This document shows positions 1 to 64,000 of a DNA stretch of 64,000 nucleotides, in pieces. The notes under the pieces were generated by a model, which made no database searches, was not told the origin of the DNA, and saw only the letters and a list, made by a program, of their open reading frames with translations. The stretch's first letter is position 1; each line of letters opens with the position of its first letter. Location of the stretch: the IMG/VR virus record IMGVR_UViG_3300035670_000030, positions 1-64,000 of that record; one strand, 5' to 3'. Source of the DNA: a virus. Position numbers and translations under genes: made by a program.

Positions 1-110
1 ATTTGTGAATGATATCGCCCTTGAACTTTAAACCAATTTTTAATAGCGTCTTTTAACTGACGATTCTCTTTCTCAAGTTTTGCAATTTTATCTGTAAGTT
101 CTTGATTCAT
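1..110 (-). CDS. hypothetical protein, runs off window edge (MNQELTDKIAKLEKENRQLKDAIKNWF...)
   Basis: Manual translation from ATG at 110; upstream TTGACA(154-149)-17-TATCCT(131-126). Confidence 0.7.
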   Translation of the reverse strand, partial: MNQELTDKIAKLEKENRQLKDAIKNWFKVQGRYHSQ

Positions 111-173
111 TAAAAAGGAAAATATAGGATATATTAATTTAATTTTTTTGTCAAGGGAAAAAGCGTATTCCAT

Positions 174-179
174 GTGTAA
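174..179 (+). promoter_or_regulatory. GTGTAA motif (putative phage late promoter) upstream of LAGLIDADG gene
   Basis: Same hexamer recurs upstream of ~13 other gene starts. Confidence 0.5.
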
Positions 180-201
180 GTATATGTAGGAAATAAGAAC
201 T

Positions 202-1104
202 ATGTACAAATATTATACTAAAGACGAAATAGAATTTATCAAAAATAATTATCCCAGTAAAGGTTCTGATTATTGCGCTTCAAAATTAAATAGAACACCT
301 AATGCAATCATAAAATGGTGCGTAAAAAATAATATTCGAGTTTCTGAAAAAAGATCCCGCGAAAGAATATTACAAAATATAAAAAAGGCACATGAAAAGT
401 CAAGAAATAAATCATATGATAAATTTAATATTAATCCTGAGTATTTTTTAAATCCTAAAACTAAAGAAGCTGCTTATATATTAGGGTTAATATGGGCTGA
501 TGGATGGATAAGAAATGAAGGTGTTGGATTAAGTAATTCAATTAATATATCCATGTGTAGTGAAGATTTAGATAATTTATTACCTATTTTTGATAAATCT
601 GGAAAATGGAATAAATATAAAATATCACAACCAAATCGGAAAATTCAAACCAAATTAGAAACGCAAAACCGAGTAATAGTAGAATTTTTAATAAAACATA
701 ATTATAATAATAAAAGTGGTGGTTCTCCAAATTCTATAATTAATTGTATTCCCAAAGATTTAATTCATTACTGGTTTCTTGGTTTGGTAGATGGGGACGG
801 ATGTTTTTATTATAATCGTGAATGTAACCAATTTTCAATTGTTTCAACTTATGATCAAGATTGGCAATTTATGATAGATTTGTTAGAGAAGCTGGGCGTT
901 AAAAAATATACAATTAAAAGACGCGAACAACTTAAACCAAACGGAGACATTCATCGTTCATCAATTATTCGAATTACTAATATCAATGATATTGTTACTT
1001 TTGGAAACTTTATATATCAAAATTATGAATTCGATAACATTGGATTATTAAGAAAATTTAATAAATTCAAATTAATACAATCAAAACGGATTGTTAGTAT
1101 TTGA
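202..1104 (+). CDS. free-standing double-motif LAGLIDADG homing endonuclease
   Basis: AYILGLIWADG and FLGLVDGDG motifs; N-terminal HTH-like segment. Confidence 0.85.
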   Translation: MYKYYTKDEIEFIKNNYPSKGSDYCASKLNRTPNAIIKWCVKNNIRVSEKRSRERILQNIKKAHEKSRNKSYDKFNINPEYFLNPKTKEAAYILGLIWADGWIRNEGVGLSNSINISMCSEDLDNLLPIFDKSGKWNKYKISQPNRKIQTKLETQNRVIVEFLIKHNYNNKSGGSPNSIINCIPKDLIHYWFLGLVDGDGCFYYNRECNQFSIVSTYDQDWQFMIDLLEKLGVKKYTIKRREQLKPNGDIHRSSIIRITNINDIVTFGNFIYQNYEFDNIGLLRKFNKFKLIQSKRIVSI

Positions 1105-1761
1105 AGTATGATGGTCGGTTTTAAATTCACTTTTATTTTTAACCAGATTTATTACTTCACCATAGGTAAGTGGATAAGGAGCCGCTTCTACGGAAACTTC
1201 AAGTACGCGACCGCCTTTTTCAAGATACATACGACCAAGTTCACTATTTGAAAGTGAACCATGCACATGTGAAAATAGCATAATTGAATTTTTGCTGGCA
1301 CCGTTCCACGAAAGTAGCGGGTAATGACTGGCCACGATAGCTTGTCCATTAACATAAGCCTCTAGATAATTTGGTACAAAAATAACTTCTTTTTTATAGC
1401 CATTTAGATAAAGAGTATTATCTTTAGAGCTTTCAAATGCCTGTTTCCACCCCGCCTGATGGTTCCCGCTCATAACAAACACGCGAGAAAAATTAAGACG
1501 ATTCATTAGCTTAACAAATTCTTCTTCGCCACCATATCCGAACATAATATCACCAAGAAGAAAGCCGACAGTTTTTTCTGTTGCTTTGCTGTTCCAATTA
1601 CGAATAATGCCTTCATCGTGCTCAGTAGAAGATTCATAGCCGCGCCGCTTCCAGATGGGAACTTCCCACTTGGGATTGTGCCGATAGTGCAGACACCCCC
1701 AAAAAAGAACCTCATGGTTTTTGGCTTCAACACGAACTGGCTGATAGAATAGACCTTTCAT
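1081..1761 (-). CDS. calcineurin-like metallophosphoesterase (motif I Asp replaced by Cys)
   Basis: GCLH, LGD, GNH, SHYP, SHVH motifs in canonical order. Confidence 0.8.
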   Translation of the reverse strand: MKGLFYQPVRVEAKNHEVLFWGCLHYRHNPKWEVPIWKRRGYESSTEHDEGIIRNWNSKATEKTVGFLLGDIMFGYGGEEEFVKLMNRLNFSRVFVMSGNHQAGWKQAFESSKDNTLYLNGYKKEVIFVPNYLEAYVNGQAIVASHYPLLSWNGASKNSIMLFSHVHGSLSNSELGRMYLEKGGRVLEVSVEAAPYPLTYGEVINLVKNKSEFKTDHHTSNTNNPF

Positions 1762-1767
1762 CCCATC

Positions 1768-1796
1768 ATATTAAATGATTTTTATAAGTAAGTCAA
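1768..1796 (-). promoter_or_regulatory. sigma70-type promoter, likely leaderless transcript
   Basis: TTGACT-17-TAATAT, 6 nt before ATG 1761. Confidence 0.75.
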
Positions 1797-2173
1797 TAAA
1801 GATTGTGTTCTTGAGCTATCTTTGTAAGCTCATCCAAGGCACTTTTCTGTTTAAAAATATTACCAACGACTTCAACAGATTCCCAATAATCAAGAAGTTC
1901 TTCCATTATTACGAAAGCGTTATCAACTGTAACACCAAACGATGCTCTATCGTTAAACCACCTTACATGACCAGTAAAAGTTGTTTTGGGAGTATAGGCA
2001 AAATTGATGAAGTCACCTTCATAAATCTCTTTCCCATCTTTGTCTTTAAGCCCTGTGTATTGTTGCGGGTGAGAAACTCCACCATAAATACCAGAAGGAT
2101 AATTATAAATATCAAAATGTATAAAACTTTTATTAAGATTATCCCAAACTCTAAATTTTAATTCACGACTCAT
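1793..2173 (-). CDS. YopX family protein
   Basis: RELKFRVWD...QQYTGLKDKDGKEIYEGD...EVVGNIF; start moved to ATG 2173. Confidence 0.85.
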   Translation of the reverse strand: MSRELKFRVWDNLNKSFIHFDIYNYPSGIYGGVSHPQQYTGLKDKDGKEIYEGDFINFAYTPKTTFTGHVRWFNDRASFGVTVDNAFVIMEELLDYWESVEVVGNIFKQKSALDELTKIAQEHNLY

Positions 2174-2561
2174 TTTTAGGTAAAACTTCCACTTTGACAG
2201 GAACAACTCCAGCTTTGGTCATTTCTATTTTCCGCGCTGCCGCAATGCTCAAATCAATAATTCGTCCTTTAATGTATGGGCCACGATTATTAATGCGAAC
2301 TACAACTGATTTATTATTACGCAAATTGGTAACACGTACTCTTGTATTAAATGGCAATGTTTTATGTGCGGCTGTAACATCATTGGCGCGATAGATTTCT
2401 CCATTAGCCGTCTTACGGCCAATCCATTTGCCATAATAATAGGATGCTTTGCCATGCAAAACTTTTGTAGGCTTTTCTACCGGAAGAATTTCTGGTTTTG
2501 ACTCTTTAGTTTCTGGAAAAAATGGCATTGCCATCGCCATGAATATTGATAGTATTTTCAT
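2163..2561 (-). CDS. rlpA: RlpA-like lytic transglycosylase (double-psi beta-barrel)
   Basis: GKASYYG..TANGE..TAAHKTLPF..VRINNRGPY..IIDLS; N-terminal signal-like segment. Confidence 0.9.
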   Translation of the reverse strand: MKILSIFMAMAMPFFPETKESKPEILPVEKPTKVLHGKASYYYGKWIGRKTANGEIYRANDVTAAHKTLPFNTRVRVTNLRNNKSVVVRINNRGPYIKGRIIDLSIAAARKIEMTKAGVVPVKVEVLPKNES

Positions 2562-2562
2562 A

Positions 2563-3201
2563 TTAATTAAATCGTTTTGCAGCGTATTTATAAATTTGAC
2601 TGTATTCTTTTAATTGTTTAAAATTAATACCCCTGTTGAATCTAGATTCTTCATATCCATATTGAAGATAGGCTTGGATCTCATCGTTTACAACTTTTGT
2701 AGCATACCCCATTGCAAGAATATTCTTTTTAAAAGCATCATAATATTTTTTGGGTAACCCTTTTGTAAGATCATCCATTTGTTTTTTATAATTTTTATTA
2801 GTATGATAAAGAGCGTGACAAATTTCGTGTTTAAAAGTGGTTCCTGTTGTATTTCCACATCCAATAACATATCCATTATTTGGCAAAATCTTGTTCAAAA
2901 TTTGGTCCATTACTTTATCGTATGGGGTTTCTATTTTGTTTAATTTTGTATAACATTCTTTTAAAACTGGAATGGGAATATTAAATCCCGACCAGTCGCC
3001 ACCATAACTAAAACCATGGCCATTTTGTTCGTGATACCACTTCATGTAATCCCAAATAGAAAATTCTTTACCACGAAATTTTCTACTTGGACTCTCATAA
3101 TATTCTTGTGCGCGACAAAAAAGCATGGCACGATCATACCTATCTTTGACAATGACCGCAAAGATATTTGGAATTACTTCTTTAAGCTGATACTTTATCA
3201 T
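2563..3201 (-). CDS. hypothetical protein with HExxH motif
   Basis: KHEICHALY. Confidence 0.65.
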   Translation of the reverse strand: MIKYQLKEVIPNIFAVIVKDRYDRAMLFCRAQEYYESPSRKFRGKEFSIWDYMKWYHEQNGHGFSYGGDWSGFNIPIPVLKECYTKLNKIETPYDKVMDQILNKILPNNGYVIGCGNTTGTTFKHEICHALYHTNKNYKKQMDDLTKGLPKKYYDAFKKNILAMGYATKVVNDEIQAYLQYGYEESRFNRGINFKQLKEYSQIYKYAAKRFN

Positions 3202-3568
3202 ATTTTTCTAGATTGTTATGCCCAACGACCTCTAATGATTCTACATCTATTTTATCAAGAATTTGATGACCATCCTTGCCAAAGAAAAATCCGGCATATT
3301 CTTCATCATAATAAACTTCACAATTTTTATATTCGATTATGTCTGGATCACCAAGCTCAACAGTATAATTGCAAGAAAAATTAATCAAATCGCCTTCGTA
3401 GATTTCTTTACCATTCTTGTCGATCAATCCGGTAAATTGCTGTGGAACGAGAGTATCGAAATCTTTCTCGTCAAAAAGCTCGTCCACATAACCATTGTAT
3501 TTATAGTCATGCACGAATGCTTTCCCAGCGGGGCACCAAAAGCGAAATTTAATTGTTCTATTTTTCAT
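3182..3568 (-). CDS. YopX family protein
   Basis: IKFRFW...QQFTGLIDKNGKEIYEGD...EVVGH. Confidence 0.85.
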   Translation of the reverse strand: MKNRTIKFRFWCPAGKAFVHDYKYNGYVDELFDEKDFDTLVPQQFTGLIDKNGKEIYEGDLINFSCNYTVELGDPDIIEYKNCEVYYDEEYAGFFFGKDGHQILDKIDVESLEVVGHNNLEKYDKVSA

Positions 3569-3863
3569 TCTCTAAATATCCTGGGCCACACAATTCCCCA
3601 TTAGAAATTTTGCCGCCATATCTTTTAATAACGGCTTCGATTTCTTTTTGAATATCAAGCATACACCAGTTTTCAGTAAGATCTAGATCATACTGATACT
3701 TGGCCCATCCATCATCAAGAGTCATCACAAACTTGTGAGGTTCGCCAGATTTCAAATGCTTTTCTCTTTCAAATTGTTTCATGACGTAATCAGCAATTTT
3801 TTGCTTTTGCTGTCTTAAATCTTTTATTTCTTCTTCTGTTAAATCATATGGTAATTTTCTCAT
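3558..3863 (-). CDS. hypothetical protein
   Basis: ORF coupled to neighbours by overlaps. Confidence 0.7.
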   Translation of the reverse strand: MRKLPYDLTEEEIKDLRQQKQKIADYVMKQFEREKHLKSGEPHKFVMTLDDGWAKYQYDLDLTENWCMLDIQKEIEAVIKRYGGKISNGELCGPGYLENEK

Positions 3864-4108
3864 TTAACAAAATCAGCATAATCAAGACCAGCTTCATTCA
3901 AAAATTCATCAAATGAAATAGTATTGTCGTCGCAATTATAGATATAGTCAAACAACCAGTTAGTGCCAGCTTCATCGAGCCGAAGGTCTTTTACCAGCTT
4001 TTCAAATTTGTTATTAACAATCTCGTTGATTTCACGGATAAACTCGCGCTCTTTATAGATAACGTCTTCGGGATGGCGGCCATCTTGGGTATAATAGCTT
4101 TTGTTCAT
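3860..4108 (-). CDS. hypothetical protein
   Basis: ORF directly behind a consensus promoter. Confidence 0.75.
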   Translation of the reverse strand: MNKSYYTQDGRHPEDVIYKEREFIREINEIVNNKFEKLVKDLRLDEAGTNWLFDYIYNCDDNTISFDEFLNEAGLDYADFVK

Positions 4109-4114
4109 GATTGA

Positions 4115-4143
4115 ATATTAATGGATTTTAATAGATTTGTCAA
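4115..4143 (-). promoter_or_regulatory. sigma70-type promoter, likely leaderless
   Basis: TTGACA-17-TAATAT, 6 nt before ATG 4108. Confidence 0.8.
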
Positions 4144-4189
4144 CAACTTTTATATTTTTCTCAAAAAAATAAGTGTAATAATACTGGAA

Positions 4190-5389
4190 ATGATTTTTAA
4201 AGGCGATAGTAGTGTAAATAATAAAATTAGTTTTAAAACTGGTACTGGGGCAAAAATTATCTTTACCAGTTCTGGGCCAATCGTTCCCGCTGTCGATCCA
4301 TATCTTTCTGTCTTTAATGATGATGGAAGCCTTTTTAATTTTTATGATGGAGAAACAGAAGTAATTGTTTCTTCAATGGCAGAATATAACTGCGATCCAG
4401 TTGGATTATCTGGAGGTTCTTCTGTAACAAATCTTTTGTTTTATAGTTGTGCGCCTAACACTCCATTTTCAATACTAGATACTTCTGACCTTACGGCTTT
4501 AACAAGTCTTGAATTTACGACTTGTGGGTTTCTTAGTAATTTTTCATTATTAGATACTTCAGGTCTTACATCTTTACAAAATCTTTTGTTTAGCAATTGT
4601 GGCTATGGTGGGTTTGTGTCTACTGGTGTATTCTCCCTACCAGATACTTCTGGTCTTACTGCTCTCACGAATCTTTCGTTTACGGCTTGCGGATTTAGTG
4701 ATTTTTCACTACCAGATACTTCTGGTCTTACGGCTCTAACAAACCTTTCATTTAATTCTTGTGGATATAGTATTTTTTCCTTGCCAGATACTTCAGGTCT
4801 TACGAGTCTTATAAATCTTTCGATTAATAATTGTGGGTATTATGGTAATTTTTCACTAGACACTTCTGGCCTTACAGCTTTAACAAGTCTTTATTTTGAA
4901 AACTGCGGGCTCAGTAATCTTAGCATATTCTCCCCGTTACCAGATACTTCTAGTCTTACTTCTCTTACAAATCTTTCGTTTATTAATTGTGGAAGTAACA
5001 GCTTTGAGTTTTCTGACACTTCTGGTCTTATAGCTTTAACAAGTCTTTCGTTTAATCAATGTAGTCTTAATGGTAGTTTTTCTATATCAGATACATCTGG
5101 TCTTACTTCTCTTACAAGTCTTTCGTTTAGTTACTGTGGATATTTTGGTACCTTTTCATTACCAAATACTGCCATAAAAGTAGGCACTCTAAGTTCTTTA
5201 ACTTCTTTATTAATTCAAAATTGCGGAGCAACCATTCAAGAAGCTGAAATTCTTTTAATACTTGAAGCTCTGGACACAGCAGGGAATTCAAACGGAACTG
5301 TTACTATTAACAGGATATCTGGTACAGACACTCTCGCTACAGTAATAGCAAGTCTAGAGGGCAAAGGTTGGACTATATCCATAACTTAA
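4190..5389 (+). CDS. leucine-rich-repeat protein, probably virion/surface
   Basis: 9 DTSxLxxLxxLxFxxC repeats plus 2 degenerate; C-terminal cap ending GKGWTISIT; start moved to ATG 4190 behind GTGTAA(4173). Confidence 0.8.
   Translation: MIFKGDSSVNNKISFKTGTGAKIIFTSSGPIVPAVDPYLSVFNDDGSLFNFYDGETEVIVSSMAEYNCDPVGLSGGSSVTNLLFYSCAPNTPFSILDTSDLTALTSLEFTTCGFLSNFSLLDTSGLTSLQNLLFSNCGYGGFVSTGVFSLPDTSGLTALTNLSFTACGFSDFSLPDTSGLTALTNLSFNSCGYSIFSLPDTSGLTSLINLSINNCGYYGNFSLDTSGLTALTSLYFENCGLSNLSIFSPLPDTSSLTSLTNLSFINCGSNSFEFSDTSGLIALTSLSFNQCSLNGSFSISDTSGLTSLTSLSFSYCGYFGTFSLPNTAIKVGTLSSLTSLLIQNCGATIQEAEILLILEALDTAGNSNGTVTINRISGTDTLATVIASLEGKGWTISIT
4478..5160 (+). repeat. tandem ~72-90 bp coding repeats (GATACTTCTGGTCTTAC...)
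   Basis: DNA-level repeats visible at about 4478, 4553, 4643, 4715, 4787, 4859, 4943, 5015, 5090. Confidence 0.85.
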
Positions 5390-5425
5390 ATTTGATTTAT
5401 TATAAATTTTAAGTAAAATATATAG

Positions 5426-6220
5426 ATGAAAAAAGTACATTTTGTGTCCGGTTTACCCCGTTCTTGTTCTACGTTGCTTTGTAATCTTTTAGCTCAAAAT
5501 CCCAGAGTTCATAGTACTGGTTCTTCCCCTTTACATGAAATTGGTTATGTAGCAAGGAATGTCTTTAAAACTGATGAAGTTAAAGGTATGCAGCCCCTTG
5601 ATGCTGAAAAAATGTATTTAGATTACGTTAGGGGTGGTATTCAAAGTGCTTTTGATTCTTTAACTGACAGGCCCGTAGTAGTTGATAAGAATCGCTCATG
5701 GGTTGGGCATTTAGATCAGTTATTTAAAATATTTCCAGATGCGAAAGTTCTTGTTCCTGTAAGAGATGTTAGGGGCATTATCTCGTCAATGGAGAAAAAG
5801 TTCAGACAGCACCCATCCCCTATCAATGGTCCCGAAGGACAAAACCCTCAAACATGGACTACAGTAGAAAAAAGAGCACAGGCATGGCTTTCAAGTCCAC
5901 CCGTCGGTATTGCTATTGAAAGACTGCATGAAGCTGTTTCAAGATTTAAAGATAAATTATTATTCGTTCATGCTGAAGATTTGACCTCAGAACCAAAAGA
6001 AACTATGGAAAGAGTTTGGGAATATCTTGAAGAAAAACCTTTCAAACATGACTTCAACAATGTCGAACAATATACCATAGAACACGAAGTTGGTTGGCCT
6101 TATGGTGATCATAGAATTAGAAAAGAAGTAAAATCTTTAGAGAAAGATTGGCATGATATTTTGGGCAAACAATTTTCTGATGCTATTGGGCAAAAATTTG
6201 AGTGGATTCGTAACTTATAA
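5426..6220 (+). CDS. sulfotransferase family protein
   Basis: PAPS-loop SGLPRSCSTLL; VDKNRSW; VRDVRGIISS. Confidence 0.85.
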   Translation: MKKVHFVSGLPRSCSTLLCNLLAQNPRVHSTGSSPLHEIGYVARNVFKTDEVKGMQPLDAEKMYLDYVRGGIQSAFDSLTDRPVVVDKNRSWVGHLDQLFKIFPDAKVLVPVRDVRGIISSMEKKFRQHPSPINGPEGQNPQTWTTVEKRAQAWLSSPPVGIAIERLHEAVSRFKDKLLFVHAEDLTSEPKETMERVWEYLEEKPFKHDFNNVEQYTIEHEVGWPYGDHRIRKEVKSLEKDWHDILGKQFSDAIGQKFEWIRNL

Positions 6221-6236
6221 GTGTAATATATAAAAT

Positions 6237-6476
6237 ATGGCAAATCCTATACAATTAGAAATTATTGAGCCACAACCAATTCCTGCGCCGCCAACACCGC
6301 CTGTAATGGCACGTTCTCAAATTAGTGCTGAACAATTAGGGGCATTAATTAATCTAATTGCCGCTGCTGATCCTGCTATTATTGTTTTGCCTTCTGGCAA
6401 ACAATTTTCAGACGTTAAAGGTTTTAATGTCGCAGTATTACCTAATGGTAATGGAATGGTTAATGTAAGATTTTAA
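6237..6476 (+). CDS. hypothetical Pro-rich protein
   Basis: ATG 10 nt after GTGTAA(6221). Confidence 0.75.
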   Translation: MANPIQLEIIEPQPIPAPPTPPVMARSQISAEQLGALINLIAAADPAIIVLPSGKQFSDVKGFNVAVLPNGNGMVNVRF

Positions 6477-6868
6477 TTTATATTAATTTCAAATTCATTC
6501 TGCCTGTTAAGGCAAGCTACTAGATATTCTGCGTTCTCAAAAGAATTGCCAACAACTTCCACGTCACCGAATTTGTAAAAAACGTCATGGAACCACCAAA
6601 ATTTTAGCGTTGAAACATTTTCAAGTTTCCACAGCATATAAGATCCATAACGAAAACGAACAAGATAATTTTGGCCTTCATAATTGACAATATCACCAAC
6701 AAAAATATCCTGTAAATTCTTATCGCAAACTCCAGTGTATTCTTGTGGGGCGGTTGCATTAATTCCTTTAAGCGGATATCCTTCAAACATATCCCATTTG
6801 TAAAGTGTTTTGTCGTCGCGGTTAAATGCGCGAAAACGAACTAAATATCTTGTTTTATTCTGTTCCAT
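6473..6868 (-). CDS. YopX family protein (divergent)
   Basis: VRFRAF...EYTGVCDKNLQDIFVGD...EVVGNSFEN. Confidence 0.75.
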   Translation of the reverse strand: MEQNKTRYLVRFRAFNRDDKTLYKWDMFEGYPLKGINATAPQEYTGVCDKNLQDIFVGDIVNYEGQNYLVRFRYGSYMLWKLENVSTLKFWWFHDVFYKFGDVEVVGNSFENAEYLVACLNRQNEFEININ

Positions 6869-7077
6869 TATTTTCCTGATTTAACATTAGCAAATAGCAA
6901 ATTGCACAAAATATACAATACTGCTCCATCTACCCAGTCAATCCTTGTTAATCCAAACACTTTGGGACAAAACAAGTTCCAAAGCAATGAAACTGGAATT
7001 CCCATGATAAAAGAGGTTATAATGACAACCGCGACTCCAACTAAAAACGTCATACTTAATTCTACAAATGTTTTCAT
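6868..7077 (-). CDS. small membrane protein
   Basis: Two hydrophobic segments; LWN..P..FGL..I. Confidence 0.7.
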   Translation of the reverse strand: MKTFVELSMTFLVGVAVVIITSFIMGIPVSLLWNLFCPKVFGLTRIDWVDGAVLYILCNLLFANVKSGK

Positions 7078-7081
7078 ATTA

Positions 7082-7330
7082 TTAAATCCACTTGTTTAAA
7101 TTAATGATTGTATCGTGCAACCATTTATTGCAGAAATCTTGAGCTTCTTTCAAATCATAAAAAACGATTGGAGCAATTGGGTAGTCTTCTCCATGTCCAT
7201 AATAAACATATGCTTGGTACTCACTTTTTGCAAGTTGCTCGATAGAAAATTGCCATCCTGTAGACTTAATTTCAGCCATCCAGAAGGTCAAATCATCATA
7301 TTTTTTCTTTTTCCAAGTTAGTTTTTTCAT
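7082..7330 (-). CDS. hypothetical protein
   Basis: ORF in tight operon. Confidence 0.7.
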   Translation of the reverse strand: MKKLTWKKKKYDDLTFWMAEIKSTGWQFSIEQLAKSEYQAYVYYGHGEDYPIAPIVFYDLKEAQDFCNKWLHDTIINLNKWI

Positions 7331-7683
7331 TATGATTCGAATGTGCTAATTTTAACTTTAAAACCACCAGCTTTACGATACTCTTCATTCGCCTCACCAA
7401 GTTCAAACCAAGAGTCTTCAAATTTTTGAGCAGAATTACTAAATTCTTGCATGTTAAGATCGTCTCCTTTAATTTTACTGAGTTGATCTGCTTGTTCAAA
7501 ATCTAAATCAATGGGCATGCCATCCCAAGTATCAAATCCTGCAATATAGTTAAGAAATTCTTCTTCACTATTTCCAGTATAAGGATTTTCTTCTAGATTA
7601 CGAAAAGCTTCATCATCAAGTTCTACAATATCACTTGATAGATAAAGAGTTACATTTTCACGTTTACGGATTTGGTATTTCAT
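7330..7683 (-). CDS. hypothetical acidic protein
   Basis: ORF in tight operon. Confidence 0.7.
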   Translation of the reverse strand: MKYQIRKRENVTLYLSSDIVELDDEAFRNLEENPYTGNSEEEFLNYIAGFDTWDGMPIDLDFEQADQLSKIKGDDLNMQEFSNSAQKFEDSWFELGEANEEYRKAGGFKVKISTFES

Positions 7684-7692
7684 AAATTATAT

Positions 7693-8208
7693 TTATTTTT
7701 TAAAATCTTTCATATCAAGAAGTGCATTTTGTGGAACAAACCACGCTGGACGGACGACTCTTGGATTTTTATACATAGATTTAATTTTTTGTTCTGATCT
7801 AAAATATTCTTCTTTCATAACATCTTTTCCTTTTGACCAGCCAATTAACTTAACAGCTTTATAATCGACAGTACAAAAAATATATCTTCTTTCCGGATCA
7901 TCATTATCTCTTAAAATTAAATGCCCATCAAGTTTATTCGTTGCTCTTGATTCAACATCTTTTCCGGCATCTGCTACATTATGATAAGTATTAACCAATG
8001 GATCGGAATTAATATTCAAAAAATCTAAAACGGCCAACTCTCCAAGAACTCCAACTACTTCTTGCGTCATTCGTTCATTGAAATTTCTTTTATATGTCGT
8101 TGCATGATTTAAATTTTTCTTTTCGCTTTCGAACATTCGAATATAAGAATGTTCTACTGCTTTCATCATACGTTCAAAATTTAACTGCCATGAATAAGTT
8201 GTTTTCAT
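7693..8208 (-). CDS. hypothetical protein, possible PD-(D/E)xK-fold nuclease
   Basis: GVLGELAV...DAGKDVESRAT; start moved to ATG 8208 (TAATG overlap). Confidence 0.5.
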   Translation of the reverse strand: MKTTYSWQLNFERMMKAVEHSYIRMFESEKKNLNHATTYKRNFNERMTQEVVGVLGELAVLDFLNINSDPLVNTYHNVADAGKDVESRATNKLDGHLILRDNDDPERRYIFCTVDYKAVKLIGWSKGKDVMKEEYFRSEQKIKSMYKNPRVVRPAWFVPQNALLDMKDFKK

Positions 8209-8621
8209 TACCCAATTGTACAAGTATCAAAATCAATTAATACTGGCTTTCCGTTTACTTTTCCCACATTGTCTCCAAAGAGATCATAAGTAGACCAACC
8301 CATTTTGGCAACATTATGCCTAATTTCTGCAAGCTCTTCTCGATTTACAACATTTTTACCTTGCACCGCGTGTTCAGTCACATAATAAAAATAATCTTTT
8401 TTCTTTCCTTTAAAAAGTGCTTTTGGGCCAAATCCTGCAAAATGTGCCGCACTTTGACGAAAGAAACATTCTTCCATAGCGCGCCGTTTTTTGTAAAATT
8501 TAACTCCATATTTGCCAGTAATTTGAACATAATAATGCACTGTTGCACTATAAGTTCTTTTATGCTTTCTAAAATTAATTTTAGAAATTAAATTAAGGAG
8601 TTTTTTGTGTGTTTTTTTCAT
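8208..8621 (-). CDS. miniature protein-kinase-like protein
   Basis: YGVKFY (beta3 Lys), GPK, DLFGDNVG (catalytic loop), VLIDFD (DFG-like). Confidence 0.65.
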   Translation of the reverse strand: MKKTHKKLLNLISKINFRKHKRTYSATVHYYVQITGKYGVKFYKKRRAMEECFFRQSAAHFAGFGPKALFKGKKKDYFYYVTEHAVQGKNVVNREELAEIRHNVAKMGWSTYDLFGDNVGKVNGKPVLIDFDTCTIG

Positions 8622-8947
8622 TCTGTAATAAAAATAACTTTGTTTTTACCACTAAAATATTCTTCCACAGAAATGGGGGCATCTTTTAAATCATATTTTT
8701 TACCTGTCCATTTACAATCTCGATCATAGGCAGTAGCTTCTTCAAGAGAAGAATATTCTTCATAAATAAAATCTTCTCCGCAGCATTTACAGGTAACATT
8801 GTCAGGATCATGTTTAAACAATTCTTTAAAAGTACGAATCGCTTCTCCAATTGGCTCGTCGATATAGATATGAGTATATGGTGTTTTTAAATGTCCACCA
8901 CTATGCATATCCATAAAACGTGTTACTGGTTTATTTTTTATCTTCAT
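8618..8947 (-). CDS. hypothetical protein with CxCC motif
   Basis: DMHSGG...VTCKCCGED. Confidence 0.7.
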   Translation of the reverse strand: MKIKNKPVTRFMDMHSGGHLKTPYTHIYIDEPIGEAIRTFKELFKHDPDNVTCKCCGEDFIYEEYSSLEEATAYDRDCKWTGKKYDLKDAPISVEEYFSGKNKVIFITE

Positions 8948-9113
8948 ATAGTATTTCTGTCTTTACAATTCTAAATTTTACTCCTAATTTGTGTTCTTTA
9001 TAGGAGTTTATTTCTTTTTGTGCCGATTGTAAAGAAGAATATTTATCAAAATTATGTGGAGACCATACTTTAAATAATTTATTTCGATAAAAAATTTGAT
9101 AATAAAGCTTCAT
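8931..9113 (-). CDS. hypothetical protein
   Basis: First gene behind TTGGCT(9151)-17-TATGAT(9128). Confidence 0.6.
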   Translation of the reverse strand: MKLYYQIFYRNKLFKVWSPHNFDKYSSLQSAQKEINSYKEHKLGVKFRIVKTEILYEDKK

Positions 9114-9181
9114 AAGGTTCCTATCATAGTATTTTTTTAAAAAAAAGCCAATTTATTAATTAAATATGTGTAATTTATAGT

Positions 9182-9439
9182 ATGTTAACGCGCAACGACT
9201 ATCAAAAATTAGGACTTTCTTATGTAGATCAGTCTCAAGAAGTAGGCAGAATTAACCAATACGCAAATTCTTTATTTTCTAGAATAGAATCTTTACAATC
9301 TATTGTTCCATTTATAACTTCTGTTCCACAAGATTCTCAATCACCTGGCCAAGTTGGAAATATTGCTATAGACAGTGAATATTTTTATATTTGTACGGAG
9401 ATAAATAGTTGGAAAAGAATTCCATTAAACGAAATTTAA
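9182..9439 (+). CDS. small virion/tail-fibre-associated protein
   Basis: C-terminal PGQVGNIAIDSEYFYIC...WKRIPL motif typical of phage fibre proteins; GTGTAA at 9168. Confidence 0.6.
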   Translation: MLTRNDYQKLGLSYVDQSQEVGRINQYANSLFSRIESLQSIVPFITSVPQDSQSPGQVGNIAIDSEYFYICTEINSWKRIPLNEI

Positions 9440-9442
9440 ATT

Positions 9443-10099
9443 ATGTTGTATAGTGGTAACAGAAGATTAGGAATTGTTGCTGTCGGTACGCCCGATATGA
9501 ATCCTATATATTCTGGAGTTGCCGCGATTGATTCTGGGTTTAATACTTTTACTTCAACATCATTAACTTCAAATTCTTTAATATCTATTGCAACTGGTAT
9601 TCCACGGGCCGAATCTGATTGGCCAAAACCTTGTGAATATTTTAATAGCGAAATTTTAGCTTCTGATTTTCCAGTAAATTTAGAAGGAGTTAATGAAATA
9701 GGTGTCTCAATACCATACATAGCGGGATCTGGAGTCGATGGGTACAATATAATTCAAAATATATTAAATACAAGTACTGGTTCTTCATTTACAATTGAAA
9801 ACAGTTTTATTGATAATAAAAATTATAAATTTGAAATAGAGGAAATATCAACCTCTGGAGAGTTGACTTACGTTGGTGGTAATATATTATTATTAAATCC
9901 TGATATACCAACATTTTTAGTTTCAAATCCTCAAGTAGTAGGAGGATTCTTGTTAGAATCCTCTGGTCAATTTAATAATCTAGAATTTATATTACGAAAC
10001 AATAATGGACAAATATATCAGATAACTTCATCTGAAAATAACCAATCATTAATATATCGTACAAATAACACGATACATATATGTGGAGGAAATATTTAA
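9443..10099 (+). CDS. hypothetical (structural-like) protein
   Basis: Ser/Gly/Asn-rich ORF in plus-strand operon. Confidence 0.7.
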   Translation: MLYSGNRRLGIVAVGTPDMNPIYSGVAAIDSGFNTFTSTSLTSNSLISIATGIPRAESDWPKPCEYFNSEILASDFPVNLEGVNEIGVSIPYIAGSGVDGYNIIQNILNTSTGSSFTIENSFIDNKNYKFEIEEISTSGELTYVGGNILLLNPDIPTFLVSNPQVVGGFLLESSGQFNNLEFILRNNNGQIYQITSSENNQSLIYRTNNTIHICGGNI

Positions 10100-10100
10100 T

Positions 10101-11990
10101 ATGCAATCAAAACCTGGATCAAATAATGTTATTTATTTAAACTATGATGGTGAAACTATTATTGATAACTCCGTAATAGGTAATAATAATCTTGGAAATT
10201 ATTTTGGATGGGCTTGGCATGCAAATCAAAATGATATTGATGGAACACCAATCACAAAAGAAAATAAAATTTCCAATATTAAAGTTCCGCCAGCTGATCC
10301 TGGATTAGACCGTTTAAGTATATTCAAACAATTAGTTAATAAATTTGATATATTTGACGTAAATATTACAGATGAAAGAAGCGTTTACAATAACGCTAGT
10401 GGTTTTAAAACCATAGTTTTAATAACATCTAGACCAAGCCCTCAAGAATATAATGATCTAACAATAGCAAATAATAAGTCTGAAAATGGTCCATGGCCAT
10501 ACTCATATAGAAGACTTCTAAGATATACGGAATTAGATACAGAAACGAATATTTTAACTTACCCAATGTTTAGCGCGTCTGGGCTCGCTGGCCCAGTAAG
10601 CGGTTTTAGTAGAATTGTCGGCGGGTTAACACAATATGTTTTTGTTTGGACAAAATTATTTTTAGTAAAAGAAGACCCTAATGATAATAAAAATTTATAT
10701 TTAGTAAGGAATTCGGTTTCATTATCATCAAAATTAATTGCTCGTACAATTGCTCATGAAGTTGGTCATAAATTTGGTTTAATTCATGATGGACAGTTAC
10801 CACGCATAGAGTATTATGCAGGGCATAATGATTGGGTGCCTATTATGGGTGCGGATCGGGAATTACCAAGACCATTAGCCCAATGGAGTAAAGGGGAATA
10901 TAAATATGCTGCACATGTACAACCTGGATTACTAAATCCTTCTGCATTCTTTTTAGGGGATTTACAAGATGATTTAATTATAATTGGTAATACCTTAGGT
11001 TTTATAAAAACGCCAAAAGATAGTATTTCAAAAACACAAGTTCGTACAAAAGATTACGAAATGTATGAAAAAATAAAAAATCAGGATGGATGTTGGAAGA
11101 ACATGGGTGATCTAGGCGTTTATACTCGCGTAATTAGCCAATCAGATGTTATCACATTTAATAATAAAAAAGTAATAGAAGGTATGATTGGCTTCCCTGG
11201 AGATTTCGAAATAATAAAAATGTTATTACCTCATGGTAAATATGATTTTACAATAGATCCGGTTTGGCATAATCCAGAATCAATGTTAGATGTAAATATG
11301 TCAATTTTAAATTGCCATTGCCAAAGACCCAAAGAAAAATATCCAGTAAATTGTAATAAAAATGATTTGCCAACTCGTTATCCTGTAGATACACCATTAG
11401 AAAATTTTCAATGTATATCTTTTGATGACTGTTTAAATACAAGTCAATATGACAGTTATATAGCTCAAACTCCTAAGAATAATAAAGTTACTGGAATTAC
11501 TATAACACTAACTTTACCTTATACTCAAATTATTTATTTAATGGTAGCTGGTGATAAACAAGCACCTTTTGAAGATGGATGGTCAGTATATAGTTCTGTT
11601 GGTAAATATTATTTAGAAATAGTAAAAGATGGCAATAATAATCCAGAGTCATTTTTACAAACGTCTGATACTGCTCCATTGCCTGTATGTAATTGCGAAG
11701 AAATTTCAGTGTGCAAAGACGGAAAAATAGAAACAGTTTTATTATTTACACAAGAAGAAGGTGAACAACAAGGAACTCAAAATTTAATTGGTCCACATAT
11801 CCAAGAATATTCAATAGTCCTAAACGGCGAATCAAAAACTAAAAAATTTTTAGTTTATGGTCCGCCTATGAAAATTGATGAAGATTGCCCTAAAGGAAAA
11901 TTCTGTCTTGATGTCGTTGATAATGAAACTCAACAATGCGTAAAACAAGAATTTGTTGTAGCGTCAGACTTTGAAAAAAAGAAAGTCTAA
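10101..11990 (+). CDS. metzincin-type zinc metalloprotease with Cys-rich C-terminus (paralog 1)
   Basis: HEVGHKFGLIH, Met-turn WVPIMG, QWSKGEY; N-terminal SKPGSNNVIYLNYDG; GGAGGA before ATG 10101. Confidence 0.85.
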   Translation: MQSKPGSNNVIYLNYDGETIIDNSVIGNNNLGNYFGWAWHANQNDIDGTPITKENKISNIKVPPADPGLDRLSIFKQLVNKFDIFDVNITDERSVYNNASGFKTIVLITSRPSPQEYNDLTIANNKSENGPWPYSYRRLLRYTELDTETNILTYPMFSASGLAGPVSGFSRIVGGLTQYVFVWTKLFLVKEDPNDNKNLYLVRNSVSLSSKLIARTIAHEVGHKFGLIHDGQLPRIEYYAGHNDWVPIMGADRELPRPLAQWSKGEYKYAAHVQPGLLNPSAFFLGDLQDDLIIIGNTLGFIKTPKDSISKTQVRTKDYEMYEKIKNQDGCWKNMGDLGVYTRVISQSDVITFNNKKVIEGMIGFPGDFEIIKMLLPHGKYDFTIDPVWHNPESMLDVNMSILNCHCQRPKEKYPVNCNKNDLPTRYPVDTPLENFQCISFDDCLNTSQYDSYIAQTPKNNKVTGITITLTLPYTQIIYLMVAGDKQAPFEDGWSVYSSVGKYYLEIVKDGNNNPESFLQTSDTAPLPVCNCEEISVCKDGKIETVLLFTQEEGEQQGTQNLIGPHIQEYSIVLNGESKTKKFLVYGPPMKIDEDCPKGKFCLDVVDNETQQCVKQEFVVASDFEKKKV

Positions 11991-11996
11991 AAAATT

Positions 11997-14390
11997 ATGA
12001 AACCAGTATACATAAAATATCAAAACTTAGGTAAAAGTCTTGTAAATAATGACTTTACGATTTATACTGATAAAGGTCTTGCCATCCCAAGCGGGCTAAG
12101 TTCAAATCAATTATTAAATGGTACGATTCTTCAATTACAAGATGATGCGAGTAAAGTTTTTATTGTTCCTAAAATTTATGATTTAATTGCTAGCGGTAAT
12201 TCTAATCCACAAATATCAGGATTAAAATTTTATAAAACAGATTTAATTTTCAATTCTAGCCCAATATATTACGATGAAACAGATACATATGCACTTTCAC
12301 GATTAGGTATATATAATTATTGGTTTTTATCGACTATTGATAGAATAAAAAGCACTGGAATAAATACAACTAGTCCCTCATCTGGGCTGTTAAAAACAGA
12401 TAATTTCTTAAGTCCAATTGGAAATTATCTTAGGGATTTTAGTAACGAACCAAGTGGTACTGGAACAAATGTTGGCCCCACAGGATTTATTAATATTTCA
12501 TCCTTATTTCAAGATGATGGTTCTAGTGGCGGAGGCATAAATACTGGCCCATTTGTAAATAAACTTCGCATATATAATACTCCAGGTATTACAGGTTTTG
12601 CTGGAACTTATATTAGTGGTATTTTTACATTAGGTGGAATTCCAAGAATTGGGTTCCGAAATGAACAGAATCCAAATTTTTATATTTACAAAAATAACCT
12701 CCCAAGTGTTTGGAGGGCTGTTGAAGATTTTTATAATGGGCCTTTTACATGGTATAGTAGAACTGGTAGACAAGGTGTTGATGAAGATCCTGGTGAATAT
12801 CCTCCTGTTTTTGGATGGGAATTAGGAGATAATTCATCAATGAATCCGCCTCCTGTTACAGATTTTGCTTTGCCACTTCCAGAAATGAATTTCGGCCATT
12901 GTGCTGGTAATAGTTTAGATTACCCAGTTTATATATATCAAGCAAATAGTGTTGATTCGTCTATAGATAATATAAAGTTTTATTCTGGCGGAATGTTAAG
13001 TTCTAGTGGAACAAGTGAATTGTTTCCACAAAATATTAATATATTAAATTTATTCCCAAATTTATATAATAAATATATAGATAGAAATTTTTATTACACA
13101 AATATTGTTCAAAATAATAGATTATTGTTATTCAGAATTATTAATAATGATTTCGATCAATTTATTATTACAAAAACAAATCAAAACTATAATAGCGGTT
13201 ATTATTACTGGATTTCAGATTATGATTATGTATTAAATAGTGGAAAAGACACGTTGCAACAAGCCCGTAAAGTTTTCGTCCCAGTAGGAAATAATACTGG
13301 TGATTTAAAAAATATTTCTATCGATATAAATGACATATTTTTAAATAAAAAAATTAATATAGAAAATTTAGATTTCAATAATATTACAACCGGAGATAGT
13401 ATTTACGTAACCATTGATAAACCAGTTAGTGGTATTAATATTAATGGTATCTATAATTTACAAACTATTAATAGTGGTATTTATAATGGTTTAAATGCTT
13501 TAATGGGAGATAGATATTTATTTGCAAGTCCAAAATTTTATGTTTCTGGAGTTACTTGTGGTAATCAAGCTTTTATATTAAATCCAACAGTAGGTGTGAT
13601 TAATCAACAAACAGGCTTTGTTAGATTTGTTAGAGCTACAGAAGGTTTTCAATATGAGGTACAATTTACTAGAAATCTATCGAGTGGCTGGAGCACGACA
13701 GGAGTAACATTAACTCCGTCTTTAAATCAATCTGGTGTTCCGTCTGGTTTTATACGGGAGGAATTTTATTTACCACTAAGTCAATTAGGTGGTGGTAATT
13801 TATTCTTTAGAATGAGTGGAACAAACGCAGTTTGGAAAGTATTAGATACCGAATTCAATTATGTTGGAATAAAAAATTGTTTATCAAGTTCAAATATCCT
13901 ACCATCAAAATATTGGTTTACTGGCCAATGGGATGGATTTGCATTCAGAGATTATTATGATTTTGGTTATACTAAATTATACTTATTAAATAAAACACTA
14001 ACTGGCATCGATAACTTTAATGATGATTATGTATTAGGATATAATAATAATTACGATTATACCCAATTTTCTGGTTATATAACTGGACAAAAAGCTAGTA
14101 ACTTAATTTTTAATTTACCAGATGGACAATCTTTAACGGGCTTAATAACATCAAAATCAAGTGGTTTTATTGGCGGCTTAATTAATAGTACAAGTAATAG
14201 AACTTTTGAATATGCAAATTTTGAAATACAAAGTTTAGACCAACCATCCGATTCCATAATTGGAAAATATTCATTATCAATTACTTATAACGATGTAAAT
14301 TATTCTATTGAGTATACTGGAGGTTCTTCTGCGACTTATATAAAATATTCAAATTCTCAATCTGAATACACATGTGGATTTAACATTTAA
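11997..14390 (+). CDS. large beta-rich virion/tail-fibre-like protein
   Basis: 797 aa, G/N/S/T/Y-rich, lies between the two proteases. Confidence 0.6.
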   Translation: MKPVYIKYQNLGKSLVNNDFTIYTDKGLAIPSGLSSNQLLNGTILQLQDDASKVFIVPKIYDLIASGNSNPQISGLKFYKTDLIFNSSPIYYDETDTYALSRLGIYNYWFLSTIDRIKSTGINTTSPSSGLLKTDNFLSPIGNYLRDFSNEPSGTGTNVGPTGFINISSLFQDDGSSGGGINTGPFVNKLRIYNTPGITGFAGTYISGIFTLGGIPRIGFRNEQNPNFYIYKNNLPSVWRAVEDFYNGPFTWYSRTGRQGVDEDPGEYPPVFGWELGDNSSMNPPPVTDFALPLPEMNFGHCAGNSLDYPVYIYQANSVDSSIDNIKFYSGGMLSSSGTSELFPQNINILNLFPNLYNKYIDRNFYYTNIVQNNRLLLFRIINNDFDQFIITKTNQNYNSGYYYWISDYDYVLNSGKDTLQQARKVFVPVGNNTGDLKNISIDINDIFLNKKINIENLDFNNITTGDSIYVTIDKPVSGININGIYNLQTINSGIYNGLNALMGDRYLFASPKFYVSGVTCGNQAFILNPTVGVINQQTGFVRFVRATEGFQYEVQFTRNLSSGWSTTGVTLTPSLNQSGVPSGFIREEFYLPLSQLGGGNLFFRMSGTNAVWKVLDTEFNYVGIKNCLSSSNILPSKYWFTGQWDGFAFRDYYDFGYTKLYLLNKTLTGIDNFNDDYVLGYNNNYDYTQFSGYITGQKASNLIFNLPDGQSLTGLITSKSSGFIGGLINSTSNRTFEYANFEIQSLDQPSDSIIGKYSLSITYNDVNYSIEYTGGSSATYIKYSNSQSEYTCGFNI

Positions 14391-14395
14391 TAATT

Positions 14396-16039
14396 ATGAA
14401 ATCATTGCAAATAAGAATTTTAACAGGTGAAATTACCGTACCAAAAACGGCAAGATATAAAGAACTCTATAACAAAACAAAAAAATGGCGTCATGCTGAT
14501 GGTGCTCAAAACTATGATTATAATAAGGGCTGGAATAATGCCGCGCAATTTAACCAGGAACATTATTTAGATGAAGATACCGATACTGCTGATTTAATTT
14601 TCCCAGAGGCCAACATTAATCAAAATACTATAGAGCTCATTAACCAATTTTTCGAAATTTTTAATAAAGAGGTTTATAATACATCCTCTTTATCTCCAGG
14701 TTTTGATGATAAAAAATTTGTTTTATTTATAAAAAGAGAATACACCGATGTTAATTCTGATGCGTTTAAGAATTTAAGCAAAAAATTTTGGCCATTTAAA
14801 AGGTTAGTATGGTTTTTTATAAAAAGTGGATTTAGAGATGCCGCATTTAGTTTTCCACAGGGTCATGCAGATAAACATTGTGGAACTGCATTTATATGGA
14901 CGGAATCACCTTTAGACGAAGTTGTTAGCCATGAACTTGGGCATTTATATGGTTTAGACCATTGGGGGGATACAAGAGATCCTTTAAAATTAATAAATAA
15001 TAAAGCAAGTTATTATCAAAGAAATAACCAATGGGCTCCGATAATGGGCATTTCATTATTGAGTAGTCAAAATTCTCAATGGAGTAATGGAAATTACTTG
15101 CCAAAATGGCCAGGTTTTCAAGATGATATACTTACAATCTCAAAACATGGAAGTTTAATAAAACCACCAATTAAACAAACAAATTCAGTTTATTTTAATA
15201 ACGTACGTAATTTAAAAAATGCTAAAAAAATGGCAAGAATTTTAAATGAAAATTCTGCAACCGCCATTGGCATGATTGGTTTTCCATATGATTATGATAT
15301 TATTAAAGTAATTGTTCCAGCTGGAGCTAGTCTTTTAACAATAAAACCTGTTGAGACTAATAGTAAAATGCCAGATTTTGACTGTGATATTTTATACTGT
15401 GATTGCGAATTAGATAAAGATAAAGATAAAACTAATATGAGCGCTGATTTTGATACATATTGGGCTCCAGATGGTGAAGTAAATATTTTAAGAAAAATTG
15501 TTATAAATAATGACGATAAATATGTTAGTAGAAGTTTACATAATGATAATAGCAAAGAAATACAATTTGATTTTAATTTCGAATATACATCTTTAATTTA
15601 TTTAAGAATACGTGGAGATTTTATAGATCCAGTAAATAAGAAAAATGAAGAAGAACCAGTTCAAGAAGATAAAGGTCAAGATAGATATGGTTCTGTTGGA
15701 AAATATAGAATTAACGTAACAACAGATTCAACTGCTTTTAATGATGACATTCCTAATACACATTGTGAAAAATTCAATATATGTGTTAATGGCGAATATC
15801 AACAAATACCTTTATTTGTTCAAGATGAAAAAGATGAACAAATTGATGGCACTGAAGGTGGTGTTCATATATTTGAAACAGATGTATTGATTAATGGCGA
15901 AAAGAAAAAGAAAAGATTTTTAGTTATAGGATATCCATTAGATATGAATCAAAAAGAAATTGAGGGTAGATTCTATTTGCCAGTTATAATCAATAATGAA
16001 TGCAAAAAATATGCTTTCGTTAGAGGAATTTCAACATAA
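14396..16039 (+). CDS. metzincin-type zinc metalloprotease (paralog 2)
   Basis: HELGHLYGLDH, WAPIMG, QWSNGNY, GMIGFP, SVGKY shared with 10101 gene. Confidence 0.85.
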   Translation: MKSLQIRILTGEITVPKTARYKELYNKTKKWRHADGAQNYDYNKGWNNAAQFNQEHYLDEDTDTADLIFPEANINQNTIELINQFFEIFNKEVYNTSSLSPGFDDKKFVLFIKREYTDVNSDAFKNLSKKFWPFKRLVWFFIKSGFRDAAFSFPQGHADKHCGTAFIWTESPLDEVVSHELGHLYGLDHWGDTRDPLKLINNKASYYQRNNQWAPIMGISLLSSQNSQWSNGNYLPKWPGFQDDILTISKHGSLIKPPIKQTNSVYFNNVRNLKNAKKMARILNENSATAIGMIGFPYDYDIIKVIVPAGASLLTIKPVETNSKMPDFDCDILYCDCELDKDKDKTNMSADFDTYWAPDGEVNILRKIVINNDDKYVSRSLHNDNSKEIQFDFNFEYTSLIYLRIRGDFIDPVNKKNEEEPVQEDKGQDRYGSVGKYRINVTTDSTAFNDDIPNTHCEKFNICVNGEYQQIPLFVQDEKDEQIDGTEGGVHIFETDVLINGEKKKKRFLVIGYPLDMNQKEIEGRFYLPVIINNECKKYAFVRGIST

Positions 16040-16050
16040 AAAATTATAAT

Positions 16051-16200
16051 TTATTTTTCTAACAGTTTTAAAACTACAATCGTATCACTTGATTCAATAT
16101 CAAGATCATCAATAATTAATTCTTGATTTTCAAATTCAAAAACTACTTTTGCTTTTGGATTTTCTTCTTCAAGTAATTCAATTAAGTCTTTGATTTTCAT
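16051..16200 (-). CDS. small hypothetical protein (49 aa, MKIKDLIELLEEENPKAKV...), absent from ORF track
   Basis: Manual translation; fills gap exactly. Confidence 0.7.
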   Translation of the reverse strand: MKIKDLIELLEEENPKAKVVFEFENQELIIDDLDIESSDTIVVLKLLEK

Positions 16201-16203
16201 AAA

Positions 16204-16437
16204 TTAAGGATTAACTTTCAAAATAACATGCCACAAACCATCTGCACTTTTTGTACTAGTTTGTTGACGAATTTTCATTCTGGAATTATTAGCAGCATTT
16301 ACTGCCATACGATGAGCTTCAAAATGTGAAGTACCAACCCCTGTAATAAAAGAAGTACCTTTATCATCTGCATTCAAATCAAAAATTAGATAGGCATTAA
16401 TTGCTACAATAAGGATATGTTTAATCATTTTTTTCAT
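16204..16437 (-). CDS. small secreted protein
   Basis: Signal-peptide-like N-terminus. Confidence 0.6.
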   Translation of the reverse strand: MKKMIKHILIVAINAYLIFDLNADDKGTSFITGVGTSHFEAHRMAVNAANNSRMKIRQQTSTKSADGLWHVILKVNP

Positions 16438-16705
16438 TTAATTTTTCTCCTTCTTTTAAGATAGACTCTTTCGAGTCTTCTATATTTTTAACATGATTTT
16501 TAATAATGTCAATAGATAAATATTTAGGAAAGAAATAAATTGAAATATCTTTTTTTGTTATTTTTTTGATTTCATCATAAAGAAACTTAATATCTTCTTT
16601 TTTAAAATCTTTTTTCTTCTCTTCGTCTATTTTCACTAAGATAGTATCGCCATCATTTATTTCAGATGTTTTAAATAAGTTAATTTCTAACGATTTTATA
16701 TCCAT
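16421..16705 (-). CDS. hypothetical protein
   Basis: ORF in operon; ATG 16705 chosen. Confidence 0.65.
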   Translation of the reverse strand: MDIKSLEINLFKTSEINDGDTILVKIDEEKKKDFKKEDIKFLYDEIKKITKKDISIYFFPKYLSIDIIKNHVKNIEDSKESILKEGEKLNEKND

Positions 16706-16709
16706 AAAT

Positions 16710-16910
16710 TTAATTGTTAATTGCAAAATAATCTCTAGCGGCTTCTAAATATCCTTCGCTATCGAGGTATCGCCTTAAAGCTTGAAAGTCATCTCCAGAT
16801 AATGGTCCTTTTACTCGTACTTCGATATCATAACCATCACTACCAACAGGTTTTATTCCAACACTAAAATAGCGTCCTTTAAAATTTAATTTCGTATAAT
16901 ATATTGACAT
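16710..16910 (-). CDS. hypothetical protein
   Basis: ORF, ...LRRYLDSEGY. Confidence 0.7.
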   Translation of the reverse strand: MSIYYTKLNFKGRYFSVGIKPVGSDGYDIEVRVKGPLSGDDFQALRRYLDSEGYLEAARDYFAINN

Positions 16911-16952
16911 TGCCTAATTTTATAGGCTAGAAAATAATTTATCTATTATTTT

Positions 16953-18092
16953 TCAACTGCATGCAGGATCTTTAATTGGGAACCCATCTGGGTTACAACG
17001 CGGCTCAACTTCAGGATCATCTGGGGTATAACCTTTTACATAACTATATTTAGATATTTCTATAGTTGCTACTGTTCCATTTTCAGCAATAAGACTGTCC
17101 TCACTGGAAAAAATAACATCTTGACATGTTGGGTTTTCAATAAATTGACTTGATTCCCATACATATTCTTTGACAGGAGACACTTCTTCTTCGCCTGATT
17201 TTTGCCATGATTTACAAGTTGTATCTGGATTACAATTTGTACCCGCTCCACTTCCACCACTTCCCGAGGATGGATCGCATGCCTGCCATACATAGTTTTG
17301 AACCTTTTTACGAATCCAAACTTTTAAATACCCAGTTTTAATTGGATCATGTTTAATTCTATATTTTACAAGTTGTTGATCTATTATTCCAACAGTCGGA
17401 GCGTCAAGATCTTTAGCTGTCGAGCTTCTTCCTTGTCCAGGTTGCAATGATGGTTGTTGATCACTACAACGTTCAATAAATTCTGGAAATCCTGGCATTG
17501 TCGCAGGGTAACAAGTATCGGGTGTAGGATCTGTATAAACATTTGTTGGGCATGTATTCATACCAACTCCACTACTATTTGGATCGCAATATGCTGGCTC
17601 GCCATTATCAGATGTTTTACATTCACATGGTCCAAGTGACGGACCAACAACACATTCTGTTGTTTCAACTCTTGCGGGTTCGCCGCCTAAACTAAAAACA
17701 TCTTGAATATTAATAGATATATTGCTATTTTCTTGGTTTTTGTCTAATAGATTATCAATTTCTTCGTTTTCTAATAATTTTAGAATATTTAACATTAATG
17801 CTGCATTTTGGCCCACTGTATAAGATGATGATAAAGGTGGCCAAATTGAAGAAGATGAAGAAGATGGTGGTGGCATTTGCCACGTTTTAGTTAATTTTAA
17901 ATAATGTTGTGGATAACATTTTTCATCTATTGTCCAATTGTCGAAATTTGGCTCGCAAGAATCGCCTTTGCAAGGAATCAACCCACAAGTGCTTTTTGAA
18001 CATTTCTGACTTTTAGATACGGCTTCTAAAACTGGCACTGCCGTTTCACAAGTACAAGTTATTAAAATTGGTAATTTTGGATCGAGGCTCAT
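16953..18092 (-). CDS. Cys/Pro/Ser-rich hypothetical protein
   Basis: About 20 Cys in 379 aa; GTGTAA motif at 18114-18109. Confidence 0.75.
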   Translation of the reverse strand: MSLDPKLPILITCTCETAVPVLEAVSKSQKCSKSTCGLIPCKGDSCEPNFDNWTIDEKCYPQHYLKLTKTWQMPPPSSSSSSIWPPLSSSYTVGQNAALMLNILKLLENEEIDNLLDKNQENSNISINIQDVFSLGGEPARVETTECVVGPSLGPCECKTSDNGEPAYCDPNSSGVGMNTCPTNVYTDPTPDTCYPATMPGFPEFIERCSDQQPSLQPGQGRSSTAKDLDAPTVGIIDQQLVKYRIKHDPIKTGYLKVWIRKKVQNYVWQACDPSSGSGGSGAGTNCNPDTTCKSWQKSGEEEVSPVKEYVWESSQFIENPTCQDVIFSSEDSLIAENGTVATIEISKYSYVKGYTPDDPEVEPRCNPDGFPIKDPACS

Positions 18093-18135
18093 TTTATTAT
18101 TATAATAATTACACTAAAAATTTAAATATTTTTTT

Positions 18136-19005
18136 TTATTGTATTAAAAAATTAAATATTTTATAAGCCCAAAAACTTCTTTTTAAATATTTTTCTTGAA
18201 TATCTGGTGGAAAAGATGCTAATGGTGGATTTTTTTTTGTGCTTTTATTTTTATATGGCTCGTAATGAGATTGTATTAATTTAATAAAATTATTTAATGA
18301 AATCCCATAACACGCTAAAAATATGTCACTCACAGCTTTATCTACATCTTTATATTGATAAATTGAAATATCTTTTAAAGCTTCTATTGTTTCTAAATAA
18401 TGTTTATCTGTTATAACTTGATCGTTTGATAAATTTGAAATTTCTCTAATTAACCAACTATCTTCTATAAAAGATGACTGTAAATAATCTTCAAAAGATA
18501 AATCTTTATAAGCCCCATGAGTAGATTCATGCTTAGATATTTCATTTTTTAAATAAAAATAATAAGAAGAATATTGTTCATAAGGATCTCTAATCAGCAT
18601 AAAAGATTTAAATCTTAAATTTGAAAAAAAATTAAAAAATTCTTTTATTTTTCTAAACCCGCGAGGCTCTATAACCATAGCATAAATATCAAATTTATTT
18701 ATTTTATCCATATGGGCACGATCTAATTTAAAAAAATTGCCATTTTCAGAAGCTCTTTTAAATAAAAGATTATTTTTTTGACATATCTTTTTAAAATCCA
18801 TTGCAATAATTCTAAAATATGTTAGATTTTCGTGAGTAATTTCGATACTAACCCTATTCTCTAAAAGAGCTATATAATCTTGAGATTTTAATCCTGGATA
18901 TTTTTTTTTTAAATAAACGATTAAGGAAAACCTCATCAACCATATTGCATAAGTTCCAGCACATCTAGGAATATGGTAAAATAAAGGGATATATGGATTA
19001 TTCAT
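18136..19005 (-). CDS. sulfotransferase-like protein
   Basis: FYHIPRCAGT; IRDPYEQYSSYYFY. Confidence 0.75.
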   Translation of the reverse strand: MNNPYIPLFYHIPRCAGTYAIWLMRFSLIVYLKKKYPGLKSQDYIALLENRVSIEITHENLTYFRIIAMDFKKICQKNNLLFKRASENGNFFKLDRAHMDKINKFDIYAMVIEPRGFRKIKEFFNFFSNLRFKSFMLIRDPYEQYSSYYFYLKNEISKHESTHGAYKDLSFEDYLQSSFIEDSWLIREISNLSNDQVITDKHYLETIEALKDISIYQYKDVDKAVSDIFLACYGISLNNFIKLIQSHYEPYKNKSTKKNPPLASFPPDIQEKYLKRSFWAYKIFNFLIQ

Positions 19006-19011
19006 AATTCT

Positions 19012-19596
19012 TTATTCATCAAATTTATATCCAAAATCAATATAATCTTGACCAAAATATTCTATTATTTTTCTAAGCTTTGGCGTATAAAAGTCCTTGT
19101 ATGGGGTATTTTTAGGGCGACTAACTGCATTATAATTCATTTTCGGCCAAGTCACATTATATTTGTTAAAAATAAAATTTACGTCTTTTTCATAGTTTTC
19201 GTAACGAACGATGTAATCAACATTTAATTTATTATCGTAATAAATAAATTTTTTCAAATTCAAAAAATTTTTTTTACACATATCATAAACAAATTTATCA
19301 AAGCTACAGTGAGATTCATTTATTTTTCCTGCGTATAGGTGGTGAAAATAATATGAAACGGTTAAATCCCATGGGTTTCTTATAGAAACAAATTTAAAAT
19401 AATTATTAGGATTTTCATTTAATTGTTTTAAAATCGTCATATGATCTTCCATGGTAGAATGTTTAGTTCTGGGAAAAAAATCTTTATATATTTTGTTTGG
19501 ATCACATGTCGGATGCCAACCAAAACCACCTTCTATTGTTGTTCCTCCGGTTTTGGGAGGATGTGCAAAAATAATTTTTCTATATATATCAATCAT
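19012..19596 (-). CDS. sulfotransferase family 2 protein
   Basis: FAHPPKTGGT; IRNPWDLTVSYY; VRYEN. Confidence 0.85.
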   Translation of the reverse strand: MIDIYRKIIFAHPPKTGGTTIEGGFGWHPTCDPNKIYKDFFPRTKHSTMEDHMTILKQLNENPNNYFKFVSIRNPWDLTVSYYFHHLYAGKINESHCSFDKFVYDMCKKNFLNLKKFIYYDNKLNVDYIVRYENYEKDVNFIFNKYNVTWPKMNYNAVSRPKNTPYKDFYTPKLRKIIEYFGQDYIDFGYKFDE

Positions 19597-19605
19597 TTTA
19601 ACTGG

Positions 19606-20412
19606 CTATTTTTTTATTACATTTTGATTAGCTAGTAAACTTTTCGCAACCTCTTTCAACAAATATAGTCCATTCATATTTTGTTTATTTTTTATTATTT
19701 GCACGGCACATTCTATTATTTTTGTTCTAATTTCTTTAGAAGAGCGTACCTTATATTTACGGCATAATTTGCCACATCCATTATGAGAAAAATGAACTAA
19801 AGGAGATAATTCGAAATTTTCAATACTAGGATCACTTATAAAATTTTTGTTTATAGGTGTCATTTTACAATTATTTTTAATACCGACATTCAAGCGACCG
19901 AAATTTTCTACTATACTATATAATATGAGAAAATCTTGATCATGAAAAACTTTTAAATCCAATTCTTTAAATAGTTTAGTAAATTCTTCTATATGTTTTT
20001 CAGTGATTTCAAAAATTTGTTTAAAGAAATTATGGAACTGAGAAGGCTTACCACTCGCTAAGCATGGATTAGCGCCATTCATAAAATGTAATACATCATC
20101 TGGATCAATTGGAATAAAATTTAAGTTAATTACATCATAATCAGAAACATAAAATTTTTCTTCTTTTTGTGTCGAGTAAGCCAGCCATCTAAACCAACAT
20201 GAAAGCCCGTATTGATTTGTTGTTGAACCCATGAATTTTTTAGAATATTCTGGAGCCATATTTTTAAATTTTTCATACAATTCAGATTTCTTAGCATCTG
20301 ATTCGTTTAAAATAATAGGTTCAAAACCATGTTCTGACCAAGACTTTTCCCAAAGATCAAGCATCACCTTTTGATGTTCAAAAATATCTTCATAATATGT
20401 ATATATTTTCAT
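19606..20412 (-). CDS. putative glycosyltransferase (DxD)
   Basis: W..SW...GFEP, RWLAY, VSDYDV, HDQD. Confidence 0.55.
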   Translation of the reverse strand: MKIYTYYEDIFEHQKVMLDLWEKSWSEHGFEPIILNESDAKKSELYEKFKNMAPEYSKKFMGSTTNQYGLSCWFRWLAYSTQKEEKFYVSDYDVINLNFIPIDPDDVLHFMNGANPCLASGKPSQFHNFFKQIFEITEKHIEEFTKLFKELDLKVFHDQDFLILYSIVENFGRLNVGIKNNCKMTPINKNFISDPSIENFELSPLVHFSHNGCGKLCRKYKVRSSKEIRTKIIECAVQIIKNKQNMNGLYLLKEVAKSLLANQNVIKK

Positions 20413-21899
20413 GTTAAATTTTTAAAATTTTTATTGATATCTTCGAAAATGTAATTTAATTTATCAATGGTATCAGATTTTAATAACTTCTTATGGAAAC
20501 CTGGGGTTAAAGAGTCTTTATAAAAATCTTTAGAAGGCCAATCCCATAAATTATATATGTCATATTTTGTGACATTTTGTTTAGTGTATCTAATTTGTTT
20601 TAAAAAATTAAAAATTATATCACAAATTTTTTCTTTATTATTTATAACTTCTTCATATTGAATTATTAAATAACTCGAATTTTTATTATCATTTATAATT
20701 TTAAAATAATTTTCTAATTCATTTTTTAAATTCGCAGATTCTATTAAAACAAACTCATCTACATCTAACATTTTATATTTATTTATTTTTTCATAATAAA
20801 GCTCTTTATTTAGATTAAATGGGATTTTTTTATTTTCATTTTGTACAAAATCCACATATCGAGAAACTAAAATATCATTTGGATGTCTAATAAAAAATAG
20901 ATTTTGACAATCTATTGAATTAATAGTTTGTTTATTATTGCCAAGTAATAAATATTGTTTATATGAATCGTTTGGATCTAAATAATTATTTGTATAAACT
21001 TTACCATTAATATAGTTAGCTCCAAATTGTTTTTGAATGTTAATTATATTTTTATAAATTAAATTTGATAATACTCCATAAGGGCAATATACCCGCATTA
21101 GCGGTATGGTCGATTCATGTGACCAATTGGTACAATCTATAAAATCTAATGTTTTTTCATAAGCGTTATACAGTGACCAACCTTCTCTTCCAGTTTTTTC
21201 TTGGATTATTTTAGGTATTGTTGCTTTTGTGTCTTGATCTGTTTTATATAAATTCTTATCAAAAATTGACATTGCATACGCTAAATCTTCTTTATTCCAA
21301 TTAAGCTCATGCGCTTCATGTAAAATATTTAAATTGAATTTTTCTACTTTATATGAAAAACCTATATCAATAAGTTTTAAAAATAACCAATAATCCCAAC
21401 CAGGAACACCTATTAAATATTCTGTATTTATTCCTTCGAAATATTTAAAAGTTCCACGCGGTATTTTAAATATATCTATGCCAAATGACTCAAAATAAAA
21501 AAATTTACTTTCTTCGTAATGAGTTCGAACCCCACAAATAAAACTTTTGTTGTCTTCTAATTTCCATTTTTCAGACCATTCTTTTAAAGAATAGTCTAAA
21601 TATATATCAGAATTAATAATTATTATATCAGAATATTTAGTGAAATTAATAAAATCCATTATATTTGGACAATGTGGCTTCGACCATTGGTAAGATTGTG
21701 GCGGTATAGTACTATTAACTATTTTTAATTCTGGATAATAATTTTTTAAAATTTTACTCTCTTTCTTTGATTGTATCAATATAATTTGATTAGTATATTG
21801 TTTCCAAGAATTAATACATTTATAATTATATTCGTTTGGCTCTTTCGGAGCAAAAGATGTAAAAAATGGACATTTATCTTGATTTATTTCAAAATTCAT
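20409..21899 (-). CDS. glycosyltransferase-like N-domain fused to sulfotransferase-like C-domain
   Basis: INSDI and GVPGWDYW (GT-like); FFIRHPNDILVSRY, IIQYEE (sulfotransferase-like); start corrected to 21899 because the upstream part is a tRNA. Confidence 0.6.
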   Translation of the reverse strand: MNFEINQDKCPFFTSFAPKEPNEYNYKCINSWKQYTNQIILIQSKKESKILKNYYPELKIVNSTIPPQSYQWSKPHCPNIMDFINFTKYSDIIIINSDIYLDYSLKEWSEKWKLEDNKSFICGVRTHYEESKFFYFESFGIDIFKIPRGTFKYFEGINTEYLIGVPGWDYWLFLKLIDIGFSYKVEKFNLNILHEAHELNWNKEDLAYAMSIFDKNLYKTDQDTKATIPKIIQEKTGREGWSLYNAYEKTLDFIDCTNWSHESTIPLMRVYCPYGVLSNLIYKNIINIQKQFGANYINGKVYTNNYLDPNDSYKQYLLLGNNKQTINSIDCQNLFFIRHPNDILVSRYVDFVQNENKKIPFNLNKELYYEKINKYKMLDVDEFVLIESANLKNELENYFKIINDNKNSSYLIIQYEEVINNKEKICDIIFNFLKQIRYTKQNVTKYDIYNLWDWPSKDFYKDSLTPGFHKKLLKSDTIDKLNYIFEDINKNFKNLT

Positions 21900-21918
21900 A
21901 CTGCTATTTTTAAAAAAT

Positions 21919-22005
21919 TGGAAGAGATAGGATTCGAACCTACGGAAGCTTTTAGACTTCGAAGCTTTAGCAAAGCTCTGCCTTAAACCACTCAGCCACT
22001 CTTCC
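21919..22005 (-). tRNA. tRNA-Ser(GCT)
   Basis: GGAAGAG/CTCTTCC acceptor, GAGCT-TTGCTAA-AGCTT anticodon arm, long variable arm, GGTTCGAATCC. Confidence 0.92.
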
Positions 22006-23001
22006 TTATTGTTTAATTTCAAAGACTCCATTCCCAATAAATTTTGTTAAATTTGGATACCCACTATAACTTACGGCGCTACTAATTCCACCCCATAAAT
22101 CTGATACAAGTTTATCTAAACTCTCAAGATTATCTGGATGAATATCTTTTTCTTTGCCTTCACTGTGTCTTTCTGCAACACCTTTAGAAAGAATTTGTTG
22201 AAATTCTGAAGCTCCACCCCAAAATTTATAAAGTTCATCAATTACATGCTGTGCTTCTTTAGCATGTGCAAAATATCCACCCATCATTACATAATCCGAA
22301 CCAGCGCCAAAAGCTTTCGCGGCACAAGCTGGGTTAGCAATACCACCATCTGCCACAAGAATTAAATTACTATTATTTTCTTCAATCCAGTTGGCACATT
22401 CTTGTATTTCTGTAATTTGCCCACGATTGTAACCAGTCATTCCTTTTGTATTGCAAACACTACCACTTGCGATACCACACCTAAAGTAAATTGGGATTCC
22501 AAAATAATCAGAAAGTGTTTGATATTCTGGGAGAATACTAGAGCTATGTATATTCCCAAGCATCATTTTTTTAATTTTTTTTCCAGATTTATGAAAAACT
22601 TGAGAAGCGAATTCTAGAACTTCTGACATATATCCATTAGCAACATCAATAATAATATTGTCAACGCCTTGGTTTACAATAGCTTCTATATATTCGAGAT
22701 CTTTTAATCCAATTGAAACCCAAAGTCGTTTTTTGTCCGTATTTGGTGATTTCATGTTCGCAAATACGTTATGTATTAAATCGAATCTTTCTTTTATTGT
22801 AGAATCGAAACGATGCAAGCAAACTGTCAGCCCCAAATCAATAGCTTTATTGGCAAATATTTGCCCAATAATTGATTGCATTGGACTAACAATAATCCTT
22901 TCTAATTCTTGAGGAATTTCTTTTCTAGATTTAATTTCGGTTGGTTGTGCAATCAAATTAACATCATCATAATAAATAGATTTAGAATTTAATAGTATCA
23001 T
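22006..23001 (-). CDS. guaC: GMP reductase (IMPDH/GMPR family, no CBS domains)
   Basis: YDDV, IDVANGY, GIASGSVCNT catalytic loop, ADGGI, VMMGG, SEG. Confidence 0.8.
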   Translation of the reverse strand: MILLNSKSIYYDDVNLIAQPTEIKSRKEIPQELERIIVSPMQSIIGQIFANKAIDLGLTVCLHRFDSTIKERFDLIHNVFANMKSPNTDKKRLWVSIGLKDLEYIEAIVNQGVDNIIIDVANGYMSEVLEFASQVFHKSGKKIKKMMLGNIHSSSILPEYQTLSDYFGIPIYFRCGIASGSVCNTKGMTGYNRGQITEIQECANWIEENNSNLILVADGGIANPACAAKAFGAGSDYVMMGGYFAHAKEAQHVIDELYKFWGGASEFQQILSKGVAERHSEGKEKDIHPDNLESLDKLVSDLWGGISSAVSYSGYPNLTKFIGNGVFEIKQ

Positions 23002-23264
23002 AGAGATTTCATGGTAAGAAAATTATCATTCCACTTGACAAATTCATGAATTTCATCTGAAAGTTTTTGCTCAAAATGATCAATAAGCCATATTTCATTC
23101 TGGCCTTCTTTTTGCATTTTATTATGTGCAGCCAGCATTGAATCAGAAAGCTCTTCTTTGGGAATCGTAAGAAGCCAAAGAATTGCCTGATTATATTGTG
23201 AATCACCCAAATATCCAGACATTTGATGTTCTGTAATTTTAAATTTTTCTTTTTTATTTTTCAT
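22998..23264 (-). CDS. hypothetical protein
   Basis: ATGA-coupled to guaC. Confidence 0.7.
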   Translation of the reverse strand: MKNKKEKFKITEHQMSGYLGDSQYNQAILWLLTIPKEELSDSMLAAHNKMQKEGQNEIWLIDHFEQKLSDEIHEFVKWNDNFLTMKSL

Positions 23265-23332
23265 ACTACTTTAAAGATAATAATTATAATACAATAATAT
23301 TGATATAAAGTCAATTATATATTAAAATATTT

Positions 23333-24043
23333 ATGTCCAAATATTACAAATCAGATGAAGGATATTTTTTCTTAAAAAAGATAAATATAAAATCTGATAA
23401 AGATTTATATAAACAAGACTGCATTAACTTTTCATTTTTTAAATTTGGCGTAAAAAAGATTTTTAATTTTTATGTTAAACAGTTAGTTGGGATAATAAAG
23501 AAAGAAGTTTCTATAAATTCTGGCGAATGGGTTATTGTCTCACGCGCAAATTTTATTCATAATTATATTTCTGGTTCAATATCAGACGCGCTTACAAAAG
23601 AAATCGCTAAAAAATTAAATTTAAAACATGTTATTTCTTATCCTACAATTGATTTAAAAAATGATATTAATTATTCTAAACTAAATTCTTTTCAAGCAAG
23701 AAGTAAAGAAATTAATAAACGTAAATATTTATTACATTTTCCAGAAAACGTAAACTTAAAAAATAAAAATATAATTTTTATAGATGATATTATTAATACT
23801 GGAATTACTATTAAAACTATACATGAGTCTTTAAAAAAATACAATATTAAAAGATTTGAAGTCTTTACGATTGCAAAATTATTTACTTCGAATCCAGAGT
23901 TTGAATATAAACTATCCAGAGTAATTTTGGATAAAAAATTTAAAAATAAAAATTTAAAATTGTTAAAAAAATTATTCTCTAACTCGGAGTTAATTATAAC
24001 TCATAAATTTTTAAAAATTCTTAAAATAGAATTAAAATGGTAG
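23333..24043 (+). CDS. type I phosphoribosyltransferase-domain protein
   Basis: PRPP-binding motif IIFIDDIINTGITI. Confidence 0.8.
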   Translation: MSKYYKSDEGYFFLKKINIKSDKDLYKQDCINFSFFKFGVKKIFNFYVKQLVGIIKKEVSINSGEWVIVSRANFIHNYISGSISDALTKEIAKKLNLKHVISYPTIDLKNDINYSKLNSFQARSKEINKRKYLLHFPENVNLKNKNIIFIDDIINTGITIKTIHESLKKYNIKRFEVFTIAKLFTSNPEFEYKLSRVILDKKFKNKNLKLLKKLFSNSELIITHKFLKILKIELKW

Positions 24044-24123
24044 CGGAGGTGGGACTCGAACCCACACGGTCTTGCGACCAACGGATTTTAAGTCCGTTGT
24101 GGCTGCCATTACACCACTCCGCC
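24038..24123 (-). tRNA. tRNA-Leu(TAA), encoded CCA
   Basis: GGCGGAG/CTCCGCT acceptor, ACGGA-CTTAAAA-TCCGT, long variable arm; promoter TTGACT(24161)-17-TACATT. Confidence 0.95.
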
Positions 24124-24162
24124 ATATCTTTTAATGTACAAAAATTTGGCATCAAAGTCAAA

Positions 24163-24711
24163 TCAATTAATGAACTTTGAATAAAATTCCACATCATCAG
24201 AATCTATGTCACGACCATATTCAAATCCATTTTTTGGTTTTAAAAATTTATATGGTAGACGATACTTTATATTGAACTTATCAAAAGAAACTTCTTCATA
24301 TTTTGAATAGGAAAATTGATTTGTAACAATTATATCCATGATTTTATTTTTATCTTTTTTATCTCTAAAACTAAAAATAGGTGGATTATTTTGTAAAATT
24401 TTTCTCACAAATGCTGTAGGCTCATCTTCATATAATAAACCATAATTATTATTTAAAGCACGAACCCAATCTTTAAAATCTTTTCTTAAGATTATTAAAT
24501 CAATATCACTAATTGTACGATAAATTTTGCCAGTTTGAAAAACAAAAGCCCATGCTCCAGTTAATTTAAAATCAAGATTGTATTTTTGAGATAAAATACA
24601 AATATGTTTTAGTAAATATAAAAGATTTAAATTTAAATCATTATCTATAACATAATCTTTATATTTTACTTTTTCAATATCTTCATAAAATTTTTTAATT
24701 TCTAAACTCAT
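24163..24711 (-). CDS. Pol-beta superfamily nucleotidyltransferase
   Basis: LTGAWA...RTISDIDL; later MDII; R..D..D C-terminal motif. Confidence 0.7.
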   Translation of the reverse strand: MSLEIKKFYEDIEKVKYKDYVIDNDLNLNLLYLLKHICILSQKYNLDFKLTGAWAFVFQTGKIYRTISDIDLIILRKDFKDWVRALNNNYGLLYEDEPTAFVRKILQNNPPIFSFRDKKDKNKIMDIIVTNQFSYSKYEEVSFDKFNIKYRLPYKFLKPKNGFEYGRDIDSDDVEFYSKFIN

Positions 24712-24730
24712 TATATGTATTACAAACAAA

Positions 24731-24804
24731 CGTTCCCAGCAGGGATCGAACCTGCAACCTACAGCTTAGAAGGCTGTTGCTCTATCCAGTTGAGCTATGG
24801 GAAC
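24731..24804 (-). tRNA. tRNA-Arg(TCT)
   Basis: GTTCCCA/TGGGAAC acceptor, ACAGC-CTTCTAA-GCTGT. Confidence 0.95.
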
Positions 24805-25175
24805 AAAATCAAAATCATTCCATCGTGAATTTCTCTATGACAATTTGCACAAACCAAAATACATGGAGTATTATTTATTTCATTTTTATAATCTTCTAGT
24901 TTATTATCCCTTCCTATTCTAGAAAATTCCACAGTTTTTCCAGTTGGGTCAACATGATGAACTTCAAGCGCGGATGGACATTTATCATATCCACAACATT
25001 GACATTCGCCACCCATATATTCAATAAGCCAATATTTATTGTTGCGCCGAATGTCGCTTTTTCTCATGTTTTTACATATTTTACATTTATAATATTTTTT
25101 ATTATAAACGATTTTATTACATTCATGTTCAACTTTACCATGAATTTTACATATTTTATTTATAATTTTTTTCAT
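24795..25175 (-). CDS. HNH endonuclease inserted between tRNA genes
   Basis: CQCCGYDKC..ALEVHHVDP...CILVCANCHREIH; N-terminal C..H/C..C. Confidence 0.88.
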   Translation of the reverse strand: MKKIINKICKIHGKVEHECNKIVYNKKYYKCKICKNMRKSDIRRNNKYWLIEYMGGECQCCGYDKCPSALEVHHVDPTGKTVEFSRIGRDNKLEDYKNEINNTPCILVCANCHREIHDGMILILFP

Positions 25176-25181
25176 AAAAAC

Positions 25182-25253
25182 CTGATGCGGTAGGATTCGA
25201 ACCTACAACCAAGAAATTAACAGTTTCTCGCTCTACCATTGAGCTACGCATCA
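25182..25253 (-). tRNA. tRNA-Asn(GTT)
   Basis: TGATGCG/CGCATCA acceptor, AGAAA-CTGTTAA-TTTCT. Confidence 0.93.
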
Positions 25254-25256
25254 ATT

Positions 25257-26396
25257 CTACCTTACATTAACAATTTTTTTATGATTGTCAAGCTTTACAG
25301 TCGGTGGTTCATGAATTTCTTCTTGTTTTTCATGCTCTTCTTCTTTTTTATTTTTTGACCCGCGCATCATATAAACAATAACAGTATCTACAATTTCTAA
25401 AAGAACGGCAAGAGCAAAACAAATAACAGCAGTAATTTCCCAACGCATTAGTGCGCCAAAAGATAACTGAATAATATTTTCAGTTGAGAACTTTATGTAT
25501 TCAGGTTCTAATTTTAACTTCGAACTAATAACATTAATAGAACTATTTAAACGTATTAATGTTTCAGCTAGCTCATCAAAAGTCTGCGCTTTTGTAACTT
25601 CAACTACTATACCAGAATCTTTTCCTGTTTTTGTTAATTCATCAATAATAGTAATACCTTGTTCAAGAGATGCTTTTTCTGTTTCGTAATCTTTTGTAAT
25701 ACGATCAATTTCACGCTTTTTATTAGAATCTAATGTTTCTATAGATAAACTTGTTTCTGCTTGTTTTCTACGCCAATCAGCTTCTAATTCTTTTGCTTTA
25801 GGCCCAACTCCCATTTTACCACTTGTTGACCTGCCTTGAACTCCTTGTGTTTCATCAATAAAAGTTTGTTCTGCATCTAGAACTTGTTTATTTAATTCAG
25901 CTTTTTGATTGTTAAATTTTTGATCCGTTTGGACTAATTGTGCATTAAAATTTTGATTTAATTGAATAATATTTTTTGTAATACTATCGCGCGCCTCTTT
26001 ATCGAAGTAATTAATTTTTTCTAAAACCTCAAATTTTGTTTCCACAAGAGATTGCCTAACGCTAGTTTTGGCATAGAAACCAATAAAATCAAATATTGTT
26101 GGAAGAATACTAATAGCGATACAAAGATATGCCATTTTAAGAGTAAATTCTTTTCGTCCATAAAGAATAATTTTGACACAGTAAGGCAGGCCAACTACTG
26201 CCAGAGCTGCTAGAAAAGTCATTATCATTGGCCACCCGACAAGAATAAGACTTAAAGCGTAATATGCAAAAGCAATAGATACAGTCATTACAATACCATA
26301 AACAGTATTTAAAGCATTTGCTGCAAATTTATTATCTGTTTTAAAACCAAATAATGTAGGGAATTTTTCATCCCCCTCTTGATATGTATTAATCAT
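25257..26396 (-). CDS. membrane protein with long coiled coil (DUF4407-like)
   Basis: 3 N-terminal TM helices, coiled coil with ETQG...GVGPKA, C-terminal TM. Confidence 0.6.
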   Translation of the reverse strand: MINTYQEGDEKFPTLFGFKTDNKFAANALNTVYGIVMTVSIAFAYYALSLILVGWPMIMTFLAALAVVGLPYCVKIILYGRKEFTLKMAYLCIAISILPTIFDFIGFYAKTSVRQSLVETKFEVLEKINYFDKEARDSITKNIIQLNQNFNAQLVQTDQKFNNQKAELNKQVLDAEQTFIDETQGVQGRSTSGKMGVGPKAKELEADWRRKQAETSLSIETLDSNKKREIDRITKDYETEKASLEQGITIIDELTKTGKDSGIVVEVTKAQTFDELAETLIRLNSSINVISSKLKLEPEYIKFSTENIIQLSFGALMRWEITAVICFALAVLLEIVDTVIVYMMRGSKNKKEEEHEKQEEIHEPPTVKLDNHKKIVNVR

Positions 26397-26400
26397 TAAT

Positions 26401-26428
26401 ATAATTACACAAAATTAAGTGTAATTAT
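26401..26428. promoter_or_regulatory. back-to-back GTGTAA motifs (10-bp perfect inverted repeat)
   Basis: ATAATTACAC-8nt-GTGTAATTAT, each 8-10 nt before a divergent ATG. Confidence 0.7.
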
Positions 26429-26434
26429 GTGTTG

Positions 26435-26641
26435 ATGCCAACAATAAACGAAATATTATTATCTAATCCTCGTATATTATATACTGGAAATCAAAATTTT
26501 GAATCTGGTACTTTAGTAGGAGTATATGTTCAATTAACAGGAAGATATTCAAATAATATAGAAGAAAGACATCCTATTTTGAAAAATAATCTTACTATGG
26601 AAGGAAATTTACAATCAGGGGGATTTTCTTTTGGAAACTAA
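26435..26641 (+). CDS. hypothetical protein
   Basis: ATG 10 nt after GTGTAA; overlaps next ORF. Confidence 0.6.
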   Translation: MPTINEILLSNPRILYTGNQNFESGTLVGVYVQLTGRYSNNIEERHPILKNNLTMEGNLQSGGFSFGN

Positions 26642-28133
26642 TAACACTTTATTATCTGGCATAGTTGACTTACACTCTGGCACTCCAGATTCTGTGATTT
26701 CAGTTGGTTACGGAAAAAAAATTACTAATAACCGACGAACAAACACAAATTCAATTGTTTTTGGTGTAGAAAAAAAACTACCATTATCTGAACTTGTAGC
26801 AAGTGGTTTATATGTTGTTCCAGAAAAAATTACAATTGATGGTATTGAATATACTACAGATGTAGTTGAAACACAAGTTCCAACTTTTTTAAATTGTTCG
26901 AATTATAATCCAAGCGTCATAGGTAACGCTTTACCCCCAGAAATTTATAGACATAGAGTAAATACATCTCCTTTAAAAGGTGGTATTGTAATAAAACCAG
27001 GATCAGCTTCTTGGAGAGGAACGTTAGGTTTAATATGTGTTGATTCCGAAACAAAATGTTTTGTTGGTTTAACTAATGCGCATGTAGCTGTTTATCCAGA
27101 ACAATTTGTCTTTTATAATACTGGTTTTTATCAAACATCAAATATTTCTTGGAGATCTAAACAAGAAGTTTGTCAATTTACTGAATACCCAACACCATTT
27201 AATATTAATGGTGAATATAGTATAAATTCTATTGGTTATGTTAAAAAATTTTCTCCAGCTATTGATGGATATGTAGATTTTACAGACCAAGTCATACGTT
27301 ATCATTCGATTGATGCCGCAGTAATTTCATTAAATGAATGCGCTCCAGTAGGAAAAGGAGATCTCCCCACCCGTGGATCGCTCCCATGGAATGAAAAATA
27401 TAAAGTAATTGATTTCCAAGAATCTTTTAAACAGTTGGGTATTGATTATAATCAGCCAATGCCTTTCGCAACAACAGCTGAAATTAATTCTCTTATTGAT
27501 ATTCCAAGAAATATATACTCAGTCGGTAGAAGTACGGGAGTAAAGGGGTATGCAGGATGCAGAATAAGTATTAGTGATCTCTTTTTTGCTATTTGGGTTC
27601 AGGCTAGTCCAGAATTATATGGATATTTTTATGATTGTATTAAATATGTACCAGTTGATTCGGAATGGATTATTTATAGCGGAGACAGTGGTTCTATTTT
27701 AATAGCAGATTTTGATGGTACTTTTAAAATTATTGGATTAGTATTTGCTGGGGTAGATAGCGCAAATGGATATGGAGTAGCTTGTAGAATTGATCGGGTG
27801 GCTAGTCAATTAGGAATTGAAGCCTGGTCTAATCAAGAAAAATATTTTGCGAATAATAATGATATTAAAATTTTTGTGGAAGATTATTCCACTTTAACAG
27901 GGAACTTTAATCAATCCATTTTTGATTCTGATTGGCCTTTAAAAAAATCTATACCAAATAGTGGGGATTTTTGGTTTATGGGTTTAGCAAAAATTTCTGA
28001 TTTAACTGGGGTCGGAATTACCGGAGCGAAAACGTATGATTTTCAAAATATGGTTTCTGATCCCGTGTCTTTATCTTCTTTAGTCCAATATGAAAGCTCT
28101 TGCGCAAAAACAGATATTATATTTTCTAAATAA
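26631..28133 (+). CDS. trypsin-like (Nal1-type) serine protease
   Basis: GTLG, LTNAHV (His), IDAA (Asp), GRSTG, GDSGS (Ser); N-terminal TDVVE prodomain. Confidence 0.85.
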   Translation: METNNTLLSGIVDLHSGTPDSVISVGYGKKITNNRRTNTNSIVFGVEKKLPLSELVASGLYVVPEKITIDGIEYTTDVVETQVPTFLNCSNYNPSVIGNALPPEIYRHRVNTSPLKGGIVIKPGSASWRGTLGLICVDSETKCFVGLTNAHVAVYPEQFVFYNTGFYQTSNISWRSKQEVCQFTEYPTPFNINGEYSINSIGYVKKFSPAIDGYVDFTDQVIRYHSIDAAVISLNECAPVGKGDLPTRGSLPWNEKYKVIDFQESFKQLGIDYNQPMPFATTAEINSLIDIPRNIYSVGRSTGVKGYAGCRISISDLFFAIWVQASPELYGYFYDCIKYVPVDSEWIIYSGDSGSILIADFDGTFKIIGLVFAGVDSANGYGVACRIDRVASQLGIEAWSNQEKYFANNNDIKIFVEDYSTLTGNFNQSIFDSDWPLKKSIPNSGDFWFMGLAKISDLTGVGITGAKTYDFQNMVSDPVSLSSLVQYESSCAKTDIIFSK

Positions 28134-28156
28134 TAAAAATAAGTGTAATATAAAAT

Positions 28157-30022
28157 ATGGGCTACTTATCACCAGAAGATTATAGAAAATTAGGCTTACC
28201 AATAGGAATTTTATCTTTCTCTGGAGATAGTTATACATATAGCGGGATTGATCAATTATCTGGAGATCTTATAACAACAAATTCGAACCTTGATATAACA
28301 GGCTCTACTCTTAGTAGTCAATTAAATCAACTTAACAACAAGATTTTTTCAGGGGTTCAGTCTCCTGAAATATTAATAACTGGAAATTCTTGGTATTCTG
28401 GAGTCGGAAATAGTTCATTAAATAGAAGTTGGGCGGCAATTGATTCTTCTCTTGATGGCTCATATGTATTAGCAACTGCAGAAAGTAGCACTTCTGGAGT
28501 ATTTGAAAGTTTTAATTCTGGAAAAAATTTTACTTATTTAAATTTAAGGCCAAATACTTTAAGTTTTCAACAAAACGGTGTCGCAGTTTCTGATGATGGA
28601 AACGTAGCTATTGTATCACATTCTACAGGATTATTTATAAAAAGAAATGGGGTATGGAACTCAACGCAAGCTGGGTCAAATCGTAGATGGAGAGCAGTAG
28701 ATATTTCTTCGGATGGTAAATATATGGTTGCCACTCAAGAGTTTAATACAAGTGGTTCGATTTGGATGAGCACAGATTCTGGGGTTTCTTGGTCTTTAAA
28801 ACTTAATAGGACAGGTTTACAATTTGGAACACCACCAGAAGTTTTAGCGCCAGAATTTAGATTAGTTTCAATTAGTGATGATGCAAAGTATCAATTAGTA
28901 GGTAATTATGTTAATGAAGTTTTAATAAGTCATGATTCTGGAAATAATTGGTTTGTTGCATCTGGTCTTGCAACTGCCAACTGGTATGATTCGGCAATTT
29001 CGGCAAATGGTCGCCATATGATGCTTGGAAGAGTATCACCTTTTCCACCATTAATACTCTGGCGAAGTGACGATTATGGAATAACGTGGGAGTATACCTC
29101 AAATCCAGATCCAGATCGTGTGAATATTGCATATGGAGTGTCCATGTCTAAGGATGCAAAAACCAGAGCTTTTGTTGGTCTAAGCTCTTTGGGAACAGAA
29201 ACTAATATATATCTTTCCTATGATTCTGGTAATAGCTGGACGAGAGAAACTGGGGCAATTGTTAATCAATATAAAATATTTACTTCTGTTTCTGATCGAC
29301 TAATTTCTGTCAACACTTCTTTTAATAATTTATGGTTTAAATCATATTTAAATCAAAGTGCTGGGGATGTACTACCAGCAAACCAAGATATTGTTTACAC
29401 AAAATATAATCAAACAATTAGTGGTGATAAAAATTTTACGGTAAGACCTACTGTTAATAATACGGGCGTATTGTTACAAGGTGAGGCTACTGCCGCTAAT
29501 ATTGAAAATGTTGTTTATACAACTGGAGAACAGACAATTAGCGGTAAAAAAACTTTTGCTGCTCAAAATTATATATTTTCTGGTGTTAATTTAACTTTAA
29601 AAAACGGTACAGTTTTAACTTCTGAAATCGGTTCGACTGGGATTTTTAATAGTGTAAATACTTTTACAGCAAATAATACTTTTACAGCAAATAATACTTT
29701 TAAAGGAGATACTACTTTTTCTGGAACTACTTATTTTAATGGATTTCCTTATGTTAAATATCCATCTGTAGGTTTTAGCACTGATCCTAATTTAGGAAAT
29801 GAGCAATGGTATCATGAATTTATTGCATCTCAAAATGGTGATATAACCTTTCAATATTTTAGTGGTTTATCTATCTACTCTGAGATAAGGGCTAATTTTA
29901 AAGAAGAAAATTTAATTAATACATCTGGAATAAGTTTAACAATTAGCGGAGTTTCTTACCCAATTAAGAAAGTATTAGGGATAGTTATTAACAACACAAA
30001 TTATCGACTTCCTTTATTCTAA
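28157..30022 (+). CDS. tail-fibre/receptor-binding protein with Asp-box beta-propeller
   Basis: SxDxGxxW repeats (STDSGVSW, SHDSGNNW, SDDYGITW, SYDSGNSW); VYTxxxQTISGxKxF fibre repeats; GTGTAA at 28143. Confidence 0.75.
   Translation: MGYLSPEDYRKLGLPIGILSFSGDSYTYSGIDQLSGDLITTNSNLDITGSTLSSQLNQLNNKIFSGVQSPEILITGNSWYSGVGNSSLNRSWAAIDSSLDGSYVLATAESSTSGVFESFNSGKNFTYLNLRPNTLSFQQNGVAVSDDGNVAIVSHSTGLFIKRNGVWNSTQAGSNRRWRAVDISSDGKYMVATQEFNTSGSIWMSTDSGVSWSLKLNRTGLQFGTPPEVLAPEFRLVSISDDAKYQLVGNYVNEVLISHDSGNNWFVASGLATANWYDSAISANGRHMMLGRVSPFPPLILWRSDDYGITWEYTSNPDPDRVNIAYGVSMSKDAKTRAFVGLSSLGTETNIYLSYDSGNSWTRETGAIVNQYKIFTSVSDRLISVNTSFNNLWFKSYLNQSAGDVLPANQDIVYTKYNQTISGDKNFTVRPTVNNTGVLLQGEATAANIENVVYTTGEQTISGKKTFAAQNYIFSGVNLTLKNGTVLTSEIGSTGIFNSVNTFTANNTFTANNTFKGDTTFSGTTYFNGFPYVKYPSVGFSTDPNLGNEQWYHEFIASQNGDITFQYFSGLSIYSEIRANFKEENLINTSGISLTISGVSYPIKKVLGIVINNTNYRLPLF
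29657..29701 (+). repeat. 18-bp tandem repeat x2.5 (NTFTAN)
   Basis: aatacttttacagcaaat repeated. Confidence 0.8.
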
Positions 30023-30026
30023 AAAT

Positions 30027-30097
30027 TGCGGGATGTCGGAATCGAACCGACGACTTGACTTTGGAAGAGTCCAGTTTTACCACTAAACTAATCCCGC
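30027..30097 (-). tRNA. tRNA-Gly(TCC)
   Basis: GCGGGAT/ATCCCGC acceptor, CTTCCAA loop, GGTTCGATTCC; discriminator A. Confidence 0.92.
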
Positions 30098-30098
30098 T

Positions 30099-30130
30099 AA
30101 AAAAATAGCAGACCATTGCTAGCCTGCTAC
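30099..30130 (-). terminator. intrinsic terminator
   Basis: TAGCAGGC...GTCTGCTA hairpin followed by T7. Confidence 0.75.
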
Positions 30131-30154
30131 TTCTGTTTATGCTTTTAAATTAAT

Positions 30155-30262
30155 TTATTTAACAGCGCAAACAGTTGTTTTGCCGCAAGGCTGGCAGGGC
30201 TTTTTAGAAGCACATGCCGTCAATGCAACCACAACAAGGATTGATAGAATAATATGTTTCAT
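30155..30262 (-). CDS. 35-aa Cys-rich lipoprotein (MKHIILSILVVVALTACASKKPCQPCGKTTVCAVK), absent from ORF track
   Basis: Lipobox LTAC; own promoter TTGACA(30299)-17-TATAAT and own terminator. Confidence 0.85.
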   Translation of the reverse strand: MKHIILSILVVVALTACASKKPCQPCGKTTVCAVK

Positions 30263-30270
30263 AGTCTACT

Positions 30271-30299
30271 ATTATAGTGAAGATTTAAATAAATGTCAA
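30271..30299 (-). promoter_or_regulatory. perfect-consensus sigma70 promoter
   Basis: TTGACA-17-TATAAT, 8 nt before ATG 30262. Confidence 0.85.
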
Positions 30300-30478
30300 T
30301 TATTTTTCTTTCTTTCTTTCACCCATTTACTTTTAAATTTCATTGTCCAATCCATTAAAGCATAAGCAAACCCAACATCACGCCCAGCACGTTCGCTTTC
30401 ATACCATTTATGTTTCATTACTTCTTCTTTCTGAGCTAAGAACTCTTTATATATAGAGGTCTTTTCAATATTCATCAC
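30296..30478 (-). CDS. small DUF4032-like protein
   Basis: SIYKEFLA..EEVMKHKWYESERAGRDVGF..AL.DW; GTGTAA at 30493-30488. Confidence 0.7.
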   Translation of the reverse strand: MMNIEKTSIYKEFLAQKEEVMKHKWYESERAGRDVGFAYALMDWTMKFKSKWVKERKKNN

Positions 30479-30506
30479 ATTTATATATTACACATAAATA
30501 TAAAAA

Positions 30507-30597
30507 TACTGGGTGCTGGAATCGAACCAGCGCTCGGCCCTCATCTAGGGCACCACGGGTATAAGCCGTGCGGTGCTTCCAGTTACACTAACCCAGT
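30507..30597 (-). tRNA. tRNA with TAT anticodon (nominally Ile) and long variable arm
   Basis: ACTGGGT/ACCCAGT acceptor, CACGG-CTTATAC-CCGTG, variable stem GCCCT/AGGGC, GCTGG-TTCGATT-CCAGC. Confidence 0.85.
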
Positions 30598-30599
30598 TT

Positions 30600-30794
30600 T
30601 TAAAATTCAAATCTGAAAGTAGGTTTATTTACAACCATTTCCTGCAAAAATTTTTGATTAAAAAGTAAATGCAATTCATCAATTTGAGTTTGCAATTTTT
30701 TATTTTCCTTGTTAACTGAAACGATAGCTAAAATGCAAATCATAAAGCCAAGTGACATAATAAACGCAAAATAAATATTGATATTATCTTTCAT
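30600..30794 (-). CDS. small single-pass membrane protein
   Basis: TM helix then coiled coil; TTGACT(30830)-17-TAACAT-7-ATG. Confidence 0.7.
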   Translation of the reverse strand: MKDNINIYFAFIMSLGFMICILAIVSVNKENKKLQTQIDELHLLFNQKFLQEMVVNKPTFRFEF

Positions 30795-30838
30795 AATAGA
30801 AATGTTATAATTTTTTGAATAAAAAGTCAACTTAAAAG

Positions 30839-30909
30839 CTGCCCCCCAACGACTCGAACGTTGAAAAATTCCTCCAAAGGGAACCGTGATACCATTTCAC
30901 CAGAGGGCA
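30839..30909 (-). tRNA. tRNA-Gln(TTG)
   Basis: TGCCCTC/GGGGGCA acceptor, GTTCC-CTTTGGA-GGAAT. Confidence 0.9.
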
Positions 30910-30915
30910 ATCAAA

Positions 30916-31182
30916 TTAATTTACATCAGAATAATTTTTAAGCGCCCTGCCAAGAGCGATACGATTGCCCAATTTACGATTCCATTGATCTTTTTTACTA
31001 CAGTTAGCAACGCCAAAAGAATCTTTACCATCAGGACTCGTTAATTCGATACGAGTATAACGATCAAACAGTGCTTCATCATTTTCATATTTACCATGAA
31101 TCACGCGCACTTTCCATCCAGCGCGCCGCAGTTGATGAATTGTAGGAATATTACGACTATTAATATCAATTGTGTTATTCAT
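30916..31182 (-). CDS. conserved phage hypothetical protein
   Basis: A.CS.KDQWNRKLG..IALGRA motif; TTGACT(31218)-17-TAATAT-7-ATG. Confidence 0.75.
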   Translation of the reverse strand: MNNTIDINSRNIPTIHQLRRAGWKVRVIHGKYENDEALFDRYTRIELTSPDGKDSFGVANCSKKDQWNRKLGNRIALGRALKNYSDVN

Positions 31183-31226
31183 GTTTTTGATATTATCGGA
31201 ATTTTAAGAAAGAGTCAAATAAAAAA

Positions 31227-31299
31227 TAGCAGGAGTGAGATTTGAACTCACGCATGGTAGGTTATGAGCCTACTGACTTAACCTCTTGTCGATCCTGCA
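31227..31299 (-). tRNA. tRNA-Met(CAT), initiator-like
   Basis: GTAGG-CTCATAA-CCTAC; unpaired 1:72 (T:T); A11-T24. Confidence 0.85.
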
Positions 31300-31305
31300 A
31301 TTAAA

Positions 31306-31647
31306 ATTTGGTGTTTTTATCGCACTTTGGACCAGATCAGAGTTGCGCCTCTGCTGGCATTGTCTAACAACCTGTTAGACTCAGAACACCTAACCATTTA
31401 ACAGCGGTTTTAGCCCATCTAGCTTTGGATAACCCAGAACCCACGCTCTTCTTTTTTGACTATCAACTATAGTAGTCTTATTCACTGTGGAACTCTATAT
31501 GTCTAGCCAGAACACGGACACGTATCCGTTATATAGAGAGGTAGAGTTGCATACCTTAATTAAAGGCGATCCCGATTTTAATGGTTGTACATCGCCACAC
31601 CACCATTTATTAGCATCTCTGCTCCTATCGAGCGGTTTGCTAATAAA
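31306..31647 (-). ncRNA. candidate ~340-nt structured non-coding RNA of unknown family
   Basis: No credible ORF, GC higher than flanks, at least 7 stems, lies between promoter+boxA and tRNA-Met. Confidence 0.7.
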
Positions 31648-31649
31648 AT

Positions 31650-31662
31650 TTTTCAAAGAACT
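31650..31662 (-). promoter_or_regulatory. boxA-like antitermination element
   Basis: AGTTCTTTGAAAA at the predicted transcript 5' end. Confidence 0.7.
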
Positions 31663-31667
31663 ATTTT

Positions 31668-31696
31668 TATATACACTTATTTTATTACTTTGTCAA
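31668..31696 (-). promoter_or_regulatory. sigma70-type promoter of the ncRNA/tRNA operon
   Basis: TTGACA-17-TATATA. Confidence 0.7.
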
Positions 31697-31702
31697 CTGT
31701 TT

Positions 31703-31966
31703 TTAAAATAAAATTTCTAATCCAGTTTCTCCGTAATCGGGCATACCTACATCCATAGAATGACTACTAATATATGGTTGAGCTACTTTGCCTTTAATAT
31801 TTACTCTTTCTGAAATAGGATATGTCGCAGAAATAATATGTTTGCCTTTAATAAATTGTTGGCTACTATATCTTGTTCCAGTGACCTCACCTTTTACTTG
31901 AATTTTGTCAAGATGTTCGCAACTACTGGTTAGTAACAATATCGGGATTATCAATATTTTTTTCAT
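31703..31966 (-). CDS. putative lipoprotein
   Basis: MKKILIIPILLLTSSC signal/lipobox; C-terminal Phe. Confidence 0.7.
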   Translation of the reverse strand: MKKILIIPILLLTSSCEHLDKIQVKGEVTGTRYSSQQFIKGKHIISATYPISERVNIKGKVAQPYISSHSMDVGMPDYGETGLEILF

Positions 31967-32087
31967 TTTCTTTTTCTTTTTTATTCCAATTTATGGCATC
32001 ATAATTATCACGATATTTTTGTGAGAAACAATTTCTTGGTTTATCACCTTTACCAGCGCCACAAGAATTATTATTTTGGCAGTCCAT
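31923..32087 (-). CDS. small conserved phage protein (54 aa; GAGKGDKPR...YRDNYDAINW), absent from ORF track
   Basis: Manual translation; TTGACT(32122)-17-TAATAT-6-ATG. Confidence 0.75.
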   Translation of the reverse strand: MDCQNNNSCGAGKGDKPRNCFSQKYRDNYDAINWNKKEKENEKNIDNPDIVTNQ

Positions 32088-32128
32088 ATTTAGATATTAT
32101 TATTATTTATATAAAAAGTCAATTTTAT

Positions 32129-32175
32129 TTGACAATCATATAAAATTATTGTAATAATATATTATTCTTTGAAAT
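32129..32175 (+). promoter_or_regulatory. tmRNA promoter plus boxA-like element
   Basis: TTGACA(32129)-17-TAATAA then ATTCTTTGAAAT(32164-32175). Confidence 0.65.
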
Positions 32176-32178
32176 TTA

Positions 32179-32636
32179 GGGCGTGTACTGGTTTCGACAT
32201 TTGGTTGAAATTAAAAACGCATGTCGAGGTTAATCGATGGCCTCGTAAAAAATCGATTAAAAAATTAAAAGCAGAAGATAATACTGCCGATATCTTGGCT
32301 GAAGCCGAGTATATCTTTAACAATGCTTCCGAGTTCCTCGGTGGTGTTGAAGAAGAGTATCTCTTAGCAGCCTAAGGTCTTTATAACCAGATCCTCTAAG
32401 GTTATATCGATAAACAGAGGATGTCAGATTGTTGGTAGTTCTGATGTAATAATAAAATATCAACCGTTTATAGATTGCGATAATGTCTATAGGCAGACTG
32501 TAAACTCGGTTAGTATCACCAAGCAGCCTAAAGTCTTCGCTACCGTATGGTAGCTGAAATGCTAAAGACACTTAAACATGTAGACTTTTTAACGTAAATT
32601 AAATGGACAGGAGTTCAACTCTCCTCACGTCCACCA
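32179..32636 (+). ncRNA. ssrA: tmRNA; tag ORF 32271-32375 AEDNTADILAEAEYIFNNASEFLGGVEEEYLLAA*
   Basis: GGGCGTG/CACGTCC-ACCA acceptor with G3.U70, GGTTTCGAC, GCATG/CATGT, pk1 (CGAGG/CCTCG; TAATCGAT/ATCGATTA), T-arm AGGAGTTCAACTCTCCT, tag ending LAA. Confidence 0.95.
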
Positions 32637-33239
32637 TATATCACATACATCTATAGCACCAATTTCTGGATATTCGTTTATATGATATAACAAAAATTTT
32701 GAAAAATCTTGTACATGCATTGTTCCAACTCCCACTTTTGAATTATTAGATTTCCAATAGTAATTATTGTCTTTTTTATAAAATCTATTAGTATAATCAT
32801 CATCCCCATAAATAGCACATGGGCGAATAATTAAACAATTATTAATTTTATTTTGATTAATATATTCTTCAATTAAAAATTTATCTACACAATACCTATC
32901 ATAACTATTGGTCAAGTTTGGGCTGTTGATAATATTTTTTTCGTGAATCGACATTGTCGATATATAAATATATTTTTTATATTTTAAATATTTATAAGTA
33001 TTTTTAAATTGATTAACTGTATAACAAGAAAAATCAATAACAATATCAAAATTATAATTAGAAAGGGTTTTACAAGAATCTTCTACATTTCTGTCAAGTT
33101 TGATTAATGGGATATTTGAAAATAGATTTGGATTTGTTATTCCACGATTTGCTAATGCAATATTAAAATTATTATTAATTAGTAATTTAGTAAAATCTTT
33201 ACCAAGCATTTGAGTACCACCCAAAATTAATATTTTCAT
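32625..33239 (-). CDS. NAD-dependent epimerase/reductase (extended SDR)
   Basis: ILILGGTQMLG, NRG, DFSCY, YIST, YxxxK, IRP. Confidence 0.85.
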   Translation of the reverse strand: MKILILGGTQMLGKDFTKLLINNNFNIALANRGITNPNLFSNIPLIKLDRNVEDSCKTLSNYNFDIVIDFSCYTVNQFKNTYKYLKYKKYIYISTMSIHEKNIINSPNLTNSYDRYCVDKFLIEEYINQNKINNCLIIRPCAIYGDDDYTNRFYKKDNNYYWKSNNSKVGVGTMHVQDFSKFLLYHINEYPEIGAIDVCDIWWT

Positions 33240-33240
33240 G

Positions 33241-34134
33241 CTAACTATTTAATACTTCTTCAAATGGCTTATCAAAATTATTCCAATAATCTGGATGTTG
33301 TTCTATATTCCAAAGATCATTTTTTTTCCATCTTTCGAAGATAAAATGCGAACTTTTCCATTGTTGTTTAAATTGTTCTAAATGTTTTTTAACAATATAA
33401 ATTGGGTCGCTATGGAACCATTGTACAACCGCACTTCTATCAAACTTAGCCCCTACGAAAGCATGATAAGAAATAGGGCTGATTTCAAAAGCAAAAAGTC
33501 TATTATTAATTGGTAATATAGTTTCAGCGCGATCATGAATATTATAACTATTACAAACAGCAGTTCCACCACCATCTTCTATTTTAGGATTTTCTATATT
33601 ATTTAAATAAAATAAATTGGCGACACTTCTTATAATTTTTTTCGTAAATATCTGGCTATTACTGTCATCTGCGTATTCACAATCATCAATATTTTTAATG
33701 TCTTTATGTGGGTCTTCCATTGCTGAACATATTGATAAATCTTTATGTACCCAGCCACTTTTAGATGGTTGTTCTGGAGAACCTTTATGAAAGTGAGCCG
33801 AACAAGTTACATGTTGATTAAATTCGATATTTAAAATTTCAGACAAATAATCTTTCCAAAAAGTATCTATAAAAAACTCAAATCCATTCACATAATCATT
33901 AGATTTAAAACCATAAATAATAGCATTATAAATATTATTTGGATTGTCTCCTACTTGACCATGAGAGTAGTTTTTTCTAGAAATATATTCTGGGAATTGA
34001 TTAGATAATTTGGTATAAATTTCTGGCTTAAACAAATTATCAATTACTAAATATTTAAAAGGTTCCTGATACAAATTTACTACAACATTTTCAGAAACAT
34101 ATGGATGCTGTTTTAATTTCTCAATTAATGTCAT
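33241..34134 (-). CDS. 2OG-Fe(II) oxygenase
   Basis: EPF.YLVIDN, HKD, YLN, GGGT, NRLFAFEISP.SYH, R..VVQW. Confidence 0.8.
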   Translation of the reverse strand: MTLIEKLKQHPYVSENVVVNLYQEPFKYLVIDNLFKPEIYTKLSNQFPEYISRKNYSHGQVGDNPNNIYNAIIYGFKSNDYVNGFEFFIDTFWKDYLSEILNIEFNQHVTCSAHFHKGSPEQPSKSGWVHKDLSICSAMEDPHKDIKNIDDCEYADDSNSQIFTKKIIRSVANLFYLNNIENPKIEDGGGTAVCNSYNIHDRAETILPINNRLFAFEISPISYHAFVGAKFDRSAVVQWFHSDPIYIVKKHLEQFKQQWKSSHFIFERWKKNDLWNIEQHPDYWNNFDKPFEEVLNS

Positions 34135-34279
34135 TTTCAATTATCTTTTTTTCTATTTGTTCTCCTTGATATTCGAAAACAGCTATTTTTTCTCCTTCTT
34201 TATTTGTATAAGTATAAAGATATTCCATATCTGTTACTTGAATTTGTTTACCATTAATTTCTGTAAAGTCTAATTTCAT
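34121..34279 (-). CDS. small hypothetical protein
   Basis: MKLDFTEINGK..., TAATG-coupled to upstream gene. Confidence 0.6.
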   Translation of the reverse strand: MKLDFTEINGKQIQVTDMEYLYTYTNKEGEKIAVFEYQGEQIEKKIIENDIN

Positions 34280-34869
34280 TACAAATATTTTACTAAAAAC
34301 CAATATAGCTTATCTAATAATTTTTTTAAAAAATTAATTGGTTTAAGAATAATTTTATTTTTTATGAATCTCCAATATTTAGTATAAAATATATATTTAT
34401 TATACCAACGTTTTCGGCGCTCTTCATGCTCTTCCATCGTATTTTTTAATTTAATAATACGAACTGTAGCATCTATTATTTCATAAGAAAGTATTTCTAT
34501 ATTTTCAAGTTTTCCATTCGTAAATTTAGCAAGATAATCAATAGATATATCTTTAGCTTTGTCAGAAGATTCATCTTCGTGAATTGTTTCGTAGCAATAA
34601 AAATTTAAAATACCATGAAAATTTATCGGTACAATTTCTTCGCTAATGACATCCATATATCCTTTAAAAAAGGCACTGTCATCATCAACCCATTCATATT
34701 GACGTTTGCGCCAATTTAGAGTGCCATCTTCTTTCAAATAATAAAGATCCAACAAATTTTCTAAATCTTTAGTTTGGAATTCTTGATCGTAAGGATCGGG
34801 TAAAATATCTATAACTTCCAACGGAAGTGGAAGTGGATAGTCACATTGAATTGAATCAAACATTCCCAT
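34279..34869 (-). CDS. conserved phage hypothetical protein
   Basis: MGMFD..C.YPLP...FQTKDL...A.FT.GKL. Confidence 0.75.
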   Translation of the reverse strand: MGMFDSIQCDYPLPLPLEVIDILPDPYDQEFQTKDLENLLDLYYLKEDGTLNWRKRQYEWVDDDSAFFKGYMDVISEEIVPINFHGILNFYCYETIHEDESSDKAKDISIDYLAKFTNGKLENIEILSYEIIDATVRIIKLKNTMEEHEERRKRWYNKYIFYTKYWRFIKNKIILKPINFLKKLLDKLYWFLVKYL

Positions 34870-35036
34870 TATTGTTCGTCCTCCCATTTGGGTAATTCAA
34901 CATTTTCAATTGGTGCAAAATATTGGTCAATTTTATTTTCAATTCTAGAAAAACGAAATTCATTAGAAATTAATACTCCTAGTTGAATAATTAGAATCGA
35001 CAAAATTGCAAACATTGTTACGCGGTCTTCTTTCAT
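34869..35036 (-). CDS. small membrane protein
   Basis: One TM helix. Confidence 0.6.
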   Translation of the reverse strand: MKEDRVTMFAILSILIIQLGVLISNEFRFSRIENKIDQYFAPIENVELPKWEDEQ

Positions 35037-35037
35037 A

Positions 35038-35322
35038 TTAATTAGCTCCATTATTTTTATGATTTGAAGGGTCTTTAATTTCTAGTACTTCTTCCCTATC
35101 ATTTTCAAGATCATTTTCTACAAAATCTAAATGTGCATTTTCTGGCAAAACAAAACCAATACTTTGAAGAAAACGCTCAAAAGCATAAAGATGTTCTTCT
35201 ATGGTTGCGTCTTCTCCTATTTCCATAGTTACTACGGGAAAATTGCTATTAGAAAAATCATTCATATTCTGAACGACTTTATAGCTATGAAACCAGTATA
35301 AATCTTTATTTTTCTTTATCAT
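35038..35322 (-). CDS. hypothetical protein
   Basis: FERFLQSIGF motif. Confidence 0.7.
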   Translation of the reverse strand: MIKKNKDLYWFHSYKVVQNMNDFSNSNFPVVTMEIGEDATIEEHLYAFERFLQSIGFVLPENAHLDFVENDLENDREEVLEIKDPSNHKNNGAN

Positions 35323-35599
35323 TGTTATCAATAAAATTTAAAAGTGTTTCGTTAATTATTTCATTTACTGAAATATCTCTATCGCAAGACTCTCCAACAA
35401 GAAATTCAAGAATTTCACGTGGCCACTCACTAATTTCAATTTCCATTTTTACATATGGCTGAAGAGTAATACTTTTCGTTTCTTCATCAAATTTGAAAGA
35501 AAGTTTTTGGCCTTCTTTCCACCCAAGCTCCTGCATTTCTTCTTCAGAAAATTGTATATAGAGTTCTTTTTTTTCTTGGATTTTTTTATATTTTTCCAT
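35306..35599 (-). CDS. AbrB/MazE-like DNA-binding protein
   Basis: LYIQF...MQELGWKEGQKL; TTGACA(35633)-17-GATAAT-5-ATG. Confidence 0.6.
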   Translation of the reverse strand: MEKYKKIQEKKELYIQFSEEEMQELGWKEGQKLSFKFDEETKSITLQPYVKMEIEISEWPREILEFLVGESCDRDISVNEIINETLLNFIDNNDKEK

Positions 35600-35612
35600 A
35601 CTTTATTATCTA

Positions 35613-35972
35613 TTAATTTTGTTTATCTGTCAATAAATTTTTATCACTAATTTGAATTTTATAATACTTATAAAAATATAGAGTTTCTTTTATATCTAAT
35701 TGATTATGAATGTCTTGCCAAATTAAATCAATTAAAAGAGCCGCGACATCTTCATAAAGAAAATACCTATCTGATAAAAGAACGGGCTCAAGTCCCATGT
35801 TTTGATTGGCAATTCGTTGTAAATATTTTTCGATATTTTGCCTCGCCGTTTTCCACTTCGGGTCAAGTGATTCAATTTTTGTTTCTTTTTGGAGTTGGTT
35901 TTTAAAATTTTGGTCGATTGCATTTTTTAAATTATTTAGTATTTGTTGATACAGATTTATTGTTTGTTCCAT
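35613..35972 (-). CDS. hypothetical protein
   Basis: ORF in operon. Confidence 0.65.
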   Translation of the reverse strand: MEQTINLYQQILNNLKNAIDQNFKNQLQKETKIESLDPKWKTARQNIEKYLQRIANQNMGLEPVLLSDRYFLYEDVAALLIDLIWQDIHNQLDIKETLYFYKYYKIQISDKNLLTDKQN

Positions 35973-36132
35973 ATTTGAATTTTCCTATTTCAATAATAAA
36001 CCTCCCAATATATAAACTATATTTTTGATACATTCTATTATTTATTTTTATTAATTTAAATTCGGATTGTATATTCCACCATACTAGAATATGATAGTTA
36101 AAAATATCTATATGTTTAAGATTAACTATCAT
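35932..36132 (-). CDS. hypothetical protein
   Basis: ATG 36132 overlapping upstream gene end; fills gap. Confidence 0.45.
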   Translation of the reverse strand: MIVNLKHIDIFNYHILVWWNIQSEFKLIKINNRMYQKYSLYIGRFIIEIGKFKYGTNNKSVSTNTK

Positions 36133-36481
36133 AATCAGAAGGTAAAAGATATCTATAAAGTTCAATACAGTTATAAAAATGGTCGCATGATTCCCAATCA
36201 CGCACATTCATATTTTCTTGATAATATTCTTCATGCTGTTCTAGCTTATTCTTTAGTTCATTGATCTTACCTTCTGATAAATTCATTCTAATAAAATCTA
36301 AGACATGCTCAGCTTCTTGATCTGTTAGATGAAATTCAACTCTTCCACCATCAAACTTTGAACCATAATTAAATTCAAATTTAATTTCTACATCTGGATC
36401 GAATGACCCAAAAGACTTATCACTAAAATCAGAAAAATATTCTGCTTTTTCTTCTCGTTTGGGTTCTGTTATTTTTTTCAT
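36122..36481 (-). CDS. hypothetical protein
   Basis: FNYGSKFDG; ATGA coupling. Confidence 0.7.
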   Translation of the reverse strand: MKKITEPKREEKAEYFSDFSDKSFGSFDPDVEIKFEFNYGSKFDGGRVEFHLTDQEAEHVLDFIRMNLSEGKINELKNKLEQHEEYYQENMNVRDWESCDHFYNCIELYRYLLPSDYDS

Positions 36482-37062
36482 AGAAAGTATTGAAAGTCTT
36501 TACTATTTATATCAAAATATTCATTAACCGTCAAGAACTTTATAGGCATATGGTTATAAATTTTTGGATTTTCGTATGGTTTGGGGTACCAAGCTTTATT
36601 AAGAAAGGCGTATGTATAAGAAAAAAGATATGAATTAGCTTTCTGTATATATTGTTTTTTATTAAAACGAATACCATATTTTTGCATTTTGGCTACTGTT
36701 CTTTTTTCACAGTCAAGTTCAAGAGCGATTGTATTTTTAAAACCACTCTCTAGTTTTTTCTTTGGAATATTTTTTCCATGAATCCATCCTTCGACTATGA
36801 ATAAAGTATTTTCATCGGACATCCAAACTTTAGGGCCAGCTAAAAATTGATCTAAATGACAAGATTCATGAACAAGAATATCTAACCAGTCTTGCATTTT
36901 TTCTTTTTTAGTTGCTACGGCGAGCGTTTGTTCGTCAAAATATCCACTACATGGAATATTCTCTTGATCAACTTGATCGGTATATTCTAAACGAAAATTA
37001 ATTCCGTTTTTAATACATTTTGTCATTATATCAGATATTAATTTTTGTATATTTTTATTCAT
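36478..37062 (-). CDS. zincin-like metallopeptidase
   Basis: CSGYFD, LVHESCHLDQ, LELDCE. Confidence 0.65.
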   Translation of the reverse strand: MNKNIQKLISDIMTKCIKNGINFRLEYTDQVDQENIPCSGYFDEQTLAVATKKEKMQDWLDILVHESCHLDQFLAGPKVWMSDENTLFIVEGWIHGKNIPKKKLESGFKNTIALELDCEKRTVAKMQKYGIRFNKKQYIQKANSYLFSYTYAFLNKAWYPKPYENPKIYNHMPIKFLTVNEYFDINSKDFQYFL

Positions 37063-37847
37063 CGAATTTTATATGTTGTTAAACGGCCATTACGAATAAT
37101 TGCGTAATCTTTAAGATTAGTATCAAGATTCCAACTTTCATATTCAGTATTTAATGCGGTAGCAGTTGGTTCTGGAACATAACTATGCCCGAAAACTTGC
37201 TTACCAATATCTGGAGAAGCATGAAATTCGTTATAATAATCAAGCCAAAGAAGGCTACCTGTATTATCTTGACCTCCGCGAGCAACACCAACTGCTGAAA
37301 TTAATGCATTTTGACGGTAAGCTATATTTCTAAAATTAAGCCAAACATCCGGCAAAATTTCATCAATTACTTGATCGACAGTCATACCATATGGTATTTG
37401 ACGATTTACCATACCAGCATGAGAAAAAATCCATCCTTGGGAACGATGGGCAATTTTAAAATTTTTAATAAACCAGTCATCTTTCAAACCTTTATCATAA
37501 AATACTTGACGAAAAGTTGAAATTTTACTTTTAGTTACTCCAGAACACCAATATGTAATACTTGGATGAACAGTTCTATATCCACCAGACTTATTATTAT
37601 AGATATAAGCAAGATCATGGTTTCCAACAAGAAAAACTATTTTACCAGTTTTTTCGTTTTCCGAAACAAGGTCACGCAAAAACAGGCAAGTGTCTTTAAA
37701 GCTTGCAACTCTTGGGAATTCATGAAAAGAATCAAACCAATCACCAAGAAAAATTATTTCATCAAAGGATTCTAATTTCTCAACTTCAAAAATCTTTTTA
37801 ATACCAGCTATATCTTGATGTACATCTGGTATAACAAGAGTTTTCAT
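37059..37847 (-). CDS. calcineurin-like metallophosphoesterase
   Basis: PDVH, LGDWFD, GNHD, SHAG, FGHS, DT; TTGACA(37882)-17-TATAAT-6-ATG. Confidence 0.88.
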   Translation of the reverse strand: MKTLVIPDVHQDIAGIKKIFEVEKLESFDEIIFLGDWFDSFHEFPRVASFKDTCLFLRDLVSENEKTGKIVFLVGNHDLAYIYNNKSGGYRTVHPSITYWCSGVTKSKISTFRQVFYDKGLKDDWFIKNFKIAHRSQGWIFSHAGMVNRQIPYGMTVDQVIDEILPDVWLNFRNIAYRQNALISAVGVARGGQDNTGSLLWLDYYNEFHASPDIGKQVFGHSYVPEPTATALNTEYESWNLDTNLKDYAIIRNGRLTTYKIR

Positions 37848-37871
37848 TGTTATATTATATAAAAGAATTAT

Positions 37872-38276
37872 CTACTTGTCAATTTCTTTATCCCAAAGAA
37901 AAACAACATTATCATAATGTGAAAAATGTTTTTCTAATCCAGGTTTGAGAACTTTTTCCCATATTTTATATCTATTTGCTAGGCCACCACCTAGTTGAGA
38001 AATATAAAAAGTTTTATCCATATTTTTTTCAATAAAAAGTTGTAATTCCACCGCATACGCTAAAAAATCTACATTATAACTTTCTGGACGATAAAAAGAT
38101 TCATCCATATTATCGGGATTTTTTTTGGTTATAAATCCATAAGTTTGAGGATGGTCTCTTAAAGCTGCTGCGCCACCATAGCCCACACGACGAAGATTAT
38201 CACCAAAGATAAATATAGCATTTGGATTTTCATCTAAAAACTTTTTCGTAACAATAAAATTTTCGTATTTAGCCAT
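37872..38276 (-). CDS. phage protein with FIFGDN motif (macro/SLOG-like)
   Basis: NP..IFIFGDN..R.G.GGAA.LR...GFITKK; LGGGLA. Confidence 0.55.
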   Translation of the reverse strand: MAKYENFIVTKKFLDENPNAIFIFGDNLRRVGYGGAAALRDHPQTYGFITKKNPDNMDESFYRPESYNVDFLAYAVELQLFIEKNMDKTFYISQLGGGLANRYKIWEKVLKPGLEKHFSHYDNVVFLWDKEIDK

Positions 38277-38277
38277 A

Positions 38278-38655
38278 TTATCCAATACCAAAGTTAATTA
38301 CACCTTTAAAATTTTTTGGCTTTTTAATTTCTTTCCATTTCATTGTTTCGAAATCTGCTTCAAACCATGATTCTTCAAATTCGTCTGACATTCCATAAAT
38401 ACCTTCAGACACTTTTTCAATAACTAAATATTTAAATACCCCTCCTTCATCAAGACCATTGATACCAAACTTTTCTATAAAATGCAATGCGTCACTATAT
38501 CGAGTGTAAAAACCAACACAACGACAGCGCTCTCCAGATTTTTCTGGAACTACTGTAATTGTATAAATTGATTCAGATTTATTATCAAATTGACGAGTTT
38601 CTAAAAGAGTATTGTGATTGTAAAGAACTTCGTATTTAGGAGAATCTTCGATCAT
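38278..38655 (-). CDS. hypothetical protein
   Basis: RCVGFY...YLVIEK..EG. Confidence 0.7.
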   Translation of the reverse strand: MIEDSPKYEVLYNHNTLLETRQFDNKSESIYTITVVPEKSGERCRCVGFYTRYSDALHFIEKFGINGLDEGGVFKYLVIEKVSEGIYGMSDEFEESWFEADFETMKWKEIKKPKNFKGVINFGIG

Positions 38656-39308
38656 GTCCAGAAATATTGTCTATATTTTACGACTTCTGTCAAGATTTTA
38701 GTATCAGTTTTGTTGATCAAAGTCTCAATACGATGAACTTCCGCATAATCCTGTTCATATGTATTCCGATTGATCTCTGTAAGACGTTTAGAAGTCAAAG
38801 GTGGATAAGCCGCATCTAAATCTTTTTGAAGTTGTGGTCTTTCGACAGTTACATAATGATAGGCTTTTTCTAACCATTTTGCAAATTTTGAACATTCTTT
38901 ACCACTAGCTTCCCAATCTACGATACCACTTTTATATTCATCTTCATAAAACCCTTTAATGAAAGCGAAATTTACATCTTCAATAAGAACGCAAACATCA
39001 ACCCATGTATTAGGGATTGCAGCACGATATTTTTTGCCATAAGGTTTAAAAAAGCATTTAAATTCGTACCAAGCATCACGAATTTGATATGGAATATAAA
39101 GCTCCATATCTTTTTTGAACATATACCATTTAAGCCAAATATTAATATTAAACCAAGTTTTCCAAGTAGATTTATAGTCAACAGGGTTAACAATATTAAT
39201 TTTTTTCGTACTTGCAGTAAAATCTTTTACATCTGTTTTCATCTTCTCAATTTTACGAGAAGATTTAACTTTTTTATTTGGTTTAATTTTTACTTGCTTA
39301 TTTTTCAT
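38652..39308 (-). CDS. hypothetical protein
   Basis: ORF ending QYFWT; ATGA coupling. Confidence 0.7.
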   Translation of the reverse strand: MKNKQVKIKPNKKVKSSRKIEKMKTDVKDFTASTKKINIVNPVDYKSTWKTWFNINIWLKWYMFKKDMELYIPYQIRDAWYEFKCFFKPYGKKYRAAIPNTWVDVCVLIEDVNFAFIKGFYEDEYKSGIVDWEASGKECSKFAKWLEKAYHYVTVERPQLQKDLDAAYPPLTSKRLTEINRNTYEQDYAEVHRIETLINKTDTKILTEVVKYRQYFWT

Positions 39309-40456
39309 GGCCTAAATCCTATTTTTGGTTTTTCAAGAGTTTTGATATTTCCAATAAGTTCTTCATCACTTTTTGCATAATAAATATCAGCTAGAGTCAT
39401 ATTATCTTCCGGTTTGATATCAATGTCAAGTTTTTTAATAAGTTTTGCCGCCTGTTCTTTCGGAAGCCCTTGGAATGAATATTCGGCTTTTAAACGACCT
39501 TTTCTTAGAAGAGCTTCATCAATATCTTGACGATCACAATTGTAAGTAACAATGACATTTAATTTAAGAACATCTCCAAGAATACCATCTGTCATATTAA
39601 GAAGCGTTGAGACTAGAGAGGGTTGATCAGAAAGACTACGCTTGGTTAGAGCTTTTTCAGCGTCTTCAAGGATCATAACACAATCAGTTTTCTTTTTCAA
39701 TAAACTTAAAATTGATGGATTAGTAATCTCGTCAACAAAAGAAGTTGGAAAGAAAATAACATCTTTTTTAAGAACTGATGCTAGATACCTAATATAAGTT
39801 GTTTTGCCAGTTCCAGGAACCCCGTGAAGCATGTAAAGCCCCGAAGAGTTTTCGTGAAGAGATTTAATCATCTTATCACTAACTTTTTTAAATTCTTCTC
39901 CATAGTTTAATTCAAGATCAAAAGTCTCTGGCAAATTAATATTAAATTTAGAAAAATTAAAATTACCATAGTCTTGATTAACCATAAAAATATTTGGACG
40001 TTTATCAATATCCATGAATTCTAAAAATTCACTATCAACACAATTTCTACTAGTTGGATAATAAAATGTTAATCTACATTTATCTTTTTCTTTACTATTT
40101 TCGGAACTTATATGAATAAAATTATCTTTATAAAAAAAGATACTACCTTCTTCATAATCTAGGTTGGGTAAAATAATTTCACCACCAATAATAAATGGTT
40201 CTTCTTCATCTTCCAAATCTTCAAGGGATTTAGAAATTAAAACCTCTTCCCCAGTTTGTACTAACTGTGCATTATTTTTATTTAAATATTCAATGATCTT
40301 ATCTTTAAAAAAGTTTTCACGATATCTTTTATATGATGGAATTTCGCCATCTGATAATGACATTATCAATGACATTGGATTAATAAACTCAGAATGAAAA
40401 AGTCCTACAAGAGTAAGATCGGGCAGTTTAGATTTTGGAATTTTATAAGAGTTCAT
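39305..40456 (-). CDS. AAA+ ATPase
   Basis: Walker A GVPGTGKT, Walker B ILEDAE, LLNMTDG, ALLRKGR. Confidence 0.9.
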   Translation of the reverse strand: MNSYKIPKSKLPDLTLVGLFHSEFINPMSLIMSLSDGEIPSYKRYRENFFKDKIIEYLNKNNAQLVQTGEEVLISKSLEDLEDEEEPFIIGGEIILPNLDYEEGSIFFYKDNFIHISSENSKEKDKCRLTFYYPTSRNCVDSEFLEFMDIDKRPNIFMVNQDYGNFNFSKFNINLPETFDLELNYGEEFKKVSDKMIKSLHENSSGLYMLHGVPGTGKTTYIRYLASVLKKDVIFFPTSFVDEITNPSILSLLKKKTDCVMILEDAEKALTKRSLSDQPSLVSTLLNMTDGILGDVLKLNVIVTYNCDRQDIDEALLRKGRLKAEYSFQGLPKEQAAKLIKKLDIDIKPEDNMTLADIYYAKSDEELIGNIKTLEKPKIGFRP

Positions 40457-40457
40457 A

Positions 40458-40646
40458 TTAAAAAGGATCTAAATCAAAAATTTCAGATAAAACTACTTCT
40501 ACGCATGCTTGTTTATGTAAACGAGAATTTAGTGCGATATACAATCGATTATGATATTCATAGTTTTTATCTTTTTTATAAAACTTAACTAAAAGTTCTG
40601 CCATTCGTTTAATTTCTTTTTTGGTTGGTTTTTTGAATTTGCTCAT
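40458..40646 (-). CDS. hypothetical protein
   Basis: ATG 40646 downstream of TATAAT. Confidence 0.55.
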   Translation of the reverse strand: MSKFKKPTKKEIKRMAELLVKFYKKDKNYEYHNRLYIALNSRLHKQACVEVVLSEIFDLDPF

Positions 40647-40710
40647 AAGAGAACTTGCTTCACACGCTTTATTTATTATACCCAAATTTATTAATTAATC
40701 AAGAAGAAAG

Positions 40711-40792
40711 TGCTGATGATAGGAGTCGAACCTACACTTCCGAAGAAAACAGATCCTAAGTCTGTCGCGGCTGCCAATTACGCCACATCAGC
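40711..40792 (-). tRNA. tRNA-Leu(TAG)
   Basis: GCTGATG/CATCAGC, ACAGA-CTTAGGA-TCTGT. Confidence 0.93.
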
Positions 40793-40795
40793 ATT

Positions 40796-40868
40796 TGGAG
40801 GTGACAGGGCTCGAACCTGCTACCTTGACCTTGCAAAGGTCCTGCTCTACCAGATGAGCTACACCCCC
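40796..40868 (-). tRNA. tRNA-Ala(TGC)
   Basis: GGGGGTG/CACCTCC with G3.U70; TTTGCAA loop. Confidence 0.95.
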
Positions 40869-40874
40869 GTAAAA

Positions 40875-40946
40875 TGCGCGATGAGAGGATTGAACTCCCG
40901 ACCTTGTCCGTGTAAAGGACCTGCTCTACCGCTAAGCTAATCGCGC
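40875..40946 (-). tRNA. tRNA-Val(TAC)
   Basis: GCGCGAT/ATCGCGC; TTTACAC loop. Confidence 0.93.
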
Positions 40947-40962
40947 TATAATTTTCAAAAAA

Positions 40963-41232
40963 CTATTTATGATTAAATTTAAACCATGCATAAACAAGTA
41001 TTATACACATTATAAACCCAACTGAATAATTGGCAAACCACCAAATTCCAAACTGAGTTAAAAACATATAAACCATTCCTGATATGTAACCACAAATTGA
41101 CATCAGTATCAAGCCTAAAGATACATCTTTAGATGAACGATTTTTAAAAATTTTTAAAATTTGAGGTATATAACAAAACATAAAACTAATTGTCATTATG
41201 ATACCGAATATTTGTGCCAAATTTTCTTTCAT
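40963..41232 (-). CDS. PQ-loop / SemiSWEET-like transporter
   Basis: 3 TM helices, YIPQILKIFKNRSSKDVS, AN motif. Confidence 0.85.
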   Translation of the reverse strand: MKENLAQIFGIIMTISFMFCYIPQILKIFKNRSSKDVSLGLILMSICGYISGMVYMFLTQFGIWWFANYSVGFIMCIILVYAWFKFNHK

Positions 41233-41651
41233 TTGTATATTCTGGGTAATTTGAATTTCTTTTCAAACCATTTTATTAATTTTTTTCTCTCGCTTTTTAA
41301 ATAGGCGAAACGATATTGACCAAAAAATTTTCTCATCCCCCATGCGTCCCATTCTCGTTTTGCCCAATGCTCGACCCAATTTTCGGCTTTAAAAGATTTA
41401 ATAGCAGAATAATCATGCTCCTTATGGAATTTTTTCCATATCCCTTTTCTAGCACAATAAATATGCCCTAATTCATGAAATACAGCTTCTGCCATAGCTT
41501 TTCTTGGTAATTTTTTATCTATATAAATTATTTCATTTTCAGTATCCGCTTCTCCATCTAATTCTTTATTAAAACGAGTACGAAATACAACTTTGACTTC
41601 ATATTGAAGACAAATTTGCCTTAAAAATCGTATAGTTTTTTCTCTGTTCAT
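41229..41651 (-). CDS. HExxH metallopeptidase-like protein
   Basis: VFHELGH...AENWVE. Confidence 0.6.
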   Translation of the reverse strand: MNREKTIRFLRQICLQYEVKVVFRTRFNKELDGEADTENEIIYIDKKLPRKAMAEAVFHELGHIYCARKGIWKKFHKEHDYSAIKSFKAENWVEHWAKREWDAWGMRKFFGQYRFAYLKSERKKLIKWFEKKFKLPRIYK

Positions 41652-41707
41652 TTTATTATTTTAATTTTTAAAATTAAAACTATCCATTTTATGTGTAAAT
41701 AAAATAA

Positions 41708-42046
41708 ATGAATCCGTCTTTAATTAAAACAGAATATTTGGCTACTGGACAATCCGCACCTTTTACTGGTGAATGGACAAATACAGCTCTTTGTAAAAAT
41801 GGTTTTATTGTGGTTTATGCAAGTGGTTCGAGTGTCGATATTAATCTACAAGCTAAAACACAATTAAATCAAAACCCAATGTTTTTGGAAGGCGGCTCCG
41901 CAGAGGCTGTTACTTTTTATACAGCAACAGGAGTTGGGGCTGGATATGGAGATCCTATTTTCTTTGATTCTCCTATTGCTAATATAAGATTAACCGCAAG
42001 TAATGGTAGCGCCCCAGTATTTGCTTATATAACTTATCAAAATTAA
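41708..42046 (+). CDS. hypothetical beta-rich (virion-like) protein
   Basis: ATG 9 nt after GTGTAA(41693). Confidence 0.7.
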   Translation: MNPSLIKTEYLATGQSAPFTGEWTNTALCKNGFIVVYASGSSVDINLQAKTQLNQNPMFLEGGSAEAVTFYTATGVGAGYGDPIFFDSPIANIRLTASNGSAPVFAYITYQN

Positions 42047-42261
42047 TCTTCTGATTCATCCTCTCTAGGAGGTCGAGGTTTAAATCCAGTTTTTCTTTTA
42101 TTAATATAAGCCATATTCGGCTGAAGTTTATACTCCGGATGGTCTGAATGGACTTGTGAATCTTCTACTGTCCACATTCCCATAAATGTCCATTTCATTT
42201 TTTTATCAAGCTTTTTCCAAAGCTCACTACTTTTTAATACTTGCATAGATGGCCAATACAT
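42043..42261 (-). CDS. hypothetical protein
   Basis: ORF. Confidence 0.65.
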   Translation of the reverse strand: MYWPSMQVLKSSELWKKLDKKMKWTFMGMWTVEDSQVHSDHPEYKLQPNMAYINKRKTGFKPRPPREDESED

Positions 42262-42269
42262 AATGTTTA

Positions 42270-42755
42270 TTATCCTAAAAATTTTTTAAAAAGTCCAGTT
42301 TTTTTATTCTGACTTTCAATAAATAAATTAAAGTAATCAAAAATTCCTTTATTCCAAACTAGTAAATAATCAAAAGCTTCGATAGCTGGCATCATTCCCA
42401 TGCTCATTATTTCTTCATTAATAATTCTTTCATGGTCTTCAAAGTTATCCATAAAATCATATAAATAATTTAGGACTTCTTGTTTTTCTTCAAAAACTGC
42501 TGAATCTACCATTACTTCAGAAAACCATTGTCCATCAATTTTCTTCTTTGAAGATTTGAAAACACTTGTAAAAACAATATATTGATTTGATTCTTTCAAA
42601 TAAACTCCAAATATTATGTAAAATAAATTTTTATTTTTACGTTTATTAAATTTTTTTGAAATATCTGATATTAGACGTTTCGGTACGGCCCCAAACATTA
42701 CATCAAGATGTAAACCTTTTAATTGTTGAGCATTTAAAATTTGTTCTAAATCCAT
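42270..42755 (-). CDS. hypothetical protein
   Basis: ORF. Confidence 0.7.
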   Translation of the reverse strand: MDLEQILNAQQLKGLHLDVMFGAVPKRLISDISKKFNKRKNKNLFYIIFGVYLKESNQYIVFTSVFKSSKKKIDGQWFSEVMVDSAVFEEKQEVLNYLYDFMDNFEDHERIINEEIMSMGMMPAIEAFDYLLVWNKGIFDYFNLFIESQNKKTGLFKKFLG

Positions 42756-42835
42756 TATTATAAGCTATTATAATAATGTAAGTATTAAATATATAAAAAA
42801 GTAGATAATTTATTTTTTTAGTGTAATATTAATAT

Positions 42836-43417
42836 ATGCCAAACTTACTTCCATTTAGGGATTACAGCGAACATGAAGTTCTCAACTTTTTTGCTTGTAC
42901 AGCTATCGTAAATAAAGGAACGCTTGTTAAACCAAAAAGAAGCTGGAAATCTGTTGGCGCAACAGATAAAATGACTGCTGGCCCATTAGATCTAGGCGCA
43001 TCTGCCCCTGGGGCTTTATATCCAAATACGGTTACAAATAATTTTGAATTAGTTGGCCAAGTTGAACCAATTGTTAATTATGACGACGTTCCTACGGCTA
43101 TTGGGGTTTTATTAAAAGATGTTGCTGAATTTAATGAATACGGAGAAAAATACGTATTTAATCCACGCGAAGCTGCTGAAATGGATGTTATTATTAAAGA
43201 TATCCAAGCGGTTCCAATTTTAACTAGAGGAGTTATTCTTGTAAATGAGATAGACACAACGAATCGTGGCGGTGGCGGTGGTAATCCAGATATTGGAGAT
43301 GCCGCTTATGTTGGTGGAAATGGTAGAATTGGTACAGATGGTATTGTTGTTATTGGTAAGTTCCTTAGTCGTTTAGATGAAAATGGTTATGCTTTAGTTA
43401 AGATAAGCATACCATAA
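42836..43417 (+). CDS. putative capsid decoration/cement-like protein
   Basis: LLPFRDYSEHEV N-terminus, G.LLKDV.E.NEYGE, AVPILTRG, GKFLS..DENG.ALVK; GTGTAA at 42821; family recall only. Confidence 0.45.
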   Translation: MPNLLPFRDYSEHEVLNFFACTAIVNKGTLVKPKRSWKSVGATDKMTAGPLDLGASAPGALYPNTVTNNFELVGQVEPIVNYDDVPTAIGVLLKDVAEFNEYGEKYVFNPREAAEMDVIIKDIQAVPILTRGVILVNEIDTTNRGGGGGNPDIGDAAYVGGNGRIGTDGIVVIGKFLSRLDENGYALVKISIP

Positions 43418-43430
43418 TAATCAATTATTA

Positions 43431-43706
43431 TTAGTAATTTATAGAATTTTCTAAATATAGTTTATCCCATAGAATTTGATATTTATTTATAAATACATAT
43501 GGATCTTCCATATTTTCAATGTTATCTATATATTCTAATTTAAAATCAATATTATAAATATCAAAATTATTCATTAAACGTAAGTATAATAATATTTTAA
43601 CTAGTTTTATATCATTTGTTTCAAATATAAAATATTTATATTGTGAGAAATAAAAATTATTATTAACAAATTTTGTATTAAATAAATGATTAGTTAATTT
43701 TATCAT
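43431..43706 (-). CDS. hypothetical protein (extremely AT-rich)
   Basis: ORF fills gap; low complexity. Confidence 0.45.
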   Translation of the reverse strand: MIKLTNHLFNTKFVNNNFYFSQYKYFIFETNDIKLVKILLYLRLMNNFDIYNIDFKLEYIDNIENMEDPYVFINKYQILWDKLYLENSINY

Positions 43707-43752
43707 ACTAAAGTTATTATAATTTATAATTCTAAATAACTATAATATAAAT

Positions 43753-44553
43753 ATGAAAATCATATTTAGTAATTTGTGCATGTCAAGATTCAAAAGTAAT
43801 ATTACCGAAAGAAGACTAAAAAACAATATTGAAATGGCAAAACTTTCGAATTTTTTAATTCAAAATCACGGATTTGAAACTTATTTTTATGGTGATCAAG
43901 ATTCTTTAAATTATTTTAAAGATGTAAATTATAATAAATTTTATGAACTCGAAGATCCTAGAATAGGAGAGATACCAGAACAAATATGGAGTATTGGTAA
44001 ATTATTTGCTATGCTCCAAATTAACGAACCATTTATTCATATTGATTCAGATATTTTTTTATTTAAAAAATTTAATGAAGATTTTTTGAAAAAAAATATT
44101 ATATTCTACCATAACGAATTTCATATGGATAAAGAGACAAAAAAATATCAAGATTTTTTTGAAATACGTCCTCAGAATACTAAATCTTTCAGATGTCGTT
44201 CTTATAATTGTGCTTTATTTGGTGGTCAAAATTTTAAGTTAATACATAATATTTGTAATGAAATTATTGATTTTATTATCGATAATAAACAAAAAATAGA
44301 ACAAAATTTAAATAAAAAAGAAAGTTTAAATTTCGAATCTTTTTGGCCAGCAGTCTTAATAGAACAAGTTTGGATATTTCAATTATTAAAATATTATAAA
44401 GAAGAATTTACTCCATATTTACATCGTACTGAAAATTTATATATTATTGGTAAAGAAGCATACGTTAAAAATATATGCCATTTACAAGGAGCTAAGTACA
44501 ATCCAATAGTGTATAAAAATATTTTATCTATGAATAAATTTTTTGGTATTTAG
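43753..44553 (+). CDS. DUF6734-like putative glycosyltransferase
   Basis: WSIGKL..EPFIHIDSDIFL, NCALFGG, LIEQ, HLQG. Confidence 0.7.
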   Translation: MKIIFSNLCMSRFKSNITERRLKNNIEMAKLSNFLIQNHGFETYFYGDQDSLNYFKDVNYNKFYELEDPRIGEIPEQIWSIGKLFAMLQINEPFIHIDSDIFLFKKFNEDFLKKNIIFYHNEFHMDKETKKYQDFFEIRPQNTKSFRCRSYNCALFGGQNFKLIHNICNEIIDFIIDNKQKIEQNLNKKESLNFESFWPAVLIEQVWIFQLLKYYKEEFTPYLHRTENLYIIGKEAYVKNICHLQGAKYNPIVYKNILSMNKFFGI

Positions 44554-44566
44554 TGTAATAATATGT

Positions 44567-45475
44567 GTGATTAAAAAATATTTACTACCTGGAGATCAAA
44601 TTATTGAGACTGGGGATATTGTAACTTTATCAGATATTATAGATTGGGGAGTAATTGATATTGATGTTCCAAAATTATGGAATAAAAATAAAGGTGAAAA
44701 TATCTCTGTTATGGTATGTGATACCGGAATAATTGACCATGAAGATTTAAAAGATAATATAGATTTTGATAAAGCTAAAAGTTTTATAAAAAATGAAGAT
44801 TATATAGATCATCAAGGTCATGGCACTTCTGTAGCAGGAGTCATAGCAGCAAAAGATTCGGGTTTTGGAGTTATTGGTGTAGCCCCACATTCAAAAATAA
44901 TTCCAGTCAAAACATTATCAAATAAAGGTTTTGCTTACAATAATAGTCTAGAATCTTCTTTAAGATATGCTTTAGAAATCAAACCAGATATTGTTAATAT
45001 GTCTTTAGGTGGCAAGTCTCCTCAGGGACCAGTTTTTCATGATTTAATTAAGGAATTATATAAAATTAACATTCCTGTAATTTGTGCTATGGGAAATTAT
45101 GGAGAGAACTATTCTTGTTTTCCAGCAGATTATCCTGAAACCATTGGGGTAACTTCTTATAAAAAAGATCGCAATATATCTAATTTTTCTTCTAGAAGTG
45201 TTGATGCTGATTTTGCGCTTCCTGGGGAAAATATTTTAACAACAACTTTAAATAATCAATATTCAATTGTAAATGGCACGAGTTTTGCAGCGCCATTTTT
45301 ATCTGGTTTGGTGGCAATTATTCTTTCAGAGGCAAAGAAGAAAAATATTAATTATACGATAGATCAATTAAAAAATATCTTAATACAAAGCTGTGAAGAT
45401 TATGGTCCAGCTGGAAAAGATAATTTATTTGGTTATGGTATACTTAATATAAGTAAATTAGATGCTTTAATTTAA
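44567..45475 (+). CDS. subtilisin-like S8 serine protease
   Basis: DTG, HGTSVAG, NMSLGG, AMGN, GTSFAAP; GTG start 8 nt after GTGTAA(44553). Confidence 0.92.
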   Translation: MIKKYLLPGDQIIETGDIVTLSDIIDWGVIDIDVPKLWNKNKGENISVMVCDTGIIDHEDLKDNIDFDKAKSFIKNEDYIDHQGHGTSVAGVIAAKDSGFGVIGVAPHSKIIPVKTLSNKGFAYNNSLESSLRYALEIKPDIVNMSLGGKSPQGPVFHDLIKELYKINIPVICAMGNYGENYSCFPADYPETIGVTSYKKDRNISNFSSRSVDADFALPGENILTTTLNNQYSIVNGTSFAAPFLSGLVAIILSEAKKKNINYTIDQLKNILIQSCEDYGPAGKDNLFGYGILNISKLDALI

Positions 45476-45494
45476 AAAATTAAACCTTATTTAA

Positions 45495-46118
45495 TTAATA
45501 ACCGAATGCTTTTAGAGTATATTTAAAAGGTCTATTTTCTATAGACTTAACCGCATGTGCCATTTGTTTAGCAACATCTTGAATTTCTTTTTGCGCATTA
45601 TCATTATCACGCAACTTTAAAAAGTTTGCAAAACTACGCATATTAAACATAACATCTGCCTCAATTTGAGTATTATAAGTTCTAAAAAATCTTGCTGATT
45701 CTTTTGCGCGCTTTCTATCTATTCCATAGGAATTAGTAAGACTTTCAACACATTCATGATATAATTTTAATCCTTGAGATGTATAATCCTCTAATTTATC
45801 AATCCATTCAATAGGCCAATCATAAGGAATGTAATATTTATCTTCTTTTAATTCTTTGTAACGCGCCGATTCCGCGTTAATACTTGAGATGCGGTGTTTA
45901 AGTAAATGAATATGTGTTGCAATATCAGTGTTAACTAAAAAATGAACAACACCTTTTTCAAATGGCGTCTCATGACCATTTGACCATAACATATTAATTA
46001 AGTTTTCAATTCGGTTACGTTTTTCTTCACTTAAGTCTCTAGATGTCGAAGTCCATGCTGAACAAGCAATTATTTCATCTGACCCATAGTATCCAAGTAA
46101 TGTTACAGTATTATTCAT
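45495..46118 (-). CDS. thyX: FAD-dependent thymidylate synthase
   Basis: GHETPFE, HLLKHRISSINAESARY, AR, NMRS..NF..LR...AQ.EI. Confidence 0.92.
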   Translation of the reverse strand: MNNTVTLLGYYGSDEIIACSAWTSTSRDLSEEKRNRIENLINMLWSNGHETPFEKGVVHFLVNTDIATHIHLLKHRISSINAESARYKELKEDKYYIPYDWPIEWIDKLEDYTSQGLKLYHECVESLTNSYGIDRKRAKESARFFRTYNTQIEADVMFNMRSFANFLKLRDNDNAQKEIQDVAKQMAHAVKSIENRPFKYTLKAFGY

Positions 46119-46170
46119 AATAATAATTATTATAACTTAATATTATGACTATTTTAATTTATAATCAATA

Positions 46171-46734
46171 TTAATATTGTTTTTCTTCGTATGTGTAATC
46201 GTAATATTCAATATCGTCTTTATATATATCTGTAACTATTTCTCTTGCCTCTTGATCGTAGAAACTACTATAATGTGCTCGTGGAAGCCATGCTCCAAAT
46301 CGAGGTAATATTATCGATTCAACACCAATTATTTTACAAACAAGACTGAAATCAGTTTGTAAGTTTTCATATCTTCCAATAAAATCTACGCTTCTATCTA
46401 TCCACCATTTAATTGGTCTGAAATGTATTCTAAAAGAATCTCTTAAAATATTTTTAACAAATTTTTTAAAATCTTTTGGTATTGTTCTTCCGTATTCTAT
46501 ATCTTTTCCGTTTCCAAGTCCGTTTATTAAATATTGATGAGCGCTAACAATTCTATCGTACGGATTTCTTACAAAAGTAAACGTAAAATAATTTTTGTGA
46601 TCAATATGTTCGAACTCAGCAGCCCTGCTATGTTTAATAATATTTTTATGATCAAAATGGTGTTTAAGTGCAAATTGTATTGATCGCCCTCCTGTTTTGG
46701 GAATATGAATGAATAATGGAGTTTTTTTACACAT
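46171..46734 (-). CDS. sulfotransferase family 2 protein
   Basis: FIHIPKTGGRSI; VRNPYDRIVSA; IGRYENL. Confidence 0.88.
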   Translation of the reverse strand: MCKKTPLFIHIPKTGGRSIQFALKHHFDHKNIIKHSRAAEFEHIDHKNYFTFTFVRNPYDRIVSAHQYLINGLGNGKDIEYGRTIPKDFKKFVKNILRDSFRIHFRPIKWWIDRSVDFIGRYENLQTDFSLVCKIIGVESIILPRFGAWLPRAHYSSFYDQEAREIVTDIYKDDIEYYDYTYEEKQY

Positions 46735-46741
46735 AAACAAA

Positions 46742-46882
46742 TTATTTATCTAATTCAGTAGTTTTATAATTATGATATCTTGACTTTTCTCCATACTTAG
46801 CCTCAAATTCTTCTGGATGAAAAGTTTCGATCTCGCTTTTGATACAGTCTTCAATATATTGATCAAATTCTTCTTGTGTCAT
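46742..46882 (-). CDS. small acidic protein (46 aa, MTQEEFDQYIEDCIK...), absent from ORF track
   Basis: Manual translation; fills gap. Confidence 0.65.
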   Translation of the reverse strand: MTQEEFDQYIEDCIKSEIETFHPEEFEAKYGEKSRYHNYKTTELDK

Positions 46883-46883
46883 G

Positions 46884-47774
46884 TTATATGTTTCTGGTCT
46901 CATTTGTTTTTTGTAAAAATTCAGTAATTGCGGCTTCTATCGGTATTTCATTTTTAAACCCCGTAAATTCTAAATTAGGAAAGTAGTTATTAAAAAACTT
47001 AAATTTTTTAGAATTTACCATTGGTTGGCCATAACCAGCCGCTTCAATATCTTCTTCTTTTATGTCTATGTCTTTTAAAGATAAAGAATTTAAGATTTTA
47101 GATATGAGTCCTATATAGTATTTTTTACTAGGATGATTATGCTGATAAGCTAAAAGAGTCGTTTTATAATTTTCTTTCACAAAACTTTCCATGCAAATAT
47201 AATTATTATATTTTACTGAATCCTCTTTTGCTCTTAACGCGTTTTCATTTCTATATCGTTCAAAATCTGTGCATATCGGATAGTCTCTTTCTAAAATATT
47301 TATTAACCCTGTATCATCAGAATCTCTAATGAAAGATGCTATCTCATTGATATTATTTTTGTCTTTTACTTTTGTTCTTGCATATTCTATATATGGTTTT
47401 AAGGATACCCAGTCACTGCAATATAAAAATAAACGTACATTTGGAAGACAAATGTTCATACCACTGGAGATATTTTCACATAAATATTCTGTTTTAAGTT
47501 CTGTTATAGGTGTGATCTCTGTAGAGGTAAATATAAAGATATCCGCCTGCTTTAATTTTTCATGCACAGATTTATAAATTTCTTTTTGTATTGGCTGATT
47601 TTCTTTTGTCCATACAGCAAAGTTTGTTTTATCGCCCCTCCAAATATTCATTGGAGCACAACTTTCATCACATTTAATAATCTCAAATGATTCTTTTAAT
47701 TTTTCGTTTTTTGAAAAAAAACGGGAGACCGTCCCAGTCTGGCAGTTACCATAAAATAATATTTTAAGTTTCAT
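46884..47774 (-). CDS. WcbI-like polysaccharide biosynthesis protein
   Basis: ILFYGNCQ N-terminus, ADIFIF, HNHPS. Confidence 0.65.
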   Translation of the reverse strand: MKLKILFYGNCQTGTVSRFFSKNEKLKESFEIIKCDESCAPMNIWRGDKTNFAVWTKENQPIQKEIYKSVHEKLKQADIFIFTSTEITPITELKTEYLCENISSGMNICLPNVRLFLYCSDWVSLKPYIEYARTKVKDKNNINEIASFIRDSDDTGLINILERDYPICTDFERYRNENALRAKEDSVKYNNYICMESFVKENYKTTLLAYQHNHPSKKYYIGLISKILNSLSLKDIDIKEEDIEAAGYGQPMVNSKKFKFFNNYFPNLEFTGFKNEIPIEAAITEFLQKTNETRNI

Positions 47775-47778
47775 TTAA

Positions 47779-48435
47779 TTATTTATCTTTATTTTGCTCA
47801 AACTGGTAAAAATAAAGTTCTTCTTCTCCAGCAAACCAACGGCTTCCAGTTTGTTCACAAGAAAATTCTTTATTAAAAACCATCCATTTTTCATGGCCTT
47901 TTAATTCAGAACCTATCCAGGCACCACCATCACGCCAAACTACACGATTTCCAGGTTGAATAAAATATTGCCCACCCTCACCTATCAATAAATGTCCTTG
48001 TTTATGGCCACCAGGGTTTTCACTTTGACCAGTCCTAAATTCTGGGCCATAAATCCAATCAAATGTCATTAAATATGTTGCATTATGCCAAGTTTTATCT
48101 TTTAAAACAATTTTACAAGCACTATTTTTTAAATATTCATATTTAATACACGATACGTATGGGGAGAAACTATCCCATAACTCAAGCCAATCAAGAGGAA
48201 AATTACTTAAACCTTCTTCTGGTAATTTATTATTTAGATAATGTATAGGGACTCTAGTATGAATACTACCCATTTCAGTCATTACAGAAAAAAGGCCGCA
48301 TCTTCTATTAATAGAAGTGAATCCAAATACTTCTACTGGAATAAATTCTTCTGTTTCTCTGGGTTTTTTATTATATAAAAAACTTGTATCTAAATAAGAT
48401 GTAAAAATTGGAATATCTGTATTAATATAAGACAT
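47779..48435 (-). CDS. conserved phage hypothetical protein
   Basis: RVPIH, LELWDSFS, YLMTFDW, HKQGH, QPGNRV.W. Confidence 0.75.
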   Translation of the reverse strand: MSYINTDIPIFTSYLDTSFLYNKKPRETEEFIPVEVFGFTSINRRCGLFSVMTEMGSIHTRVPIHYLNNKLPEEGLSNFPLDWLELWDSFSPYVSCIKYEYLKNSACKIVLKDKTWHNATYLMTFDWIYGPEFRTGQSENPGGHKQGHLLIGEGGQYFIQPGNRVVWRDGGAWIGSELKGHEKWMVFNKEFSCEQTGSRWFAGEEELYFYQFEQNKDK

Positions 48436-48472
48436 TTAGGTGTAATTCTTATATATATATTACATTTTTAAT

Positions 48473-48811
48473 ATGCTTACTTCCAATAAAAATAAGAAAA
48501 AAATTGTTGCAAACAATCCTAAACCCATTCATTTGTCAGATTTTTTGTCATTTGATAATATATGGAAATTAGCTATTTTAGCATTCATGATAGCTAGTTT
48601 ATATTTGCAAAATAATTTTATTACCAAATCAGAGTATAACAAAACTTCTGAAAAAGTACAAAGAATAGAGTTAATTCTAGGCCAGTTAGAAATAAAAAAT
48701 CAAGTTGATATTTCTCAAACTAAAACATTAGAACTAATTGAAATAAGATTGAGACAATTAGAACAAATGGTAGCTATTTTGGAATCTAGGCGTAATGAAA
48801 AAGAGAACTAA
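48473..48811 (+). CDS. membrane-anchored coiled-coil protein
   Basis: One TM then heptads; GTGTAA at 48440. Confidence 0.65.
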   Translation: MLTSNKNKKKIVANNPKPIHLSDFLSFDNIWKLAILAFMIASLYLQNNFITKSEYNKTSEKVQRIELILGQLEIKNQVDISQTKTLELIEIRLRQLEQMVAILESRRNEKEN

Positions 48812-49007
48812 AAAAATAATAAAAATATGCATTCAGTCAATGCTTATTTTATCTATTGTTTTATTGGGGGTTGCATTTTGTTTAATTTCTGTACGGCTAG
48901 GATTAGGTTTTAAATTAGACCCACCTTTTTGTTGGGCATCATTTTTACAAATGGGATTACTGATGTTAACAGGATGGGCATTTAATAAGGAATTATTTTA
49001 TTATTAA
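48795..49007 (+). CDS. small two-TM membrane protein (holin-like topology)
   Basis: Basic N-terminus, two hydrophobic helices. Confidence 0.55.
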   Translation: MKKRTKKIIKICIQSMLILSIVLLGVAFCLISVRLGLGFKLDPPFCWASFLQMGLLMLTGWAFNKELFYY

Positions 49008-50035
49008 AAATAAGTAATATTACCAACTTGTTTTAGAGCATGGTTTATCATGCGAATATCATCTTTACTCACTGACTTCAAATTAGAAATTTCTTCCAAT
49101 GCTGGTTTAAAATATGGAGCATGTTCAAGAATAAAAGTTTTAAATTTATTATCACTAAAAAATAATGATGTGATACGTTCGTTATCAATTGTTGGCAAAA
49201 AGAATTTCATATAATCATCTTTTCTTTTGATAATAGGAAGGGCTGCTTGAAAGTTATTTTCGTCTTCAAAAAACTTTTGGGCTTTTTGTGCGTCTTTTGT
49301 TTTAAAAAGACTTTTGATTTTATCTTCAAGGCTACCAAGTTTAAGTGTCGCTACTAATTTTGTTGGATTTGTTTCGAGTGGTAAAACATCAAATACATCA
49401 CCACCCTCTTTATGAATTTCTAGAGCATAATCAAGCCTTCTTGGAGAAACAATTTTTTTAGCTTTGTCTGGAATTCCATTCCACCATTCAAGTGCAGATT
49501 TGGCCCAGTCTTTACCAAATTTATCTTCAAAATATTCGATATCTGGAATAAATGGAACTTTAATACGAATTTGAAAACGATCTATTTGAGCGCCATCAAG
49601 TTCTTCTACGTCATATTCTTCTTCATCATCACTTGGATTAATAGCTACCCAAACAACCTTAAGATTGGGAAATTTACGACCATTAATACTTTTAAATTGA
49701 ATAAGCTCCATTGTAGCATTACGAATTTTCTTATGGCTACGGTTATATTCATCAATAAAAATAGCTTCTACAGTATCATCTGACATTTTTTCCGGAAGAA
49801 CAAATGAAAGAACATAATCATTTCCTTTCTTAATTTCTTTGGGAACGCCTACAAAATCAACCCACGGATCAAGAGTTGATCCAGAAAAATAAAGCCAATT
49901 TTTACAATTTTTATTAAATATTTCTGTAATTAAACTTGTTTTACCAGTCCCATGACGACCTTCCAATAGGACATTTTTATTTAATTTAAAATAATGTTCT
50001 AATTTATTTTTAATTGTATTCAAATCATTTGCCAT
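49004..50035 (-). CDS. MoxR-like AAA ATPase
   Basis: GRHGTGKT, DFVGVP, FIDEYNR, AINP, DRF, SPR; TTGTTT-17-TAATAT-6-ATG. Confidence 0.85.
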   Translation of the reverse strand: MANDLNTIKNKLEHYFKLNKNVLLEGRHGTGKTSLITEIFNKNCKNWLYFSGSTLDPWVDFVGVPKEIKKGNDYVLSFVLPEKMSDDTVEAIFIDEYNRSHKKIRNATMELIQFKSINGRKFPNLKVVWVAINPSDDEEEYDVEELDGAQIDRFQIRIKVPFIPDIEYFEDKFGKDWAKSALEWWNGIPDKAKKIVSPRRLDYALEIHKEGGDVFDVLPLETNPTKLVATLKLGSLEDKIKSLFKTKDAQKAQKFFEDENNFQAALPIIKRKDDYMKFFLPTIDNERITSLFFSDNKFKTFILEHAPYFKPALEEISNLKSVSKDDIRMINHALKQVGNITYF

Positions 50036-50077
50036 GACTTAATATTAAAATGATTTTATAAAAAAAACAAGAAACTT

Positions 50078-50371
50078 TTAAAGAAATTTATGCAAAAATT
50101 TATATAAGAAGCATGCGAATAAATGTGTGATTAATCCACAACAAATATTTGTTAAAAATATAATATTTAAGTCTAGAACTAAAGGATTGTATAAAAATGA
50201 AACAAATAAACCAATCCAAAAACTACTACATTCTGGACATAATAATGGTCTCCTAACGTATGGGATTTTGGCAACAAAATTTCTTATTGGTACAAAAATA
50301 TCCGCAAAACTCCACATGTATGAAAAACTTAGGCTAATACATATATAATATAGTAAATCAAAAAAGTACAT
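50078..50371 (-). CDS. DUF1360-like membrane protein
   Basis: LLCPECSSFWIG between TM helices. Confidence 0.65.
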   Translation of the reverse strand: MYFFDLLYYICISLSFSYMWSFADIFVPIRNFVAKIPYVRRPLLCPECSSFWIGLFVSFLYNPLVLDLNIIFLTNICCGLITHLFACFLYKFLHKFL

Positions 50372-50375
50372 AATG

Positions 50376-50813
50376 TTATAAAAAGTAAATATGCAATTTA
50401 CCTTCTGGACTTATTGCTGTAGAAAAATTTCTAAATTGTGCGCGATCTTTATTAACAAAATCCATAAATTCTTTAAATTTTTCTTCTGTATTTTCAATTA
50501 CAAACATTTTTCCATAATAAGGTTTTGGAGTTAATGCGGCGTAATCAATATTTAAAACTGATTGTATTTTATCTAAGTTTTCTTTATTGGATAAATAATT
50601 ATTTAATAAATTTAAAGATTTATCTTTATTATTAAGTAGTTCTGTTTCAACTTTTTTTACACAACTACAATTTGGATTCGTAGATGCACTTTGAATATCT
50701 GCATAAATATTTGGAAATTCTGATTGTAAAATTGATTTAAAATCATCAGATATTCGAATCAGATTTAAAATAATTTTTTGAAAATATGCTTCTTTTTCTT
50801 TAGGGATACTCAT
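50376..50813 (-). CDS. hypothetical protein
   Basis: NPNCSC motif. Confidence 0.7.
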   Translation of the reverse strand: MSIPKEKEAYFQKIILNLIRISDDFKSILQSEFPNIYADIQSASTNPNCSCVKKVETELLNNKDKSLNLLNNYLSNKENLDKIQSVLNIDYAALTPKPYYGKMFVIENTEEKFKEFMDFVNKDRAQFRNFSTAISPEGKLHIYFL

Positions 50814-50839
50814 GTTATATATTAATTTATATATGGTAA

Positions 50840-52078
50840 TTATTCAAAATTTTTTAATTGATGAACTTTACATCCTTCGGGGATATAAGCTGTTGTTCCA
50901 TCATCGGTTAAAAACCAATTCCATTTTTTTCTCTGTTCTTCTGGAATTTGTGCGCCATACCCCCAACCATCTGTAAGAACCCATACAAATGGTTTTATTT
51001 TATGTTTATTATAGATAAAATCAGTAATACAACGAAAACTCGTTCCACCACCACCATCAAGTTTTTGTTTTTTTAAATCTACTTCGTATACCATTGTATC
51101 AAAAGCAAAATATTTCACATCAAATTTTTCTGGATCTAAACTTTTTGCCGCATGAAAAAATCGTGGAGCTAATCCCCAACATGAACCACTAGTATCCATA
51201 AAAAACCAAGTAGCAACTTTTTCGCTTTCTGTTTTTCTTAACGTCTGTTCAATATCAGATGGTAAAAAAATATTAAAATTAAGATTGTAAAGACGACGAT
51301 CTTTCATTATCCAGTGAGATTCTAGTCCTTCATCTTTAGACATTTTCTTTTCAAAACGTCTGATAATACTTTCCCATTTCTTTTTATATTGAGTTGGTTT
51401 ATTTTCAATTTTTTGAATTAGACCACCTTTAGTATTACCAATAGATTTATCGTCATTTTTTCGCGCATTTTTTTCAGCATCTTCGGTAATATTTTTAAGG
51501 CTTTCAGCTTCTTCTTCAGAAAGATTATTTATAATTTGTTGTACCGAATCTTCTGGAAAGTCTCCAAGACCACTATGATCATTAATAAGTTGTTTATTTT
51601 TTACAAACTTTGCATCTTTTAAAAGCCTATTATAATAATATTCAAAGTTATTCCATGGTAGAATATTCGGATCATTATCAAATGAATTATCCATCCAATA
51701 ATATTCAGTTTTAGGGTCTATTTCTTGGCGGTTAAATTTAAAATATTTAACAAGACTTTCATTAACAACAATATCCATTGCTTGATTAGCCAAATTTGAC
51801 ATCTTTTTGCCAGCACGTTTGCCATGAGAATTAATTACGTGAAGGCATTCATGAGCAATAATAAACTTTTTATTATGATCGCTTTGTTTGTCCCAAAACT
51901 TTTTATTAATTAAAAATTCAATGCAGTTACCTTCTTTATTAAATCCCACGCATGCAGTATCAATGGAATTGCTGAAAATAGGCTTAACCAAACGCCAAAA
52001 CTGATAAAATACTCCATGATGCTCAAGAAGCGACTCCAAAATTTGGCGGTATTCTTCATATGTAAGATTCTGGTTCAC
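50840..52078 (-). CDS. DUF2201-type metallopeptidase-VWA protein
   Basis: TACV, AHECLH, N.AMD..VN, DHS; MIDAS DTSGS, GGGGTSF, LTDG. Confidence 0.88.
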   Translation of the reverse strand: MNQNLTYEEYRQILESLLEHHGVFYQFWRLVKPIFSNSIDTACVGFNKEGNCIEFLINKKFWDKQSDHNKKFIIAHECLHVINSHGKRAGKKMSNLANQAMDIVVNESLVKYFKFNRQEIDPKTEYYWMDNSFDNDPNILPWNNFEYYYNRLLKDAKFVKNKQLINDHSGLGDFPEDSVQQIINNLSEEEAESLKNITEDAEKNARKNDDKSIGNTKGGLIQKIENKPTQYKKKWESIIRRFEKKMSKDEGLESHWIMKDRRLYNLNFNIFLPSDIEQTLRKTESEKVATWFFMDTSGSCWGLAPRFFHAAKSLDPEKFDVKYFAFDTMVYEVDLKKQKLDGGGGTSFRCITDFIYNKHKIKPFVWVLTDGWGYGAQIPEEQRKKWNWFLTDDGTTAYIPEGCKVHQLKNFE

Positions 52079-52362
52079 AAAAATTCTTTTTCTGCAGCAT
52101 TTTTTAATTCTTCAGCATCTTGATAGTAACCAGCATTGGCCAAAATTTTAGGAGCAAATATGATCCAATGTTCTCCCTCGTCTTTCATTTTATTATGAAA
52201 TACTCTAAGTATTGCACCAAATTGGATAGAATCTTCTTCTGTTTTTAAAGACTCTAAAATTAGCTCTACTCCACGAGTTGCAATTTCGGAAGGGTCGGAG
52301 TCAATACTCGCTTTTATATTTTTTGACCAATCGACACCTTCTACTGTCCATGTTACTATCAT
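52075..52362 (-). CDS. hypothetical protein
   Basis: ILANAGY; TTGACT(52400)-17-TATCAT. Confidence 0.7.
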   Translation of the reverse strand: MIVTWTVEGVDWSKNIKASIDSDPSEIATRGVELILESLKTEEDSIQFGAILRVFHNKMKDEGEHWIIFAPKILANAGYYQDAEELKNAAEKEFL

Positions 52363-52406
52363 ATAATCAATATGATAGAACTTCTTTATTAATTAGTCAA
52401 TAAGAT

Positions 52407-53609
52407 TTACCAAGCCTTACAAGACCAATATCTTGCTTTCCATTTTGGTCCAGGATTATCGCAATTATGTCTTGCGCGAAAGCTTTTTCTTCTTTCTGGA
52501 ATATTCTTTTTAATCTTCATATTCGGGTCACCGAATCTTACAATTACAACATTACCACTCTCATTCTTTGTATATACCGCAAATTTTTTAGGACCGCCTG
52601 GGGTTCTAAATGGTTTATTCAGGGTGACTTTTCTACCTTGGTATTCAGCACCCTGAGCTTTTTTCCAAGCTTCTGGTGATGGACGATCTTTGTCTCCAGG
52701 TTTTGCTGGTTTATAATTTTTGCCTTCTCTTTGTTTTTTTCTTCTTATATTTTCCCAAAGACCAGGTCTTTCTTTAGCAATGTCAATTTCTACAACATCA
52801 CTTTCATCAAATGCAACTTCTTCTGCTGAAACGTACTCAGACTCCTCTGGAATATAAAGATTATCTACAGTAAGATCTTCTGCAGCGGCATCTACTTCAG
52901 ACTCTTCATAATCTTCGTTTTCTTCAACAAACATTACATAGTTATGTATAGTGAGCATGTAATCTTCAGTAATAGCAATTTTACCTTGTAACCAAGATTC
53001 GGTTAAATTTTCTTTAACCATGGGAGTCTCTAATGATTCTAAAATATTTTCGGCGTGTTTTTTAATAGAATTTAAAGAACCCACGGACATATTGAAAAAG
53101 TCTTGTTTATATTCTTCTAAAGATTCCGAAGCTTGAGCTTGTTCTTCCATTTTTTCTTCAACTTTTTCTTCAACCATTTTTTCGATCATTTTCTTTTGAA
53201 GAAAATTTGGATCCTGTTTCTTTTTTAGCTCATGTTGATCCATTTTTAATTTAATCATTGCTTCGGCCTCATTTCGATTTGTAAAACAATATTCTAATTT
53301 TGCTTCATCCTCTTCCATTTCTACAACTGCAAATGGACAGTCTTTATAATTTTCTACAATAATATATGATTTATCTGAAGCTATTAATTTATTATTATCA
53401 CACTCTTTACATTCAGAAATAATTAAAACTTCATTATCTCCTTCTCCAACTGAAGCTGTTGCGCTAGCTTTTGCTTTTTGCCATTGCGAATAACAAACTG
53501 CGACACGCTGTTTCGTATCTTTAAAATCTTTATTCATTGTTTCATTCCCAGCACAACGTGAAATAAAATCACCTTGTTTTTCATTCTTTTTCGGCATCGG
53601 TAAAGGCAT
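52407..53609 (-). CDS. multi-module phage head-associated protein with DUF6321-like C-terminus
   Basis: MPLP.P...E...FISRC; WLQGKI; GLWENIR; AEYQGRKVTLNKPFR...HNCD...ARYWSCKAW; GTGTAA at 53625-53620. Confidence 0.65.
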   Translation of the reverse strand: MPLPMPKKNEKQGDFISRCAGNETMNKDFKDTKQRVAVCYSQWQKAKASATASVGEGDNEVLIISECKECDNNKLIASDKSYIIVENYKDCPFAVVEMEEDEAKLEYCFTNRNEAEAMIKLKMDQHELKKKQDPNFLQKKMIEKMVEEKVEEKMEEQAQASESLEEYKQDFFNMSVGSLNSIKKHAENILESLETPMVKENLTESWLQGKIAITEDYMLTIHNYVMFVEENEDYEESEVDAAAEDLTVDNLYIPEESEYVSAEEVAFDESDVVEIDIAKERPGLWENIRRKKQREGKNYKPAKPGDKDRPSPEAWKKAQGAEYQGRKVTLNKPFRTPGGPKKFAVYTKNESGNVVIVRFGDPNMKIKKNIPERRKSFRARHNCDNPGPKWKARYWSCKAW

Positions 53610-53641
53610 AATATATAATTTACACCTAAGAATTTGATAAT

Positions 53642-56176
53642 TTACTTCAAATCTCTCATATTTTTGTATATTTTACAATCCTGTTTAACAATTTCATCGG
53701 CAAAAATAGCATCAGTTCCTTTAATACGACCTTTAACAATAACAATGTCGTTTTCTTCTGGGAATTGTCCACCATTCTTCGCTTTACAATCTTCAAAAAG
53801 ACCGAAGCGACCATCAAATAATAATACTGAAACTTTACCAGTATCATCAGATACAGTAGCTTTATAAAATTTATTGCCATTTCTAGACTTGGATTGTCTA
53901 GGCGTTTCGGTAATTTCACCAATAATCAAGACTCTATCGTTATCTTCTCGTGTCTCAAAAGCGTCTTTGATGGTAATGAAGTTATGATTACCCTGTTTAA
54001 AAATACTTGTAAGATTTTCACTATAACTAAATCCTAAACAGTTCTTTTCATAGAAGTAATTTGTAAGCGCAACATTACGACTATTTAATTCATAAATCTG
54101 ACGATAAGGTGCATATTTTTTCTTAAATGTCTCAAAACGAGACTCTTTGATTTGCTTTTTATCTACAAGTAATTGGATAATAGTAAGAATATTTTTATTT
54201 TCACCTTCATCATGTAACGTTTTAACAAGGCGTTTTTCTTTATCGGTCAGGATATTAAAAGCTTGTGCTTGCAATACCAAATGCGGTCTAGATGAACCAA
54301 GGTCATCCAATGCTCCAGCTTGAATTAATGCAGATAGAATACCAATATTTAATCCAGCTTGTTTAGCCGCTAAGAAGCAATCAATTTTATGATCATATTC
54401 ACCGCGAAATTTGATAAGTTTTTCGATTGAGCTATCTGAAACTCCTTTAATCGCGCTTAACCCATATCTAATATTTTCACCCTCTACAGTGAATCCTATA
54501 TCTGATTTCAACAAACTCGGCGGAAGCAATTTTATATTAAAATAAGGTAGCTCTCGCTCAATCTGTCTGATCTCATCCATTGGATCGGGAAGCTTTTGGA
54601 TTGCATTAAGACAAGCTGTAAAAAATTGAAGTGGATATTTATATTTAAGATAAACAGTCAAAGCCCCAAGATAGGCCACGCAATATGAGTGAGATTTATT
54701 AAATGAATAATCTGCAGAATCCAACATGACTTTCCAAATAGCTTCTGCCACTTGTTCTCCAAAACCATTTGTTTCACAAATTTCGAATACCTTATCTTTC
54801 CACTTTGGCATTTCATCACGTTTCTTTTTACCAATAATACGACGAATATATTCAGACTCGTCAGCAGTAAAACCGACTGTAACAAGAGCTTGAATTAATT
54901 GTTCTTGATAAAGAGGGAGATTACGTGTTTCTGCAAATACTGGAGCAAGTTTTTCATGTGGAGCTTCGCCACTAAAATTAATATAATCTTTTTCGTAAGC
55001 CAAAGCCCCAGGTCGGGCAATAGCATTTACGTCACTCAAATGTGCAATATTTGCTGGTCGAATATTTTTACAAACACGATAGGCACAATCAGCACTAATT
55101 TGATAAAGACCATATGGAAGTAAATCTTCGCGCTGAAGATGTGTATAAACTTCTTCGTTATCATCAAGATTAATGTCTTCAAATTTTTCTGGAATTAATT
55201 CAAATACATTTTTGATAATCTCATTACTAATAAGACCAAGAAGATCAAGTTTAATACCAAACTTGGCAGCAGTATTCATTTCATATGAAATAGTAAGCTC
55301 ACCCTCTTTATTAATTTCAACTGGCACAAATTTATCAAGTGGATAATAAGATAGAAAATATCCACTAGCATGTGTTGATTTACCACGAATAAGACCACGA
55401 AGTTTTAAGGCAATCTGATATGTTTCTGGATAACGATCAGCCCAATCACGAAATTTTTCACTATTTTTGTAAGAATCCTCAATATCCTCAACGACTCCGA
55501 AATGCTTTCCGATAGTATCTGCCAAGTGACTGGCATCTTCTTCAGAAGCTTCATTAACAATTTTATAAACATCTTTAACAAGAATCTTTCCAGAAAAAGT
55601 AGATACAGAAGAAATCTTACATACTTTATTTGGATAACATTTCTTTAACCATTCGATAATCTCATCACGCACTCCACCCAAATTAATATCAACATCTGGA
55701 GCAAGATCTCCTTGAATGTACGTTACGCCATCAATAACTTCTTTTTTAGCGCGAGTTTTTGAAATAAAACGCGTAAAGAAAAGGTTCTTATCAATTGGAT
55801 CAACACCAGTTACTCCAATCAAATAGAAAATAAGACTACCAGCCGCAGAACCACGACCCCAATCAATAAACGCCCCAAGCTGACGAGCCTTATTGATAAC
55901 ACGCCAGACAAGAAGAAAATAATCAATAAACCCTAAGTCTTTAACAATTTCAAATTCTTCTTTGATACGATCAAGATAAATTTTCTTTTTATGTTCGGGA
56001 ATTTTATCACGAAATTTTTTCCAGCCCTCATTAACAAGTTGCTGAAGAAACTGTTCATTACTTTCAGCTTTATCTGCAAGAACTCCTTTTTCTTCTTTTG
56101 TAAAAGAAATATTCGGCAACCTAACAAGGTTGACATTCTTCATTTCAATATTTTTAAATTGTTCTAAAAATTTCAT
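53642..56176 (-). CDS. dnaE: DNA polymerase III alpha core lacking PHP domain
   Basis: GRGSAAGSL, PDVD, HASG, KLDLLG, RPG, YQEQ, FNKSHS, IRYGLSAIKGV, C-terminal OB fold. Confidence 0.95.
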   Translation of the reverse strand: MKFLEQFKNIEMKNVNLVRLPNISFTKEEKGVLADKAESNEQFLQQLVNEGWKKFRDKIPEHKKKIYLDRIKEEFEIVKDLGFIDYFLLVWRVINKARQLGAFIDWGRGSAAGSLIFYLIGVTGVDPIDKNLFFTRFISKTRAKKEVIDGVTYIQGDLAPDVDINLGGVRDEIIEWLKKCYPNKVCKISSVSTFSGKILVKDVYKIVNEASEEDASHLADTIGKHFGVVEDIEDSYKNSEKFRDWADRYPETYQIALKLRGLIRGKSTHASGYFLSYYPLDKFVPVEINKEGELTISYEMNTAAKFGIKLDLLGLISNEIIKNVFELIPEKFEDINLDDNEEVYTHLQREDLLPYGLYQISADCAYRVCKNIRPANIAHLSDVNAIARPGALAYEKDYINFSGEAPHEKLAPVFAETRNLPLYQEQLIQALVTVGFTADESEYIRRIIGKKKRDEMPKWKDKVFEICETNGFGEQVAEAIWKVMLDSADYSFNKSHSYCVAYLGALTVYLKYKYPLQFFTACLNAIQKLPDPMDEIRQIERELPYFNIKLLPPSLLKSDIGFTVEGENIRYGLSAIKGVSDSSIEKLIKFRGEYDHKIDCFLAAKQAGLNIGILSALIQAGALDDLGSSRPHLVLQAQAFNILTDKEKRLVKTLHDEGENKNILTIIQLLVDKKQIKESRFETFKKKYAPYRQIYELNSRNVALTNYFYEKNCLGFSYSENLTSIFKQGNHNFITIKDAFETREDNDRVLIIGEITETPRQSKSRNGNKFYKATVSDDTGKVSVLLFDGRFGLFEDCKAKNGGQFPEENDIVIVKGRIKGTDAIFADEIVKQDCKIYKNMRDLK

Positions 56177-56805
56177 ATTTCGATTGTCAAAATTTGTTTC
56201 TTAAAAATCTCAAGACACTTTTCATTATCATAAACAGCATCATGTGCTTTCAGATCATTATATTCAATATCGTAAAGACCACAAAGATGTTTAACAGAGG
56301 TCTTCACTCCCTTTTTAACATAATGATACATTTGGTATTGCCAAGCAGTTCGATTTTCTGGAACTGTTTTCAATCCCATATATATACCTTTTTGAATACA
56401 TTGTATATCTAAAACACGATCAAGATATGAAAAATCTGATTTTAAACCTAAGATTCGGCGCAAAGTATTGATTACATAAATATCAAAACCAAAAAGATTT
56501 GCCCCAACAATAAGATACTCTGGATTATAGAGATAATTTTCAAAGAGTTGTAGAATTTCTTTCGGATCTTCAGATTTTTCTTTCCAATTATTGTAATCAA
56601 ATCTTGTAATTCTAGCTGCATCAGCAGAAATATTTAGGTCTTTCCAATAAAGCATATGATCTTCATTTTTTACAATTTTATGGTCCTCATATACTAACCA
56701 AGAAAGCTGCCAAGGCCGAGTTAAAGCCAAGGCCAAAGATTCTGTCTCAGTATCAAAAACAATATATTTTTGTTTTTTGTTAAAACGTAAAAGATTACTC
56801 TGCAT
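56173..56805 (-). CDS. DEDDh 3'-5' exonuclease (epsilon-like)
   Basis: FDTETE, GANLFGFD, AHDAVYD; start ATG 56805. Confidence 0.88.
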   Translation of the reverse strand: MQSNLLRFNKKQKYIVFDTETESLALALTRPWQLSWLVYEDHKIVKNEDHMLYWKDLNISADAARITRFDYNNWKEKSEDPKEILQLFENYLYNPEYLIVGANLFGFDIYVINTLRRILGLKSDFSYLDRVLDIQCIQKGIYMGLKTVPENRTAWQYQMYHYVKKGVKTSVKHLCGLYDIEYNDLKAHDAVYDNEKCLEIFKKQILTIEI

Positions 56806-57547
56806 TTTCTTTCCAAGCCTCCATACAAAATTCTTGACTACCAAAATGTCTTAATTCTGGTTTTTGAAAAGTAGTTCTATTAAGAATACAACGATATGTC
56901 ATATAAGCCTTAAAATCTTTACGATCACGATAATAGATTGTTTTTGTAGGAATAATTTCATGATCTTTAATTGTTTCTTTAATATGGTTAATTAAAAGTC
57001 CATCGAAAGGCAATCCGTTATCTTCAGTAAAATAAGATGTGTCAGTAAAATCTAATTCGGGAACACATTGACGACCATACAAAAGATTGTAATAAACATA
57101 TGAATCATAAAACGGAACAACTAGCGCAAGATTCTTACTCCAGTTTTCCTTAAGAGTTTTAAAATCAAGTCTTGGGCGACTATTATAAATACCATCTGTT
57201 GTAGAAATATTATGAAGTTTAATTAAGTCTTTAAACGAACTTTGCGTTGCAAAAATAATAAATTTACTTTCAGTAATTTCTGATTCTGGAGTTTTATCTG
57301 TAATATCTCTACAAACGCTAACTCTATAGCCAAATCTTAAATTAAGATTTGCTTTCTTTGCATTCTCATATGCTTCAACAAGCCCTGTTAGAGTATTGTC
57401 TACAATAAATACATCTTGCAAACCGTAATCATTACAAATATCAAAAATAGAATCTGGTTGATTAGATAAACGATTTTCTTTATCTACTGGGGCTTCTAAT
57501 GTCAATACAGAAGTCAAAGAATAATTTGATCTAAAAATAGGTAGCAT
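56795..57547 (-). CDS. stand-alone degenerate PHP domain (DnaE N-terminus)
   Basis: PIFRSNYSL, IVDNTLTG, LIKL...G.Y..PRLD, IIPTKTIYY...D..AY...RCI. Confidence 0.75.
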   Translation of the reverse strand: MLPIFRSNYSLTSVLTLEAPVDKENRLSNQPDSIFDICNDYGLQDVFIVDNTLTGLVEAYENAKKANLNLRFGYRVSVCRDITDKTPESEITESKFIIFATQSSFKDLIKLHNISTTDGIYNSRPRLDFKTLKENWSKNLALVVPFYDSYVYYNLLYGRQCVPELDFTDTSYFTEDNGLPFDGLLINHIKETIKDHEIIPTKTIYYRDRKDFKAYMTYRCILNRTTFQKPELRHFGSQEFCMEAWKENAE

Positions 57548-57573
57548 CAATTCGAAGAATACCAATACTTTTT

Positions 57574-58563
57574 TTAAAAGTCAAAATCATTATTTGATTT
57601 TTTCCAGGCTGGACATCCAGAATATTCTCTTATCTCAATACGATACTCTGGCTTTAAATCTTTTTCTTTAAATTCTTCATTTGCAAAAATTGATTTAATA
57701 ATTTTACCGTCTTTATCTATAAGTACTTTGTATTGAAATGGGTCTAAATATGGACAACGCCATCCAGATTTTGTTTGACACATCCATTTTTTGCTAAATT
57801 GATTGGCAGCAAAATTAGAACGAGCTTTCTTCTCATCAAAATTTTTAAGATATTCACTAATATATTCAAGATAGTGCTCAAATCCAATTAGCTCTTCTTC
57901 ACTAAAATGTGGACATTCACGTTCTGGGTCGTCTGGGTATCTTAAAAATAAGAATCGTACTAAAATATCTTTTTGTTTTTTATATTTCTTACGAAGAGCA
58001 AGTGAATACATCATACCCTGCAAATTGCTTTCTAGTTCCTCGCCTTTAAAAGCTTTCTTGCTAGATTTAAAATCTCTAATGATCATCTGCTTTTTATCTT
58101 TAAAAATTCTGTCAACAAATCCGCCAATTCGATACTTTGGTTCTTTATTAGTAATATCAAACTCCCATTCCGAACCAATAAGTTTATAATCTCCAATAAA
58201 ATCAAATTTTAATCCCACAAGAATCATTTCATCTATACATTTAAGATTAGTAATTTCTGTACCACTTTTCTTTAGTGGCGGAACCATTTCATCTAGATCC
58301 AGTCCTTCACGTTTAGCGGCCTTCATAATTAATCTAAAAATCGCTTTGTGCTTCAGACATGTTCTGTTTTTTACAATTTGTTTAACGTAATGCTCGTGGC
58401 GAGGATTAGCTAATACTTCAAAGATTAAATGTGCTACTGTCCCACGCATAGCCCCAGAATTGTTTTTCTGTGGCAATTTAAGATTATAATTGCAATAGTA
58501 CATCCAAGAACATGATTGTAATGTCTTGATTCTACTAGCTGATAATTTGACTAACTCACTCAT
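57574..58563 (-). CDS. PD-(D/E)xK Cas4/RecB-like nuclease
   Basis: LSASRIK...C, RGTVAH..FE, GFVD, DFKS, Q..MY, C-terminal Cys cluster. Confidence 0.85.
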   Translation of the reverse strand: MSELVKLSASRIKTLQSCSWMYYCNYNLKLPQKNNSGAMRGTVAHLIFEVLANPRHEHYVKQIVKNRTCLKHKAIFRLIMKAAKREGLDLDEMVPPLKKSGTEITNLKCIDEMILVGLKFDFIGDYKLIGSEWEFDITNKEPKYRIGGFVDRIFKDKKQMIIRDFKSSKKAFKGEELESNLQGMMYSLALRKKYKKQKDILVRFLFLRYPDDPERECPHFSEEELIGFEHYLEYISEYLKNFDEKKARSNFAANQFSKKWMCQTKSGWRCPYLDPFQYKVLIDKDGKIIKSIFANEEFKEKDLKPEYRIEIREYSGCPAWKKSNNDFDF

Positions 58564-58982
58564 AAAGGATATGTTGGATCTACTTGGCGGCAAGATATTC
58601 CATAAAATTTAAAAATATCTATAGACTTTGTATCTCTATTATAAATATCTTTAAAAATAACATGTTTAATTCCATAAGCTGCTATATTTGTAGCACATGA
58701 GGAACATGGTAAAAGAGTACAAGCCAAGAGTTTACCTTCACCCATTTTGATTCTTGCTAAAGCATTACTTTCCGCATGAATCATGTACGGTCTTCTTGCG
58801 TCACGATCTTTCCAAAATTCTTGAGTTACATTTACTCCGGCAGCAAGCCCATTATAAGCAACCGCAAGAACTTCGTTATGGTGACCTAACACACATGCGC
58901 CAACTTGTTGATACGGATCTTCTGATCGGCGCATTGCAATAGCTGCTAAATTCATAGCATGTTCTTCCCAAGTACTTCTCAT
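58560..58982 (-). CDS. dCMP deaminase
   Basis: RSED...VGA, YNG, HAESNA, PCSSC. Confidence 0.92.
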   Translation of the reverse strand: MRSTWEEHAMNLAAIAMRRSEDPYQQVGACVLGHHNEVLAVAYNGLAAGVNVTQEFWKDRDARRPYMIHAESNALARIKMGEGKLLACTLLPCSSCATNIAAYGIKHVIFKDIYNRDTKSIDIFKFYGISCRQVDPTYPL

Positions 58983-59872
58983 AGCTGTGAATACCACTCT
59001 TTATTTTCTGCTACTGTTTGGTCACCAAAATCATTCTTAAAGGGATGAAAGATATGAATTTGGGCGGGGTCAAAAAACTCTACAAACGTTGAGCGTATTT
59101 TTGTAGCCGCTTTTTGCCCCGCCCTGTTTTCGTCATTGTTGGTCGCAATGACTATTTGATCGGGATCAAGGCGAATAATCGCTTTTAATAAACCTCCACC
59201 AGCCTCAGTCCCGAAAGTTATTCCTGTATTTTTAATACCACTTTCCCAAAGAGAAAGCATATCTCCAATACTTTCAACCAGAATTATTTGTTTTTTCTCT
59301 TTGATAAATTGATGGTTAAATAGAAATGGATAAGCCCATTCATTTTTACGCCCAATATGTTTCCATTTGATTTTGGATTTACCAGTTACATCGCGCCCAG
59401 AAAATCCTTGAATTTTTTTACGAGCATCAAAAATAGGAAAAACATATCTTTGATACATTTTACCAACTTCACATAAGCCTCCTTGAAAAACTTTTAATGT
59501 TTCATCGCTAACTCCGCGCCGATTCCAATAAGAACCATCCGGTTTCAAATCAACAATATCTTCATTTGAATAATATTTAGCAGTTTTATTAAATGGGTCT
59601 TCGACATCATTATTGAATCCTGTGTAATATTTTGCTTTATCTTCAAGAATTTGTTCTACCTGTTTAATATCTTTTAATTTGAGCGTAAGCTTTAAAAACT
59701 CTTCTAAAGAAAAAACATGACCTGTAACAAAATCTTTAACAATATTATTCTGTAAATAAATACCTACTGATCCAGGATCATCACCACCACGATACCGAGC
59801 AGTACAAGTAAGATAAGTACCATAATTCCTAGGATTACACCCAGCATCTTTTAAAAGTTCTAAAAGTCTCAT
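58979..59872 (-). CDS. dnaG: DNA primase (TOPRIM)
   Basis: RYVFPIFD..IQGFSGR, ILVESIGD, TNND...G. Confidence 0.85.
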   Translation of the reverse strand: MRLLELLKDAGCNPRNYGTYLTCTARYRGGDDPGSVGIYLQNNIVKDFVTGHVFSLEEFLKLTLKLKDIKQVEQILEDKAKYYTGFNNDVEDPFNKTAKYYSNEDIVDLKPDGSYWNRRGVSDETLKVFQGGLCEVGKMYQRYVFPIFDARKKIQGFSGRDVTGKSKIKWKHIGRKNEWAYPFLFNHQFIKEKKQIILVESIGDMLSLWESGIKNTGITFGTEAGGGLLKAIIRLDPDQIVIATNNDENRAGQKAATKIRSTFVEFFDPAQIHIFHPFKNDFGDQTVAENKEWYSQL

Positions 59873-61341
59873 AGAATTTCTTCTTGTGGTTCGTTGTTAG
59901 GCCGATCAAAAATATTAACATTCACACCATTTTGATGATTAACAATATCTTGTAAAGTTCCTTTTTCTTCTACATGAAAGTTATCAACATTAAATGAAAT
60001 AAAGTTTTTACGATAAACTGGACGGTTATTTTCAATAACACGAACAAGATCATTATGACCGTGAGCATGTTGACCTTGATAACGTGACGCCAGTTCAATC
60101 ATTTTATGAGTGCCAAATTGAGCACCATCTTCAGCTTGTTCTTCAAGAGTTTTACGCCTAAAAATACCAACATATGCAGCAAACCACTGAAGACGATCTG
60201 ATTGAGCAATAGCGCTAGAATCATCTGCCCCAGCTTCTGCGCTACGATTTAATTGACATGCTGTAAGAATCGGGATATTCATTCGAACAGAAAGTTCTTT
60301 CAAACGATCAACTTTATCACCGATAAGTTGGTATTCCTGTTTACCTTTTTCTATTTCTCCAGTTAGTTTAATATAGTCATAAACAACAATTGCAGGATTA
60401 CCACGACCAACTTGCCCAAGGTACCAACGTTGAATAATCGATTCAATTTCTGCAATAGGTTTACCAGCAACTTGTAAGTGTTTTACTTTACCTTGTGCTT
60501 TTGCAAGTTCTGATTTTTTACTATTCCATTTGGCAAGCAATTCTTTATTATTCTTAAATTGCCCCGTCTCAAGCCACCACATCGGAATACCAGTAATGCT
60601 ACTTGCTATACGAAAACGAATAACATTTGTTTGCATTTCTGTATCTAAAATCAATGCTTGCATATTTGGATTAATCAAACTTGCTTTAGAACAAATATCA
60701 CTAAGAATAGTTGATTTTCCGTGCTTTGGACGACTAACCCACGCGTAAAGTTCTCCAGGCCTTAAACCTCCATACATTTTATTAAATAGCTTGTATGGAG
60801 TTAAATATCCAGTTTCACTAATAGGATTATTGGCTCTCTCTTCGACCATTCGCTCGATATCTTGAAAAAGGTCTTCTGGATTTGCTTCTAGATCATAAGC
60901 AGTTACACGATCATTATACATTTTATCCGCCAATGAAATAATCTCATCTGGAGATTTGTCGCCAGAATTTTCCATAGCTTCTGCAATCAGAGAAGCTGTT
61001 TCTGCTACTTCACGACGAATTGTAATTGTTTTTAAATTTTTACAAGCATCAATAAGAGATTTTTGGCTAATTTTAAGAAAAGCAAGGCTTTCGATGTAAT
61101 CAAAAATATTAAAATCTTGTTTAAAATTAATACCAAGATTTTTAATTTTCTCCCCAATAATTACAGGGTCAAGAGGTTGGCTTTTCATGATTTGACCTTT
61201 GATCACGCTAAAAATAGTTTTATGACCATTAGAAAAATCATTCTCATTAATGAAATGAGAAACTTCAAAATATACTTGTGGATATTTAAGAAATCCAGCG
61301 AGAACGTGTTTTTCTATTTGTACGCTACGAATAGAATTCAT
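59869..61341 (-). CDS. dnaB: replicative DNA helicase
   Basis: SRPKHGKS, DTEM, VYDYIKL, CQLNR, IAQSD. Confidence 0.93.
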   Translation of the reverse strand: MNSIRSVQIEKHVLAGFLKYPQVYFEVSHFINENDFSNGHKTIFSVIKGQIMKSQPLDPVIIGEKIKNLGINFKQDFNIFDYIESLAFLKISQKSLIDACKNLKTITIRREVAETASLIAEAMENSGDKSPDEIISLADKMYNDRVTAYDLEANPEDLFQDIERMVEERANNPISETGYLTPYKLFNKMYGGLRPGELYAWVSRPKHGKSTILSDICSKASLINPNMQALILDTEMQTNVIRFRIASSITGIPMWWLETGQFKNNKELLAKWNSKKSELAKAQGKVKHLQVAGKPIAEIESIIQRWYLGQVGRGNPAIVVYDYIKLTGEIEKGKQEYQLIGDKVDRLKELSVRMNIPILTACQLNRSAEAGADDSSAIAQSDRLQWFAAYVGIFRRKTLEEQAEDGAQFGTHKMIELASRYQGQHAHGHNDLVRVIENNRPVYRKNFISFNVDNFHVEEKGTLQDIVNHQNGVNVNIFDRPNNEPQEEIL

Positions 61342-61342
61342 A

Positions 61343-61939
61343 TTAAATTTTATCTTTGATTACTGCGTGAAAAGCTTTTTCTGCAAACTCTCTCATATTC
61401 TCTTGCTTGTTGTCGTCAGTAAAAGTAGGCCAAAGAATTTTGTAGTCCGCACTGTTTTGAATAATTGAATCGTTAATAGTCTCATCCATATTTGCTGGTG
61501 GAACTATTTCACCATTAATTGCAATTCTTTGCAAGTGAATAAGTATATTATTTGATTTTGCTTTTAACCAGCTCACCTCATCTTGTTCATACTGCTGATA
61601 ACGAATATCTGGAATAATACAAATATCTGGTTGATATTGTTTTACTCTTTCATCCAATAAATTTGTCCAATATTTTCCTTCTGTTTGTTGACGTTTTACT
61701 TTGCCATACCAAACTAAAAATTCACGAAAAGTTGCTTTTTCTTCATTATTGTCTGTAAATACATTTAATCCAAGATATTGTTTAATAAAATCTTTACAGT
61801 CCTCTTTAAGAGGTTGTGCCAAAGAAGTTCTATAGATTGTTTTTCCTTTGTGTGATCTAATTAGATTTTCAATTTCTAGTGCAAGACTATCTTTGCCAGA
61901 TCTGGCAACACCAGCTATACCAATATACAATACGCTCAT
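61343..61939 (-). CDS. deoxynucleoside monophosphate kinase
   Basis: GVARSGKDS, LAQPLK, R..LV.YG, IPDIRY; TTGAAT-17-TATCAT-6-ATG. Confidence 0.8.
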   Translation of the reverse strand: MSVLYIGIAGVARSGKDSLALEIENLIRSHKGKTIYRTSLAQPLKEDCKDFIKQYLGLNVFTDNNEEKATFREFLVWYGKVKRQQTEGKYWTNLLDERVKQYQPDICIIPDIRYQQYEQDEVSWLKAKSNNILIHLQRIAINGEIVPPANMDETINDSIIQNSADYKILWPTFTDDNKQENMREFAEKAFHAVIKDKI

Positions 61940-61975
61940 ACATATATGATATCTAAACTTAATTTGATATTCAAG

Positions 61976-62389
61976 CTAAATTTCTATATCAAATTTTTCT
62001 TTTATCCATTCTTGAGATAACAAGTGAATTTCATTTTCAAAAATTTCAATAACTTTAAAATTATTCATTTCTAACCAAGAGTACTTTTGTAGGTCTCTTT
62101 TAACACTATTTTTAAATCCCGTTTTTGTTCTATGAAAATGTTTGACAAACTTATCATGTTGCAACCCATGTGTTTCTACGGCAATTTTTTTTGTAAAATT
62201 AATAAGATCACATCTCATTCTTGTTCCAAATACTGGAAACTCTTCCACTACCACATGGGTACCCCAGTATGTTTCAAAAAATTTTTTTACATTAAATTGA
62301 ACTTTACTTTTGCAAGCTTTGTCCCAATCAACTAAAAATTTGTTAATATTTTTATTAACTTCTTTCCCAAAGATATTTTTAAATTTCAT
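61976..62389 (-). CDS. Vsr/DUF559-like endonuclease
   Basis: EEFPV..T.MRCD, IAVETHG.QH, RD..K..W. Confidence 0.75.
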   Translation of the reverse strand: MKFKNIFGKEVNKNINKFLVDWDKACKSKVQFNVKKFFETYWGTHVVVEEFPVFGTRMRCDLINFTKKIAVETHGLQHDKFVKHFHRTKTGFKNSVKRDLQKYSWLEMNNFKVIEIFENEIHLLSQEWIKEKFDIEI

Positions 62390-63218
62390 TTAAACTTTCG
62401 ATTGATTTAATTATAAATTGAACTACACCAATTTTGGAGGTAATATTTTTAAAATAAGTATCTACATATTGTTTTTTAGTTTCATATTCAGAAATTAAGT
62501 GTTGTATTAAATCATCATTGATGTCATTCCATGAATTTATTGCATAAGCCAAAGGATTTTGCTTTTCAAAGAAAAGAGAATGATAGTCATTTTTAGGATA
62601 TATAGCAATGTTTCTACAATATAGAGATTCAAAATATCTATAAGATGTTGTATGCAAACCTCCAGCTGGACATAGCATAATTTTTGAATTTATGGCTATA
62701 TTTAAATAGTCTTCTGGTGCTAAATCCTGTTCAAAAGATTGAAGGTTGTTTCCAGTTGTAAAATGAAAATAATTATTTCCATTTAATTTTTTAATAGCAT
62801 TTACAAATTCAAATCTTGAAGGATGTATGAAACCAGCAAAAAAACAATCATACTTACGCTCATTAAATGGAATGAAATCTAATCCCTTTTTTATTGTTTT
62901 ATTAACAAACTTATTTAGCCCCAATGGAAAAGGTAAATATCTTTTATCGGGAGAATTAATTAAAAAATTACTAAAACATAATAAAAAATTATCTGTATTT
63001 AATTTCGTTCTAGCTTCGCTACCACTTAAAAAAATAATGTTATTTTGTGTTTCTGGTTGAAAGTCGGTCTTATTGGTGACATAAAAATTATATTTTGAAT
63101 GAGAAAAATAGTCGGCAACAAATTCCACTATCTCTAATAGATAATCCATCTCATCTGGAATGATTGATCCGCCTCCAAGATAATCAGCATAATAATTATA
63201 TAAATTTGTTAATTTCAT
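62379..63218 (-). CDS. exostosin (GT47)-like glycosyltransferase
   Basis: RKYDCFFAG...R, SKIMLCPAG...SYRYFES. Confidence 0.75.
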   Translation of the reverse strand: MKLTNLYNYYADYLGGGSIIPDEMDYLLEIVEFVADYFSHSKYNFYVTNKTDFQPETQNNIIFLSGSEARTKLNTDNFLLCFSNFLINSPDKRYLPFPLGLNKFVNKTIKKGLDFIPFNERKYDCFFAGFIHPSRFEFVNAIKKLNGNNYFHFTTGNNLQSFEQDLAPEDYLNIAINSKIMLCPAGGLHTTSYRYFESLYCRNIAIYPKNDYHSLFFEKQNPLAYAINSWNDINDDLIQHLISEYETKKQYVDTYFKNITSKIGVVQFIIKSIESLNEI

Positions 63219-63220
63219 TT

Positions 63221-63751
63221 TTATTTATAGAAAATTACGCTATTATATTCATTCTTGATCTTATCTCTTAAATCTATAATATTAAAATCTGAAAATTCTT
63301 GTTTTAATACTTCAAAAGCTTTTGAATATACATCTTCTAAGATTATAAGAGAATCTGAATCCTTTAACAATAACGGATAATTTTTTAAAAAAAATTGTTG
63401 GGTTTCTAAGGTGTGCGGTCCATCATCAATAATTATATCAAATTTTCCAAAAGCTTCTTGAACTTTATTAATAAATTCTAAAGAATATGCATTTCCAAAA
63501 ATAATCTTGACTCTTTCTCCGAAAGAGTGCTCAATAATATTTTGAATATCGATACCAAAAATTTCAGCATTTGGAAAATATTCTTCCCATAACTTAAGTG
63601 AATGCCCTTGTAAAATACCTATTTCTAATATTTTGATTTTTTTATCTTTGAAAGGTTTAAATTTTTCATTATAAAAATTTGAAATATAAGTATGTGTTCT
63701 CTCTTTATCAGAGTCATTTTTTGTTTTCCTATATAATTCTATTAAATCCAT
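63221..63751 (-). CDS. class I SAM-dependent methyltransferase
   Basis: SDK...H.Y, LEIGI..G.SL..W, GID, IIIDDGPH, ILEDV. Confidence 0.88.
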   Translation of the reverse strand: MDLIELYRKTKNDSDKERTHTYISNFYNEKFKPFKDKKIKILEIGILQGHSLKLWEEYFPNAEIFGIDIQNIIEHSFGERVKIIFGNAYSLEFINKVQEAFGKFDIIIDDGPHTLETQQFFLKNYPLLLKDSDSLIILEDVYSKAFEVLKQEFSDFNIIDLRDKIKNEYNSVIFYK

Positions 63752-63756
63752 ATATT

Positions 63757-64000
63757 TTATTTTATTGCGATTTTATTGAACGGCAGGGAATTATATATTT
63801 TATATCCGTGAGATTCTAATTTTCTTTCCAATGCTTCTCCAATTGGTCCAAAATTATGAGTTCCGTCTGAATGAATATATTCATATTCTATAAAAGAAAT
63901 ATTAAATCTATTTAAATCCAAAGAATTTAAAATTTTACAATCTAATCCTTCAGTATCAATATACAATCTATCAAGATTAAATATCTGGTGTTTTTCTAAA
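63757..64000 (-). CDS. FkbM-family methyltransferase (5' part outside window)
   Basis: LYIDTEGLD..IL, IEYEY.H. Confidence 0.75.
   Translation of the reverse strand, partial: LEKHQIFNLDRLYIDTEGLDCKILNSLDLNRFNISFIEYEYIHSDGTHNFGPIGEALERKLESHGYKIYNSLPFNKIAIK

What the first reader, a model, noticed from the sequence alone, without database searches (positions are those of the whole stretch)
31306..31696. Unrecognised ~340-nt structured RNA with its own promoter and boxA, heading a tRNA operon
Seen in sequence: this is the only long stretch in the window with no credible ORF and no recognisable RNA gene, and it is more GC-rich than its flanks. On the minus strand the order is TTGACA-17-TATATA, then AGTTCTTTGAAAA, then the element, then tRNA-Met. 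Stems (plus-strand coordinates): 31606-15/31638-47 (10 bp, inner GCTC/GAGC), 31565-70/31591-96, 31493-500/31531-38 enclosing 31514-18/31525-29, 31458-62/31473-77, 31362-69/31373-80, 31338-42/31349-53 closed by 31332-35/31354-57, and 31310-15/31385-90. GUUCUG recurs three times (31508-13, 31435-40, 31382-87), each followed downstream by GYUAGAY, which suggests a modular RNA. Known: large phage ncRNAs such as GOLLD and ROOL occur next to tRNA clusters. I see no RNase P (GAGGAAAGUC), SRP or group I intron signature. Inference: an abundant, antiterminated phage ncRNA of a possibly new class (protein sponge, scaffold or processing element).
Basis: partly seen in the sequence, partly recalled or inferred. 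Interest (0 to 1): 0.85.

Follow-up and report, generated by a model that had tools for sequence, protein, structure and literature searches.

The report
New knotted phage RNA before tRNA-Met
The flagged stretch is a real gene for a roughly 360-base, multiply knotted non-coding RNA of a family found in no RNA catalogue searched; many uncultured large water phages carry it, usually beside their tRNA genes, and its job is still unknown.

Summary
Confirmed. Window 31301-31662 (minus strand) encodes a structured non-coding RNA. It has a conserved TTGACA-17-TATATA promoter and a boxA-like 5' end, and it stops about 10 nt before tRNA-Met.

I collected 36 distinct relatives (about 290-600 nt) from viral and metagenome contigs. 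On a raw alignment 83% of proposed pairs form, against 34-46% in slid controls. 32 of 54 pairs show compensatory changes (0 of 500 shuffles reach this).

The RNA has a variable 5' domain and a conserved 3' core of about 250 nt. The core contains a covariation-proven H-type pseudoknot. The window's 5' domain holds a second pseudoknot.

No Rfam 15 family matches at E<=10; dedicated GOLLD and ROOL model searches also fail. No ORF is conserved.

The gene is accessory: two complete relatives lack it but keep tmRNA and 17-18 tRNAs.

One hairpin (H2b) keeps a self-complementary centre in 15 of 16 variants. This hints at RNA-RNA self-association as in GOLLD and ROOL, but it is untested.

The "modular GUUCUG" idea and a closing helix between boxA and the 3' end are not supported.

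This scan had already met the same family on other DNA (e1-5351009); I re-tested its claims here.

The parts
31668..31696 (-). Sigma-70-type promoter: TTGACA (31691-31696), 17-nt spacer, TATATA (31668-31673), preceded by GTG.
   Evidence: Read. TTGACA and AAGTGTATA are invariant in close relatives. A -10-like element lies 5-8 nt before the leader motif in all 36 members. The consensus scanner does not list it because its rule demands T at -10 position 6.
31650..31662 (-). boxA-like leader AGUUCUUUGAAAA at or next to the transcript 5' end.
   Evidence: Present 38-325 nt upstream of the core in 36 of 36 members. Similar motifs precede the phage tmRNA (32164) and tRNA-Val (40963) in the window and the tmRNA of relative G004. 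It matches 9 of 13 positions of E. coli rrn boxA ugcucuuuaacaa (PMC2724277).
31301..31662 (-). Whole ncRNA, about 360 nt, from the predicted start to the base before tRNA-Met.
   Evidence: Homologs found. Covariation. No Rfam family matches. Single copy in the 143.7-kb record.
31606..31647 (-). 5' domain hairpin A: lower stem of 7-10 bp, internal loop AAACC / AGAGAU, top stem GCUC/GAGC.
   Evidence: 99% paired in 10 clade members, with two pairs changed on both sides (A-U to G-C).
31565..31605 (-). Pseudoknot PK1. Helix 1 is UGGU (31602-31605) / ACCA (31582-31585). It crosses helix 2, GGCGAU (31591-31596) / AUCGCC (31565-31570).
   Evidence: Helix 2 covaries (GGCGGU/ACCGUC in L033). Helix 1 is invariant in this clade. 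The L010 clade has the same topology with other sequences: CAGAG/CUCUG (CGGAG/CUCCG in L052) crossing AACCAAU/AUUGGUU.
31539..31556 (-). Core hairpin H1: AGGUA/UACCU with the near-invariant loop UGCAACUC.
   Evidence: 98% paired; U-A changes to C-G in four members.
31493..31538 (-). Core helix H2 with two branches. H2a is ACGGA/UCCGU. H2b is UCUGGCUAGA (31502-31511), which is self-complementary if G-U pairs are allowed.
   Evidence: 7 of 8 outer pairs changed on both sides. The centre of H2b is self-complementary in 15 of 16 distinct variants: GAUC, UCGA, CUAG, UUAA, UAUA, GGCU, GGUC.
31481..31492 (-). Mini-hairpin H3: UUC/GAA with loop CACAGU.
   Evidence: 98-100% paired. Variants are UUC/GAA, UCC/GGA, UCU/AGA and UUU/AAA.
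31458..31477 (-). Variable hairpin H4 (GACUA/UAGUC).
   Evidence: Predicted. Length and sequence vary across the family.
31444..31457 (-). Conserved purine-rich single strand AAAAAAGAAGAGCG.
   Evidence: AGAG and the following G are invariant in 36 sequences. Its AGAG is complementary to CUCU in the H1 loop; both are invariant, so the pairing cannot be tested.
31402..31442 (-). Pseudoknot PK2. Ha is GGGUU (31438-42) / UAUCC (31427-31). Its loop carries Hb 5' CUGGGU (31432-37). Hairpin Hc follows (31412-24), then Hb 3' within AAAACCGCUG (31402-11).
   Evidence: Ha forms in the constrained minimum-energy fold of 33 of 36 members. Hb has 4-6 contiguous pairs in 33 of 36. Ha variants include AUGGUU/AACCAU and GAGGUU/AGCCUC. 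Hb variants include CUGAGU/ACUCAG, CCGGGU/ACCCGG and CUAGGU/ACCUAG. In the window's own copy Hb has only 3-4 pairs.
31310..31390 (-). 3' domain. Helix Hd is GGUGUU (31385-90) / AACACC (31310-15). It encloses hairpin F (31362-80), hairpin G (31331-58, loop GCGCAA 31343-48) and the invariant UGCGAU (31319-24).
   Evidence: Hd is 94-96% paired, with one double change (L052 AGUGUU/AACACU). All 7 pairs of F changed on both sides. G outer and inner stems covary. The G loop CGCA(A) is complementary to (U)UGCG; both are invariant, so this is unproven.
31301..31309 (-). A/U tail AAAUUUUAA between Hd and tRNA-Met; likely processing spacer.
   Evidence: AAUUUU follows Hd in most members, including those with no tRNA behind. 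The role is inferred.
31226..31300 (-). tRNA-Met (CAU), co-oriented and directly downstream.
   Evidence: ARAGORN and Rfam. The same arrangement occurs in 15 listed loci.

Best explanation
The stretch is the gene of a stable, trans-acting, highly structured non-coding RNA of a previously uncatalogued family carried by large water phages.

Shown:
- The family has at least 36 distinct sequences and a covariation-backed fold.
- The window's copy has two H-type pseudoknots, PK1 in the variable 5' domain and PK2 in the conserved core of about 250 nt. The core also has a long-range helix (Hd) closing the 3' domain.
- Every member has a promoter-like element followed by a boxA-like motif.
- No reading frame is conserved.
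- The gene is accessory.

Inferred:
- Host RNA polymerase starts at the boxA-like motif. As in rRNA operons, this motif may recruit Nus factors so that the untranslated transcript escapes Rho.
- The RNA is made as the first part of a stable-RNA transcript.
- Its 3' end is freed by RNase P cutting at tRNA-Met, or by cleavage in the conserved AAUUUU tail in members without a tRNA.
- The compact knotted RNA then accumulates during infection.

Most likely mode of action (about 30%): an architectural RNA that binds copies of itself, with the self-complementary H2b hairpin as a symmetric bridge. It would resemble the protein-free GOLLD and ROOL assemblies from the same genomic niche, but be smaller. 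What it holds or affects is unknown; translation-related cargo is a guess from its tRNA and tmRNA neighbours.
For: Homologs:
- Three loci were found through a flanking gene. More came from conserved words: 16 and 15 viral stretches and 34 metagenome stretches.
- These give 36 distinct cores.

Structure:
- Four close sequences already show 18 pairs with double changes.
- On a raw MAFFT alignment of 36, 82.7% of cells pair against 34-46% when the partner is slid. 32 of 54 pairs have double changes, and 0 of 500 shuffles reach the score.
- On the model-fitted alignment the figures are 90.9% against 36-44%, with 292 cells changed on both sides.
- PK2 is documented; PK1 and hairpin A.
- Strand: 142 G-U cells against 54 A-C cells.

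Not a known family: no Rfam 15 match at E<=10 on the element or on six relatives. The GOLLD and ROOL models give nothing.

Non-coding: open frames shift and break among close relatives.

Transcription unit:
- The promoter and boxA-like motif are present in 36 of 36.
- No terminator-like site lies before the tRNA.
- tRNA-Met follows within about 10-15 nt in the window clade.

Self-association hint: the H2b centre is self-complementary in 15 of 16 variants, with five different strict palindromes.

Precedent: GOLLD and ROOL are phage RNAs near tRNA islands that form RNA-only cages held by kissing loops. GOLLD has a conserved 3' region and a variable 5' region (10.1101/2024.12.08.627333).
Against: - No expression, processing or abundance data exist for any member.
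- H2b is missing in members whose H2 is a single hairpin (9 of the 33 distinct H2 variants), so it cannot be the universal core of the function.
- Four-base loops are small for kissing contacts, so an extended duplex would be needed.
- The window's own H2b is self-complementary only if two G-U pairs are allowed.
- Palindromes can also act at the DNA level.
- Two further candidate tertiary pairings involve only invariant bases and are untestable by comparison: H1 loop CUCU with AGAG, and G loop CGCA with UGCG.
- Two complete relatives do without the RNA. Whatever it does is dispensable in that lineage.
Confidence: 0.55

Rival explanations
1. The RNA is a scaffold, decoy or sponge for a protein of the host or the phage (for example a ribosomal protein, a ribonuclease, RNA polymerase or a defence nuclease that attacks tRNAs). 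Its conserved single strands and knots would be the binding surface.
For: About 60 invariant positions lie largely in loops and junctions. The gene is accessory and patchy, as counter-defence or takeover genes often are. It sits among phage tRNAs and beside a tmRNA.
Against: No protein gene is a constant neighbour across clades. Neighbouring small proteins match no informative family. Nothing points to a particular partner.
Confidence: 0.2
2. The element acts only in cis, as a leader. It would modify RNA polymerase (processive antitermination like HK022 put or EAR RNAs), or guide processing or stability of the downstream tRNAs and genes. It would not be a free RNA.
For: It is always the first element of a transcription unit, directly behind a promoter and a boxA-like motif. 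No terminator-like site separates it from downstream genes. In some clades a small membrane-protein gene follows instead of a tRNA.
Against: At 290-600 nt with several pseudoknots it is far larger than known cis antiterminator RNAs (about 70-120 nt, from my own knowledge). Downstream genes differ between clades: tRNA-Met, tRNA-Asn about 200 nt away, or small ORFs. Relatives lacking it keep the same kinds of tRNA and tmRNA units with the boxA-like motif alone.
Confidence: 0.13
3. It is a ribozyme of a new class, for example one that releases itself from the precursor or helps process phage tRNAs.
For: The core is conserved and pseudoknotted with invariant junction bases, as in large ribozymes. 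It lies next to tRNA genes. The AAUUUU tail at the 3' border is conserved.
Against: No match to RNase P, group I or II introns or any self-cleaving class at E<=10. The same library did find a true group I intron in L053. Phages without the RNA keep 17-18 tRNAs, so it is not needed for their processing.
Confidence: 0.07
4. It is a very divergent, shortened member of GOLLD or ROOL rather than a separate family.
For: It shares the niche (phage tRNA islands), GOLLD's layout of conserved 3' and variable 5' regions, and neighbourhood to a Met-tRNA.
Against: The GOLLD model (416 positions, cut-off 150 bits) gives only a 4.7-bit noise hit elsewhere in the genome. The ROOL model gives nothing. Neither appears even at E<=10 on the 375-nt element alone.
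Confidence: 0.04
5. The region encodes small proteins (53 aa on the minus strand at 31495-31656, or 74 aa on the plus strand at 31487-31711).
For: Mechanical ORFs exist.
Against: Frames break or shift among relatives at 83-88% identity. Substitutions are compensatory across stems. Starts are TTG or GTG.
Confidence: 0.01

Closest known systems
GOLLD RNA (Rfam RF02032; Kretsch et al., 10.1101/2024.12.08.627333 = PMC12286853)
   Same: Both are large, pseudoknotted, phage-borne ncRNAs of unknown function found near tRNA islands. Both have a well conserved 3' region and a variable 5' region. A GOLLD example lies next to a Met-tRNA. Self-complementary elements here could make symmetric RNA-RNA bridges.
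   Different: The GOLLD covariance model gives no match. This RNA is 290-600 nt, against more than 800 nt for many GOLLD members. Here the RNA lies upstream of the tRNA. Oligomer formation is unproven.
ROOL RNA (Rfam RF03087)
   Same: A phage or prophage ncRNA near tRNAs with multiple pseudoknots and no known protein partner; it forms an RNA-only cage held by kissing loops.
   Different: No model match. Size, sequence and helix layout differ.
Bacteriophage T4 stable RNAs species 1 and 2 (rnaC, rnaD), from my own knowledge and not checked here
   Same: Both are stable RNAs of unknown function encoded inside a phage tRNA cluster, co-transcribed with tRNAs and released by the tRNA-processing enzymes.
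   Different: The T4 RNAs are only about 120-140 nt. No similarity was tested, and they are not known to be pseudoknotted.
rrn-type boxA antitermination leaders (E. coli rrn boxA ugcucuuuaacaa; PMC2724277)
   Same: The first 13 nt (AGUUCUUUGAAAA) match 9 of 13 positions, followed by an AUU-containing spacer. Similar motifs also precede the phage's tmRNA and a tRNA cluster, that is, untranslated stable-RNA units.
   Different: It sits at the very 5' end rather than tens of nt downstream of the start. Nus-factor binding is untested and the host is unknown.
HK022 put RNA and EAR RNA (cis-acting processive antiterminators), from my own knowledge
   Same: A structured RNA at the head of a phage or operon transcript.
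   Different: Those are 70-120 nt without this core, and they act on the polymerase that made them. This RNA is much larger, and the genes behind it are not constant.

Membership tests
GOLLD (RF02032) | Match to the family covariance model at or above 150 bits | tested here: not met
   The best hit in the whole 143.7-kb record is 4.7 bits and lies elsewhere. Nothing at E<=10 on the element alone. No hit in nine other carrier or related genomes. No positive control for GOLLD rang in these searches.
GOLLD (RF02032) | Conserved 3' region with a variable 5' region; location near phage tRNA islands | tested here: met
   The core of about 250 nt is conserved in 36 members, while the 5' part ranges from 38 to 325 nt with different modules. 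tRNAs are nearby in most loci. This is a resemblance, not proof of membership.
GOLLD / ROOL kind (RNA-only homo-oligomers) | Forms a defined multimer through intermolecular kissing loops or A-minor bridges | not testable with these tools
   Only a hint exists: the H2b centre is self-complementary in 15 of 16 variants.
ROOL (RF03087) | Match to the family covariance model (cut-off 99.1 bits) | tested here: not met
   No hit at E<=10. No control genome rang, so the test leans on cmscan of the element itself.
RNase P RNA | Match to the Rfam RNase P models; P4 core motifs (GAGGAAAGUCC / ACAGAA..CCGGCUUA) | tested here: not met
   No RNase P model appears at E<=10 on the element or on six relatives. 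The motifs are absent on reading the sequence. Relatives without the RNA keep 17-18 tRNAs.
tmRNA | tRNA-like ends plus a tag reading frame; match to RF00023 | tested here: not met
   RF00023 hits the neighbouring gene at 32179-32636 (133.8 bits) but not the element.
Group I intron | Match to RF00028 | tested here: not met
   No hit on the element. The same library found a true intron in L053 at 81.8 bits, a positive control.
rrn-type boxA leader | boxA consensus bound by NusB/NusE, upstream of untranslated stable RNA genes | tested here: inconclusive
   9 of 13 positions match E. coli rrn boxA. The motif is present in 36 of 36 members and precedes tmRNA in the window and in G004. A loose pattern is not enriched in the window as a whole. 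Binding is not testable here.

The most novel reading that the evidence does not exclude
This is a third, compact class of self-assembling phage RNA. A protomer of about 250-360 nt, stiffened by pseudoknots, would pair with copies of itself through the palindromic H2b arm, and perhaps through the UGCA and GCGC loops. It would form a dimer or a small closed assembly that works during infection alongside the phage's tRNAs and tmRNA.
Probability: 0.25. Interest if true: 0.85.

Novelty: new variant of a known kind. Interest (0 to 1): 0.72.

Why it matters
Large phages keep turning up elaborate non-coding RNAs in their tRNA islands, and none has a known job. This family adds a distinct and much smaller example.

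Its minimal members are under 300 nt and its core is about 250 nt, with the main helices defined by natural covariation. That size is practical for chemical probing, native mass measurement and cryo-EM. The palindromic arm offers a clean mutate-and-rescue test of RNA-RNA assembly.

The shared boxA-like 5' end on this RNA, the phage tmRNA and tRNA units suggests these phages copy the host's rRNA-operon trick to transcribe untranslated RNAs. That is testable.

Because close complete relatives with and without the gene exist, comparative infection work could reveal what the RNA buys the phage.

Tried and rejected
- BLAST of the element against 50,697 deposited phage genomes found no match. No cultured phage in that set carries it.
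- RNAalifold on four sequences proposed a closing helix between the boxA-like 5' end (GUUCUUUG) and the 3' CAAAGUGC. It also paired UCGGGAUCGCC with GGUGUUCUG. I rejected both. The 3' linker between GGUCC and UGCG varies freely (AAAG, UGUU, CGUU, AAUU, UAGUU and others) while the 5' motif stays fixed. The second pairing is replaced by PK1 helix 2 and by Hd, which covary.
- The exact 24-mer and 18-mer word scans returned only the three close relatives.
- L008, L011 and L060 are chance pattern hits inside GC-rich or coding DNA.
- By-eye likeness of GCAAACCGC and AAGAGCG to E. coli RNase P segments: the order does not fit and no model hits. Dropped.
- A tRNA-like CCA 3' end: the ACACC is paired in Hd, and CCA is missing in L052 and L031. 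Dropped.
- A scan of all column pairs for further covarying helices gave only isolated, clade-linked columns.
- Pfam and PHROG searches of the five small neighbouring proteins gave only a weak Rv2632c-like hit and a DUF4032 hit. No partner candidate emerged.
- GOLLD as a replacement in relatives that lack the RNA: not found.
- tmRNA as a constant neighbour: true only in the window clade.
- Literature searches for a description of this family, or for the boxA variant, found nothing.

Full report
**Setting.** The window is the first 64 kb of a 143.7-kb IMG/VR virus record, estimated 82% complete. It is AT-rich (GC 0.303). It carries 11 tRNA genes, a 458-nt tmRNA at 32179-32636 on the plus strand (133.8 bits), and a DnaE-type polymerase and other replication genes. 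The flagged stretch lies on the minus strand between an 87-aa lipoprotein-like ORF and tRNA-Met.

**Observation.**
- The promoter is TTGACA (31691-96), a 17-nt spacer and TATATA (31668-73). The motif AGUUCUUUGAAAA (31650-62) and tRNA-Met (31226-31300) are all present as described.
- The element has GC 0.406.
- Single-sequence folding is only mildly better than shuffles and does not pick a strand (z -2.45 minus, -4.47 plus). I therefore relied on comparison with relatives.

**Relatives.**
- Deposited phage genomes hold nothing similar.
- The flanking 88-aa gene led to three IMG/VR contigs with the element at 83-88% identity.
- Conserved words from that alignment then found more distant copies in viral contigs and 34 stretches in metagenome contigs.
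- Among 185,579 prokaryote species' genomes, the only true hit is a 3-kb contig of a Melainabacteria MAG. The second hit there is a chance match in a coding gene.
- After removing duplicates there are 36 distinct cores.
- Most metagenome record names look to me like JGI freshwater-lake series, and one is a Tara Oceans scaffold. I did not verify the habitats.
- The genome holds one copy.

**It is a structured RNA, on the minus strand.**
- Four close sequences already give 18 pairs with changes on both sides.
- On a plain MAFFT alignment of the 36 cores, my structure has 82.7% of cells paired, against 34-46% when the 3' partners are slid by 1-3 columns. 32 of 54 pairs have double changes. The covariation score is 0.285 against at most 0.087, and no shuffle of 500 reaches the observed values.
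- A covariance model built from this alignment re-finds all members at 165-273 bits. On its alignment 90.9% of cells pair, against 36-44%, with 292 cells changed on both sides. That alignment leans towards the structure; the raw one does not.
- G-U cells outnumber A-C cells 142 to 54, which fits the minus strand. So do the promoter and the co-oriented tRNA.
- Open frames on either strand break or shift among close relatives.

**Anatomy** (coordinates).
- The transcript should begin at the boxA-like motif, 5 nt after the -10 element.
- *Variable 5' domain.* In the window it is hairpin A (31606-47) plus pseudoknot PK1 (31565-31605).
  - Hairpin A and PK1 helix 2 covary within the clade.
  - PK1 helix 1 is invariant there. 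The L010 clade has the same crossing topology with entirely different sequences, plus one double change.
  - Other clades replace this domain with modules of 38 to 325 nt, so family members span about 290-600 nt.
- *Conserved core, 5' part.*
  - H1, with the near-invariant loop UGCAACUC.
  - H2, often two-branched.
  - The 3-bp mini-hairpin H3, with four covarying versions.
  - A variable hairpin H4.
  - An invariant purine strand (AAAAAGAAGAGYG).
- *Pseudoknot PK2.* Helix Ha (GGUU/AACC, extended as AUGGUU/AACCAU or GAGGUU/AGCCUC) encloses the 5' strand of Hb. The partner of Hb lies beyond hairpin Hc. Hb variants are CUGGGU/ACCC.., CUGAGU/ACUCAG, CCGGGU/ACCCGG and CUAGGU/ACCUAG.
- *3' domain.* Helix Hd (GGUGUU/AACACC; L052 has AGUGUU/AACACU) closes a domain holding hairpins F and G.
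- *Untestable pairings.* The G loop CGCA(A) is complementary to the invariant (U)UGCG a few bases downstream. The H1 loop CUCU is complementary to the invariant AGAG. Neither can be tested by comparison.
- *3' end.* An AAUUUU tail follows. In this clade tRNA-Met comes about 10 nt later.

**What it is not.**
- cmscan against all 4,227 Rfam 15 families lists no family for the core, even at E<=10 and on the 375-nt element alone. The single row is a 15-bit chance hit to cow-rumen-4 over the leader. Six divergent relatives also match nothing.
- Dedicated searches with the GOLLD and ROOL models are negative in this genome and in nine related or carrier genomes.
- The library does detect the tmRNAs, tRNAs and a group I intron in the same loci.
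- Full-text searches found no description of the family.

**Context and distribution.**
- In the window clade the RNA lies back-to-back with the tmRNA and directly upstream of tRNA-Met.
- In the L010 clade tRNA-Asn follows about 200 nt later.
- In others a small membrane-protein ORF follows and no tRNA is near.
- Flanking genes show that carriers range from close relatives to phages sharing nothing in the flanks. In L013 and L053 the RNA sits beside homologs of genes that lie at about 113 kb in this genome.
- Among polymerase relatives, the complete genomes G002 and G006 (94-96% polymerase identity) have the RNA. The complete genomes G004 and G005 (74%) lack it by BLAST, by pattern and by the covariance model. 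They still carry tmRNA and 17-18 tRNAs.
- The RNA is therefore accessory and mobile among these phages. It is not needed for tRNA or tmRNA function.

**The leader.**
- AGUUCUUUGA-type motifs open all 36 family members.
- Similar motifs precede the window's tmRNA (AUUCUUUGAAA), the tRNA-Val cluster (GUUUUUUGAAAA) and the tmRNA of G004.
- The motif matches 9 of 13 positions of E. coli rrn boxA.
It argues against the motif being a strand of the RNA's fold.
- Earlier scan notes report the same leader before GOLLD in lake phages. I did not test that.

**Mechanism.**
- *Shown:* a conserved, knotted, non-coding fold with its own promoter.
- *Inferred:* it is transcribed with the downstream tRNA, released by tRNA-processing enzymes, and acts in trans.
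- *One mechanistic clue:* wherever H2 has two branches, the second arm (H2b) is a near-perfect palindrome whose four central bases are self-complementary.
  - This holds in 15 of 16 distinct variants, using GAUC, UCGA, CUAG, UUAA, UAUA, GGCU and GGUC.
  - A hairpin gains nothing from a self-complementary loop, so this pattern fits pairing between two copies of the RNA.
  - GOLLD and ROOL, from the same niche, are held together by such symmetric contacts.
- *Caveats:* H2b is absent from single-hairpin members. The window's version needs two G-U pairs. DNA-level roles are not excluded.
- I therefore give self-association about 30%, a protein scaffold or decoy about 20%, a purely cis leader about 13%, and a ribozyme about 7%.

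**Verdict.** This is a real gene of a new RNA family, of the same general kind as GOLLD and ROOL but not a member of either. The scan had already met this family on other DNA (e1-5351009, and long forms such as e1-5772703). I re-derived and tested its main claims independently here.

Noticed in passing
window 32179-32636 (+): A full-length phage tmRNA (Rfam 133.8 bits) that ARAGORN did not report. It has large insertions relative to the model, and a TTGACA promoter and the boxA-like AUUCUUUGAAA just upstream. It lies back-to-back with the ncRNA.
   Followed up: partly
window 40955-40963 (-) and L111 (G004:C1 about 127195): boxA-like motifs also sit 5 nt before tRNA-Val (GUUUUUUGAAAA) and about 15 nt before the tmRNA of a relative that lacks the ncRNA (UGAUCUUUGAUAG). 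The motif marks stable-RNA units in this phage group.
   Followed up: partly
L053 7748-8370 (-): A group I intron hit (81.8 bits, 7748-7951) directly abuts a tmRNA hit (64.6 bits, 7953-8370) in a carrier phage. The tmRNA gene may be interrupted or followed by an intron.
   Followed up: no
L004 3017-3106 and L034 5671-5760: In two relatives the tRNA-Met behind the ncRNA is 90 nt long, with an insertion of about 15 nt after the anticodon loop. It is 75 nt in the window.
   Followed up: no
window 30507-30597 (-): A 91-nt tRNA with anticodon UAU (Ile) and a long extra arm. It recurs in several relatives at 72-94 nt.
   Followed up: no
G004 and G005 (complete relatives, 140.5 and 154.4 kb): These are complete genomes with terminal repeats and 74% polymerase identity. 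They lack the ncRNA but keep tmRNA and 17-18 tRNAs, making natural plus/minus pairs for future work.
   Followed up: yes
L010, L014, L016, L048, L051, L057 (core, after Hb 3' strand): One clade carries an extra small hairpin CCCGAAAGGGG (GAAA tetraloop) inserted after the Hb 3' strand of PK2. Several clades share optional modules in H4 (CUGCAUAAGUCGG) and in the apex of hairpin F.
   Followed up: no
window 30296-30478 (-): A 60-aa ORF in the tRNA region reaches the Pfam cut-off for the C-terminal part of DUF4032 (25.7 bits against 23.8).
   Followed up: no
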